Origin: Eledone cirrhosa
Lineage: Eukaryota
Length of the DNA: 64,000 nucleotides
Assembly: GCA_964016885.1 (NCBI GenBank)
Contig: OZ024748.1
Location: 13,640,001-13,704,000 of the forward strand
Direction: 5' to 3'
A program made the translations under genes and the position numbers. This document shows, piece after piece, positions 1 to 64,000 of this stretch. Position 1 is the first letter of the stretch. Each line of letters begins with the position of its first letter. A model generated the notes under the pieces. The model saw nothing but the letters and a program-made list of their open reading frames with translations, searched no databases and had not been told where the DNA came from.

Positions 1-415
1 ACAGAGAGAGAGAGAGACAGAGAGAGAGGCACACAGATACCCACACATACACACAAATACACAAACACACAAACAAACACCGACACAAAAACGCAAAATG
101 GATTTCTGGGAACTTCTAACAAAAGGCACCAGGAACTATTCATGAAAAATTGATGAAGATTTTGAAAACCTTTGTCATATGTCTGGAATAAAAATGAGAC
201 AATTTAAAATGCCTTTAATGGAATTTCTTTAACCCTCTCTATAACAACAATACGGTTACATATTATATTCCATGTTCATCCCATGTTTTGCTTTTGTCAT
301 TTTTTTTTCTTCCACTTCCATTTCAATCTTGAACAGCCATATTTTTTTGTGGGGGAAAACTCATTTTTGGATTTTAGCATTATTAATGCCGTAGCTCTTG
401 TTGTTGTTGTTGTTA

Positions 416-453
<38 letters not shown>

Positions 454-1237
454 GTTATTTTTATTATTATGAAATATTAAATATTCTATGATGGAAAGTT
501 CAGGTTCCATATCTACAACAATAACAAAAAAAAAAAATAAAATAAAATAAAATAATATAGAAGACAAGTATTCGAAAGATTGTGTGATCAGAATTTCTTC
601 TACTTCTTAGCGCAAAGTAATTTAACAAAAACGATTCTTGCTATTCCAAATGATTTGTTTTCATTGTTATCAATGTTATTATTAGTATTTGTACTGTTGC
701 TTTTGTTGTTTCATGTTGTTTATGGTGTTCGTCACTTTCACTTTTTATTTTATATTATAATCTTCATCTTCTTTCTCAAGTTCTCTGTTTCCTCTTGGAC
801 TCCGCCTGCAGAGGTGGTGTCAATACAGCGGAGGAGGGAAAATTGTGTTTCAGATTTTGATTAAATGGACAATAGTAAAACCTTATATCTAAAACTCGTT
901 GCGCAATAGATTCAGCAACTTTGAAATAGATAAAAATGTATAGCGACGACAATCTAGCAATGTCCCCAAAACAGATATGACTGCATGTATGCATTACATA
1001 ATTTAGGAAACTGTTTGCTGATGGATTTCTCTGGAATTCAGCTCGTGTATCAACATTAATGCCATGCGGCTCATATCGAAATTTCTAAACATACCCCTAA
1101 TAACAATGATTATAAACACAATCGAGCATTCCTGTTAAATTTTCTCCACAATTCATGATTTGCCATTGCAGCAGACAACTGCTCACTACTGATGTTAATC
1201 TTGGAAAATAAATAATTTTCTATATAGATAATAAACA

Positions 1238-1345
1238 CAACCACAAGGATATGGTCCGAACGTGGAAGAGCCTCCATCTCTCTCACCCTCTCCATCTCTC
1301 TCCATGGTGAGAAAATGGGGTCCCACGTGCTGGCCTCCCCACAGC
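1238..1345. repeat. Dispersed repeat fragment, homologous to 25032-25165
   Basis: Shares caaccacaaggatatggtccgaa and atggg.tcccacgtg.tggcctccccacagc with the 25 kb copy. Confidence 0.75.
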
Positions 1346-1400
1346 TCCGTCTGAGGGCTGATAGATGAAGGTTCGAGAAGGTCTCCCTCTACTGCGTCTC

Positions 1401-1602
1401 CTGTGAGCTGGTTCTCACAATAGTAACGTATGTATGACTTTTTGCTTACTTCTTCAGCAATGTTCTTCAAATCGCAACCGTAGTTGTTATCTTCGGCAAG
1501 TTTTCGTATGAATTTTTATTTGTAATACGATGACGCTAGTTTATGTTTTAAACGACTATAAGCATTTTGGTGTATGCACCATCTAGATTCTTCTCAAGTT
1601 GT
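1401..1602 (-). pseudogene. Decayed RTE-clade LINE, region C-terminal to RT
   Basis: Minus translation QLEKNLDGAYTKMLIVV*NIN*RHRITNKNSYENLPKITTTV, frameshift, RLRFEEHC*RSKQKVIHTLLL*EP resembles RTE ORF end (LEKKLDG.YTRMLR..LN..W..H.TN..LYG.LP...RLRF.GHC.R); stops and frameshift. Confidence 0.75.
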
Positions 1603-2245
1603 ATCATACTACCATTAATGCTATCCAATGAGATTCTGTTATCTATGAAAATGTATTTCCACCACCTAACTTGAATGAAAAAAATACTAATCCTCTTCAG
1701 AAGTAGATAATTCACAATCATTTCTCTCAAGCAGATGATATTAGAGTGGAACTTATTGTTATAAAGGAAACCATGAAACATTTCTGGCTATAAAAATAAA
1801 ACCTTATAATATAAAACATACAAACTATACATATAACATAACCAGGAAAAAAAAATTATAGATGAACACTCAGATGTAACGAATTATGTTGTAATGTTAA
1901 ACACCAAGCATTCCCTAGACGCTCCTATATATCAGCAACTATTTAATACGATCCATACAAAATTTACTCACAGAATTTAAAGATTTACACATTTCTATAA
2001 TACAAGCATCAGTCTAAATCAAATGGAAATCTAAAAGATAAAATAAGATGCAGTGCTAAAGAAGTAAAAAGGTGCGCATGTAAAATATAAAACAGTGCCC
2101 ATGAAGTGGTAATTATTCAAATAATGTTACTAAGGGACTACAAAAAGATGCACTGTATAAGTATGCAAAATGTAAGCTGAAATAAAAAAGCAAACGACAT
2201 AGTACAATTTCGAAAAAAAACACGTGTGTATTCAGTCAGCCATTA

Positions 2246-3398
2246 TGTATGTATGTATGTATGTATGTATGTATGTATGTATGTATGTCGCCAATGTTGA
2301 CTTGTTCTTCTTTTTGGCAAATATCATCTTGGTTAAGAGAGTGGGACTGGCTTTGTGTAGTGCCTTTGCTCACTATAAAAGCTTCACGGCACAGGCATTG
2401 CTTTATATCTGGAGATCTCTCTGCACTTGTCGTGACATGGTACCATGGGCCCAGCACTATGTGTCAATAATTGTCACAAGTGTAGTGTTTGTACCAGAGT
2501 TTTCAAGTCGCTGGCTGGACTAAAAAGTCGCACTCGTTCAGCGCATCGGTAGGGGTTCTCCTACACGGATATAAAGTAGTGGCCGTACTTGAAAACGAGT
2601 TGGCAGCCACCATGTATGTATGTATGTATGTATGTATGTATGTCACTATGTACACAATAATTGTCACAAGTGAAGTGTTTGTACCAGAGTTTTCAAGTCG
2701 CTGGCTGGACTGAAAAGTCACACTCGTTCAGCGCATCGCTAGGGGTTCTCCTACATGGATATAAAGTAGCGACCGTATTCGAAAACTAGTTGGCAGCCAC
2801 CATGTATGTGTGTATGTATGTATGTATGTCATGTCGCTCTCGAGTGCTACTGGTAACATGTAACCCAGTACAACCTGTCGCATGATCGGTTCGTCGTCGA
2901 CTAAACTGGCAGCCCCACCAAGCTTGCTTGGTGAGGAGGGTGATATTTGGACACTCTGTGGGATGAAACACAAGACCCGGCAAAGGGCGGAAGAACTCAG
3001 CAGAGTCAACAGCCATCCAAATAGTTCGTTTTTTTCATTTTTTCCCTACCTGGGAGTGAAAGCCCCTAGTTGTTATCACAACACCTTTCTAAGAGAGGGA
3101 AACTCTGAAAAAAAAAAAAACCTGCGGCTCCTGAAGCATCCAGTGATGTTGACCAGTCCTCCTTTTCGGGTAGTGTCTTCGATGCTCAGAGAGTGGGATT
3201 GGTCGAGTGCAAGGCCTTTCTCCACTTAAACAATCTTCAAAGCACAGGCATTGCTTGTTCAGGACATGTTACAGGTTTGTGTGGCTGGCGGGAGCCTAAA
3301 GGTGCACCACACTCTATAACCTAACAACCGATTGCAATACTCTTAGCAGAGTTTGCAGCCATCATGTATGTATGTATTTATGTATGTATATATGTATG
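2246..3398 (+). mobile_element. Tandem cluster of three RTE-derived non-autonomous elements separated by (TATG)n (2289-2611, 2644-2801, 2828-3363)
   Basis: All end gtt(g/t)gcagcca(c/t)c + (ATGT)n. The first two are 5'-truncated copies of the family at 33868 and 38856. The third is a diverged, longer relative with RTE 5'UTR-like sequence. Confidence 0.8.
2828..2909 (+). ncRNA. Possible HDV-like ribozyme at 5' end of RTE-derived element
   Basis: P1 gtcatg(2828)/catgat(2881); P2 ccagt(2865)/actgg(2905); cc in L3 with gg(2888); short P4 tcg/cga followed by ctaa; P3 imperfect. Confidence 0.4.
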
Positions 3399-3484
3399 CG
3401 AAAAGTAAACGGAAGCAACAAACTAAATAACACAGTACAATGAAAAATATATTAGTTAAATTATTGATATTGTAAGAAAAAATT

Positions 3485-3520
3485 CATAACGTTTCGAACA
3501 TTAGTCCTTCATCAGAATAT
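3485..3520 (-). ncRNA. Degenerate minimal hammerhead motif
   Basis: Minus: ctgatga-a-ggac-taat-gttc-gaaacgtta; helix I pairing is poor. Confidence 0.45.
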
Positions 3521-4315
3521 GGAGTGAAATGAAAGAGAAAATTAGAGAGTGAAAAGAGGAAAATTATGAAAAATATTTTGAGAAAAATTATGTACGTTGT
3601 CTCTGTTTGTATCAGATAAGTCTCACCCGACAGCTACAATATCAACCATGTTTATGATAGGCGCCATTTTCTCAAGACATAGAGAAAAAAAGCGACTCGA
3701 AACCAGAAAGATAATTGCAAAGAAATCTTCTTTAACCTTACAACAAACACCATGCACCTACACGTGTATCTGTGTATTTGTTAACAATAACGATTATTTA
3801 TTTTTTTAAAAGGAAATATCTTTAGTTAGAATCAGATTCAATGTTAAAATTTTACAAAATGTCAATAAACCGGATGATTAATGATCAAATGAGTTTAAAT
3901 CATGGAAAGATTGATAAAGACAATTTAACAGGCGGACACTTTTAATGGTTTCTTGTTATTTATCGTGTGTTTTAATATGGTTATTGTTGTTTTTTGTTGT
4001 ATTTTTGTGTCTAGGCAGATAATTAGAGAAGTTAAGGTCTCCAGTGAAGTATAAATATTTGATTTGCAGATGGTGTGTATGTGTATGTGTGTGAGAGAGA
4101 GAGAGAGCGCGTGTGTGTGTGTGTGAGGAGAGAGAGTGAGGGAGAGAGAGTATGTGTGTGTGTGTGTGTATCTGTGTGTATGTGTGTGAGTGTGTGTGAC
4201 TAGAGAGAGAGAGAATGTGTGTGAGTAGAGAGAGAGAGAGGGACACTGAGAGAGAGATGGGGGTGAGAGAAAAAGAGAGAGAGAGTTAGAAGGAGAGGGA
4301 GAGAGAGAAAGAAAG

Positions 4316-4387
<72 letters not shown>

Positions 4388-4466
4388 AGGAGGCTGGAAA
4401 TATGAAGAAATTAAAATAAATTAAAGCTTGTAAAAACATATTTTATTTCGTTTTATTTTAATTGGC

Positions 4467-4980
4467 TTGTTGCTGTTGTTGTTGTTCTACCTGTTGCTAC
4501 TGCCATTGCTATTCGTGATGATGATGATGATGCTATCAATTATAATCAAGATGAAGACGGTTATGATGCTGCTGACGATCATGTCGATAATAATGATGAT
4601 GATGATAATGATGATAATTAGAATGTTGAGAGTGATGACAGTAATATTGATTGCGATGATGACGTTGACGATGATGATGATAATGATGATGAAAATGAAA
4701 ATGATCATTATGTTGATGATGATGAGGTTGGTGATGAGGATGATGATGATAATGATGAAAATTATGTTGATGATGATAATGATGATGATGATGATGGGGT
4801 TGGTGATGATAATGATGATGATAATTATGTTGATGATGATGAGGTTGGTGATGAGCATGATGATGGTGATAATAATGATGATGAAGATGGTGATGATGAT
4901 TGTGATGATGATGATGATGATGCTAATAATAATTACTCATATCATTACTGTCGTTGTTGTTGTTATTTTTGTTGTTGATG
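4467..4980. repeat. Degenerate (GAT)n trinucleotide tract
   Basis: Direct reading; produces poly-M/poly-I ORFs. Confidence 0.95.
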
Positions 4981-4984
4981 AGAG

Positions 4985-5290
4985 GCAAGAATGGCCCGAG
5001 TGAATGGGCCTACTCTGAGTATGTGTCTGTAAATTAAAGGTGGAAAACTGGGAGAGGGCACTTGCCCTGGTGGTCAGGGTCACTCTGGCTTTTTAATGGG
5101 CTTTCTCCACGAATGTCCCTCGGAAATCTCCCCCTTATTGGGGAATTTTTTTCATTGTTCTATTATTACATCCTCTGTTTCTTGTTTTTTTTTACACGCA
5201 GAAATGCCCTTTTGTACCGTCCTGTATTGTCCTGTACTGTCCTTAATGTCTACTTTGTGTAAACCCTTGTCGTTAATAAAGAAAGCATTA
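4985..5290 (+). mobile_element. 3' end of a non-LTR retrotransposon (L1/Tx1-like)
   Basis: Short ORF end ARMARVNGPTLSMCL*, T-rich 3'UTR, then aataaagaaa followed by (ATT)n; clade from memory only. Confidence 0.45.
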
Positions 5291-5357
5291 TTATTATTAT
5301 GATAATTACTAAAATTATTATTATTATCACGATTAATCTCATTAATTATTATTATTA

Positions 5358-5545
5358 GCGGTGGATTGGCAGTATCGGTAGAGGTTCGGACGCCATACTT
5401 TGACGCATAGAGTTACGGCCCTTGCCATTCTGAGTTCAAATCCCGTCGAGGTTAACTTTGCCTTTCATCCTTACGGGGTCGATATAATAAAGTACCAGTA
5501 ATGCAATGGGGTAATTGCTGGCTTTGTGCCCAAAATAGAAACAAT
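5358..5545 (+). mobile_element. tRNA-derived SINE family 1 (Deu/Nin-like core)
   Basis: A-box-like tggcagtatcgg, B-box gagttcaaatcc, core gcctttcatccttacggggtcgat..aataaagtaccag, (ATT)n tail; more than 10 copies in the window. Confidence 0.85.
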
Positions 5546-5880
5546 TATTATTATCATAATTACTAAAATTATCATTATCATTATTGTCATTCTTATTATT
5601 CTAAAGTAGTAATACAATCATTTGTCTTAAAAACCCCAAAAAAGGAGTTGTATGTCAGTGGTTTGATAAATGTTCTCCCTGTTAGAGATATAATCACTAA
5701 GATAATTCTGTATAATATACCAGGTAGGGAGAGAATTGATGAGAAACATCCCCGAGTTATAATCTTCTTCATACAGAAAGAATTTAGTAATTTTCAATAC
5801 ATTTTATTCGTTTTCAAACAGCAAGTATGAAATATTTATTTTCTTATCATATTTCTGACACTATACCTTAACACTAAAAA

Positions 5881-6205
5881 TAATTGTTTCTACTTTTGCC
5901 ACAAGGCCAGCAATTATCCAGTACATTACTGGTACGTTATTTTATCGATCCGGTAAGGATGAAAGGCAAAGTTAACCTCGACGGGATTTGAACTCAGAAT
6001 GGCAAGGGCCGTAACTCTATGCGTCAAAGCATGGCGTCCGAACCTCTACCGATACTGCCAATCCACCGCTTAACAATAATAACAATTGTTCCTACTTTAG
6101 GCACAAGGCCAGCAAATTCCCCAGTGCATTACTGGTACTTTATTTTATCGACCCCGTAAGGATGAAAGGCAAAGTTAACCTCGGCGGGATTTGAACTCCG
6201 AATGG
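5881..6205 (-). mobile_element. SINE family 1, full copy (5881-6070) plus tandem truncated copy (6083-6205)
   Basis: Reverse complement of 5358-5545. Confidence 0.85.
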
Positions 6206-6408
6206 AATAACAATAATAATAATGATATTTCTTTTTTTCTTTCAATTAATTTTACAAATAAACAAGGATTTCGTCGTGTGAGAATGGTAGAGGTAATTAT
6301 AAAGATTTTGATGATGATAGTGTTGATGATGATGATGATGATGATGACGACGATAATGATAATGGTGATGATGATGATGATTATGATAAGGATGATGATG
6401 ATAATTAT

Positions 6409-6621
6409 GGTTTCTTATATAGGCACAAGGCCAGCAATTTTGGTGGAAGGGAATGCCGATGGAATCGAACCCCAGTGCGTGACTGGTACTTTATTTTATC
6501 AACTCCGTATGGACGAAACGCAAAGTTAACCTCGATGGGATTTGAACTCAGATCATAAAAGGGCCGTAACTCTATGCTGCACAGCATGGCGTCCGACCCA
6601 CCACCGATGCTGCCAATCCAC
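6409..6621 (-). mobile_element. SINE family 1 copy within (GAT)n tract
   Basis: Same boxes and core on the minus strand. Confidence 0.8.
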
Positions 6622-6688
6622 GATGATGAATATGATGATGATGATGAGGAGGACAATGGTGAGTATACAGATGAAGTGGATGTTGATG

Positions 6689-6724
<36 letters not shown>

Positions 6725-6805
6725 GCGACGATTATGACGATGAGGTTGATGGTGTGGCGGATGAGGACGATGATGAGGAGTAGGCAGAGGTGGATGCTGA
6801 GGATG

Positions 6806-6860
<55 letters not shown>

Positions 6861-7070
6861 GAACGAAAAAATGATGATGATGATGAAAATGATGACGAGG
6901 ACGACAGCGATAATGATGGTCATGATGTTGATGACAATGATGGTGATGACGATGATGATGATGATGACGATGATGACGATGACGACGATGATGATGATGA
7001 CGATGATGACGACGATGATGATGATGATGATGACGATGATGATGATCATCATCGTGAACTTCATCTTCAT
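6622..7070. repeat. (GAT/GAC/AAC)n trinucleotide tract
   Basis: Direct reading. Confidence 0.95.
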
Positions 7071-7736
7071 CAGTGCCACCGTCATTCGAATCCATTCACC
7101 AATATCCATCGATCATTAAATTGATGTATATGACAAAGAAGATGACAGTGATACTGCTGCTGCTGATGATGATGTTATCGGCTGCAACGAGAGAAAGAGA
7201 AAAGCAATGATAATAATTGTGACGACACTTTTGTTGATGTCGATTATTGCAACTAAGCGTTTCCATAAAATTTCACTATTTAATTACAATTTTTCAATTC
7301 TAATCTCCATACCGTTGCTTAATAGGTCGTCTGAGTAGAAACTGTACTTAATTAACAGTTCTTTAGGTTGAATTCTCTTAATGATATTCACCATTTCATT
7401 ACTAAAGTCTACACAGAGCCACAGTTCACTACCAAAGTAGAAAGCGCTGCAACAAATTGGAAATTAGAATTGGAAATTAAATCAAATCATTAGAGTAAAC
7501 GGTATATCGCTGTATATATATATATGTATGTATATATACAATATGTTGAAAAGGTAACACACTAGAGAGAGATACAGTGCGTTATCAATAAAACAAGGAA
7601 AAACCACCAGTGTATAGAATCTATAACCTATGAAAGGCAGAATATAGATACGATAATTAAAAATATAAAAATTAAAGCGTAAATAAATACCTCTATAACT
7701 GGGAACATCGAGAGTCTATGGCGCCGTTAATGTATC

Positions 7737-7766
<30 letters not shown>

Positions 7767-7773
<7 letters not shown>

Positions 7774-8047
7774 AAAGTCTGTTTTAAGCCAGAGGGCTCA
7801 TTTGGCCGGTGCTTATCCCGGTTTGATGGCGTGAAGTGACTGAGAGTACAAGACTCCGCCCTGGACAAGACGCCAGTCCATCGCAGAGTTGAACCTCCAG
7901 CTATTTCTGGTACTCATATTCAGCTGAGTATTCTGGAGCAATGTGAAATGAAGTGTTTTGCTCAAGAACACAACACGCAGCCCAGGAATCGTGCCCACGA
8001 CATTATGATCGTAAGTCCAACACCCTTAACGCTAGGCCACGTGCCTC

Positions 8048-8048
<1 letters not shown>
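7767..8048 (-). mobile_element. tRNA-derived SINE family 2 (V-/Meta-SINE-like)
   Basis: Minus: ggaggcacgtggcctagcgttaaggg head, ttcttgagcaaaacactt, tgcgatggactggcgtcttgtccagg, aaccgggataagcaccggcc, (agacttt) tail. Decayed relatives near 20800-20910, 33537-33610 and 48620-48746. Confidence 0.75.
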
Positions 8049-8086
<38 letters not shown>

Positions 8087-8119
8087 GTCTGTGTGTATAC
8101 ATATATATGTCTGTGTGTG

Positions 8120-8208
<89 letters not shown>

Positions 8209-8369
8209 TTGTATGTATCTATGATGTACATAGAAACAGACCGGTGTACCTGCGCCAATTTAATCATATCATTATATTTGCTCCATTCCCCGGTGAGTCG
8301 TATAACTAAAAAAATACATGTATGGATAAACATATACATATACATACATACACACACACACACATACAC

Positions 8370-8518
<149 letters not shown>

Positions 8519-8584
8519 TACATATACACGCACACACACACGTATATGTGTGTATATATCTCAATATATCTTATTTCTCATTCT

Positions 8585-8622
8585 TTCTTCTGTTGAAGGA
8601 TTAGTGTCCGAAACGTTAAGGC
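8585..8622 (+). ncRNA. Degenerate minimal hammerhead motif (same type as 3485)
   Basis: ctgttga-a-ggat-tagt-gtcc-gaaacgtta; core A6 mutated. Confidence 0.4.
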
Positions 8623-8939
8623 CCTCTTCCTGCCATATCAAGCGTTAACCTAATATATTCCTTCCATATACTGTACCGATTGTGTTGTTATTTCTGTTTA
8701 CCTTTTACACACACACACACACACATACACATACACACATATATATATATATATATTATAATCCGATGAAATACTTTGAAAGCGTAAAACATATATGACG
8801 ACCTTGCAGATGCAGAGTCAGGTTCGATCTGTAACATTATTATGTAAATAAATTGTGTTTTAATGCATCACTGATTCATTGTTATCTGTAATAACATACT
8901 CTGCTCTGCGCGAGCATCGGACTCATTCATTGCAACCAT

Positions 8940-8992
<53 letters not shown>

Positions 8993-9138
8993 ATACTTTG
9001 GGAGGGTCATGTTGTCAATAAGAAACACACGCACCAGTTGCTTTCACTTCAATTTATTATAATAAATTTATAAATTTAGGAATTTATAAATTTCCGGTTG
9101 GTTGGTTGGTTCCACAACCAGATGGTTGTTTATATATT

Positions 9139-9181
9139 GTCAAAGTTCTTTCGTCACACATTCTGTGACCTCTTCAGTGAC
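9139..9181 (-). ncRNA. Minimal type I hammerhead ribozyme
   Basis: Minus: gtca-CTGAAGA-g-gtcaca-gaatg-tgtgac-GAAA-g-aa-c-TT-tgac. Confidence 0.7.
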
Positions 9182-9284
9182 TGGGGATTCTTTTCTTTGT
9201 TTTTGTGCCTCTCCTTTGAAACAAGATGGCATAGGACAGAACAAAGGAGAGGCACAAAAACAGAAAACAAAGAAAAGAATCCCA

Positions 9285-9327
9285 GTCACTGAAGAGGTCA
9301 CATACTGTGTGACGAAAGAACTTTGAC
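9285..9327 (+). ncRNA. Minimal type I hammerhead ribozyme
   Basis: gtca-CTGAAGA-g-gtcaca-tactg-tgtgac-GAAA-g-aa-c-TT-tgac; helix I 4 bp, helix II 6 bp, helix III 2 bp. Confidence 0.7.
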
Positions 9328-9528
9328 AATATATAAACAACCATCTGGTTGTGGAACCAACCAACCGGAAATTTATAAATTCCTAAATTTATAAATTTAT
9401 AATAAATTTAAGTGAAAGCAACTGATGCGTGTGTTTCTTATTGGCAACATGACCCTCCCAAAGTATAACAATATCGGTTTCAACACACGTTTTCAGATAA
9501 AGAATCTTGCTAAAGAAATTCAGAAACG

Positions 9529-9652
<124 letters not shown>

Positions 9653-10226
9653 GACAGGCGTGTTATATGGTCTATGTTTACAAGCAAACTTATATACACC
9701 AGGTTATATAATTACATCATTAAGTATAACAAGTGCATATAATTATATGTTTTCTGTTGCATATATTTGGATGCTGGTGTTACGACAGTGCAGTGGTGGT
9801 ATATATACACACACAATGCCACATATACTGACACACACACACACACACACATATATATAACCATATATACATATATATATATATATACATATGTATATAT
9901 GTGCGTGTATGTATCTATGTATATGTATATATATATATGTGTGTGTACATGGGAGTATGCATACGAGAACGAGTAGTTTCATTGGTGAAAAAAAAAATAC
10001 GATCGTCTAACATCAAGACCAAGAAGTTCTCACCTTACGTATGATTAAAATGTTCGAAAGTCATTAAGTAAAGCATACATACTTCGTTTCATACAGCGTA
10101 CACATTGTGGAGTTTGGCATCCATGTTTTCTTTCTTTACAAAATTACTATATTAATATCTGTATGGTGGTCTTCAGGAAAATATATAGATAATTTAGCAA
10201 TAACCCCGCAGAAACAAAGGCATAGA

Positions 10227-10319
<93 letters not shown>

Positions 10320-10343
10320 CCTATATATATATATATATATATA

Positions 10344-10520
10344 TACATACCAACACATATATATTCATATATATATATCATATTTACATACATACCAACA
10401 CATATATATTCATATATATATATCATATTTACATACATACCAACACATATATATTCATATATATATATCATATTTACATACATACCAACACATATATATT
10501 CATATATATATATCATATAT
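10344..10520. repeat. 45-bp minisatellite x4 evolved inside (TA)n
   Basis: caacac recurs at 10351, 10396, 10441 and 10486. Confidence 0.9.
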
Positions 10521-10580
10521 ACATACATAGCAATATATATATATATATTTATATATATATATATATACATAGCAATATAT

Positions 10581-10611
<31 letters not shown>

Positions 10612-10686
10612 CATAGCAATATATATATATATTTATATATATATATATATCGACAGTCGATCGACTTTCGTCAAATATATATATGG

Positions 10687-10781
<95 letters not shown>

Positions 10782-10782
10782 G

Positions 10783-10974
<192 letters not shown>

Positions 10975-11175
10975 CTGTGTATAGAATATATCATATATCA
11001 AATGCATTGTTGTCGAAACGTATTCCTTATAAATTATAGAAATTATATATCGTAGCTAGTTTTCTACACAACATTACAATGCACAAGCAGAATTTAATAA
11101 TCGTCATAGTAATTATGCCAGGTATATTGTAAATTACTATGGAGGTTAACAAGTAATACTGCACTACACACACAG

Positions 11176-11302
<127 letters not shown>

Positions 11303-11361
11303 CACACACACACTCATATATATATATATGTGTGTTTATATATACATATATTTATACATAC

Positions 11362-11399
<38 letters not shown>

Positions 11400-11968
11400 G
11401 CATATGCATGCATATGTATATATGTGTATGTATATATATTTATATATACATACACACATGCATATGCAAGCATGCATATATATATATATATATATAAATG
11501 TGTGTGTGTGTGTGTGTCTGTGTGTGTGTGCGTGTATGCATTTATATGTATCACGCTGTGATCTTATTCATATATGATATATATTTTGTATATTTATAGA
11601 GAGTGATGTGTGTGTATGTGTGAATGCTTGTCTGTGCTCATGGTTCTATATGTATATGTATGTGCGTGTGCGTGTAAGAATAAGTATGCATGCGTATGTT
11701 TCCACACATACCTACATAATTACAGTTGCTGTGCTTTTGCAAAAGAAATTTATAGGAGGATTATATGTATGTATCAGGGAATATTTTAATTAGCTTTAGA
11801 ATTGCAAACCACTGATTATTTTTACTAATTTTATATAATTACAGCTTTCCTATACATTAGCTACAACCTATTCATCTACATGTAACAAGTGAAAATATAA
11901 TATTCGTACAACGTACTGAAAAACATCTAGACATTGTGAACTCTGTATGTATAAACGTGTAACTATAC

Positions 11969-12042
<74 letters not shown>

Positions 12043-12151
12043 ACACACACATACACATATATATGTATGTGTATATATATGTATATATATAAGCAGAAGG
12101 GATATTCAATTTGTTGGTAATTCAACAAATATAAATGTTTAAAACTTATTC

Positions 12152-12263
12152 AGAGCACTGGACTAGAACTGTTTCATTCGTGAAAAATCACCGGGAAGCT
12201 CCTGATGATTTCTCACGAATGAAACAGTTCTAGTCCTGTAGAAGCTCTTCTATATTAAAACTT
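12152..12263. mobile_element. HHR element family A, head-to-head palindrome
   Basis: ggactagaactgtttcattcgtga...ctgatgatttctcacgaatgaaacagttctagtcc; core ctgatga at 12202, gaaac at 12221, GTA at 12238. Confidence 0.8.
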
Positions 12264-12270
12264 ATATATG

Positions 12271-12338
<68 letters not shown>

Positions 12339-12350
12339 CATACACACATG

Positions 12351-12402
<52 letters not shown>

Positions 12403-12403
<1 letters not shown>

Positions 12404-12471
12404 TTAATATAGAAATGGCTTCTACAGGACTAGAACTGTTTCATTCCAAGGAAATCATTCATCAGGAAAGC
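12403..12471 (-). mobile_element. HHR element family A, single truncated copy
   Basis: Minus: gctttc-ctgatga-atgatttccttggaat-gaaacagttctagtcctgta-gaagcc. Confidence 0.75.
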
Positions 12472-12734
12472 ACATATATATATATCTATATCTATATATA
12501 ACCAAACGTTTATATGGTTCGTTGATTATTGAACGAATTCAATTTTACAATAGATCACAATCACTCGACAGTTATTGAATATTCAAGACCTCAGCGGTAT
12601 GTCGCATAACCAATCTCTATATATTTTATCTGATGAAAACGTACTGAAACAACGTTGTACTTTTGAAATATGTATAATAAAATATATACTTTGGTTATGA
12701 TAATATTTCTGATTTATTAATATTTTCAATAATA

Positions 12735-12861
<127 letters not shown>

Positions 12862-13017
12862 CGCGCGTATGTGTGTGTATATGTGTATGTTTACGTGGGC
12901 TGTGCCTATCGGACAGGATATTATGGCGCGACTTAAGCTGGCGTTAATAGGCTTGTGGCGGTATGTGTCTAGAAGTAGGTGAGGCTTGGTCTGTGGTAGT
13001 GAGTGAGAGTGTGTGTG

Positions 13018-13073
<56 letters not shown>

Positions 13074-13634
13074 GGGGGGGGAGGGGTCTACGCATGTATG
13101 CGTACATATGTGTATGCACGCATGTGTCCATGTCTGCCTGTGTGTGTATGTGTGTGTGTATTTGTATGTGTGGGTGCATGCTCTGGTGTATAAACAGACA
13201 CGTGAGATACCGAACCCAGCACGACTCCATTGAAGTGTGTCGTACGGATAATGGCTGATGACCCGTGTAGCAGTAAATAAAGACCAGAACTTAAGATGAC
13301 GTGGAGTAACAACAGCCAATGGCATGACAAGAGTGGAAGAGGTTTTTTGACTGTGTTTTTTTATGAAAACACCCCAGTGATAAAATTTTCTCCGAACGAA
13401 CTACCCGTGTCTGAAGGAACCTGCAGCCGTAGAATCAGCCAGATCCATACAGGGACCATGGCTCGAGCTACCTGCCGGCGAAACAATTGTAACACGCAAT
13501 AAATTGAGTCCAGATCCATCACTGATTTTTCGTTTTCTTTATACTATCTACACTCTACTCTGCTGAATATTGAGTGCTAATTTTTGCATACCGCCTATGG
13601 AAGCACCATAGATACCATTATACACAAGTATATA

Positions 13635-13694
<60 letters not shown>

Positions 13695-14220
13695 TGTTGG
13701 TGTGTGTGCGTGCGTGCGTGCGTCTTTCTGTGTTGGTACATATGTGTTTTTGTATGTGTGTGTGAGAAATCGAATATCTGTACTGTGTGCGTATGTGCAT
13801 TTGCCTGTGTGTGTGTGTGTGTGTGTGTGCGCGTGTGTGTTTCTACTAGATATACACAAGTGTCATTAAACACGTCTGAAGATGATATTATTCTGTTCAG
13901 AAATTCTCATCATCGATAAATCAATGAACTTTATTTATTAACATTGAAACATATCGGAAAAAACAAAATTATCTCAATCACTGAAAACAAAAGTTAGAAA
14001 AAATACTAAAAACTAAAAACAACACAAAACATAAAGATACTAAAAGGAAAATAAATAAAACAAATTAAATTATAATTGAAACAAACATTAAACCACATCC
14101 CTCCTCTTTAACGTGTTTATTTAATCCAGAAGTTCAAATATCTTCCCACCACTTGAAATGAAAATGAAAGACGAGATAATGTTTGTGAGGTTATATCTAT
14201 AGAAGATATGACTGACCAAT

Positions 14221-14500
14221 ACAACAACAACAGCAGTAGTAGTACTACCACCAACTATAGTAGTAATAGTAGCAGCACTACCACCAACAACAGCAGTATT
14301 AGTAGTACTACCACCAACTATAGTAGTAATAGTAGCAGCAGCACTACCACCAACAACAGCAGTAGTAGTACTACCACCAACTATAGTAGTAATAGTAGCA
14401 GCACTACCACCAACAACAGTAGTAGTAGTACTACCAACTATAGTAGTAATAGTAGCAGTACTACCACTAACAGCAGTAGTAGCAGCACTACCACCAACAA
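14221..14500. repeat. ~60-bp minisatellite x4 built from AGT/AGC/ACC/AAC triplets
   Basis: Unit agtagtactaccaccaactatagtagtaatagtagcagcactaccaccaacaacagc. Confidence 0.85.
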
Positions 14501-14537
14501 CTGCCAATCCACCCCGCCAGATTGTGATAATTATAAT

Positions 14538-14752
14538 GGTTTCTTATACAGGCACAAGGCCAGCAATGCCGGGGGGAGGGGAAAATCGATTAAATCGACT
14601 CAGTGCGTGACTGGTATTTTATTTTATCGACCCCCTAATGATGAAAGGTAAAGTTAACATCGGCGGGGTTTGAACTCAGACCATAAAGGGCCGTAACTCT
14701 ATGCTGCAAAGCATGGCGTCGGACCCTCTACCGATACTGCCAATCCACTGCC
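14538..14752 (-). mobile_element. SINE family 1 copy
   Basis: Same boxes and core; flanked by ~37-bp direct repeats (14500-14537 and 14736-14771). Confidence 0.85.
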
Positions 14753-14874
14753 AGATTGTGATAATTATAATAACGACCATCATCATCATCATCATCATCA
14801 TGATGGTTCATTATATATTGTCCACAAGATCGCACGTGTTAAGGACAATATAAAAGTCAATAAAACAATAAAAG

Positions 14875-16340
14875 ATGATGATGATGATGACAGAGACTAT
14901 AACAGCAACAACAACAATAACTACAACAATGACAACAACAGCAACTACAGCAATAACGATAACAGCAACAACAATAACAACACTAATAGTAAGAATAACA
15001 TCTACAATAATACCAAAAACAACAAAAACAACACTAATAGTAACAATAACAACACTAATAGTAACAATAACAACACTAATAGTAACAATAACAACACTAA
15101 TACTAACAATAACAACACTAACAATAACAATAGTAACAATAATAGCAACAGCGGTAACAACAGCAATAACTACAACAATAACAACACTAACAATAATAAC
15201 AATAACAACAAAAGCAACAGTAATAATAACAATAACAACTACACTGACAACAACAAAAATAACAATAACAAAAAACAATAACAAGAACAATAGCACCAAT
15301 AATAACAGCAACAATAACAACAAAAATAACAACACGAACAAAAACAATAATAGCAACAACAACAATAACAATAACAGCAATAGCAACAGCGACAATAACA
15401 ACAACAATATCAACAGCGACAATAACAACAATAATAACAATAACAGCAATAGCAAAAGCGACAATAACAACAACAATAACAACAACATCAATAGCAACAG
15501 CGACAATAACAACAACAATAACAACAACATCAATAGCAACAGTTCAATAACAACAACAATAACAACAACAGCAATAGCAACATCGACAATAACAACAACA
15601 ATAACAACAATAGCATCAGCGACAATAACAACAACAATAACAACAACAGCAATAGCAACAGCGACAACAACAACAATAACAACAACAGCAATAGCAACAG
15701 CGACAATAACAACAACAATAGCAACATCGACTATAACAACAACGACTATAACAACAACACTAACAACAACAGCAAAAGCAACATCGACAATAACAACAAC
15801 AATAACAACAACAGCAATAGCAACAGCGACAATAACAACAACAATAACAACAACAACCATAGCAACAGCGACAATAACAACGACAATAATAACGACAATA
15901 ATAACAACATCAACAACGACAATAACAACAACAACAAAAGCAACAGCGACAATAACAACAACAATAACAACAACAACAATAGCAACAGCGAAAATAACAA
16001 CAACAATAACAACAACAACCATAGCAACAGCGACAATAACAACAACAATAACAACAACAGCGACACTAACAACAACAATAACAACAACAGCGACAATAAC
16101 AACAACAACAATAGCAACAGCGACAATAACAACACCAATAACAACAACAATAACAACAACAACAATAGCAACAACAACAATAACAACAACGATAACAACA
16201 ACGATAACAACAACAATAGCAACAACGACAACAACAACACAATAACAACACCAGCGACACTAACGACAACAATAACAACAACAGCGACAATAACAACACC
16301 AGCAAAAGCAACAGCGACACTAACAACACCAACAACAAAC

Positions 16341-16384
<44 letters not shown>

Positions 16385-16430
16385 AGCAACAGCGACAATA
16401 ACAACAACAATAACAATAATTATAATTATA
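14875..16430. repeat. Long degenerate (AAC/AAT/AGC)n tract
   Basis: Direct reading; produces poly-T/N/V/L ORFs on both strands. Confidence 0.95.
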
Positions 16431-16719
16431 ATGACATTGAAGATATTGGTGTGGTAACCAAACAGATAACAATACCAATGAACCCATTAATTACTTAAGA
16501 TAAACATCGACTGGTAAATTTCTTTCATTCAATCTTATTTGGTTATTCTTCATGTCTGTGTGTGTTTTTATGTGTGTATATATGTGTGTGTAGGTGTGTG
16601 TATATATGTTTATATCTATATGTGTGTGTGGGGAGGGGGATGTTTGTGTGGAGTTTGAATGTGTTTATGTATTTGTGTTCGCTTCAGTGTGGAAATGTGA
16701 ACCTGTGTATATATATATG

Positions 16720-16784
<65 letters not shown>

Positions 16785-17049
16785 GTGTGTTTGTTTGTGT
16801 TGGCATGTGTCTATATGCTTGTATGTGTATTTATGTATGTGTGTGTGTCTGTCTGTTTGCCCCCCCCCCCAATCATTATCGCGTGGAATGTTTACAATTA
16901 ATCACCGGAAAGAAATTAAATGTTAGAATAATAGATACATTTTCATTTTCATTATTCATTATTTCTTTTATATTATTCTTGTTAGTTACCCTCGGATGTC
17001 TCCCCGCCTTTAGGGAATTCCTTATGTTTCAATTTTTAAAGGTTTATTA

Positions 17050-17352
17050 AACTAACAACAATAAAATAACAGAAATAATTGTTTCTACTTTTGGCACAAG
17101 GCCACCAATTATCTCAGTGTATTACTGGTACTTTATTTTATCGACCCCGTAAGGATGAAAGGCAAAGTTAACGTCTGCGGGATTTGAACTCAGTTAGGAC
17201 CCTTTATGTGAGTTCAAATCCCGCCGAGATTAATTTTGCCTTTCCTCCTTACGGGTGTCGATAAAATAAAGCACCAGTAATACACTAGGATAATTGCTGG
17301 CCTTGTGCCAAAAGTAGAAACAATTATTTCTGTTATTTTATTCTTGTTAGTT
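17050..17352. mobile_element. Head-to-head inverted pair of 5'-truncated SINE family 1 copies
   Basis: ~140-bp arms meeting just past the B-box (tttgaactca...tgagttcaaa); arms include flank sequence. Confidence 0.85.
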
Positions 17353-18076
17353 ACCCTCGTATGCTTCCGAACCTTTAGGGAATTCCTTATGTTTCAATTT
17401 TTAAAGGTTTATTTTCTTCCTCATTGCCGGAAATGTTATTTTACACAAATAATACTTACTGCATACAAAGCCGCAAACAGAAATGCTCCAGATTGCTCAC
17501 GTCACATACTTTACACAGTTACAAGTATATCATTTGCGTTATACATTTATGTGCACATTTTCTTTTAAAAATCTTGTTTACAACAGAATGATAATCGATC
17601 ATATAAGAGTGTTCAATTACTTACAACTAACAAAATTATGCAACATAACCAAATAATGTCACATATATATATACACAAACATTTTAGTACAGCATCAACG
17701 AAGCTTTTGGCAGCAGCCAAGCTAACGAATGCAGATACGGTGTGCAGCTTAGCACTCAATGGAAAATACTTTAAGCAGTTTATATACCCCACAGATACTT
17801 TAAGCAGTTTATATCTTAATTTTCATGGTAAAGCGTATATTTTCATTTTTTAAATCTTTTTTCGTGTAATATTGTAAATCTATAGATTTTTATTTTTATA
17901 TTTATTTTATATTTTCTTCTTGAATCTATAGATCGATAATCTTTTGATAGGTTGCTGGCACTAAAGAGTCAGTAACACAAGAGTAAGTATGTCAGTCAAA
18001 ACCGCACGAAAGATTTAGGTATAAATAATTAATCCGTTTTATACAAATACAATTACACACGCACATATAATGTATG

Positions 18077-18136
<60 letters not shown>

Positions 18137-18339
18137 TTTGATTAAGCGCCCCATATTTACCGCTGGTGTAAGGTCGTGGTAAAAATGTTTCATGTATTTT
18201 TTTTATTAATTCTGTTGAATCCAACAATTTGTTCATATAAATAATTAACTAATAATTAATTATATGTTTAATGATATGGAAGTAACGTGCGTTAAATGAA
18301 AATATAATATAATTAACAGACTTTGGTCTTCGTTCAATG

Positions 18340-18450
<111 letters not shown>

Positions 18451-18554
18451 ATATAATTATATATAATTCGGAATATCAGAGAACAAAAAGCAAATAAATC
18501 AGACAAACGCAGGAGTAAATGTTATAAATATTAGTTAAATGGTTGGTGAGAATG

Positions 18555-18690
<136 letters not shown>

Positions 18691-19349
18691 CATATATATA
18701 TATATATATGTACATATATAGAACAGAAACAGTATCGACTGAATATACCAATCTCATCTAAAAGAAATTCACTGAAACTTGTTTTTCCTAAATAAATCAC
18801 ATAATGTTGAATGTTAACAAGAAAATTATTTAAGTGTTTGTTTCATCTCGAATATGACTTTCTTATTGGTTTGAATCTCAGGTGTCTCTTTCGCCCGGAA
18901 GTCTCTGTTGATTACTCAATGACTAACTGGCATTCTATGGTTCTCTTCCAATTAAATTACTTAAATTATTATACCCAGCGGTAAAATTTCAATAAGTATT
19001 TTACTTGAATTATAAAACGGATCAAAGTTGTTAATTAGTGTTTCAGAAAATGAGTGCTATGACTTGTCTGATGCTATTGGCTATGAATTGGTATACTTCT
19101 TTTTTAATCAAGGAATATGGTTTGCAGGAACAAATTCGTATATTTTCAAAGTTTTTCCCACTTTTCTCTCTTTCCTTCTCTTCCTTATATGTGGTGTCTG
19201 TGCCTGTATCCTGTTTCTATTTTAATATAGAATTATAGAAATATCTTTGTGTGTCTCTTATCCATCATCAATATTTCTCACTCTAATTGTTCATGCCCTA
19301 TACACATGTATATATATATATATACATACATATCTATCTATCTATCTAT

Positions 19350-19405
<56 letters not shown>

Positions 19406-19468
19406 CTGATGGCAGCCAAGATGCTTCCAAGAGCAATCTCTGATCTTACAGAGCAGAGTATTCTATAT

Positions 19469-19625
19469 ATATATCAAAGGTATATATTGAGTTAGAAACT
19501 CAAACTAGTCTCTTACAATAAAATATTCAATTATAATATAGAGCTCGGAAAAGTCTCTTTCCTAGAGCTATTCTGTTGTAAGAGACTATTTTGAGTTTTT
19601 AACTCAATATATATCTTTGATATAT
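19469..19625. repeat. Inverted repeat (57-bp arms) at 5' end of an HHR-bearing element
   Basis: atatatcaaag.tatatattgagtta.aaactcaaa.tagtctcttacaa pairs with 19569-19625. Confidence 0.85.
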
Positions 19626-19795
19626 TCGGCTCCGCTAATTTGTTGATCTAATTCAAATGTTGAATAAACCTGGCTGCTATTTTTAGTGGTGTATGTTTGT
19701 GAGACGCGCTAAGTTCAGATACCATGTGCGTTGTTATATATACGCACACTATTCAGTTTCTTAATATACTTAGAAGTGTCTAGGATACTAATTCT

Positions 19796-19876
19796 TCACC
19801 CACTGATGAGCAAGAATTGGCATTCCTATTCACAATTAATTTTGCGAAACAGCAGTACCAAAAGCTGTCCGGGTGA
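19796..19876 (+). ncRNA. Type I hammerhead ribozyme with extended helix II
   Basis: tcaccc(a)-CTGATGA-gcaaga...ttttgc-GAAA-cagc-agtaccaaaa-gctg-TC-(c)gggtga; GUC triplet; A.C mismatch at the first helix I pair. Confidence 0.8.
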
Positions 19877-20054
19877 TTGGTAGTTACCACAATTCCGGTT
19901 TGTATTTATTTTCTTGATTATTCTTAAATTGAGTCAGGCAAACCCTATTGTCTATAGTTAGTATTCTTTTAACCTTGGCGAATCTGGTCCCTTGCGATTT
20001 GAACACATATATGTATAAATCTGTGTTCGTCTTTCTTTTATATTCAATTATTAT

Positions 20055-20096
<42 letters not shown>

Positions 20097-20185
20097 CATA
20101 CATACATATATATAATACATACATACTTATATTTAATACATACATATATATAATACATACATACATATTTATAATACATACATAC

Positions 20186-20257
<72 letters not shown>

Positions 20258-21270
20258 GTGCGTGTCTTTATACATTGCCTCAAGTGTATCCGGTTAGATC
20301 GACGTGGTATTAAATGGCAGTAACATGATGCTTGAGTTTATTTGGGAGCATTGCATCGAATCAATTGCCCTGAATTGAAAGTCTCAACAATGCGGTGTCT
20401 ATATAGAAAGAGTTCCCTATGTATTACTAAACGTTAAACAAAGACGGACATTTGATAAAAGACACGAATAAGAAAACTCCGTTATATAGAAATCAAATTC
20501 TAATGCTATACATTCTTGTATTGATAGATTACTTTTAACATATTTGACGAAAATAATTCCAACACGTTCATCTGTCGTTATTCTGTTGTGAACGATGTTT
20601 GTTTGTTGGTGTTTTCTGTTTTTATGTCTGTTTATTTTTTTATTTTATTTTTTTTTGTGTATTGGAGAGGGTGGGGAATAGAGACGGATAAACTATCTGT
20701 GTTAGCTTCTTTAAAAAACTCACAGATACGGAAACAGATATATACAGACAAGAAACTCCTTAAATGTTGATTGCTGGCAAATATTTACATACAGTGAAAG
20801 TGCGTATCTTAATGGTTAGTTTGTTTGTCTTACGAACCTAACGTCAAGTGTTCAATTTGGTCGGTGCAGCTGTCTTCTTGAGCAAGACCCATTATTTCAT
20901 GTTGTTCCAGTTCCTTCATGAATCTCCCTTAGAAGTTTGTTAAGGGTGTACATGACTCTAAAATGATCAGTCATTTGAACTTTAATTACTGAGCAGGCCG
21001 TTCCGTTCATCAAATAACTGGAACACTCATGGTGGGAAAAAGTCAATCACAGATATACAATAAAACTGTATTGAAATTAATTCAGAATTTTCCATTGTAA
21101 TGTCTTGACAGGAAGCAACAGATATTTTTGTGCATTTTCCATTGTAATTGAAACTTTTGTTCTTTCTTTCGTTCTTTCTTTGCCTTTTCCACTATAAAGT
21201 GTGATAAAGACCAACTGAGGTCAGAAATTTAACAGAATAATAATAAAACACTATTATTAAAGCCACATTT

Positions 21271-21311
21271 ATATGACTTTAAATGTGCTCAATTTTATTG
21301 ATGGAAACATC

Positions 21312-21382
<71 letters not shown>

Positions 21383-21392
21383 TATATTATAT

Positions 21393-21471
<79 letters not shown>

Positions 21472-21479
21472 TGTATATG

Positions 21480-21516
<37 letters not shown>

Positions 21517-21557
21517 GATGTTTCCATCAATAAAATTGAGCACATTTAAAGTCATAT
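21271..21557. repeat. Perfect 46-bp inverted repeat around a (TA)n tract
   Basis: atatgactttaaatgtgctcaattttattgatggaaacatcatata at 21271 and its reverse complement at 21512-21557. Confidence 0.9.
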
Positions 21558-21851
21558 TTTCTTTTCCTTTTACTAATATATATATATATACATATACATA
21601 TATATATATATGTATGTATACAAACGCTCACTTACACTATTACATATGTACATATAATAGTGTATATACATATGTATATATATACATATATATATATATA
21701 GCTATATATATATATGTGTGTCTGTGTGTGTTTGTGTGTAAATTAATAGATAAATAGAACCATATAAATATATTTATCTTTATATATCATAATGAAAACA
21801 CTCACATACACAAATACACACACACATATTTATCTATTAATTTACACACAA

Positions 21852-21883
<32 letters not shown>

Positions 21884-22257
21884 ACACACACATATATATA
21901 TATATATATGTATGTATGTATATATATACATATGTATAGACACTATTTTATGTACATATGTAATAGTGCACGTGAGTGTTTGTATATATGCGACTTAAGA
22001 CAGACGGAGTGTAAATTATTACCCATTATATGAACGCACACCCAGAAACACATATACACAGGCACAAACAAACACACACACACAGTGTACACACACAGTG
22101 TACACACACACACACACATACACACAATAGTGTACGTGAGCGTTTGTATGTATAAGACAGACGGAGTGTAAATTATTACCCATTCTACGAACACACACAC
22201 AGACACACACACACACACATACAAATACAAACACACACACACACACACGCACGCACG

Positions 22258-22313
<56 letters not shown>

Positions 22314-22696
22314 CACACACATATATAATCACGTTAAAACCTATCTTTGCTTTATTACTTTATAAAGTCACCGATTTCCTAAAACATTAATTGAAAATAT
22401 TTCCAAATATTAAAGAAGTAGACATTACTAGGGGAAAAAATCATATATATGAGATATATGATTAAAATATTTCACTCACTTACTAATTCTCTCCCCGTGT
22501 CTCTATCTCTGTCTCGCTGTCTCTCTGCTTTCTAAGACTCAATATTTAATATATATTGGCAATATTTAATATTTTCTTTGCCTGGTTTGGTTTCGTTCGA
22601 GGGGAAACAAGTCAGATATAATATTTGGAAATAGTTTACAAAAATATTGATCGTGTAACATATTATTTAAATCTAAAACTAAAAGAGAAAGAATTG

Positions 22697-22777
<81 letters not shown>

Positions 22778-22789
22778 TTATACATATTT

Positions 22790-22839
<50 letters not shown>

Positions 22840-22841
22840 TT

Positions 22842-22895
<54 letters not shown>

Positions 22896-22901
22896 TTATA
22901 C

Positions 22902-22932
<31 letters not shown>

Positions 22933-22949
22933 CATATATATATATATTT

Positions 22950-23036
<87 letters not shown>

Positions 23037-23069
23037 TACATATATATATACATATATATATATATATAA

Positions 23070-23108
<39 letters not shown>

Positions 23109-23247
23109 CAGATATATATATATTTATGAATACATATACATATATATATATAAATAAATATATACATATATATATATACATATACATATATATATATATA
23201 TATACATGTAAATATGTATATATATCTGTACACACACATACACGCAC

Positions 23248-23314
<67 letters not shown>

Positions 23315-23583
23315 CATGTGTGTCTATATTTGAATCAATGAAGCACAAATATGGTTCCGTGGTTACGTGGGGGGTGGGGGGTGGCGCGGGGTTGGGTAGA
23401 GGTATTTCTTGTATTATAAATATAACATATTTGTATTTGACTGAGAGAATCTTGAAGAAATTCATTCGCTTTCGAAAAGAAATAAAAATGAAATAATGAA
23501 TGGTCTATAACAACAACAGCAATAACAACAACAACAACAAAAACAACAACAACAGCAATTACAACAACAACAACAACAAAAAG

Positions 23584-23622
<39 letters not shown>

Positions 23623-23630
23623 TAAATAAT

Positions 23631-23664
<34 letters not shown>

Positions 23665-23874
23665 GTAATAATAACAATATCATATATATATATAAATGAG
23701 TTAAATAAACATTTTCGGTAGAAAATAATTTTAAAATCTTGAAAATTACAGAACGAAAATTTAAATGAAATATTAAAATACAAATACTGCTTATTTATTT
23801 ATTTACTTATGTGTTCAGACTCGGATATAGAAGGATATCGCGACACGTATACATATATACACATACATATATAT

Positions 23875-23979
<105 letters not shown>

Positions 23980-23982
23980 CAT

Positions 23983-24187
23983 AAGTTTTAATATAGATGA
24001 GATTCTACAGGACTAGAACTGTTTCATTCTTCAGAAATCATCAGAAATCATCAGGATTCCTGATGATTTCTAATGAATGAAACAGTTCTAGTCCTGTAGA
24101 ATCTCATCTATATTAAAACTTTTATACTCTGCAATGTATTGAGTACCTTACTTACTGTGGTTACCTCCGATTCAACCCGGAATAACG
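23983..24187 (+). mobile_element. HHR element family A with 5' inverted arm
   Basis: Palindrome 23983-24121 plus unique 3' tail ending ttcaacccggaataacg; (TA)n on both sides. Confidence 0.85.
24054..24104 (+). ncRNA. Type I hammerhead ribozyme (family A)
   Basis: ggattc-CTGATGA-t-ttc-taat-gaa-t-GAAA-cag-ttctagtc-ctg-TA-gaatct. Confidence 0.8.
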
Positions 24188-24269
24188 TATATATATATAT
24201 ATATATATACATATATACACGAATGCAAACACAATTAGATAGAGTGAGAGACGATGAGAAGCGTATTTA

Positions 24270-24328
<59 letters not shown>

Positions 24329-24498
24329 TACGTACTTGCATGAGTGTATAAAAACGCATACTCTTAGATAAATATATACTTATGTATGTATGTTCGTACG
24401 TATATCTGTATGTACTTACCTATGCATGTATGTATGCATCTATGTATGTATATATATATATATATATGTATATGTATATATGTATATATGTATATATG

Positions 24499-24553
<55 letters not shown>

Positions 24554-25031
24554 TTAGAGAGAGAGAGAGGTGTATGTTTGAGTGAGAGAGTTAGCGGGAG
24601 GGAGGCGACAGGAGCTATAACATAAGTAAATAGATAAGAATTAATCACACACTGCAAGATATATTGAAAAATCTGTAATATATATTAAAAACATATAGAA
24701 AAACATATGGCCGAGTGAAACGACGTAAATGATTAGAGAAGGTTTGCCTCCACGTGTCAATGATCTTCATGAATCAGTGCTTAGCTTTAGCCTCACTACA
24801 CTAAACCGAATTAAATATGATACCAAGTGTTTTATTATAATAAAACATTTGGTATCTCATTTAATTCAAACTAAACCAATTTATGTAAATATTATTCTGT
24901 GTAGTAATTTGGATGATATTACTTAAATGGCAGCTAAATTGAGGCAATGATAAATGTAACAATCACCACTGCCCTGCCACAGACCTAAATATGATACAAT
25001 AGTGTTAATTACTGCACTAGGGCTTGATGAA

Positions 25032-25360
25032 GACAACCACAAGGATATGGTCCGAATGTGGAAAAGCGGAACTCCCACTGTCATCACCTCTATCTCTCGC
25101 AGCCTCCCCATCTCTCCGTATGAAGAGCAAATGGGATCCCACGTGTTGGCCTCCCCACAGCCCCGACAGACAGAATGGAGAAGGCGTTACCCCGGAGGAT
25201 GGTAAGGGAGATGCGCTGGAAGAGCCATTCCAACTAGCGAGGCTCACCCCTGCGGCTGGCTAGCTCAGCGCCTATGGTGATGAATAGGGAGGTAACCCTA
25301 GGGCCAAGGACACCAGAAGTCTCCACTGCCATGAGAACAACCGTGAACCTGTCGGGTACT
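25032..25360. repeat. GC-rich dispersed repeat (family of 1238-1345), unclassified
   Basis: Homology between two loci; GC-rich island in AT-rich background. Confidence 0.65.
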
Positions 25361-25699
25361 AAATGTAAATTGGTATAATGTATGACTTCAAATGATTGAC
25401 CATAAATCAGTTCCTTTCTTTGAATTAAAATTAGTTAAGACTTCCATTTCAGATCCAGAACAATACTTTCGTGTCAGATCACATGATTTTACTACTCCAT
25501 CGAAAAAAGAAAGTCATTGCTCATAACCAGTTTTCAAAGATTCAGGGGTGTTATATATATCGCACCTTTGCAGGTTTATTAGGCTTTCTACGAAGCTGAA
25601 AATCTCTGGAGATTTTTCTGGTGTTTTGATTCTAAGGATTCCAGTGGCGGTTGGGTCTCAAACTGTAGACATATCTCGAAATATTTGCAACAAAATGAA

Positions 25700-26286
25700 C
25701 ATTGAACAAATAGAGTAGACAATACCGTTAGATTTGATTGTTATATAGTTCATGCAAATCTTCTCTAACAATTTATAAACATGAGACAAAATTAAAATTA
25801 CCGCTGGTGCGTAACTCTTTCGCTTTGAACCGTTCTGTTTTTACATTTGCTTTCGTTTTTTGTTTCTTCAATGCTTTTAAAACTTCGTCTGACATTTCAT
25901 TACCAGCACTTATCTTTATCATTTTCTTTTATCTTAGGCTTTTCTCAATCTTCTTTAAAATTTCGCATTTATAAGTAATTTCAAAATTGGTCATATATAC
26001 AATCTTATCAATGAACGATTTTTTTCCTATATTCAAACCGTCCAGAGGCAATCTGCTCACGATCAATGAAATGTCCCCATTTTCTCCTTAATGTCACTAG
26101 GTTTGTTTACTCATGCATTTACAGTTTGTGATCTCATTTGTTTATTCATACCTTTCTCCGTATTTATGCAGGTATTGATTTTTCAGTTATTTGGATTTTT
26201 TTTACTGTTCATTACCAAGAATAGATCTCTATATTTACACTATATATATGAATATATATATATATATATATATAAAAGAAAAAAAC

Positions 26287-26324
<38 letters not shown>

Positions 26325-27075
26325 CCTCTTTACTTTTTCTCTTTCTCTTCAATAGTCGATATAATTTTAGAATTCATACAATTGTATTTTCTTATATTCC
26401 TACTCCAGTAACGTTTTCTTAAGTGATGTTTGCATAAAAGTTTCAATTATATTTCATTCTATATATTCTATATTATATATTTCTTCATTGTGTAAATATT
26501 CATACGGATTTCGTATTTACACATATTTCCGTTTATTTGTATAATGCCTGTTTTAGTAAGTTTAACTTTAATTGTCTTCATCTTTTGCCTATTTTAGTTT
26601 TCTTAAATATTGATTTCTAATTTAATCAGTATGTGATTATTGTCTGAACTTATATCTACTAGATGCTCTGTTTTGCCAAGTCAAACAGAGTTTCTAAATC
26701 GTTGCTTTATTACTATATAGTCTATCTGACTTCGTTTTATACGTTTTATATCACCTAGACTCTTCCATGCGTGTGTTTTTCTTCGTGGTTGTTGGTGGAG
26801 AATGTTTCGTGACTACAAAATTGTTTCTTTGATTAAAATGGATCAATTCGTCACCTCTTTCATTTCCTTCACCTAATCCATAATTGGGCCATTTTGTCAC
26901 TTCCTTCGCGTATGTCAATTAACCCATGATGTTGGTGTTACTCTGTAGACCCTTGCAATAAAATCTCCTATTAAAGAGTAGATCTTTACTTCGATGTAGT
27001 TTATTATTCATTCAATTCTTCGGTAGACATTTTTTTACCACCCATTACTGTGTTCTTTCTCAGGTGTGAATACCT
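25700..27075 (-). pseudogene. Decayed RTE-clade LINE (APE endonuclease and start of RT)
   Basis: Minus translation YGLGEGNERGDELIHF..NNFVVT..QQPRRKTHAWKSLGD..RSQIDYIVIKQRFRNSV..DISSDNN (APE, 26630-26930) and ILSHVYKLLEKI (RT N-terminal, ~25755-25795); stops, frameshifts and a TA insertion. Confidence 0.8.
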
Positions 27076-27685
27076 GACATGATGCTGATATTGCACTTTC
27101 ATTATTTATACGATAGCAGGAATTTCCGAACAACCTATTAGTAATTTTGCTATAGCGTTCAGCATAATGATGACCACTTCCCTTTTTTGATGCAATTATC
27201 AACGAGAATAAAAACTGCGTAAATTTCTATCCACTTCACATCTCAGTTCATTTTTCTTATCCCCTGACGTGGGGCACATAAGGTTTGAGTAACCTACCAC
27301 TTCCTTCTTTCCATCATTCTCACGTGCCACCAATTAAGTTGTTGTGACGTTTTCAACGGCCGATTCCCTGCTGTTATCCGACCATTACCTTTTCTCCCCC
27401 GATTAGGTTCTGAGTGGTTGGTATTCTTGAAACCATCCGCTCTTGTCAGGTGATTGTACAATCGCTATTGTATATTTATTTATATAGAAATTATGAACCT
27501 GATCGAATCGTGGGGTCATCATAATTAGATATGGCGTGTCTTTTGCGCTATAATTCTCGTGGAAGAGAGGAAGTGAGGAATAGATATAGAAAATCAAATC
27601 GATTCAATTACTTGACTGAGATTTATCTGTTGACCTCGAAATTTGACATCGTTGGGATTTGAACTCAAATCGTATAAAACATATA

Positions 27686-27770
27686 TAAGACGGTCATCTG
27701 AAAGTTCATAGGGTGACCAATATACTCTCATGAAATGACCAAATGAGGTTTATATTTCAACATAGTCTTT
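27686..27770 (+). mobile_element. Mariner-like terminal fragment
   Basis: ta.gacggtcatctgaaagttcatagggtgaccaa...tttcaacatagtc resembles mariner TIR/5' ends; no partner TIR seen. Confidence 0.4.
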
Positions 27771-28352
27771 GGAGAGAAACAGTGCAATAATTAATAAGAA
27801 TGTTAACAGAATTGAAATAAATGCAGCCTACGAACAGTTCCGCCGACACTCGTATTTCCGAGTTTGCATTTAACTATTGTTATTAATATATTTATATCTT
27901 TATATAATATTATTTATATCTTTATATAATATAATTTATATCTTTTTCTTAATGTGATCTATTCACTCGCCTCTCAGGTAAGATCCAGGTAGATGTCAAC
28001 TAATTTTGATTGAATGGTGTACAGTTACAATGACAGTTTTAAATATGAAATAAATAATGTACTCATGAATGGAGGAGAAACTTACTCGTGAACTTTTCCA
28101 TTCATCTTTTCAGAAATCATTGTATATATGTATATATATATATATATATATAAAATTATGTATATATATAAATTATGTATATATATAAATTAGGTATATG
28201 TATTAATTATGTATATACATAAAATTATATATATATATATAAATATATATATAATTATATATATGATAATGAAAATTATTGTTTAGTGCTAAGGTGTACT
28301 ACACACAACACACACGCACACACACATACACACACACACACACATACACACA

Positions 28353-28426
<74 letters not shown>

Positions 28427-28690
28427 CACATATATCTATATATATATATATTCACGTATGTGTATATAATATGCTCTTTGTGGTCGGCGAACAAGACAGG
28501 TGTAGTTGCAGGGGTGGCAATGAATGTGAATGAATGACTTAATTAATTAGTTAATTAAGTCTATAATCTAAACCTTCCATGATTTGAAATCATCGATTAT
28601 TTGTTAATTTCAAAGAGTAGAGTGCCAACGGATTAAAATATTAGAATATTAGAATTCAGTTAATAATTAGAATCTCGTTATATATATATA

Positions 28691-28973
<283 letters not shown>

Positions 28974-29041
28974 GAACAGACATATTGAATTGTGTGTTTA
29001 GAACTACAAGAGTTGGTTGACGAATATAAACTACTATATAC

Positions 29042-29122
<81 letters not shown>

Positions 29123-29269
29123 AATATATATATATGCTTATATATATATAGATATTATATGTATATATATATATGTATATGTATATGTATATATATGTAT
29201 ATGTATATATATATGTATATGTAAATATATATGTATATATAAATATATATGTATATATGTATATATATG

Positions 29270-29305
<36 letters not shown>

Positions 29306-29321
29306 TATATGTGTATATATG

Positions 29322-29373
<52 letters not shown>

Positions 29374-29483
29374 TATATATGTATATATATATGCATATAT
29401 ATGTATATATATGTGTATATATATATGTATATAATGTATATATATATATATATATATGTATATATGTGTATATATACATATAT

Positions 29484-29546
<63 letters not shown>

Positions 29547-29577
29547 TACATATATATATGTACATATATATATACAC

Positions 29578-29668
<91 letters not shown>

Positions 29669-29859
29669 AATCAGTATTTGGTCTGCCAACGGTGGTCAGC
29701 TGAAATATGATTGGAAATGTCAATAAATGGTGATACAGTCTTTTACAATTGATTGTAGATCTTTTCTCGTTACAGATCTTTGCCTTCTGACTAGAATGTT
29801 CTGAAAAGAAAGAAGATATCGTTGTCGTGATCTTTGTATAATTGTCACAAGAATACTAG

Positions 29860-30515
29860 ATGTAGTAGATGTTGGTGATGATGTTGATGCTGAGGTTGTT
29901 GTTGCTGTTGTTGTTGTATTTGATATTGTTGTTGTTAATTTTGATGGTGATGGTGGCGTTGATGTTGTTGAAGTTGAAGGTGTTTTTCTTGTTGCTGTTG
30001 TTGCTGTTGTTGTTGTTGATGATGTTGATATTGTTGTTGTATTTGATGTTGTTGTTGTTAATGTTAATGGTGATGGTGACGTTGATGTTGTTGACGTCGA
30101 GGGTGTTTTTCTTGTTGTTGTTGTTGTTGTTGTTGCTGATGATGTTGATATTGTTGTTGTATTTGATGTTGTTGTTGTTGTTGACGATGTTGACATTGTT
30201 GTTGTATTTGATGTTGTTGTTGTTGATGTTGATGGTGATGTAGTTGTTGTTGTTGTTGTTGATGCTGTTGATGGTGGTGGTGGCGTTGATGTTGTTGTTG
30301 TTGTTGATGATGTTGATATTGTTGTTGTATTTGATGTTGTTGTTGTTGATGTTGATGGTGATGTTGTTGTTGTTGATGCTGTTGATGGTGGTGGTGGCGT
30401 TGATGTTGTTGTTGTTGTTGTTGATGATGTTGATATTGTTGTTGTATTTGATGTTGTTGTTGTTGATGTTGATGGTGATGTTGTTGTTGTTGATGCTGTT
30501 GATGGTGGTGGTGGC

Positions 30516-30546
<31 letters not shown>

Positions 30547-30985
30547 ATATTGTTGTTGTATTTGATGTTGTTGTTGTTGATGTTGATGGTGATGTTGTTG
30601 TTGTTGATGGTGTTGATGCTGTTGATTGTGGTGGTGGCGGTGATGTTGTTGTTGTTGTTGTTGATGATGTTGATGATGAATTTGTTGTTGTTGTTGTTAT
30701 CGTTGTTGGTGAAGTTGGTGCTGATGTTGATGGAGATGTTGCTGCTGTTGTTGTTGATGTTGTTGTTGATGTCGTCGTTGGTGTTGATGGTGGTTTTGTG
30801 GTTGATGGTGATGGTGATGTTGATGATGGTGTTGATGTTGATGGTATTTTGCTGTTGTTTTTGATGTCGCTGATGTTGGTGTTGATGGCGGTGTTGATCT
30901 TGTTGATGTTGATGATGATGATTATCATGGTGATTTTGTGGTTGATGGTGATGGCAATGTTGGTGTTGATGGTGAAGATGGTGAT
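29860..30985. repeat. Degenerate (GTT/GAT/GGT)n tract with ~115-bp higher-order units
   Basis: Recurrent gatgctgttgatggtggtggtggcgttgatg and ttgttgtatttgatg blocks. Confidence 0.9.
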
Positions 30986-31287
30986 ACATACAACCATGTT
31001 AGATTTAGTATAGTTAAAGACAGGTAAGTTACAGATATTATTCTGAAGTCGTATATAGAGACACAAAACTGAACAGGTAAACATACGTTTCGGTCCCTTC
31101 TTTCGAAATATAAAAATAGACTGACATAAAAATTTTGTTATTCGTTCCTTAAGGGTTCCCTCATGCATGCAGATTTATTTTGCCCAGTTCATAATATTAT
31201 ATAATTGTGACCGGTTACGAACCTGATGATTGACGAATCACGTGTAACGGATTACACATATATTTGTCTGATATCTCTCTTTCTGGT

Positions 31288-31319
<32 letters not shown>

Positions 31320-31517
31320 ACATATATATATATTTATATATATATGTATATATATATTTTATTTGTATTTCGGCTCCTTATATGTTGAGCTTATACAAAT
31401 GAGTGTAAATAGGCTATTATTTCTAGCATAACCACTCGCACCGCATTTGACTTTCAACGCACGAGGTGTAAACTTTAGGGAGTTTATCGTTATAGGTGTT
31501 GTGTAACATTTAGTCAT

Positions 31518-31609
31518 ATCTCTCGCTGACGAAATGCCTGCGGATTACTTGTTACGAACACGATTCATTCAGGGCGAAACAGGTTAAATCTTTAGTCTGT
31601 CCGGGAGAT
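31518..31609 (+). ncRNA. Type I hammerhead ribozyme
   Basis: atctctcg-CTGACGA-aat-gcctg...cagggc-GAAA-caggttaa-atct-ttagtctg-TC-cgggagat; helix I 8 bp, long helix III, GUC triplet. Confidence 0.8.
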
Positions 31610-31843
31610 GAAATTGTTATTGATATGGTATGTATGAGAAATCTTGTAAGAAATCTTGTAACATCCCATATGATTCAGGTTGAATGATATATAACATTTT
31701 TGGTGTAATCTACCCTCGTAATTTTAGACACGGGATGTACTGTTTTTACTTCTACACATATTAATATTATAATGCTCAGTATTTATACTTTGAACTTGTT
31801 AATTGCAGGGTATCTATATGAGTTAATAACTCTATATTTTATT

Positions 31844-31882
<39 letters not shown>

Positions 31883-32222
31883 TTCTGAAGACAGCATATA
31901 TATGTGAAGGTATGTATATTTCCTCTGATAGTTTGTAATATGTGTACATAGATCTATATGATATACATACCAACACACATATATATCCTAGAAACGATCG
32001 TAAAATGATGACATTTTTAATATAAGGAACTTGTTCTTTGTTTTTATTCATTGTTTTGATTAATTCATCTTGACTCTGTTTTCCTGGGATTTTCATCGAA
32101 CATTTTTGAATGTATCTTCTCTTTTCATGATATTTGGATTACATTGAGTTCTTCATACGGATTGGACACTACCGTATATTTTGGTAGATTTATCTACATA
32201 TATATATATATATATATATATA

Positions 32223-32268
<46 letters not shown>

Positions 32269-32662
32269 GAGAGAAAGTGAAAGGGGAGTGAGGGAGTTTA
32301 AGGGGAAAGTGGAGAGATAGATATATGCAGCTCATATATTCTCAGTGAAAGTTATACTCGTCTCAATGACACTAATCTGTAGAAGCGTTGTCTCCGTTTT
32401 CCTGGCGATAACACTTAAAACGACATAGTTTCACACATAGATATCTTAATCCTTCTTCGGAACGCCATCTTATTTATTGAATCTGATTGGGTTTATATAT
32501 GTAGTGTGGATGAATGAGGAAAATGTTACATTTTAACATACCCACAGGATAGGGATCCATTAAATATCGTTGACGTCATCGATTTCACTACAAGCATAAC
32601 AGCAATATTTACAGAGATACATCAGAGATTGGAATAGACATGTTTCACATGGTATCCATTTA

Positions 32663-32947
<285 letters not shown>

Positions 32948-33030
32948 TTGCTCTACGGTTCTTATATATTTGATATATATTTATCCTTATCGAGCCCTCT
33001 TTTGATTTTAGTCTTCAAATTTTTTATTAT

Positions 33031-33065
<35 letters not shown>

Positions 33066-33128
33066 TATATATATTTATAATTGTATGTGTGGGCTTTTGT
33101 CGTTTGTCTGTATGTTATGTAAATGAAA

Positions 33129-33188
<60 letters not shown>

Positions 33189-33277
33189 AATATATATAAA
33201 TATATATATATATATATTTATAATTGTGTGTGTGCGCTTTTGTCGTTTGTCTGTATGTTTGTAAGTAGTGTGATTGC

Positions 33278-33325
<48 letters not shown>

Positions 33326-33867
33326 ATATATATATATCAATGGAAAAAGGCTTAATATTAATCTTGTGGCTGTCAAAACCAATTATATCAACATTATTAT
33401 GATAAAATCCAGATTCCTATGAATACTTAATGCACCTGTGAGAACAAGAAAACTACCATAGAATCAGCCATATTGGAATAGCAAATACAATCCGAAGCAT
33501 TACGTGTTTTCTCTACACACACTCTGAAGTCATTCGCCTCGTGATCTCAAGGCCGTGGGTTCGATCCCAGGCAGCACGTTGTGTCTTTCAGCAAGGTCAT
33601 TTACTTCCCCTTGGATCACTCAATTTAGTTAGAACCACGCTCCAGCCAAAAGTAAGTTAATACAAATGGCCATATTGATCATATATTGTGTTACACTGAA
33701 TCCTCCCGAGGTTCATGTTTCTGTGGAATACTCAGCCACTATAATGTTGTTTCGTTTATCAAATCGACTGGAACCTTTGTCGTCGGAAGCACCCAACACA
33801 CAACCACACACTCACTCACACACATATACACGTGTGTGTGTGTTAAAGAAACATTGTATACATATAT

Positions 33868-34367
33868 GGTGGCTGCCAACTCGTTTTCGAGTACGGCCAC
33901 TACTTTATATCCATGTAGGAGAACCTCTACCGATGCGCTGAACGAATGTAACTTTTTAGTCCAGCCAGCGACTTGAAAACTCTGGCACAAAGACTACACC
34001 TGTGACCATTATTGACACATAGTGCAGGGCCCATGGTACCATGTGATGACAAGTGCAGAGAGATCTCCAGATATAAAGCAATGCCTGTGCTGTGAAGCTT
34101 TTATAGTGAGCAAAGGCACTGCACAAAGCCAGTCCCACTCTCTTAACCAAGATGATATTTACCAAAAAGAAGAACAAGTCAACATCATTGGATACCATCA
34201 GGGTTGCAGGTGTTATATCAGAGTTTTCCTTCTCCTAGAATTCTGCCTTAACAAAGGCTAAGGGGTCATCTCTCGCAGTGATTTTGGATGGCCATTGACT
34301 CTTAAGAGCTCCTTTGCCCTTTGACAGGTTTTGTTTTTAGTCCTGCAGGATGTCCAAAGTCACCCTC
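33868..34367 (-). mobile_element. RTE-derived non-autonomous element
   Basis: Reverse complement of 38856-39343, highly similar. Confidence 0.85.
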
Positions 34368-34410
34368 ATATATGTCCAAAGTCACCACACACATATATAT
34401 ATATATATAT

Positions 34411-34602
34411 GAAAATCGTCAGGACCCCGACGGCTGAGCTCCGGCCGTTTCGACAGCTAGAATCTCGGATCTAGCTGTCGAAACGGCTGGAGCACAGCCG
34501 TCGGGGTCCTGATGCGTTTCCTATTACCCACTCTACTACCATAAATATCGAGTACTATGGTGTGTTATAGTCCATCTGGTTTCTTTACCACACTTTCCTT
34601 CT
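34411..34602 (+). mobile_element. Palindromic element (arms 34411-34520) with hammerhead 3' half
   Basis: Apex hairpin gacagctaga..tctagctgtc then GAAA-cggctg-gagca-cagccg-TC-ggggtc; second fragment at 38201-38254. Confidence 0.7.
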
Positions 34603-36051
34603 TATATATACGTATATATACACTGTTTCTTTAAATGTTGTTCAAATATTTTTATCGTCCATGTTATACTTTTACGCCACGGTAATAAATTATTTATTTA
34701 ATAGTGGAAATATTTAGGAATCTAAATAATTAGGATTATTAATTTAATCCGATTAGTATTATAATAGTATTACATTTAATTTTAGATTTTCTAAGAGGAA
34801 TATTAGATTTTACGTTTACCAAAAGTTAACACTTGTTTCAAAATGTATTGCAAACCAGTTATTAGTCAGTTAAATTAAATATAGAATGTATACAAAGTAT
34901 GTTTTAAATGAAGGTTTGTTTGGTTGCTTTATGCGCTGTTAATTAAATGTATCCCACCGAGGTCAACTTTCACTTTTCTCCATTCATGATCCATAAAACA
35001 AAGTACCAGTGAAATACTGAGGTCGATTCTTCCTCTATATCTCTTTCTCACTTACTTTCCTCACACTCTATCTAACCATCTCTTGAAGAAATCTGTTGTA
35101 TTCAGACCTGAAGAGGAGAATGGCTCTGCTAGGTTTAAAAATTGCCCTAGAATCGCTGTATGTCAATATGGCGCCCCTACGACTCCTAAGCAGGTTCGTG
35201 TCCATACCATACCGCACATATTAAATATATGGGAATTGTGTTAATTGAAATCTATTCGTTAAGAATAAAAACAATTGATTTTAATTAACTCATTTGGTTG
35301 GAATTTACAAGAGAAATGTGTATATCTCACGTATCTTATAGCCAACCAATTGGGATTCGGCATTGTGTGATATTAATATTGGTGTTGTGCTTTTGGCAGT
35401 GTTGTCGTTGTCGTCGTCGTGGCTCTGGAATTCTTTGCGAGGAGGTGATGTGTTGGTGGACTGTTTGATAGAAATGGTGGTGGTGTTGGTGGTGGTGTAA
35501 TTTGGTATTGCCTGATAGTAATAGTGGTATTGTGTTTGGGCAGTGTTTTTGTTGTCACTGTGGTTGTGTTTCTGGTATTGTTTGTGAGGTGCTGTTGTAT
35601 GTGTTGTCGGTGTGTCGGTGGTAATGTAAGACTTGTTTACATAAATATTCACAGCTATATGAAGAATACTGATGGAATATATACTAAGTATGTAAGGAAT
35701 AGTGATTTCTGTGGGGGAAATTATACCAGCAAGAACTGTGAGGTACTAGCCTATTATAAAAGTAAATAGGTATTCATGAATGGACTTGGCAGTGATCAGT
35801 AAAGTCCTGCTCTCAATATTGTTAGTTGTGAGAAACTGGTATTGGTATGACAGTGTCAATCAAATTATCTATTCAGCCTTCTCCTCCTCTTCCACTCTCT
35901 CTTTCTTAATTTGTCTCAATCTTCCTCTGTCATCCTTTAGCATCCGCCGCTAATATTTTTTTCTCTCTCTCTTTATATATATATATATATATATTATAAA
36001 AATTATAAAAAATAAACAAAGAAGTCTTCAATACATCAAAAGTCTTTATTA

Positions 36052-36092
36052 GCTAACAATGTTTCGTCCCATTAATAAGGACTCATCAGAGC
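36052..36092 (-). ncRNA. Minimal type I hammerhead ribozyme
   Basis: Minus: gct-CTGATGA-gtcc-ttattaatg-ggac-GAAA-c-att-g-TT-agc. Confidence 0.65.
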
Positions 36093-36227
36093 AAGGAAAG
36101 AGACAAGAAGTATTAACGGCTAGAATTATAATTTTTCGACTCTGTTGGATTACATTGAGCTATATCCTATACTGTCATTTCTCTAATACGACGAGTGTGT
36201 TTAACTCCAATGCACTGAAGTATTTTA

Positions 36228-36286
<59 letters not shown>

Positions 36287-36420
36287 GCAGATAATATACT
36301 ATGCGTAGACATACATTATTATATAAGTATACTTACGTATACACAAACATATACACACATACGAACACACACATATATATATATATGTGTGTGTGTATAT
36401 AAATGTATACATGTATACGT

Positions 36421-36530
<110 letters not shown>

Positions 36531-37650
36531 TATATGTCTATATATATATATTCATTGGTTGATGGTAGAGATACTGTTTTCCATTATTTACTTTTTATAT
36601 AGCCTTTAGGAAATTTACTATCTTCAGGCTTGGATTGGGATTTTTATATAAATTCTTTAACATTTCATTGTTGTATTTCTCAGTATCTAAGGTGAATATA
36701 AAGCCATATATTATTTCCAGTTAATATATAATGGGCTCACTTCGGGCTTTGTTATCAATTTCACATCTTTCGTTACAAAAACATATTTTGTACATTCTAC
36801 AATAAAAGATACGGACGTCACACCACACACTATCGCATTGCTTTCATATTATGAAGCTGAGAAACTGTATTTGCTTTCGGAAATCGATGAATAAATAACG
36901 TTTCTATTTAAGAATTAACAAATTAATCTTTGAAACAATTGAGAGATTTATCACATTTTTTTCATACATTGTGAAATGAATACAAGCAGATGTTCTTGTT
37001 TGTTATTTTCTAGAGACTTCATATTTCGGTCACAATTCTCGTTATAGGCACCGACTAAATAAAGTACTACGTGAACTCTTAATTAAGTTTATCTATCAGT
37101 TGTTAGGAAAAGATATCTTTACTTTAGAAAGAGAAAGGAAACACTTTTTTCTTTGAAGTGCCATGAGATTTCAATCAACGTTTTACAAGTATTTTTAGTT
37201 TTGCTTTACAAAACAAAATGAAAGAAAGAATATCTTGTTTTAGTTATCGACAGGTGTAATGGTGATATAAAATGAAATGTCATTCAATCAAATATAATGC
37301 TAATTCACTGGATGTGTGCTTGTGTCTCCATAATATCGGAAGTAAGGTGACGTTGGGGGAACGTCGCATACTAGCGAAGACCATTCATACAGAGAGTAAC
37401 CTTAAGGGAGACAATCCTTTTCCGAATTTGAATACTAAAGCCGTGCGAAAAGAAACAAAATATAAATCAGAATTATAACAGAATTTACTTTGCACAAACC
37501 TGTACAATTATAAGCAATATGTTAAAGGATATAGTTCCGCAAATATAGAGGGTCAGTTTCAATTCCAATGTGTAAATTACACGCACATATGAATATATAT
37601 ATATAATATATATATATATGTATATATGAATGTATGTATAGTATATTTTA

Positions 37651-38006
37651 TATACTATATGTTTAATTTAAAACATTTTGAAGACCATTCGCTATGAAAT
37701 TTAAAGTAGTGTCTATGTCACTTAGTTATTGTCGGCAAAACAAAGTGGAGTAGTCGACAGTCCTGTTTCTCACTCATTAGCGGTTATCAAACTAATTACA
37801 CTTTCACTTCTGTCGAGAGTTATAGGAGATATATTCTTGTAGAATTACAGTAATTTTTAAGAGCTGATTAAACAGAGCGGTTGCTGGTCCAGCATTAATT
37901 AGTTATTAGTATTGGTGCTCTGAAAGAGCGAAGCATATATGAATATATGTATAGTATATCCATAGTGAATGGTCTTAGAAATGTTTTTAATTAAACGTAG
38001 AGTATA
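37651..38006. repeat. Old element with ~49-bp imperfect terminal inverted repeats
   Basis: tatactatatgtttaatttaaaacattttgaagaccattcgctatg versus reverse complement of 37958-38006. Confidence 0.65.
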
Positions 38007-38017
38007 TTATCAATATA

Positions 38018-38175
38018 AATTTTAATATAGAAATGGATTCTACAGGATCAGATTTTATTCAAAAGAAACAGTTCTAGTCATGAAGAAGTTATTTCTGTAT
38101 TAAAGTTTATATTTTACACTCTACTAATGTATTTAGTACTCTTCTTACTGTGGTAACCACTGATTGAAACGTGGT
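38018..38175 (+). mobile_element. Decayed HHR element family A copy
   Basis: tttaatatagaaatggattctacagga...gaaacagttctagtc...cttactgtggtaacc; CUGAUGA lost. Confidence 0.65.
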
Positions 38176-38291
38176 CTATCACACAAACACACACACACAC
38201 AGATCTAGCTGTCGAAACGGCCGGAACTGAGCCGTCGGGTCATGACTCTTTTCCTATATATATATATAAATTTTTACAAACACCCTTTATA

Positions 38292-38350
<59 letters not shown>

Positions 38351-38403
38351 CGGCGATGAATTAGTTTTGTGAGGTTTTTGATATGAAATCGTGTGTCGAA
38401 ACA

Positions 38404-38489
38404 AATATTGTTATACTTGGGTAAAACCAACCAAACAGTGAGTGCGCTCTGTTATTAATTCTGGCAAGGTTATGACCCTCCCCAAGTAT

Positions 38490-38496
<7 letters not shown>
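38404..38496 (+). mobile_element. Short terminal piece related to the 8985-9474 family, with 17-bp inverted arm
   Basis: atattgttatacttggg...atgaccctccccaagtataacaatat + (TA)n; another piece at 50691-50780 (minus). Confidence 0.75.
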
Positions 38497-38560
<64 letters not shown>

Positions 38561-38563
<3 letters not shown>

Positions 38564-38790
38564 GGTGTTTCAAAAAATTTAATATCATTTGAGATTTTAA
38601 TGTCATTTGAGATGTAAATATCCCAGAAACTACAAGGTCTAGGGCAATGAGACTAAGCAGGCTCCATGTTCAGTAACACAAGATTTATTCCTCAAAACAT
38701 GTCCACGTTATAACATTAATTCACAATATATATTTCAATGTGACAACCTTGGGAACAGGCCATTGATATCAACTTTTTTGAAACACTCTG
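38561..38790. mobile_element. Tc1/mariner MITE, 230 bp
   Basis: TIRs cagggtgtttcaaaaaa / ttttttgaaacactctg, flanked by TA. Confidence 0.85.
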
Positions 38791-38822
<32 letters not shown>

Positions 38823-38855
38823 TGTATGTATGTATGTATGTATGTATGTATGTAT

Positions 38856-39343
38856 GGACATCCTGCAGGACTGAAAACAAAACCTGTCAAAGGGCAAAGG
38901 AGCTCTTAAGAATCAATGGCCATCCAAAATCACCGGGAGAGATGACCCCTTAGCCTTTGTCAGGGCAGAATTCTAGGAGGAGGAAAACTCTGATATAACA
39001 CCTGCAACTCTGATGGTATCCAATGATGTTGACTTGTTCTTCTCTTTGGTAAATATAATCTTGGTTAAGTGTGTGGGACTGGCTTTGTGCAGTGCCTTTG
39101 CTCACTATAAAAGCTTCACGGCACAGGCATTGCTTTATATCTGGAGATCTCTCTGCACTTGTCGTCACATGGTACCATGGGCCCAGCACTATGTGTCAAT
39201 AATTTTTACAGGTGTAGTGTTTGTACCAGAGTTTTAAAGTCGCTGGCTAGACTAAAAAGTCACACTCGTTCAGCGCATCGGTAGGGGTTCTCCTACATGG
39301 ATATAAAGTAGTGGCCGTGCTCGAAAACGAGTTGGCAGCCACC
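38856..39343 (+). mobile_element. RTE-derived non-autonomous element between (TATG)n tracts
   Basis: RTE 5'UTR-like ggaaaactctgatataacacc and gtgcagtgcctttgctcac; 3' end gttggcagccacc(ATGT)n. Confidence 0.85.
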
Positions 39344-39358
39344 ATGTATGTATGTGTG

Positions 39359-39407
<49 letters not shown>

Positions 39408-39974
39408 GAAACATTCTAAATTAACATACGCATTTTCAATTACGAGCGATAGTCACGAAGAATTGAAATTCACAGGCGACAAGCGAGACATGAAAATCTA
39501 CAAGAAATATTGTTTTATTATCAACAATCTGTGTGATCATTTTATATCTTTATTCCTATATACGTAAGTGCATGTATAAACACGCACACATATACATATG
39601 TATATAATAAATATAATAATACGCAGAGAGACACGTATATATATATATATACACACACCTATATATGTATGTATATATGTGTGTGTATGTGTGTGTATTT
39701 ATCAGTATATATATATATATATATATACATATATACATATATATATATGTATACATACATGTATATATATACATATATATACATATATACATATATACAT
39801 ATATATGTATATATACATGTATATATAGATAGATATACTTACATGTATATATACACATATATACATATATATATGTACATACATGTATACATATATATAT
39901 GTATATATATATATATACATGTACGTATATATATATATATACTTACATATATATATATATTTATATATACATAC

Positions 39975-40028
<54 letters not shown>

Positions 40029-40123
40029 AATGAGAGGTATAGAGATTGTTTTAGCGAGAAGCTAACAGCATTCTATAACATATATGTGACTATAACGTGA
40101 AGATGGGAAAAGTAGTTAACGTA

Positions 40124-40197
<74 letters not shown>

Positions 40198-40206
40198 GTG
40201 AGGTTT

Positions 40207-40264
<58 letters not shown>

Positions 40265-40270
40265 GTGAGG

Positions 40271-40317
<47 letters not shown>

Positions 40318-40329
40318 TATACATATATA

Positions 40330-40387
<58 letters not shown>

Positions 40388-40388
40388 T

Positions 40389-40426
<38 letters not shown>

Positions 40427-40749
40427 ATATATATAAATATATACATGTATATATATATATATACATGTATATACATGTTCACCAAGATTCTTGGTGGAGC
40501 TGATTGGTATCATTGCTATATGACAGAAACAAAAACATAATTATGTAACACTAAATATTACGAAACCAACTTGAGATTCTGAGAATAGAAAGATTATTAG
40601 TTTTATTATTATTCTAATACTTCTCAAATCTCACTTGCAACGAATCAATTACGTATTCATTGTAGACGTCATACACATATTCACATATGTATTTACATTC
40701 CCCGAGACGACTAGATTCATTATGATATAATAAATATAATTTGAACGCT

Positions 40750-40871
<122 letters not shown>

Positions 40872-40955
40872 TCCGTATATATATTCAAATACACGGATGA
40901 ATATATATATATATGTGTGTGTGGATGCGTACAAATTATATTTATCATATCATTT

Positions 40956-41000
<45 letters not shown>

Positions 41001-41056
41001 TTATGAAATGATATGACAAATATAATTTGTACGCATGCACACACACACATATATAT

Positions 41057-41091
<35 letters not shown>

Positions 41092-41202
41092 GAATATTTG
41101 TTTATATATATATATATACATATATATATTTATACAAGAATATATATATATATAGTTATATCAATCTCTCTCTCTCCCTCTCTTTCTATCTCTCTCTCTC
41201 TT

Positions 41203-41314
<112 letters not shown>

Positions 41315-41614
41315 AATATAAATATATGTGTATATGTACATATATATATTTGTATGTCACTATATTATGCGTCTATATTTGTTTGTCTGTATGTAGACAT
41401 ACATATGTGTTATGGAGATGAAACAGATGGCGCTCTCTATGGACACTATCTTTAATTACTTCATCGTCTCTCTCTCTCTCTCTCCAACTAAATATTTCTC
41501 TTTCTTATGTCCCCTTTCACCCCATTAATACACTCAGACACAGAGACACACAGAAACACACACATACTGAGACACACTCAGTGACACACACACAGAGACT
41601 CACAGACACATATA

Positions 41615-41657
<43 letters not shown>

Positions 41658-41666
41658 CCATATATC

Positions 41667-41768
<102 letters not shown>

Positions 41769-41813
41769 CACATATACATATATACATACTAATATATACA
41801 TATATATATATAC

Positions 41814-41869
<56 letters not shown>

Positions 41870-41870
41870 T

Positions 41871-41928
<58 letters not shown>

Positions 41929-41948
41929 CATATACACACACACACACA

Positions 41949-41994
<46 letters not shown>

Positions 41995-42425
41995 TCATAT
42001 ATATACATATATGTACATATACATATACATATTAATACATATATGTACACATATATATCCATACATATATATATGTTTGGTTATAGATCGATAGAGATGA
42101 TTAATTATATTAACTTTATACTTTATAATGCTGTCTCTTACATAGTTTATCGATTTAATATTAGATTCAACAATTACACAAACTCAGCATAAATCAGGAA
42201 CCAGTCGTGACTAGATAAGAAAAGTAATATCTCGGTAGGTATCTATTTATGATATTTCTTGCGGCAAAATGCTTCTTAAGAAATCCTTCATCTACTGGTC
42301 TGTGTACTGGATCTGTAATTTGCACCGGATATGTAAAGGTATGAGCAATGAATGAAAGTTAAACGTGACCCTAGTAGATATTTAAATCAGAACTTAAATA
42401 ACTGGAAGAAATGCTGACAGCAATA

Positions 42426-43257
42426 TTCTCCGTCGCTCTACCGATGTGTCAGTGTATCCTAAGAATACATTTTTTTTCTAACGTAGACACGAGACTGGTA
42501 ACTTTAGAGAAAGAGATTTTCTCCGTCGCTCTACCGATTATGTCAGTCTATCCTAAGAATACATTTTTTTTTCTAACGTAGACACGAGACTGGTAACTTT
42601 AGAGAAAGAGATTTTCTCCGTCGCTCTACCGATTATGTCAGTCTATCCAAAGAATAATGTTTTTTTCTAACGTAGACACGAGACTGGTAACTTTAGAGAA
42701 AGAGATTTTCTCCGTCGCTCTACCGATTATGTCAGTCTATCAAAAGACTAATTTTTTTCTAACGTAGACACGAGACTGGTAACTTTAGAGAAAGAGATTT
42801 TCTCCGTCGCTCTACCGATTATGTCAGTCTATCCTAAGAATAATGTTTTTTTCTGACGTAGACACGAGACTGGTAACTTTAGAGAAAGACATTTACTCCG
42901 TCGCTCTACCGATTATGTCAGTCTATCCTAAGAATAATGTTTTTTTCTGACGTAGACACGAGACTGGTAACTTTAGAGAAAGAGATTTTCTCCGCCGCTC
43001 TACCGATTATGTCAGTCTATCAAAAGACTAATTTTTTTCTAACGTAGACACGAGACTGGTAACTTTAGGGAAAGACATTTTCTCCGTCGCTCTACCGATT
43101 ATGTCAGTCTATCCTAAGAATAATGTTTTTTTCTAACGTAGACACGAGACTGGTAACTTTAGAGAAAGACATTTTCTCCGTCGCTCTACCGATTATGTCA
43201 GTCTATCCGAAGACTATTCTTTTTTCTAACGTAGACACGAGACTGGTAACTTTAGAG
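42426..43257. repeat. Tandem satellite, 9 copies of 92-95 bp
   Basis: ctccg(t/c)cgctctaccgat starts at 42428, 42521, 42616, 42710, 42802, 42896, 42990, 43082 and 43176. Confidence 0.97.
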
Positions 43258-43435
43258 CAAGTGATAGTCGATTAAATCGGCCCCAATACTTTAACGGTAG
43301 TTTATTTTATCATTTCCAGAAGGATGATAAATGAAGTTTACTTCGGTGGTATTTGACTTCAGAACGCAGAACTTTGTCACTGAATGCTGCAAATTATTTT
43401 CTCTGTCGCCTTACAGATACTTCCAAACCACTGCC
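43222..43435 (-). mobile_element. Old SINE family 1-like copy (partner copy ~42290-42452)
   Basis: Decayed ttattttatc..gaaggatga..aaagtttacttcggtggtatttgacttcagaac. Confidence 0.65.
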
Positions 43436-44081
43436 CTCCATTGCAATAACAATGAGGGTAACAATGATGATGATGTAAGAGTAGAACTCAAGAGAAAACC
43501 ATTTACCGTATTAATGTATTTTCACCTGCTTTCATTCGTCTACCTACTAGCAATTGATCAGATGTTTTATGTTACACAACTCTTTTCGGGGGTCTTATAT
43601 TCTTACTACTGAAGCATTGTCAATTCTCTCTCCTTCAAGTCATACATTATCCGGAATATGGGACAATTTCCTTTGGATTTGTTTCAGAAGGAGTGGGTAG
43701 GTTGTATGTCATCCCCTTTTAAGGGGTTTATGAAGAGCCTGCTTTTATTTCAATTGGATACTATATCTAAATTTCTCAATAATATCACCTCATTCTGATG
43801 CAGATTTCTTTGAACCAACATTATATAGAATTCCTGTAGATGCATTCTGGTGTTGGGCATCTTTTGTTCCTAGATATGCAATTACGCCTAATGCTATTAA
43901 GGCAGTGATATTTCCTACACAACTATAGCTAACTCTTTCCCTGTTTTTATTGAAAAGCTAGCTTGAAATTACTGTGTTTTGTGACCAAATGTTTTCTAAT
44001 AAAACTAAGAAATGTGAGGCACTGTGGAACGTTACGTTCAAACAAAAAGAACACATCACGAAATGAGTATTTTATATATAT

Positions 44082-44135
<54 letters not shown>

Positions 44136-44159
44136 ATACACATACATATATATATATAT

Positions 44160-44273
<114 letters not shown>

Positions 44274-47200
44274 CTATATATTACCCCCGTATGTTATTTG
44301 TTACTTTGAGTTTGTCGTCTGAATATATGTTCGTAATTCTCTTTAAATAAACCTACTTTTCGTCACGTGATTATAAATATACAACACAATTGAATAGTTA
44401 TACTTTACTACACGATATGTATACTATATACTTCCCTGCTAATGTTACCGACACCATCCTTATGATTGCAGTTGCGTGATTAGAATTAATGGTTATATAC
44501 ATCAAGCTTTTTATAAAATAGTACTTCCAAGTATTTGTTCTAATAAGCTTATCAAAATTTGTCAACATTTTAGTTAGTTCTCGTCAGTAACTAAAACAAT
44601 AATCATAGTGTGAGTGTAGGTCCATGAAAGATATATATATATATATACACCAGGTCTGAAACTAAAGGAATCAAACTTCCACTGTCACTGATACGAAATA
44701 CAAAGTAGAACTCGAAAGGACTTTAATTCACAACGCATGTTTGTAGTATGTATTGCAAGATATCCTGTACAACGCTCTTACGACTCTCCGAAACAACTGT
44801 CATAAAAAAAATTCAAGATGCTTACAACACCTAGTTTGTCGAGGTGATTATTCATCCACGTATTAATTATTTATTCAGTGTTTGTAAACATGTTCAGGAT
44901 GTAACTGTTATAGTGACGGCAGATTGTCAAGCAAGCAGCTATTAAATCTAAGTCGTTGAATGCAATCTATGAGGAAATGTTTAATACTTTCTTTTTATAT
45001 TTTGCATCTCCTACTTCATTATTAGAGTTCTGCTGTGTATAATCAATATTTAACTGAATATTGTGAAAGTAAGATTAAGTGTTTCGTCTCACCTACAATA
45101 CATTTTTAAATATTTAAAATATGCCCAATATATTTCTCATTTAAATAAAACTTTTTATAGCGTGCGCAAATCAGTAAGAAGTTTTCTTAAGCTGAAAATT
45201 TAGACGAGTTTAGTAAATACCCCAAGTACCAAACAAAGCATGTACAGACACTTAAATAAAGACGCAAATAATCACCCACATAAACACAAACATACTAAAA
45301 TGCACGAACACAATTTGAAATACCATTTTGTGTTTTTTTTTATATATATATATTTTATTCCCTTGCAATTTTTAATCTTGATGTCTGTAACAAACTCCTG
45401 AGAGTTTTGGAAAGAAATTACTAAGAAACATGATATTTCGAAAAGAGAAAAAATACCATAATGATAAAAGCAAGCTAAACGGAACGTGCTCCAACGCTAT
45501 AGCTATGTGACAGATTGAAGATTAGTTAGAATGAAAGGACAACATTTGAAAATAAATCAGTCTGACTATGAAGATTTCGGTGATTTGTGGAAAGTAATAA
45601 ATAAAGTTGCAAATGTTATTGATTTCTTTGACATTGTATAGTTGTTAATAAGTTAATTGCTTCGTATAATTGAATCACAAAGATGAGGTGCTGACTACAA
45701 TGTTAACAATTTTATTCGCCTGCACACAAACACACACGCACAAATATGTATATACACATTTTTATATAAATATATACATATTCATCGCCGCTATATATAT
45801 ATATATATAGCTATATAAATGTATGTATATATATATATATATATACAATAAAAAAATGACAAACACAGAGATACAAAAGCAATTACTGTTAGTAGGTTTA
45901 ACCTTTGGATGAAAGAGAGAAAAGACATTCAACGTATTGAACGATAGCTCTTTGTCAAAATAGTACAACAGTAGGTAAATTCGAAAATAGAATAGGAGGG
46001 ATATATAATTATTTGTGCGTTGTTTTAATGTTTGTGCGTATCAGCGTATATATTAGTGGAAGGTTCTATAGATTGTTGTTGATGGTGTCTAAGTGTATAT
46101 GGCTATATTAACATTCTGTATGATTGTGGTAACCAAAGCTGTTATATAACATCATAAATATGAACAAAGTAACTCAAATCTAATCTTATCCATGAACCAA
46201 ACCATTAACGTCCATACACGTGAAGACTAGCTAACTTAACATACACAAACCATACTTAATAAACAGTAAAAATAAACTAACCATAACATTCAGAAAAAAA
46301 AAAACACTACCATGCTTATCGAAAACCTACACTAATTTCTGTAACTGATGAGACTCACAGGTGAGATATTTATAAACTAGGTTGGGAATAAAATTATATG
46401 TTTAGATCAAAGTCAGTTAACTATTAAAATTAGATGCCAGATCTTATTAGCTTACCGAGTTGTGTGGAACTCGTCAGATCGGATTAAGGAAACAATGTCT
46501 TCATTGATCTTTCCAATTGCTAATACTATCTACCGGTCACAACACCTGACAGAAAATAAAGTAAAAAAGAAGGCAAACAGAAAAGAAACTCTGAATTCTA
46601 CGACTTCGATAACGATAAGAAAATATGGTAAAGATGTCACCCCGAATAAACATCAGTGGTAGCCACTATCTCAACCATTTATACCTCATCAGGCTCCTTC
46701 CTCTGGTGCGAAGACGAAAGCTGAGAGACCGAAAACCCTGGAGTTCTCAACGGTATCCGTTACAAAATGTCCCCCATCTTCTCAATATTACCGTCACTCA
46801 TATACTCTCCGTAAAACACAAATCTCTGAACATATGCATGTAGTAATCGTGGAAATTCTATTATTTTAAAAATTATATCATTGCTGGAAATTTATATACA
46901 ACTAAAATACCTGATTCTCTTTGAAATTGTATTTTTCTTATCCGCTTCAACGATGTGGTAGTTGTAACTTCTCACCTAAAGTAGTCTTAATTTTATTGTT
47001 TTAAGAACGAACATTTATGAAAACTAAAAACTTTGTTATAGACTTGTCGCCTCTTCTACTTTGAGAGTTGTTATTTATTATTTGCATCTGTATTTCAAAG
47101 AATTATAAGATGATTTTGAATATGATGATGATGATGATGACGATGATGGCGGTGGTGAAGAAAAAGAAAAAGAAAAACAATAACAACATCAACAGCAACA

Positions 47201-49288
47201 GCAACAACAACAGCAACAACAACATCACCAACACCAAAAGCAACAAAAACCAAAAATCACACCACCACAATAGCAACATGAATAGAATATAAGCAATGCT
47301 ATTTCATTCACTGGAGGGAAAAAACATTGAACTACATAATTCCTAGAATTTAGATTCACTCACTTGACTTTCATATCCTGCCTTGAAAAGTCTTTGATGA
47401 TGATATTCTTAGTAAAGATTTCATAGAAGAGCCATGCATACACATATAGTGATCTTGAATATATCACCTCGTGCTCATATTCAACAAATTAGATATCTTG
47501 TCAAATATTTTTATTTTGTTGCCATTACGAAATTGTTTTAAGTTAAATACGTTGCAATTTAAACTTATCAAACTACACTTATATTGTACGGAAGTCTGCC
47601 ATTATTGTTGTGCACCAGTAAAGTCTAGCTTCAATTTCTCTACATCTATAATATCGAATTCTGATTTAGGTTATTTACACCAACTGTTACAATTCTGGCG
47701 ATGTAATCGGTTATCCAAATGATTTTACAACGACGAATACCGACCATTATTGAACTGACTGGAACATTCCACGTAGTTAATTATTTTTAACCTACAAATT
47801 ACGCTTGTCATCGTAAAGTTAGACTGAATTCATGAAATCCTGTATTCCTCCACATCAAATTCTCATCATTTGATACAGCGATATAATGGCTATTAGAGAG
47901 GAATATTGCTTTCTAGCCTTGTTATTACGGTATCTACTAAAATAGATTGTTATCGCTTTTATTTCCTACCAACCGATAAATTCCAACCGCATTTACCGTA
48001 CATAATCTTTATTATCACCGTAAATTCTTCAACTGTGACAGATAAATCTGGAACATTCTCCATTGTTTTAGGCGGTAGTGATAATATAACATGGAGTTAT
48101 GCATTTGGGATTTAAAATAAATTTTCTTTCCAAGGAATGACATGTAAAACGCTGATCATATTTAAATAAAATCTAAGAAGGACATAAACTCAAATCTTTA
48201 TCTCTTAATTTATATATTTTTCAAAACTTTATAACATTTCCTTATGTAATAATTTCCAATGCTCATTTTGTTTCTATTGTATAATTCTTGATTCAATCGG
48301 TAATCACGTTACATCAGATTTATGTACAAGCTGAGTATTCCGAGACCTCAACCAACCTCAAATCGCTAATATATTTGCATTGTAACATATATTTATGACG
48401 TTTAATAAATGCTTGTAATATGTTTGTAATATGAAAGTAGGGCATCTAAGGAGAATCTAATCTATAATTAATTTGAGACTAGGGTCTCGACTCTAGTCAC
48501 TCTTCTAGGTAAATAACTTTCTTTAACATCGATCGTTTAGAACATAAAAGTACACACGTATCTCTGACAATTTCATTCTCGGCGCTATGGTTTAATTTAT
48601 GGCCCAGTACACTTAGCAGAGATGAGTGTATTCCAGCAATCGCTAGGGAGTTAAAGGTGTGAGAGACCAGCGTCATCTCCAGGGAAAGTCCTGTACTTGC
48701 AGTCAATTAACCCCAAGGAAACCAGGGATAAGCACCGGCCTGATGAATCAGTGGATTTAACTAACTAACACTGAAGATTTAAATTGTTAACCTGTATTGA
48801 AGGCCTTAATAAATCTTCTGGGGTGTAGTGATGCAGTTTTAGAACTGATCCCAGAAACAGACCCTGCTTTTATATCAAATTCATCTTCCGAGGAAAACTC
48901 TAGATTTTGAGTTGACGTGCTAAATATGAGAATAAAATAAACTTCATATCTCACTACGCCGCCATGGATAATGTATTTTCTCCCTAAAAATATGTAATGG
49001 CATGGTCATGGCTGGAACGTCTTTGGATATAAGGCAGATCGATGAGAGCTGACCTGGAGCTAAACAAAGACGCCAAGAACATTTGAGGTGAGGCGGATTA
49101 TATTTTTCAAATTCTTATGATCGATAAAATAAGAAAAGACTTTCTTGTGATAGATTTAAGAACCACGCCCTTCTTCAAAGGTACTGCCATACCTATATTG
49201 GAGAAATCAATAGAAATAGTAAAGTGCAAATAATGGTAGTATTACTGTTGTCATAGATAAGCTTTCACAACAGAAAACTCTCTCTCTC

Positions 49289-49353
<65 letters not shown>

Positions 49354-49396
49354 GCACACACACACATACACACATACAAACACACACACACACATG

Positions 49397-49447
<51 letters not shown>

Positions 49448-49565
49448 ATATATATATGAGCGAAGTGTCGTTAGATACGCGCGTATGTGGTTCTGTCACA
49501 GTTTCCGTCATATTTTGCGTGTATAAATATATTTTTTCTGTTTAAGTTTATCATAAAAAGTCTTA

Positions 49566-49611
<46 letters not shown>

Positions 49612-50025
49612 TGTGTGTGTGCGTTTATGTATGGTTGCATCTGTATGTGCATGTATGTACATCTGTATGTATGTACATCTGTATGTATGTGCATCTGTAT
49701 GTGCATGTATGTATGTACATAGATACATACATACATATACAAAGGTTATCCAAAGTAGGACAAGCACTCAATTCCCGGGACGTGTTGTGGTTTACAGATG
49801 CTTAGTAATTACACTATATAATAAAAATATGCTCACATTGTAGATACACATGTTTCTTTCGCTGCTTTATTTAGATATTTCTCTATCAAGATTCAGATCA
49901 TCGGACTTTATTTATGCTCATTTGGGGCCCTTTACACAAATACCTGACAGAAGTAGCCAAAGATATGTATTGACACTATTGTTATTTTAATAAATATTTT
50001 CCTCTCTCTCACTCTCTGTTCCCCC

Positions 50026-50094
<69 letters not shown>

Positions 50095-50292
50095 TGTGAG
50101 TATCCCTCCCTCTCATTCTATCTCCCTCTCTGTGTTTAGTTAGGTGTGTGTGTGTTATCACAGTAGAATTCTGCATCAAGTTTGTTTCCTGAATAAAGTT
50201 TTTGAATTATATGTAGATAACAAATTTTAAGGAGATAACATATTTGTCGGTAATTGTAATCCAATATAAAATCTTGGCTTAATGGACTTCCT

Positions 50293-50351
<59 letters not shown>

Positions 50352-50503
50352 TCCCAACGACTTTTTTTAGCCGTTGCTCGCACCAACCGGAGGTATGTGG
50401 TCTTTAAAGCGATGAAATGCCTATGATGGTTGGAAGATCACTGATGAAGGACAAACTTTTTTCATATGTAACCCATTTGCAACTCCGCAGCGCCCTTATT
50501 ATC

Positions 50504-50536
<33 letters not shown>

Positions 50537-50557
50537 TAAAAAATATATGCACACACA

Positions 50558-50634
<77 letters not shown>

Positions 50635-50647
50635 GTATATACAAATA

Positions 50648-50698
<51 letters not shown>

Positions 50699-51324
50699 AT
50701 ACTTGGGGAGGGTCATATTTGTGTAATATTTATTGCCAGAATTAATAACAGAACACACTCACTGTATGGTATGTTTTCGCTTTTTTTTTTTTTTTAATAT
50801 ATATATAATAGTACAGCATATTCGCAGTTCGATCAGCAGCCAAGCAAACGAATGCCTTCAGCAGTGCAGCCAAGCACTCGACGAGGAATAGACCTCAGAG
50901 AGTAACATACAGTTTAAAGGGCTTTGCAAATTGAAAATAGCGACCGCTAATTCAGCCGCGTGCGTGATCTGTAGCAACGAAAGAACTGACTAGTGAGAAA
51001 AGGAAATACACACACACACACATATACATATATATATATATACATATAAAAATATACATACATACATACATATATGCACCTATCTGTATATATAACATAC
51101 CTGGACCGTCACTTGGAAATTGCTGAATATCCAAGTGAGGTTTCTGCAAATCCAAAATCAACTAAATCCGTTTCGGGTGTATACAAGTTCGGGAAGATCG
51201 AACAGTGGAATTTACTTTCTCAACAGGCTTTTGTTCTAACACAAAACCCGGTGTGGAGCACATGTTATTCCAAAGGGAGGTAACCCCGGTTTCTGGCGGA
51301 CAATTAAAAAATTAAGGTCAATGG

Positions 51325-51406
<82 letters not shown>

Positions 51407-51439
51407 GTATATATGAATAAATGTATATGTATATATAAA

Positions 51440-51494
<55 letters not shown>

Positions 51495-51561
51495 CATATA
51501 TATACATATATATATACATATATATATAGATGTATATACATATATACATCTATACATGTAT

Positions 51562-51599
<38 letters not shown>

Positions 51600-51739
51600 A
51601 TACATATATATATACATATATACATATATATATTTATATATATACATATATACATATACATATATATATATATACACATATATATATATACATATATACA
51701 TATATATATATATACATATATATACATATATATATATAC

Positions 51740-51796
<57 letters not shown>

Positions 51797-51853
51797 TATA
51801 TATACATATATACATATATATATATATACATATATATACATATATATATATAC

Positions 51854-51992
<139 letters not shown>

Positions 51993-52021
51993 AATATATA
52001 TAAATATATACATATATATAT

Positions 52022-52102
<81 letters not shown>

Positions 52103-52103
<1 letters not shown>

Positions 52104-52287
52104 GTTTTTCCGGGTTGAATCGGAGGTAACCACAGTAAGTAAGGTACTCAATACATAGCAGGGTATAAAAGTTTTAATATAGATGAGATTCTACAGGACT
52201 AGAACTGTTTCATTCTTTAGAAATCATCAGGAGATTCCTGATGATTTCTAAAGAATGAAACAGTTCTAGTCCTGTAGAATCTCATCT
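52103..52287 (-). mobile_element. HHR element family A with inverted arm
   Basis: Reverse complement of the 23983 element; palindrome 52181-52287; between (TA)n and (TC)n. Confidence 0.85.
52231..52283 (+). ncRNA. Type I hammerhead ribozyme (family A, best copy)
   Basis: gagattc-CTGATGA-t-ttc-taaa-gaa-t-GAAA-cag-ttctagtc-ctg-TA-gaatctc; 7-bp helix I, 4-bp helix III, GUA triplet. Confidence 0.85.
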
Positions 52288-52297
52288 CTCTCTCTCC

Positions 52298-52329
<32 letters not shown>

Positions 52330-53405
52330 TGAGGCGTATAGGTGTGCACAAGAAATTGGTTTTATAATGCTCGATTAGATTCTTATAACGTGTCTTAGAA
52401 AATTTGAATAAAAGCAAGGATTCAATTTCTTTCTTCAATAAATCGATAAAAATCCATCTCTACTTCCAAATGAAATACAATTCCTTACCACCTTTCTCCT
52501 GCTTCTTCATCTTCTTCTTCTTCTTCTTTTATTATTGTATCCATTATTCACTATTGAACGTTGTGTACCAGCCACCTCATACACACCACTATATATGTAT
52601 ATATACATACATTTATATATAGACTTTCTTCTTCACATACAACTGGATCCAGTAATCATGCTTCTATATATGAAAGGAACGCCTTTTGTCACATGTGTGC
52701 ACAGCTAAGAAATTGTATCAACGAACCTCAATGCCGAGACAATACCTACACATACACACACTCACAGACACACACACTCACACAGACAAAGGCTCATGCA
52801 TTTACTATATGTTAAACATATACGTGAAGATAGCCAAGCATTTGCTTTCAAATCACGAGCGCCAGGCTGTGATTTCGATTCCTAGAACGCGCGGCGTTTT
52901 TCTTTTTCTTTAAGAGAAATACTACATTGGTGGCCTGGAGATGGAAATCAGTCAGCTCCCGGGACCACTGGTTATCCCCACACACACACACGTACAAACC
53001 AAATAAAAAAACTGAGAAACTTTCATAACATCCCCAACAACCGCTAGAAGTGTATGTAATATTGTATAGATATATTTGGCATATTTCTCTCTCTCTCTCT
53101 TTATATATATATATATATAGATATAGATATATGTATAGATATATGTATATATATATGTATATATATATACAAATGAATATATGATAGGGATAAACACTGA
53201 TACTCGTATACATGTGTTCGTATTGCAAATGACCATGTTAGCTAGATTGAAAATAAATTCATTTGTATTACACGGCTCAGAAATATTCCTTTCTTTGAGC
53301 TAATTAATTGTAAAAGACAATTTGATTTTATAACTCTATATATAATATAATATATATATATACATATATATATATATACATATATATATATACATATATA
53401 TATAC

Positions 53406-53469
<64 letters not shown>

Positions 53470-53541
53470 TATATGAGTTTGTGTGTGTGTATATATTTAT
53501 GTATGTATATATATATATATTTTATATATATATGTACATAA

Positions 53542-53572
<31 letters not shown>

Positions 53573-53739
53573 CATAAATAAATACATACATATATACATA
53601 TATGTATATATATATACATATATATAATACATACATATATGCATATACATACATATATATAGATATATGTATATATATATACATACCTATATATATATAT
53701 ATACATACATATATACATATACCTACATATATACATACA

Positions 53740-53822
<83 letters not shown>

Positions 53823-54399
53823 ACATGAATATATTCAAGTTCGTATTCTCTATTTAATTTCATTCTACATTAACTGTATATCCATATTTCGGAGTGCTTA
53901 AATTTAATCTAAAAATTTAAAATTTTAAGGAAGTCGTGATGGGGGAGCGCCCGAATTTCGTAAACAATAATGCAATATTTAGGTTGAGATTGAATACTTC
54001 CGTCATTTTAATTTCCTGTTGTATTAAAGTGAGGTTTAAAATAAATTTCATTTCCTCTCAGATGATTTCATAACTAGTTGCTACTCTTGGCTTCCGGAAA
54101 ATTGTACTTTTGCAACAAACACACACGGTGAACAGAGAATGATACGTGCAAATGAAAAATACTTGACATATTAAAAACAGCAGTTAAATTTCCCGAGCAT
54201 CATAAAGTACCATACTGAAAACAAATATTTATACACACGAAAGAAAGAAAACTCAAAGAGAACGAAGTATTTATTTGGGCCAATAATACGTTCGTTACAT
54301 GTTCACTTAACCTGCTAGAAATAGAAGACAAAAACATAGTATGCATTTCCCGACGCAATATCTAGATCTGGGTTATATTTTTCACACAATATATATAAA

Positions 54400-54453
<54 letters not shown>

Positions 54454-54494
54454 TCTCTCTCTCCCTCCCTCTCTGCCTCCCCCCTCTCTCTCTA

Positions 54495-54526
<32 letters not shown>

Positions 54527-54556
54527 CCTCTCTCTCTCTATATATATATATTATAG

Positions 54557-54630
<74 letters not shown>

Positions 54631-54633
<3 letters not shown>

Positions 54634-54757
54634 GGGTTCAATCTGGGGTAACCACAGTAAGTAAGGTACTCAATACATAACAGAGTATAAATGTTTAATA
54701 TAGAAATGGCTTGTTTGATCCGGGAGAAATCAAGAAGCCCTGATGATTTCTCCCGAA
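54631..54757 (-). mobile_element. HHR element family A, internally deleted, short inverted arm
   Basis: Tail ccgggttcaatc..ggtaaccacagtaagtaaggtactc; cgggagaaatca..ctgatgatttctcccg; embedded in (TA)n. Confidence 0.8.
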
Positions 54758-54758
54758 G

Positions 54759-54794
<36 letters not shown>

Positions 54795-55406
54795 GGAGAG
54801 GGTGTGTGCTTGTATTTGAAAGAGAGAAATAGAAAAACAGATTGATAGATAGTCAGACAGGCAGAGAAATTGTTTACGAAAGTGAAAGACATTGAGATAT
54901 TGATGTTATGATGTAGTGTCATGGCGGATATTTATGATAGATTCAGTCACAGATAACACACTAATGTCGTAAAAATAATAACATTATTAAACTGAAAAGA
55001 AATGTAAATCCCAACCCCACTCACCCCACCAATAAAAACAACAAAAACCAAATGACAAAAAAAAACGTGATTCCATCGAGACATTTGGTCAAGTAATTTT
55101 GAGAGTTATCTATCCTTGGATCAAATTTGGAGCCAAAAAAGCTAAATTGAACCTTATTTATTCACATAAACTATTGTCTATATTAGTGGTATTAATGTGA
55201 AATAGCGGACATTATTAATCCCCCTCTGCTGCCCTCTGGTGAGCTTTTTAGCCATTAAAGAAGATCATAAAGACTTACAATAGAAGAATTACTGCTCAAT
55301 ATGATTAAATGTAATTCCCAAGAAATTAAATCTTTTCTTTTTCTATATATTTTAGATAGTTTTCAAAGTGTGTCCTTCACTGTTATGTATACATTATATT
55401 GTAAAA

Positions 55407-55590
55407 GCGGTGATTGGCACTATCGTTAGAGGTCGGACGCCATGCTTTCCAGCATAGTTACGTCACTTTACGGTCTGAATTCAAATCCCGTCGAGGTTAA
55501 CTTTACCTTTCATCCTTACGGGGGTCGATAAAATAAAGTACCAGTAATACACTGAGACAATTGTTGGCCTTGTGCCAAAAGTAGAAACAA
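55407..55590 (+). mobile_element. SINE family 1 copy
   Basis: Same boxes, core and tail. Confidence 0.85.
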
Positions 55591-57139
55591 TAATATCGTA
55601 AAAGGCATATTGTGAGGAAACGGCTGCATAGTTCCATGATAGGAATTACGTTAGTGCTGTGAAATCTCGCATGCATTAATTTCAATTCTTCTTATTAATA
55701 ACTGCATTGTTATTGAAAAATAAACCTCCTTTGGTCAGTCCTTGAGAGTATCTTGGTCAGCCTAAACCATTCAGCCTGTGAAACCTTCAGCCCGCGAACT
55801 TTATATCCAACCCTCCAATATTACATGAGATATGTTGCATACACCGCATTGTATATACTATTGTGTATACATTAAAAAAACATTTATATGTAGACTATTT
55901 TATTTACTCTATACTATACATACCATAATGTCAATACGATTTATATACGCAAGTTTATGCTGTATGCATCTAACTGTTTATTCCATTTTTATACATTTTA
56001 GAATTATTATGTATACATGATTTTGTATACCCTTTATTATACACACCAATGTGTGTATAATAAATTGTGCGTGTTTTTAAGATATAGAGAATAAAAGAGA
56101 GAGCGCGAAAGTGAGATGGAATGATAGAGAGAGACAGAGTCTGATAGAGAGACGGAGAGTGAGAGAGCGACGGAAAGGGAGAGAGATAGAGAAAGAGGTT
56201 GAAAGACAGAGGGACAGAGAGATATATATATATACAAAGCGTGAGATAGATACAGAGAGAGAGAAGAAGAGAGAGGGGGAGAGGGAGAGAGAGAGTGAGA
56301 GAGAGTGAGAAAGGCAGAGAATGAGAGATACACAGAAAGTGATGGACATACCAAATTGTAAGATTTACCGTACAATTTTCTTTTCTCAAAGTGATATATA
56401 TTGGAATGAGAGCAATTACCACACATTGAGGAGAGTGATACACGACGAAATATGTGGGCGAAAAACATACGTTAATTATACATGTATATAGAAGCATACA
56501 TGTTATTGTTTTCTGCTTGCATTTGCTTAGGTTGGCTATTTGTTCTTTTGTCTTGTACAATGTATTTAAACATATATAGAAATTGTACATATTTATGGAA
56601 GTAAACATATTATTGTTTTCTGCTCATCTTTGCATATGCTGACGATGTCATTCACTCTCGCTTATTCTCTGCCGCTTTCTCTGTCTCTCTGACTCTAGTT
56701 CTCTCCATCACCCTCTGTGTCTCTCTCATTCTCTCTCTTTCTCACGCGCTCTCTCTCTCTCTATCTCTCTTTCTGTCTCTCTCTCACTCTCTGTATTTCT
56801 CTCTGTCTTTCTCATTCGCTCTCTCGCTCTATCTCACTTTCTGTATCTCTCTCACTCTCTGTATTTCTCTCTGTCTTTCAATCAGTGTCTATCTCTCTCA
56901 CTTTCTGTCCCTCTCTCATTCTCCATCTCTCACGCTATCTCTCTCTCTATCACTCTCTCTCTCTCTCTATCTATCTCTCACACTTACGCTCTCTATCTAT
57001 ATCATACACACACACACTCTCTCTCTCTCTCTCTCGCTGTCCGACTCCCCCCACAGAATATCTCTCTCTCGCTCTCTCACAGACACACACATACACACAC
57101 ACCCCATCTCCCCCTCTCTCTCTGTACATACACACACTA

Positions 57140-57171
<32 letters not shown>

Positions 57172-58097
57172 TATCTTTCTCTCTCTCTATTTGCCGTTTC
57201 CTACATCTGACATACATCTATTCAAATATCTTTATGGAAACACGTAATATTCTGTTGATTGTCATTTAATTATGGATTATGATGTCCACCTCTATTGATT
57301 AGTTTACTGCTACGGAAGCTATCTCCATTGCATGATGAAACATATAATAACCAATACAAACAACATATTAAAGAGTGTGAAACAATCGGTTGTGATTTTT
57401 ACATGGAAACTTCTAGGTTACTGTCATATGTTATAGTATAAGTTTCTAGATCAGCATATGGCATGGTTATACAGTATTGTTATGTACGATGCATTGATGG
57501 TTTTCTGGTATGAATAAACACTGCAATTATAGTTATTGTTGGTGTTGTGTTGTTGTTGTTAAAGTTGTTGTTTTTATCATTTTTTTGCTTGTTATTTTTG
57601 TTTATAGAATTCGTATTGATGATGTTTCTTTAGCTGTTGATGATGTTGTTGTTATTGGTATTGCTTTTGTTGCTGTTGATGTTGTTGTTGTTATAGTGTT
57701 GCTTGTCACTACTGTAGTTATTAGTGTTGCTGTTGCTACAGTTGTTGTTGTTGTTGCTACTGTTGCTGAAGTTGTTGCTGTTGCTGTTGCGACTGTTGGT
57801 GTTGCTACTGTAGTTGTTAGTGTTGTTGTTGCTGTTGCTACTCCAGTTGTTAGTGTTGTGGTTACTACTGTTACTGTTTGTCTTGCTACAGTTGTAGTTA
57901 TTAGTGTTGTTGTTCCTATTGTAATTGCTGTTGTTGCTACTGTAGTTGTTGTTGTTGCTGTTGTAATTGTTATTTCTATGTTAATTATATTTATTATTGT
58001 TGTTGTCCTTTTTCCTGGTTATTTTAGTTAATGAAATTCTTCTTGATGTTGTTTCTTTAGATGTTGTTATTTTTGTTATTGTTGTTATTTTTGTTAA

Positions 58098-58282
58098 GGG
58101 CGATGGATTGGCAGTATCGGTAGAGAGTCGGGCGCCATGCTTTCCAACATAGTTACGTCCCTTTACGGTCTGAGTTCAAATCCCGCCGAGGTTCACTTTG
58201 CCTTTCATCCTTACAGGGTCGATAAAATAAAGTACCAGTAATGTACTGGGTATTTGTTGGCCTTGTGCCAAAAGTAGAAACA
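58098..58282 (+). mobile_element. SINE family 1 copy
   Basis: Same boxes, core and tail; follows a (GTT/GCT)n tract at 57540-58090. Confidence 0.85.
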
Positions 58283-58546
58283 GTTCTTTTTGTTATTGTT
58301 GTTAGTGTTGCTGCTGCTGTTACTGTTCTTTCTATGTTATCATTAGAAATATAAACCACCGATCATTACAAGAATGACAGTATCACATAAAACACAAATT
58401 GATAAAAAAATTCACGGAAAGAGACACGTGTTAATAATGAATAGCTGACTCCCTGCCAAAATAACTACATGCTTACATACATATATACACTCGCAGATAA
58501 ACACATATAAATATAAATATACAATATACATACATACACACACCAC

Positions 58547-58578
<32 letters not shown>

Positions 58579-58638
58579 GCACACACATATATACTGTATA
58601 TGTAAATATATACACATATATATGTGTGTGCATGTATG

Positions 58639-58701
<63 letters not shown>

Positions 58702-58807
58702 AAGTATATATCCCTACACGCACAAAGCGTCTAGGGACATATGTATTGCCGCCCACCCATATGCCAATGTGGTTCAATGGCAGGTTAATAAATTCACGAG
58801 CCAGAAC

Positions 58808-59147
58808 ATATATAATCAAGGTTTAGCAAATAAGAAAAAGTTTCAAACTAAATTTTAAAAGATTCACTGTACTCACTATGGTTACCTTTACCGAATCGGT
58901 TTCGAGTCTCAAAAATAAATGGACAGTCCTTGCGGTCTTCCATTGAAAAGATAAACTCTCATCAGAAGGGTCTTTTCACTCGGAAAGTTTATCTTTTCAC
59001 TCGGAGAGTTTATCTTTTCAATGGCAGGCCGCAAGTACTGTCCATTTATTTTTGAGATTCGAAACCGATTCGGTAAAATTAACCATAGTGAGTACAGTGA
59101 ATCTTTTAAAATTTATTTTGAAACTTTTTCTTATTTGCTAAACCTTG

Positions 59148-59156
<9 letters not shown>
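58808..59156. mobile_element. 350-bp palindromic HHR element next to (TA)n
   Basis: ~150-bp inverted arms; apex contains a 21-bp stutter tcttttcactcggaaagttta. Confidence 0.85.
58885..58969 (-). ncRNA. Type I hammerhead ribozyme with long helix II
   Basis: Minus: cctt-CTGATGA-gagttt...aatgga..cc-gcaa-gg..tccatt...agactc-GAAA-ccg-att-cgg-TA-aagg. Confidence 0.8.
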
Positions 59157-59241
<85 letters not shown>

Positions 59242-59335
59242 CATACATGCACACACAAATATATATGTAAATATATATGTGTATATGTATAACTATATAT
59301 ATCACACCTACTCACACGCACACACACGCACGCAT

Positions 59336-59399
<64 letters not shown>

Positions 59400-59970
59400 T
59401 TGTGTGTGGGTATGTATATGTATATCCAGAGATGTCTTGTCCACCTGCCAATAGCACATACCAACTGATCACATGCACCATTCTTTTCCTTTCAATCTAT
59501 CTTGGTTTTGTGTCGAATGTAGAAACATGTCTTATATTGATATGTAAGTGTTTTATACATTCTTTAAATTGAATATTTCGGCACGTAGAATTATTTACCA
59601 AAAACTTGCGAAAGTAGAACATTATCTGACAGGACAGACTCTATATTTTATAAGCTGTCTTCCAGCTATGGAAACTGTCTTCTTACAACAAGACGAACAA
59701 GAAGATTGATTTATCCAACCATTCTCATGGAAAGTACTCAGTAAGACGTAACTTAAACGTAAATGACCCATAAATTTGGCAGATTCTAAGATATTTTTAC
59801 CCGAGAGCGAAACATTTAGACGCCGTCAAGTACCGAGAATCACGTTAGTAAAACACCCACTTGAAAACGATATCCATCCACTTAACGATAAAGAAGTGGT
59901 ATGCTCCGAATAGTTAATGTTATCTTCATCATTACAATTATATATATATATATATATAAAACGCACACAG

Positions 59971-60005
<35 letters not shown>

Positions 60006-60007
60006 AA

Positions 60008-60048
<41 letters not shown>

Positions 60049-60070
60049 ATACATATATATATATATATAA

Positions 60071-60175
<105 letters not shown>

Positions 60176-60265
60176 TATGTTTATATATATGCATATATGT
60201 ATATATGTATGTTTGTATGTATGTGTATATGTATATATATAAACATACAGACGTATATACTTGTA

Positions 60266-60316
<51 letters not shown>

Positions 60317-60322
60317 CAGAGA

Positions 60323-60433
<111 letters not shown>

Positions 60434-61974
60434 TGATAGGTAGATAGATACATAGAGAGATAAGATAGATAGGTAATTGCCGAACATCTTTACTTCCATT
60501 CAGAGTAGAACATTCAGGAGAAAAAACGTTATATTAGGGATCATTTACAGAATATATAATGGCGCACAAAGAAGACGGAATTCCACATTAAAGAAAAACA
60601 AAAACACAAATTGACAATGAATACCTTCCATTTGAAAGCCTTATAATCTCTATCTTCATATGTATGCAGGGCGGAGAGACAGGGTTTCGGTATTCTTCAG
60701 CTTTGTCTTCCATCCTTTCGAAGTCGCCAAATAAAGTAGCAGTTCAGTGCTGAAACCAAATTCTCTTTCTTTCTGCAGGAAATAGCCTGTATCCATGTTT
60801 AAATGCCCAAGACATGAAAACACCAAGAGTTAAAAGCTCGTGAACTGATTTTCTAATAGAGTGAAATATCTTATCCCTTGCTTACAAACAAAAGTTCAAT
60901 CTTACCCTTGAGCATGTAAATTTATTTACGACGACAGTAAATTCTGAATGTCTTCAAGTTAACTCCCCTATTCGTTAACAATCGCCGCTAGGTGTTTGTA
61001 TCTTTCTTCCAGCTTAGAGTGGAATTTCCAATTAATTGAGAATTATTTGCGCATGATAGTCGGTGCATTCCCCTTTAATTTAATTTCCCTAAGCCACCTG
61101 TGGCGAGGCTGTCTCTCACACGTTATTTCAGACCTTTGCTATTTCAAAGCTTTAATGTCCTTTCGCCATGAAACACAATACCGACTTCTTCTTATTATTG
61201 TTCTCAACACATTACACAAAGACGATATTCTTAATTTTATAATTAACTTTCACAACAGTAGCTTCTCTTAGCAGATTATGTGTCTTCCGAACTCTCTCTA
61301 TTTACTCCGTTATAATAGTTTCTTTCATATAATGACTGCCTTAAGGGGTTTGACTATGTATTGCAAATTTAAAGACCTATTGCTCTTTCCTTTGTTCGTT
61401 GTACATCTGTAGCGTGCAGGAACTGGATTAGAAGAATTCTTGAATGGTTGTATTGTAAGTAAGAGAGGCGAATGTCTAACAAACAAGCAAACTGGCTTTT
61501 GCTGTTACGTAATACGTTAATGGAAATTTTGTAAAAGGATGTTGCAACTGTCATGGCGAATAAAGGTACTGCTGGCGATGTCGTCATAGAAGTGAATCAG
61601 GAAGACTGTGAGAATATAAGATGATAAGGAGGCTAAGCAATGAGCGAATAGAGAGATAGAGAGAGTGGGAAAAGAGAGAGAGAGAGTAAGAAGGGAGGAT
61701 ATTAGACGTGGCGAGAATATGGAGAGAGGATTAAAAGGTGGAGATGTTTGTAGGAGGGGTTAGAGTAAGAGGTGAAAATAGAAAGGAGGAAGATTACGAA
61801 TGCTCTGGAATAAATAAAACCTGGAAAATTCCAAGACATATCGTGGAATGAAACAAGGGAAAAATACATCATCATCATCATCATAATCATCATCATCGCC
61901 CCCCCCCTCTCTTGCTCACACAATCCCAAGCACTCTCACTCTATTTCTTTATCTCTTTCATGCTCACACACACA

Positions 61975-62006
<32 letters not shown>

Positions 62007-62613
62007 TTTACTATTTCTTTCTCTTTTCGTCATATATTCTCCCCTCTCCCTTCCTTGCTCAAACAATCTCTCTCGTATTCTGTCTTTCTCACTCACTCAC
62101 TCTTTCTCTCTCACTCTCTCCCCCTTTCGCTCTCTCACGGTCTCCGTCACAGATTCTACCCCCACTATTCCTTGTTCACTCATTTTCTCTCGTATTCTCT
62201 CCCTCTCTTGGTCACAAAATATCCCCTCTCTCTCTCTTGCTCCCAAATTTTCTCTCGTATTCTCTTCCTCTCTCCCTCTCTTGGTCACAAAATATCCCCT
62301 CTCTCTCTTGCTCCCAAATTTTCTCTCTCTCACTCTCTCTCTCTCTTGCTCACAAATCATACACCCCCTCTCTTGCTCGAATGTTATCAATCTCTATCTC
62401 TCGCTCCCACATTCTCCCTCTAATTCTCTCTCTCGTGCTCACACATTCTCACTCCCTCCACTCTCTATACACACATATATGGTCATTGTTTCATTATTGT
62501 CTTAATAATGTTCCTCTCATAATCTAAACTATAATAAAGTAAGGAGTGCGGGACTGCGTCAGAATATATTTTTTACCCCGTTTGTAAAATAAGTTGGATT
62601 ACTTTGAATAAAT

Positions 62614-62936
62614 AATTGTTTCTACTTTTGGCACAAGGCCAGCAAATTAACCAGTACATTACTGGTACTTTATTTTATCGCCCCCGTAAGGATGAAAGGC
62701 AAAGTTAACCTCGGCGGGATTTGAACTCAGAATGGCAAGGGCCGTAACTCTATGCGTCAAAGCATGGCGACCCACCCTCTACCGATACTGCCAATCCACC
62801 GCCCTTTGAATAAATAATTGGTTCTAGTTTTTGGCACAAGGCCAGCAATTATCCCAGTGTATTATTGGTACTTTATTTTATCGACCTCGTAAGGATGAAA
62901 GGCAAAGTCAACCTCGGCGGGATTTGAATAAATAAT
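62614..62936 (-). mobile_element. SINE family 1, full copy plus tandem truncated copy
   Basis: 62614-62803 and 62817-62928; tttgaataaataat occurs at 62603, 62805 and 62923. Confidence 0.85.
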
Positions 62937-63359
62937 GAATGAATATTACATAATTTATGTGCTAAATTTCGTGGCTGTTGATTAAATATATTTTATAGCT
63001 TATATAAAGACCTTTAATATTCACTTCTTTAACATTTTCAAATGTCAAGACTTCCGGTTAGCGGCCGTTATATTATAACACTTATAAAAATATCGCATAT
63101 ATTTCCGTTGTTAATTTTCTCCTAATGCAGTTTATATATAATATCGTCTTTTTTTAAATGTATCATGAATTACGTTACTTATTACAGAAGACAGTGTAAC
63201 ATAGACTTCGTTCAATTTCTGTGTATATTGTCAATTACGATTTTATTTGATGTATCATATCTACATGTATATATATTTGTGTATAATATCAATATACACA
63301 CTACACATGCTAACAGAAACCCACCCGTGGGGTGGTTTTTCTGCTAGTTTCATTCTAAT

Positions 63360-63621
63360 TGTTGTTATCGTTGTTGAGGTAGGGTTTTATATTGTTGGTG
63401 TTGTTGCTGTTGGATGTTTTGGTGGTTGCTGTTATTGCTGTTATTGCTGCTGTGGTTGTTGTTGCTGTTGTTGTTATTGGTGTTGTTGCTGTTGTTGTTG
63501 TCGTTGTTGTTGCAGTTGTTGTTATTGCTGTTGTTGTTGTTGTTGTTGTTGTTGCAGTTGTTGTTATTGCTGTTATTGCTGCTGTGGTTGTTGTTGCTGT
63601 TGTTGTTATTGGTGTTGTTGC

Positions 63622-63653
<32 letters not shown>

Positions 63654-63762
63654 CAGTTGTTGTTATTGCTGTTGGTGCTGTTGTTGCTGTTGTTGTTGTT
63701 GTTGCAGTTGTTGTTATTGCTGTTATTGCTGCTCTGGTTGTTGTTTCTGTTGTTGTTATTGC

Positions 63763-63793
<31 letters not shown>

Positions 63794-63985
63794 GCAGTTG
63801 TTGTTATTGCTGTTGTTGATGCTGTGGTTGTTGTTGCTGTTGTTACTTTTGTGGTTAATGTTTTGGTTGTTGCTGTTGCCGTTGTTGTTATTAAATTTTT
63901 TTATAGTTGAGGACGATTTTGATGTTGTTATCGTAGTTGTTATTGTTGCGTTAGTTGTAATTTTATTATTATTATTATTATTATA
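63360..63985. repeat. (GTT/GCT/ATT)n tract with internal higher-order repeats
   Basis: Direct reading. Confidence 0.95.
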
Positions 63986-64000
63986 GAACTGTTTTAGAAT

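What the first reader, a model, noticed from the sequence alone, without database searches (positions are those of the whole stretch)
8985..9474. 490-bp foldback with a minimal hammerhead on each strand: dsRNA versus ribozyme switch
Either transcript carries an antisense arm first and an HHR arm second, so a ~234-bp hairpin should sequester the ribozyme and form an ADAR/Dicer substrate. Coleoid cephalopods are known for heavy A-to-I editing. It looks like a MITE, but relatives at 38404 and 50691 have only one full end plus TA, which argues for retro-type insertion. The 2-bp helix III is the minimal type known to need dimerisation.
Basis: partly seen in the sequence, partly recalled or inferred. 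Interest (0 to 1): 0.7.

Follow-up and report, generated by a model that had tools for sequence, protein, structure and literature searches.

The report
Mirror-image stump of Penelope retrotransposon
This hairpin is real but ordinary: it is two cut-short copies of the end of a Penelope-like jumping gene joined head to head in an AT repeat, each carrying that gene's small hammerhead ribozyme motif, and it likely records how the element inserts rather than working as a ribozyme switch.

Summary
The foldback and both minimal hammerhead motifs are real, but the element runs 60 bases further right (to about 9534) than reported. The arm is the pseudo-LTR (pLTR) of a ~4-kb Penelope-like retroelement (PLE) with thousands of candidate copies in this genome. 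Longer copies run into a GIY-YIG endonuclease and a reverse transcriptase whose predicted fold is closest to telomerase. Inverted 5'-truncated arm, one-sided tail, (TA)n target and opposite-strand hammerheads are all published PLE features. In 56 two-armed insertions, arms range from 46 to 3879 bp, so this is not a MITE. The tail is on exactly one end in 52 (54 after reading the exceptions). Both arms share rare variants (2.0/kb against 0.11 by chance). The tailed arm is longer in 23 and shorter in 25, which favours two separate primings from one source over snap-back copying. A read-through RNA would bury the hammerhead by about 60 kcal/mol: a trap, not a switch. Transcription and editing are untested. 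The scan has reported this design before, in this genome and others.

The parts
8949..8984 (.). (AT)n microsatellite, left target flank; any target-site duplication is unreadable
   Evidence: both flanks carry an AT run of 8 nt or more in 44 of 56 two-armed insertions
8985..9218 (-). Inverted, 5'-truncated pLTR copy (234 nt) ending at the short (tail-less) 3' end
   Evidence: L088
9139..9181 (-). Minimal type I hammerhead motif of the left arm; predicted cut after 9143
9219..9474 (+). Direct, 5'-truncated pLTR copy (256 nt); its unmatched first 23 nt (9219-9241) form the hairpin loop; junction with at most 1 nt of microhomology
9285..9327 (+). Minimal type I hammerhead motif of the right arm (CUGAAGA 9289-9295, GAAA 9314-9317, CUU 9321-9323; predicted cut after 9323)
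   Evidence: helix II has two compensatory pairs in the sister family
9449..9534 (+). First ~29 codons of the PLE open reading frame (ATG at 9449); the same frame stays open for the 110 codons printed in five full-length copies
9475..9534 (+). 60-nt PLE tail, on the right end only; in full-length copies it continues into the ORF
9535..9608 (.). (AT)n microsatellite, right target flank
38357..38497 (.). Tiny head-to-head insertion of a sister PLE family: inverted end with its own tail (38357-38421) plus a direct tail-less end, in (AT)n
50691..50790 (-). Single tail-less end of the same sister family beside (AT)n; right boundary approximate

Best explanation
The 550-bp element (8985-9534) is a head-to-head pair of 5'-truncated pLTR ends of an endonuclease-positive Penelope-like retrotransposon in an (AT)n run, likely made in one insertion event. 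[quoted passage not shown] INFERRED: the endonuclease nicks both strands of the self-complementary (AT)n target; each 3'-OH primes reverse transcription on RNA from the same source, one at the distal start (tailed arm) and one at the proximal start (tail-less arm); both cDNAs stop early and are end-joined at their truncated 5' ends. The hammerheads are passengers of the pLTR, selected in the parent lineage and probably inert here. The hairpin is a by-product that would be a generic dsRNA substrate only if host transcription reads through it.
For: Parent: copies extend into GIY-YIG (Pfam E 2e-5, above the curated cut-off) and RT coding sequence (1167-aa open frame in L086). The AlphaFold model (pLDDT 93) is closest to telomerase RTs (Foldseek E 4e-8; VIA Z 13.4, rmsd 3.7 A over 360 residues). 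8 of 30 loci show arm plus tail upstream of the ORF; pLTR-to-pLTR spacing is 3966-4075 bp in six copies. Family size: 2527 first-look candidates, 40 scored. Anatomy: 56 unique two-armed insertions among 177 loci; tail on one end in 52, on both in 2, on neither in 2 by script; two of the four exceptions are one-sided on reading; p 1e-11 for 52/56 if the ends were independent at 0.5. Arms 46-3879 bp; tailed arm longer in 23, shorter in 25, within 5 nt in 4. Same subfamily in 29 of 30 pairs. 33 rare variants shared by both arms in 16,452 positions, 2.0/kb against a mean of 0.11 and a maximum of 0.94 in 300 re-pairings. Literature: same layout in PMC8557442 Fig. 2 and PMC3846280; an Anolis PLE protein cuts and extends both strands and starts at two adjacent sites inside the ORF start that define the tail (PMC11167929); dual minimal hammerheads 100-700 bp apart on opposite strands (PMC4209133).
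Against: The insertion steps are inferred from end products; nothing was assayed. Shared variants could also come from gene conversion between the arms after insertion, or from two RNAs of one source locus. One insertion has two tails (L074), one has none (L101), and 1 of 30 pairs mixes subfamilies. The window's exact junction recurs in 4 of 30 loci, which fits truncation hot spots plus selection by the query but is also what a re-mobilised palindrome would give. The sample is the best-scoring hits of five searches, not random, and insertions with eroded or out-of-range ends were dropped (for example L104, L107). RVT_1 is not hit on the family's own 640-aa frame and is below cut-off on relatives. 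Both start sites end in ATAT, matching the target, whereas the Anolis element started without homology.
Confidence: 0.9

Rival explanations
1. The locus is a selected RNA device that toggles between a long dsRNA (ADAR/Dicer substrate) and an active hammerhead.
For: The hairpin is very stable; both hammerhead cores are intact here, as in 95 of 134 copies caught by a flanking pattern; young inverted repeats are the main A-to-I targets in animals (PMC9989829 passages).
Against: Forcing the hammerhead fold costs 61-63 kcal/mol. The antisense arm is transcribed first on both strands. Single minimal hammerheads did not cleave in vitro (PMC4209133), and the two here are on opposite strands. Arm divergence is the family average. 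At least 55 other insertions have the same build with scattered junctions. Genomic copies show no A>G excess (446 A>G, 240 T>C; A is 0.68 of A+T).
Confidence: 0.03
2. The second arm arises by snap-back: one cDNA (or an antisense RNA, as proposed in PMC3846280) folds back and copies itself.
For: Both arms share a parent; junction gaps lie within 5 nt in 45 of 56; in 23 of 48 unequal pairs the tailed arm is the longer one, as snap-back requires.
Against: In 25 of 48 unequal pairs (9 by more than 100 nt) the tail-less arm reaches further 5' than the tailed arm. Each arm then holds sequence that the other lacks, so neither can be a copy of the other. This holds unless a longer intermediate was trimmed afterwards.
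Confidence: 0.12
3. The 550-bp palindrome is itself a non-autonomous element (MITE-like or retrozyme-like) that is copied as a unit.
For: The exact junction recurs in L089, L090 and L114; all 40 scored hits of the junction query match on both strands.
Against: In L089 and L114 the tail sits on the other arm than in the window. Junctions scatter over -217 to -267 even in this query-biased set, and arms span 46-3879 bp. The ends are unequal, and the partner enzyme is an RT, not a transposase. Retrozymes are tandem, same-strand repeats (bioRxiv 10.64898/2026.07.22.740005).
Confidence: 0.05
4. The inversion at this locus is an assembly artefact.
For: No independent read or contig was seen to bridge this junction.
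Against: The arms differ by 5 substitutions and 4 indels and have unequal ends, whereas a folded-back read would give identical arms; the build matches 55 other loci and the published PLE layout.
Confidence: 0.02

Closest known systems
Insertions of endonuclease-positive Penelope-like elements with inverted pLTR and one-sided tail (Arkhipova et al. 2013, PMC3846280; Craig et al. 2021, PMC8557442 Fig. 2)
   Same: Head-to-head inverted 5'-truncated copy, tail at one end, pLTR that contains the first codons of the ORF, (TA)n target, hammerhead in the pLTR, single ORF with RT and C-terminal GIY-YIG.
   Different: Tail of 60 nt rather than 30-40; this copy keeps no RT or endonuclease coding sequence; the one-sidedness is nearly strict here (52-54 of 56), where the papers say 'often' or 'optionally'.
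Minimal hammerheads of metazoan PLEs (Cervera and de la Pena 2014, PMC4209133)
   Same: Helix I of 4 bp, helix II of 6-7 bp, extra base before helix II, G10.1-C11.1 pair, 2-bp helix III; opposite-strand pairs a few hundred bases apart are already reported.
   Different: Loop 3 (AA) is not self-complementary, so a dimeric helix III would carry two A-A mismatches (self-duplex -3.6 kcal/mol against -10.1 for the motif at 8590); the site is CUU, a weak triplet (recalled).
Nematis clade of PLEs (as shown in PMC8557442 Figs S1, S2)
   Same: Short CX4CxxC linker directly before a C-terminal GIY-YIG domain with the CCHH residues.
   Different: RT motif A-to-B spacing is 126-132 aa in 102 of 103 scored proteins, against about 60 in the Nematis, Neptune and Penelope rows of Fig. 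S1. No tree was built.
Poseidon element of Anolis carolinensis, PAc (Frangieh et al. 2024, PMC11167929)
   Same: Two reverse-transcription start sites inside the start of the ORF define the tail; both target strands are cut and extended; AT-rich target.
   Different: Different clade; here both sites end in ATAT like the target, and the hammerhead lies 126 nt upstream of the ATG rather than across it.
MITEs and non-LTR retrozymes
   Same: Short, non-coding, many copies; long inverted ends (MITE) or type I hammerhead (retrozyme).
   Different: No fixed length, unequal ends, RT partner; hammerheads inverted rather than in tandem.

Membership tests
EN+ Penelope-like element | Single ORF with telomerase-related RT | tested here: met
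   1167-aa open frame in L086; invariant Q and DD in 118 aligned proteins; model closest to telomerase RTs; similar to a neighbouring canonical PLE RT, E 3e-14. Applies to the parent family; the window copy lacks it.
EN+ Penelope-like element | GIY-YIG endonuclease | tested here: met
   Pfam PF01541 E 2.3e-5, 25 bits against cut-off 22.6, C-terminal to the RT
EN+ Penelope-like element | pLTR-ORF-pLTR partial tandems, pLTR overlapping the ORF start | tested here: met
   8 of 30 loci; spacing 3966-4075 bp; ATG 26 nt before the short end
EN+ Penelope-like element | Inverted 5'-truncated copy and one-sided tail | tested here: met
   52 of 56 by script, 54 on reading
EN+ Penelope-like element | Hammerhead motif in the pLTR | tested here: met
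   covarying helix II in the sister family
EN+ Penelope-like element | Retained spliceosomal intron | not tested
   no transcript data
Nematis clade | Short CX2-5CxxC linker and CCHH in a C-terminal endonuclease | tested here: met
   searches compared by eye with Fig. S2 of PMC8557442
Nematis clade | No insertion between RT motifs A and B | tested here: not met
   spacing 128 aa, median 129 in 103 proteins, against about 60 in Fig. S1
Nematis clade | Groups with Nematis on an RT tree | not tested
Minimal type I hammerhead ribozyme | Core CUGANGA / GAAA / NUH with helices I and II | tested here: met
Minimal type I hammerhead ribozyme | Palindromic helix III and loop 3 for dimer formation | tested here: inconclusive
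   positions 15.1/16.1 and 15.2/16.2 are complementary, the AA loop is not
Minimal type I hammerhead ribozyme | Self-cleavage | not testable with these tools
   needs in vitro transcription
MITE | Fixed length with equal terminal inverted repeats | tested here: not met
   arms 46-3879 bp, tail on one end
MITE | Transposase-coding partner | tested here: not met
   longer copies code for RT and GIY-YIG
Non-LTR retrozyme | Tandem same-strand units each with a hammerhead | tested here: not met
   hammerheads are inverted, one per strand; definition

The most novel reading that the evidence does not exclude
This family's insertions are a genome-scale record that a Penelope complex primes both cut DNA strands on RNA from one source, with each strand assigned a different one of two start sites 60 nt apart. 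That would replace the published self-priming explanation of PLE foldbacks and fit a dimeric enzyme with unequal halves. It makes the open question of how PLEs integrate testable with a young, abundant family whose RT also carries a ~70-aa insertion at the telomerase IFD position.
Probability: 0.45. Interest if true: 0.5.

Novelty: new member of a known kind. Interest (0 to 1): 0.24.

Why it matters
As a locus it matters little: it is one of many stumps of a transposon family in a likely octopus genome (the closest named protein is from Octopus vulgaris, 70% identical). The family has two uses. Its end statistics (strict one-sided tail, one parent, tail side unrelated to arm length) discriminate between models of Penelope integration, which the field calls unresolved (PMC8557442). 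And each two-armed insertion creates a near-perfect hairpin in one step, so these families could supply many of the repeat-derived dsRNAs edited in cephalopods; that is untested.

Tried and rejected
Rfam at gathering thresholds: no match in the window. Expression: no RNA holder listed, so transcription, editing and small RNAs were not tested. Read support: Logan contigs of X1-X4 and a second lay with X1, X21, X22, X5 showed family depth and both family ends but no listed record bridging this junction; the tables were cut and the reference is itself inverted, so this is uninformative. Host gene: 83 stop-free stretches from the window and 20 kb upstream gave one weak Pfam hit below cut-off; the left flank is another repeat; no transcription context could be assigned. 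Fossil A-to-I editing: three A>G changes shared by both arms of L114 vanished when gap-adjacent columns were excluded; A>G made up 4 of 33 shared and 38 of 347 private changes (Fisher p 0.77); no hyper-edited copy among 228 segments. An early idea that the two arms come from different subfamilies was rejected (29 of 30 pairs match). Sequence search of solved structures with the single protein found nothing, and the profile found one weak RT hit. The hammerhead region is only slightly less variable than the rest of the arm among young copies (1.1% against 1.6%; biased by a query centred there), so it was not used as evidence. Whether the 70-aa RT insertion resembles the telomerase IFD in fold was not tested.

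Full report
Observation. The window holds an inverted repeat with arms 8985-9218 and 9242-9474 between two (AT)n runs. The arms differ by 5 substitutions and 4 indels. As RNA the 490 nt fold into one hairpin at -355 kcal/mol; none of 100 shuffles comes close. Each arm carries a minimal type I hammerhead motif on its sense strand, 9285-9327 (+) and 9181-9139 (-), with a 2-bp helix III and a CUU site. Rfam reports no family in the window.

What the arm is. A search of the own genome with the right arm gave 2527 first-look candidates, of which 40 were scored and 30 fetched. All share the same 3' end next to (AT)n and differ in how far they reach 5'. [quoted passage not shown] Pfam's RVT_1 did not hit the family's own 640-aa frame and was below cut-off in relatives. 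The protein has 295 relatives at E 1e-10 or better, the best named one from Octopus vulgaris at 70% identity. A model built on 118 sequences (pLDDT 93) is closest to telomerase RTs, the sister group of PLE RTs. In 8 of 30 loci found with the 5' part of the ORF, the arm and the 60-nt extension lie upstream of the ORF, giving pLTR-ORF-pLTR units of 3966-4075 bp in six copies. The ATG is inside the arm (window 9449), and both outer ends fall within the first 29 codons. The arm is therefore the pLTR and the extension is the tail of a Penelope-like element.

The pieces at 38357-38497 and 50691 belong to a sister family. Its copies hit the same protein by tblastn in 4 of 16 loci, have their own tail, and carry a hammerhead in 5 of 16 loci. 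That hammerhead keeps CUGANGA and GAAAGAACUU while two pairs of helix II change on both sides. This is the best evidence that the motif was selected in the parent lineage. The piece at 38357-38497 is itself head-to-head with a one-sided tail.

Anatomy across insertions. Among 177 loci from five searches and two fetches, a script found 63 head-to-head pairs with both 3' ends in view, 56 after removing duplicates. Pairs with eroded or out-of-range ends were not counted, and the loci are best-scoring hits, not a random sample. The tail is on exactly one end in 52, on both in 2 and on neither in 2. On reading, L079 has a broken tail on one end and L082 is a full-length inverted unit with a tail-less outer end, leaving L074 (two tails) and L101 (none). 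Arms span 46-3879 bp; 44 of 56 have AT runs on both sides; junction gaps are within 5 nt in 45 of 56. The two arms belong to the same subfamily in 29 of 30 short foldbacks and share 33 rare variants in 16,452 positions, 2.0/kb against 0.11 (maximum 0.94) in 300 random re-pairings. They differ privately at 2.1% of sites; the window copy, at 2.2%, is typical. The tailed arm is the longer in 23 pairs, the shorter in 25 and within 5 nt in 4.

How it most likely works. These end products fit one event with two primings. The endonuclease would nick both strands of the self-complementary (AT)n target. Each free end would prime cDNA on RNA from one source, one at the distal and one at the proximal start site. 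The two truncated cDNAs would then be end-joined. Snap-back copying of one cDNA cannot give the 25 pairs in which each arm has sequence the other lacks, unless a longer intermediate was trimmed. Gene conversion or two RNAs from one locus could also explain the shared variants. The steps are inferred; their support is the in vitro work on the Anolis element, which cuts and extends both strands and starts at two adjacent sites in the ORF start (PMC11167929).

The switch idea. In a read-through transcript of either strand the antisense arm comes first, and forcing the hammerhead fold costs 61 and 63 kcal/mol. That is a trap, not a two-state device. The hammerheads lie on opposite strands, so one RNA carries only one. 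Single minimal hammerheads did not cleave in vitro and dimers cleaved weakly (PMC4209133). The AA loop of helix III is not self-complementary. Genomic copies show no A>G excess (446 A>G, 240 T>C among 228 segments, with A at 0.68 of A+T), but this tests only editing copied back into DNA. Young inverted repeats are the main A-to-I targets in animals (PMC9989829), so editing is likely if the locus is transcribed, as for any such repeat. Transcription at this locus remains open.

What is known. The inverted 5'-truncated copy, the 30-40-bp tail at one end and the (TA)n preference are described in PMC8557442 and PMC3846280; the latter explains the head-to-head form by self-priming. Minimal hammerheads in pLTRs, including pairs 100-700 bp apart on opposite strands, are in PMC4209133. 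The element meets the PLE features I could test and fails those of MITEs and retrozymes. Its short zinc-finger linker resembles Nematis, but RT motifs A and B are 126-132 aa apart in 102 of 103 scored proteins against about 60 in the published alignment, so I do not file it in that clade. Seven library searches listed no paper on this family, on counts of tail sidedness, or on a C-terminal-endonuclease PLE with this insertion. Subscription journals and Repbase are not covered.

What I saw of each paper. PMC8557442: passages, sections 11 and 12, a supplement search and one part with Figs S1-S2. PMC4209133: parts 1-2 of 4 of the text. PMC11167929: passages and the second half of the main text. 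PMC3846280 and PMC9989829: passages. bioRxiv 10.64898/2026.07.22.740005: part 1 of 5; its supplements were not seen and may list octopus families. That CUU is a weak cleavage triplet is recalled.

Earlier notes of this scan. Read after my counts were done, they report the same design in this genome and in others, several with the same two-priming idea, and one reports the RT insertion. They are unchecked and are not used as support. They do show that the pattern is common.

Verdict. A real feature, a new family of a known kind, interest 0.24. The useful residue is the end statistics, which bear on how Penelope elements integrate.

Noticed in passing
L035:1029-2948 (-), protein P0001 residues ~185-255; L086:1829-5329 (+): The family's RT has about 70 extra, partly conserved residues between motifs A and B, at the telomerase IFD position, shared by 102 of 103 scored relatives, although PMC8557442 says canonical C-terminal-endonuclease PLEs lack an IFD. 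An earlier scan note reports the same.
   Followed up: partly
window 8590-8622 (+), 3515-3485 (-), 36089-36058 (-): Three further minimal hammerhead-like motifs of other repeat families; the one at 8590 has a variant CUGUUGA core and a self-complementary helix III region.
   Followed up: partly
window 8765-8920: An older repeat (662 first-look candidates, 70-90% identity, some inverted pairs) with a degenerate hammerhead-like core lies directly left of the insertion.
   Followed up: partly
window 9470-9476 and 9530-9534; L070 full-length copy: In full-length copies both outer ends fall at the same motif, AATAT then CG, 60 nt apart; the sister family keeps the spacing roughly but not the motif.
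   Followed up: no
L088-L117 junctions: 5' truncation points cluster at a few positions (-233, -238, -250, -253, -256, -266 from the short end); the window's exact junction recurs in L089, L090 and L114, with the tail on the other arm in two of them.
   Followed up: partly
L086:1829-5329 (+), N-terminal third: The ORF holds a long Asn/Thr/His-rich low-complexity stretch before the RT, like the N-rich inserts in rotifer Penelope ORFs.
   Followed up: no
L082 (G000:C1:172489500-172498346): A 7.4-kb head-to-head insertion made of a full-length inverted unit with its pLTR and a 3.1-kb direct copy.
   Followed up: no
L035:4365-5759 (-): A second, Neptune-like PLE (465-aa frame, GIY-YIG above cut-off, short A-B spacing) lies beside a copy of this family.
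   Followed up: partly
window 9064-9093 and 9369-9398: Each arm has a 30-nt AT-rich internal near-palindrome whose length varies among copies.
   Followed up: no
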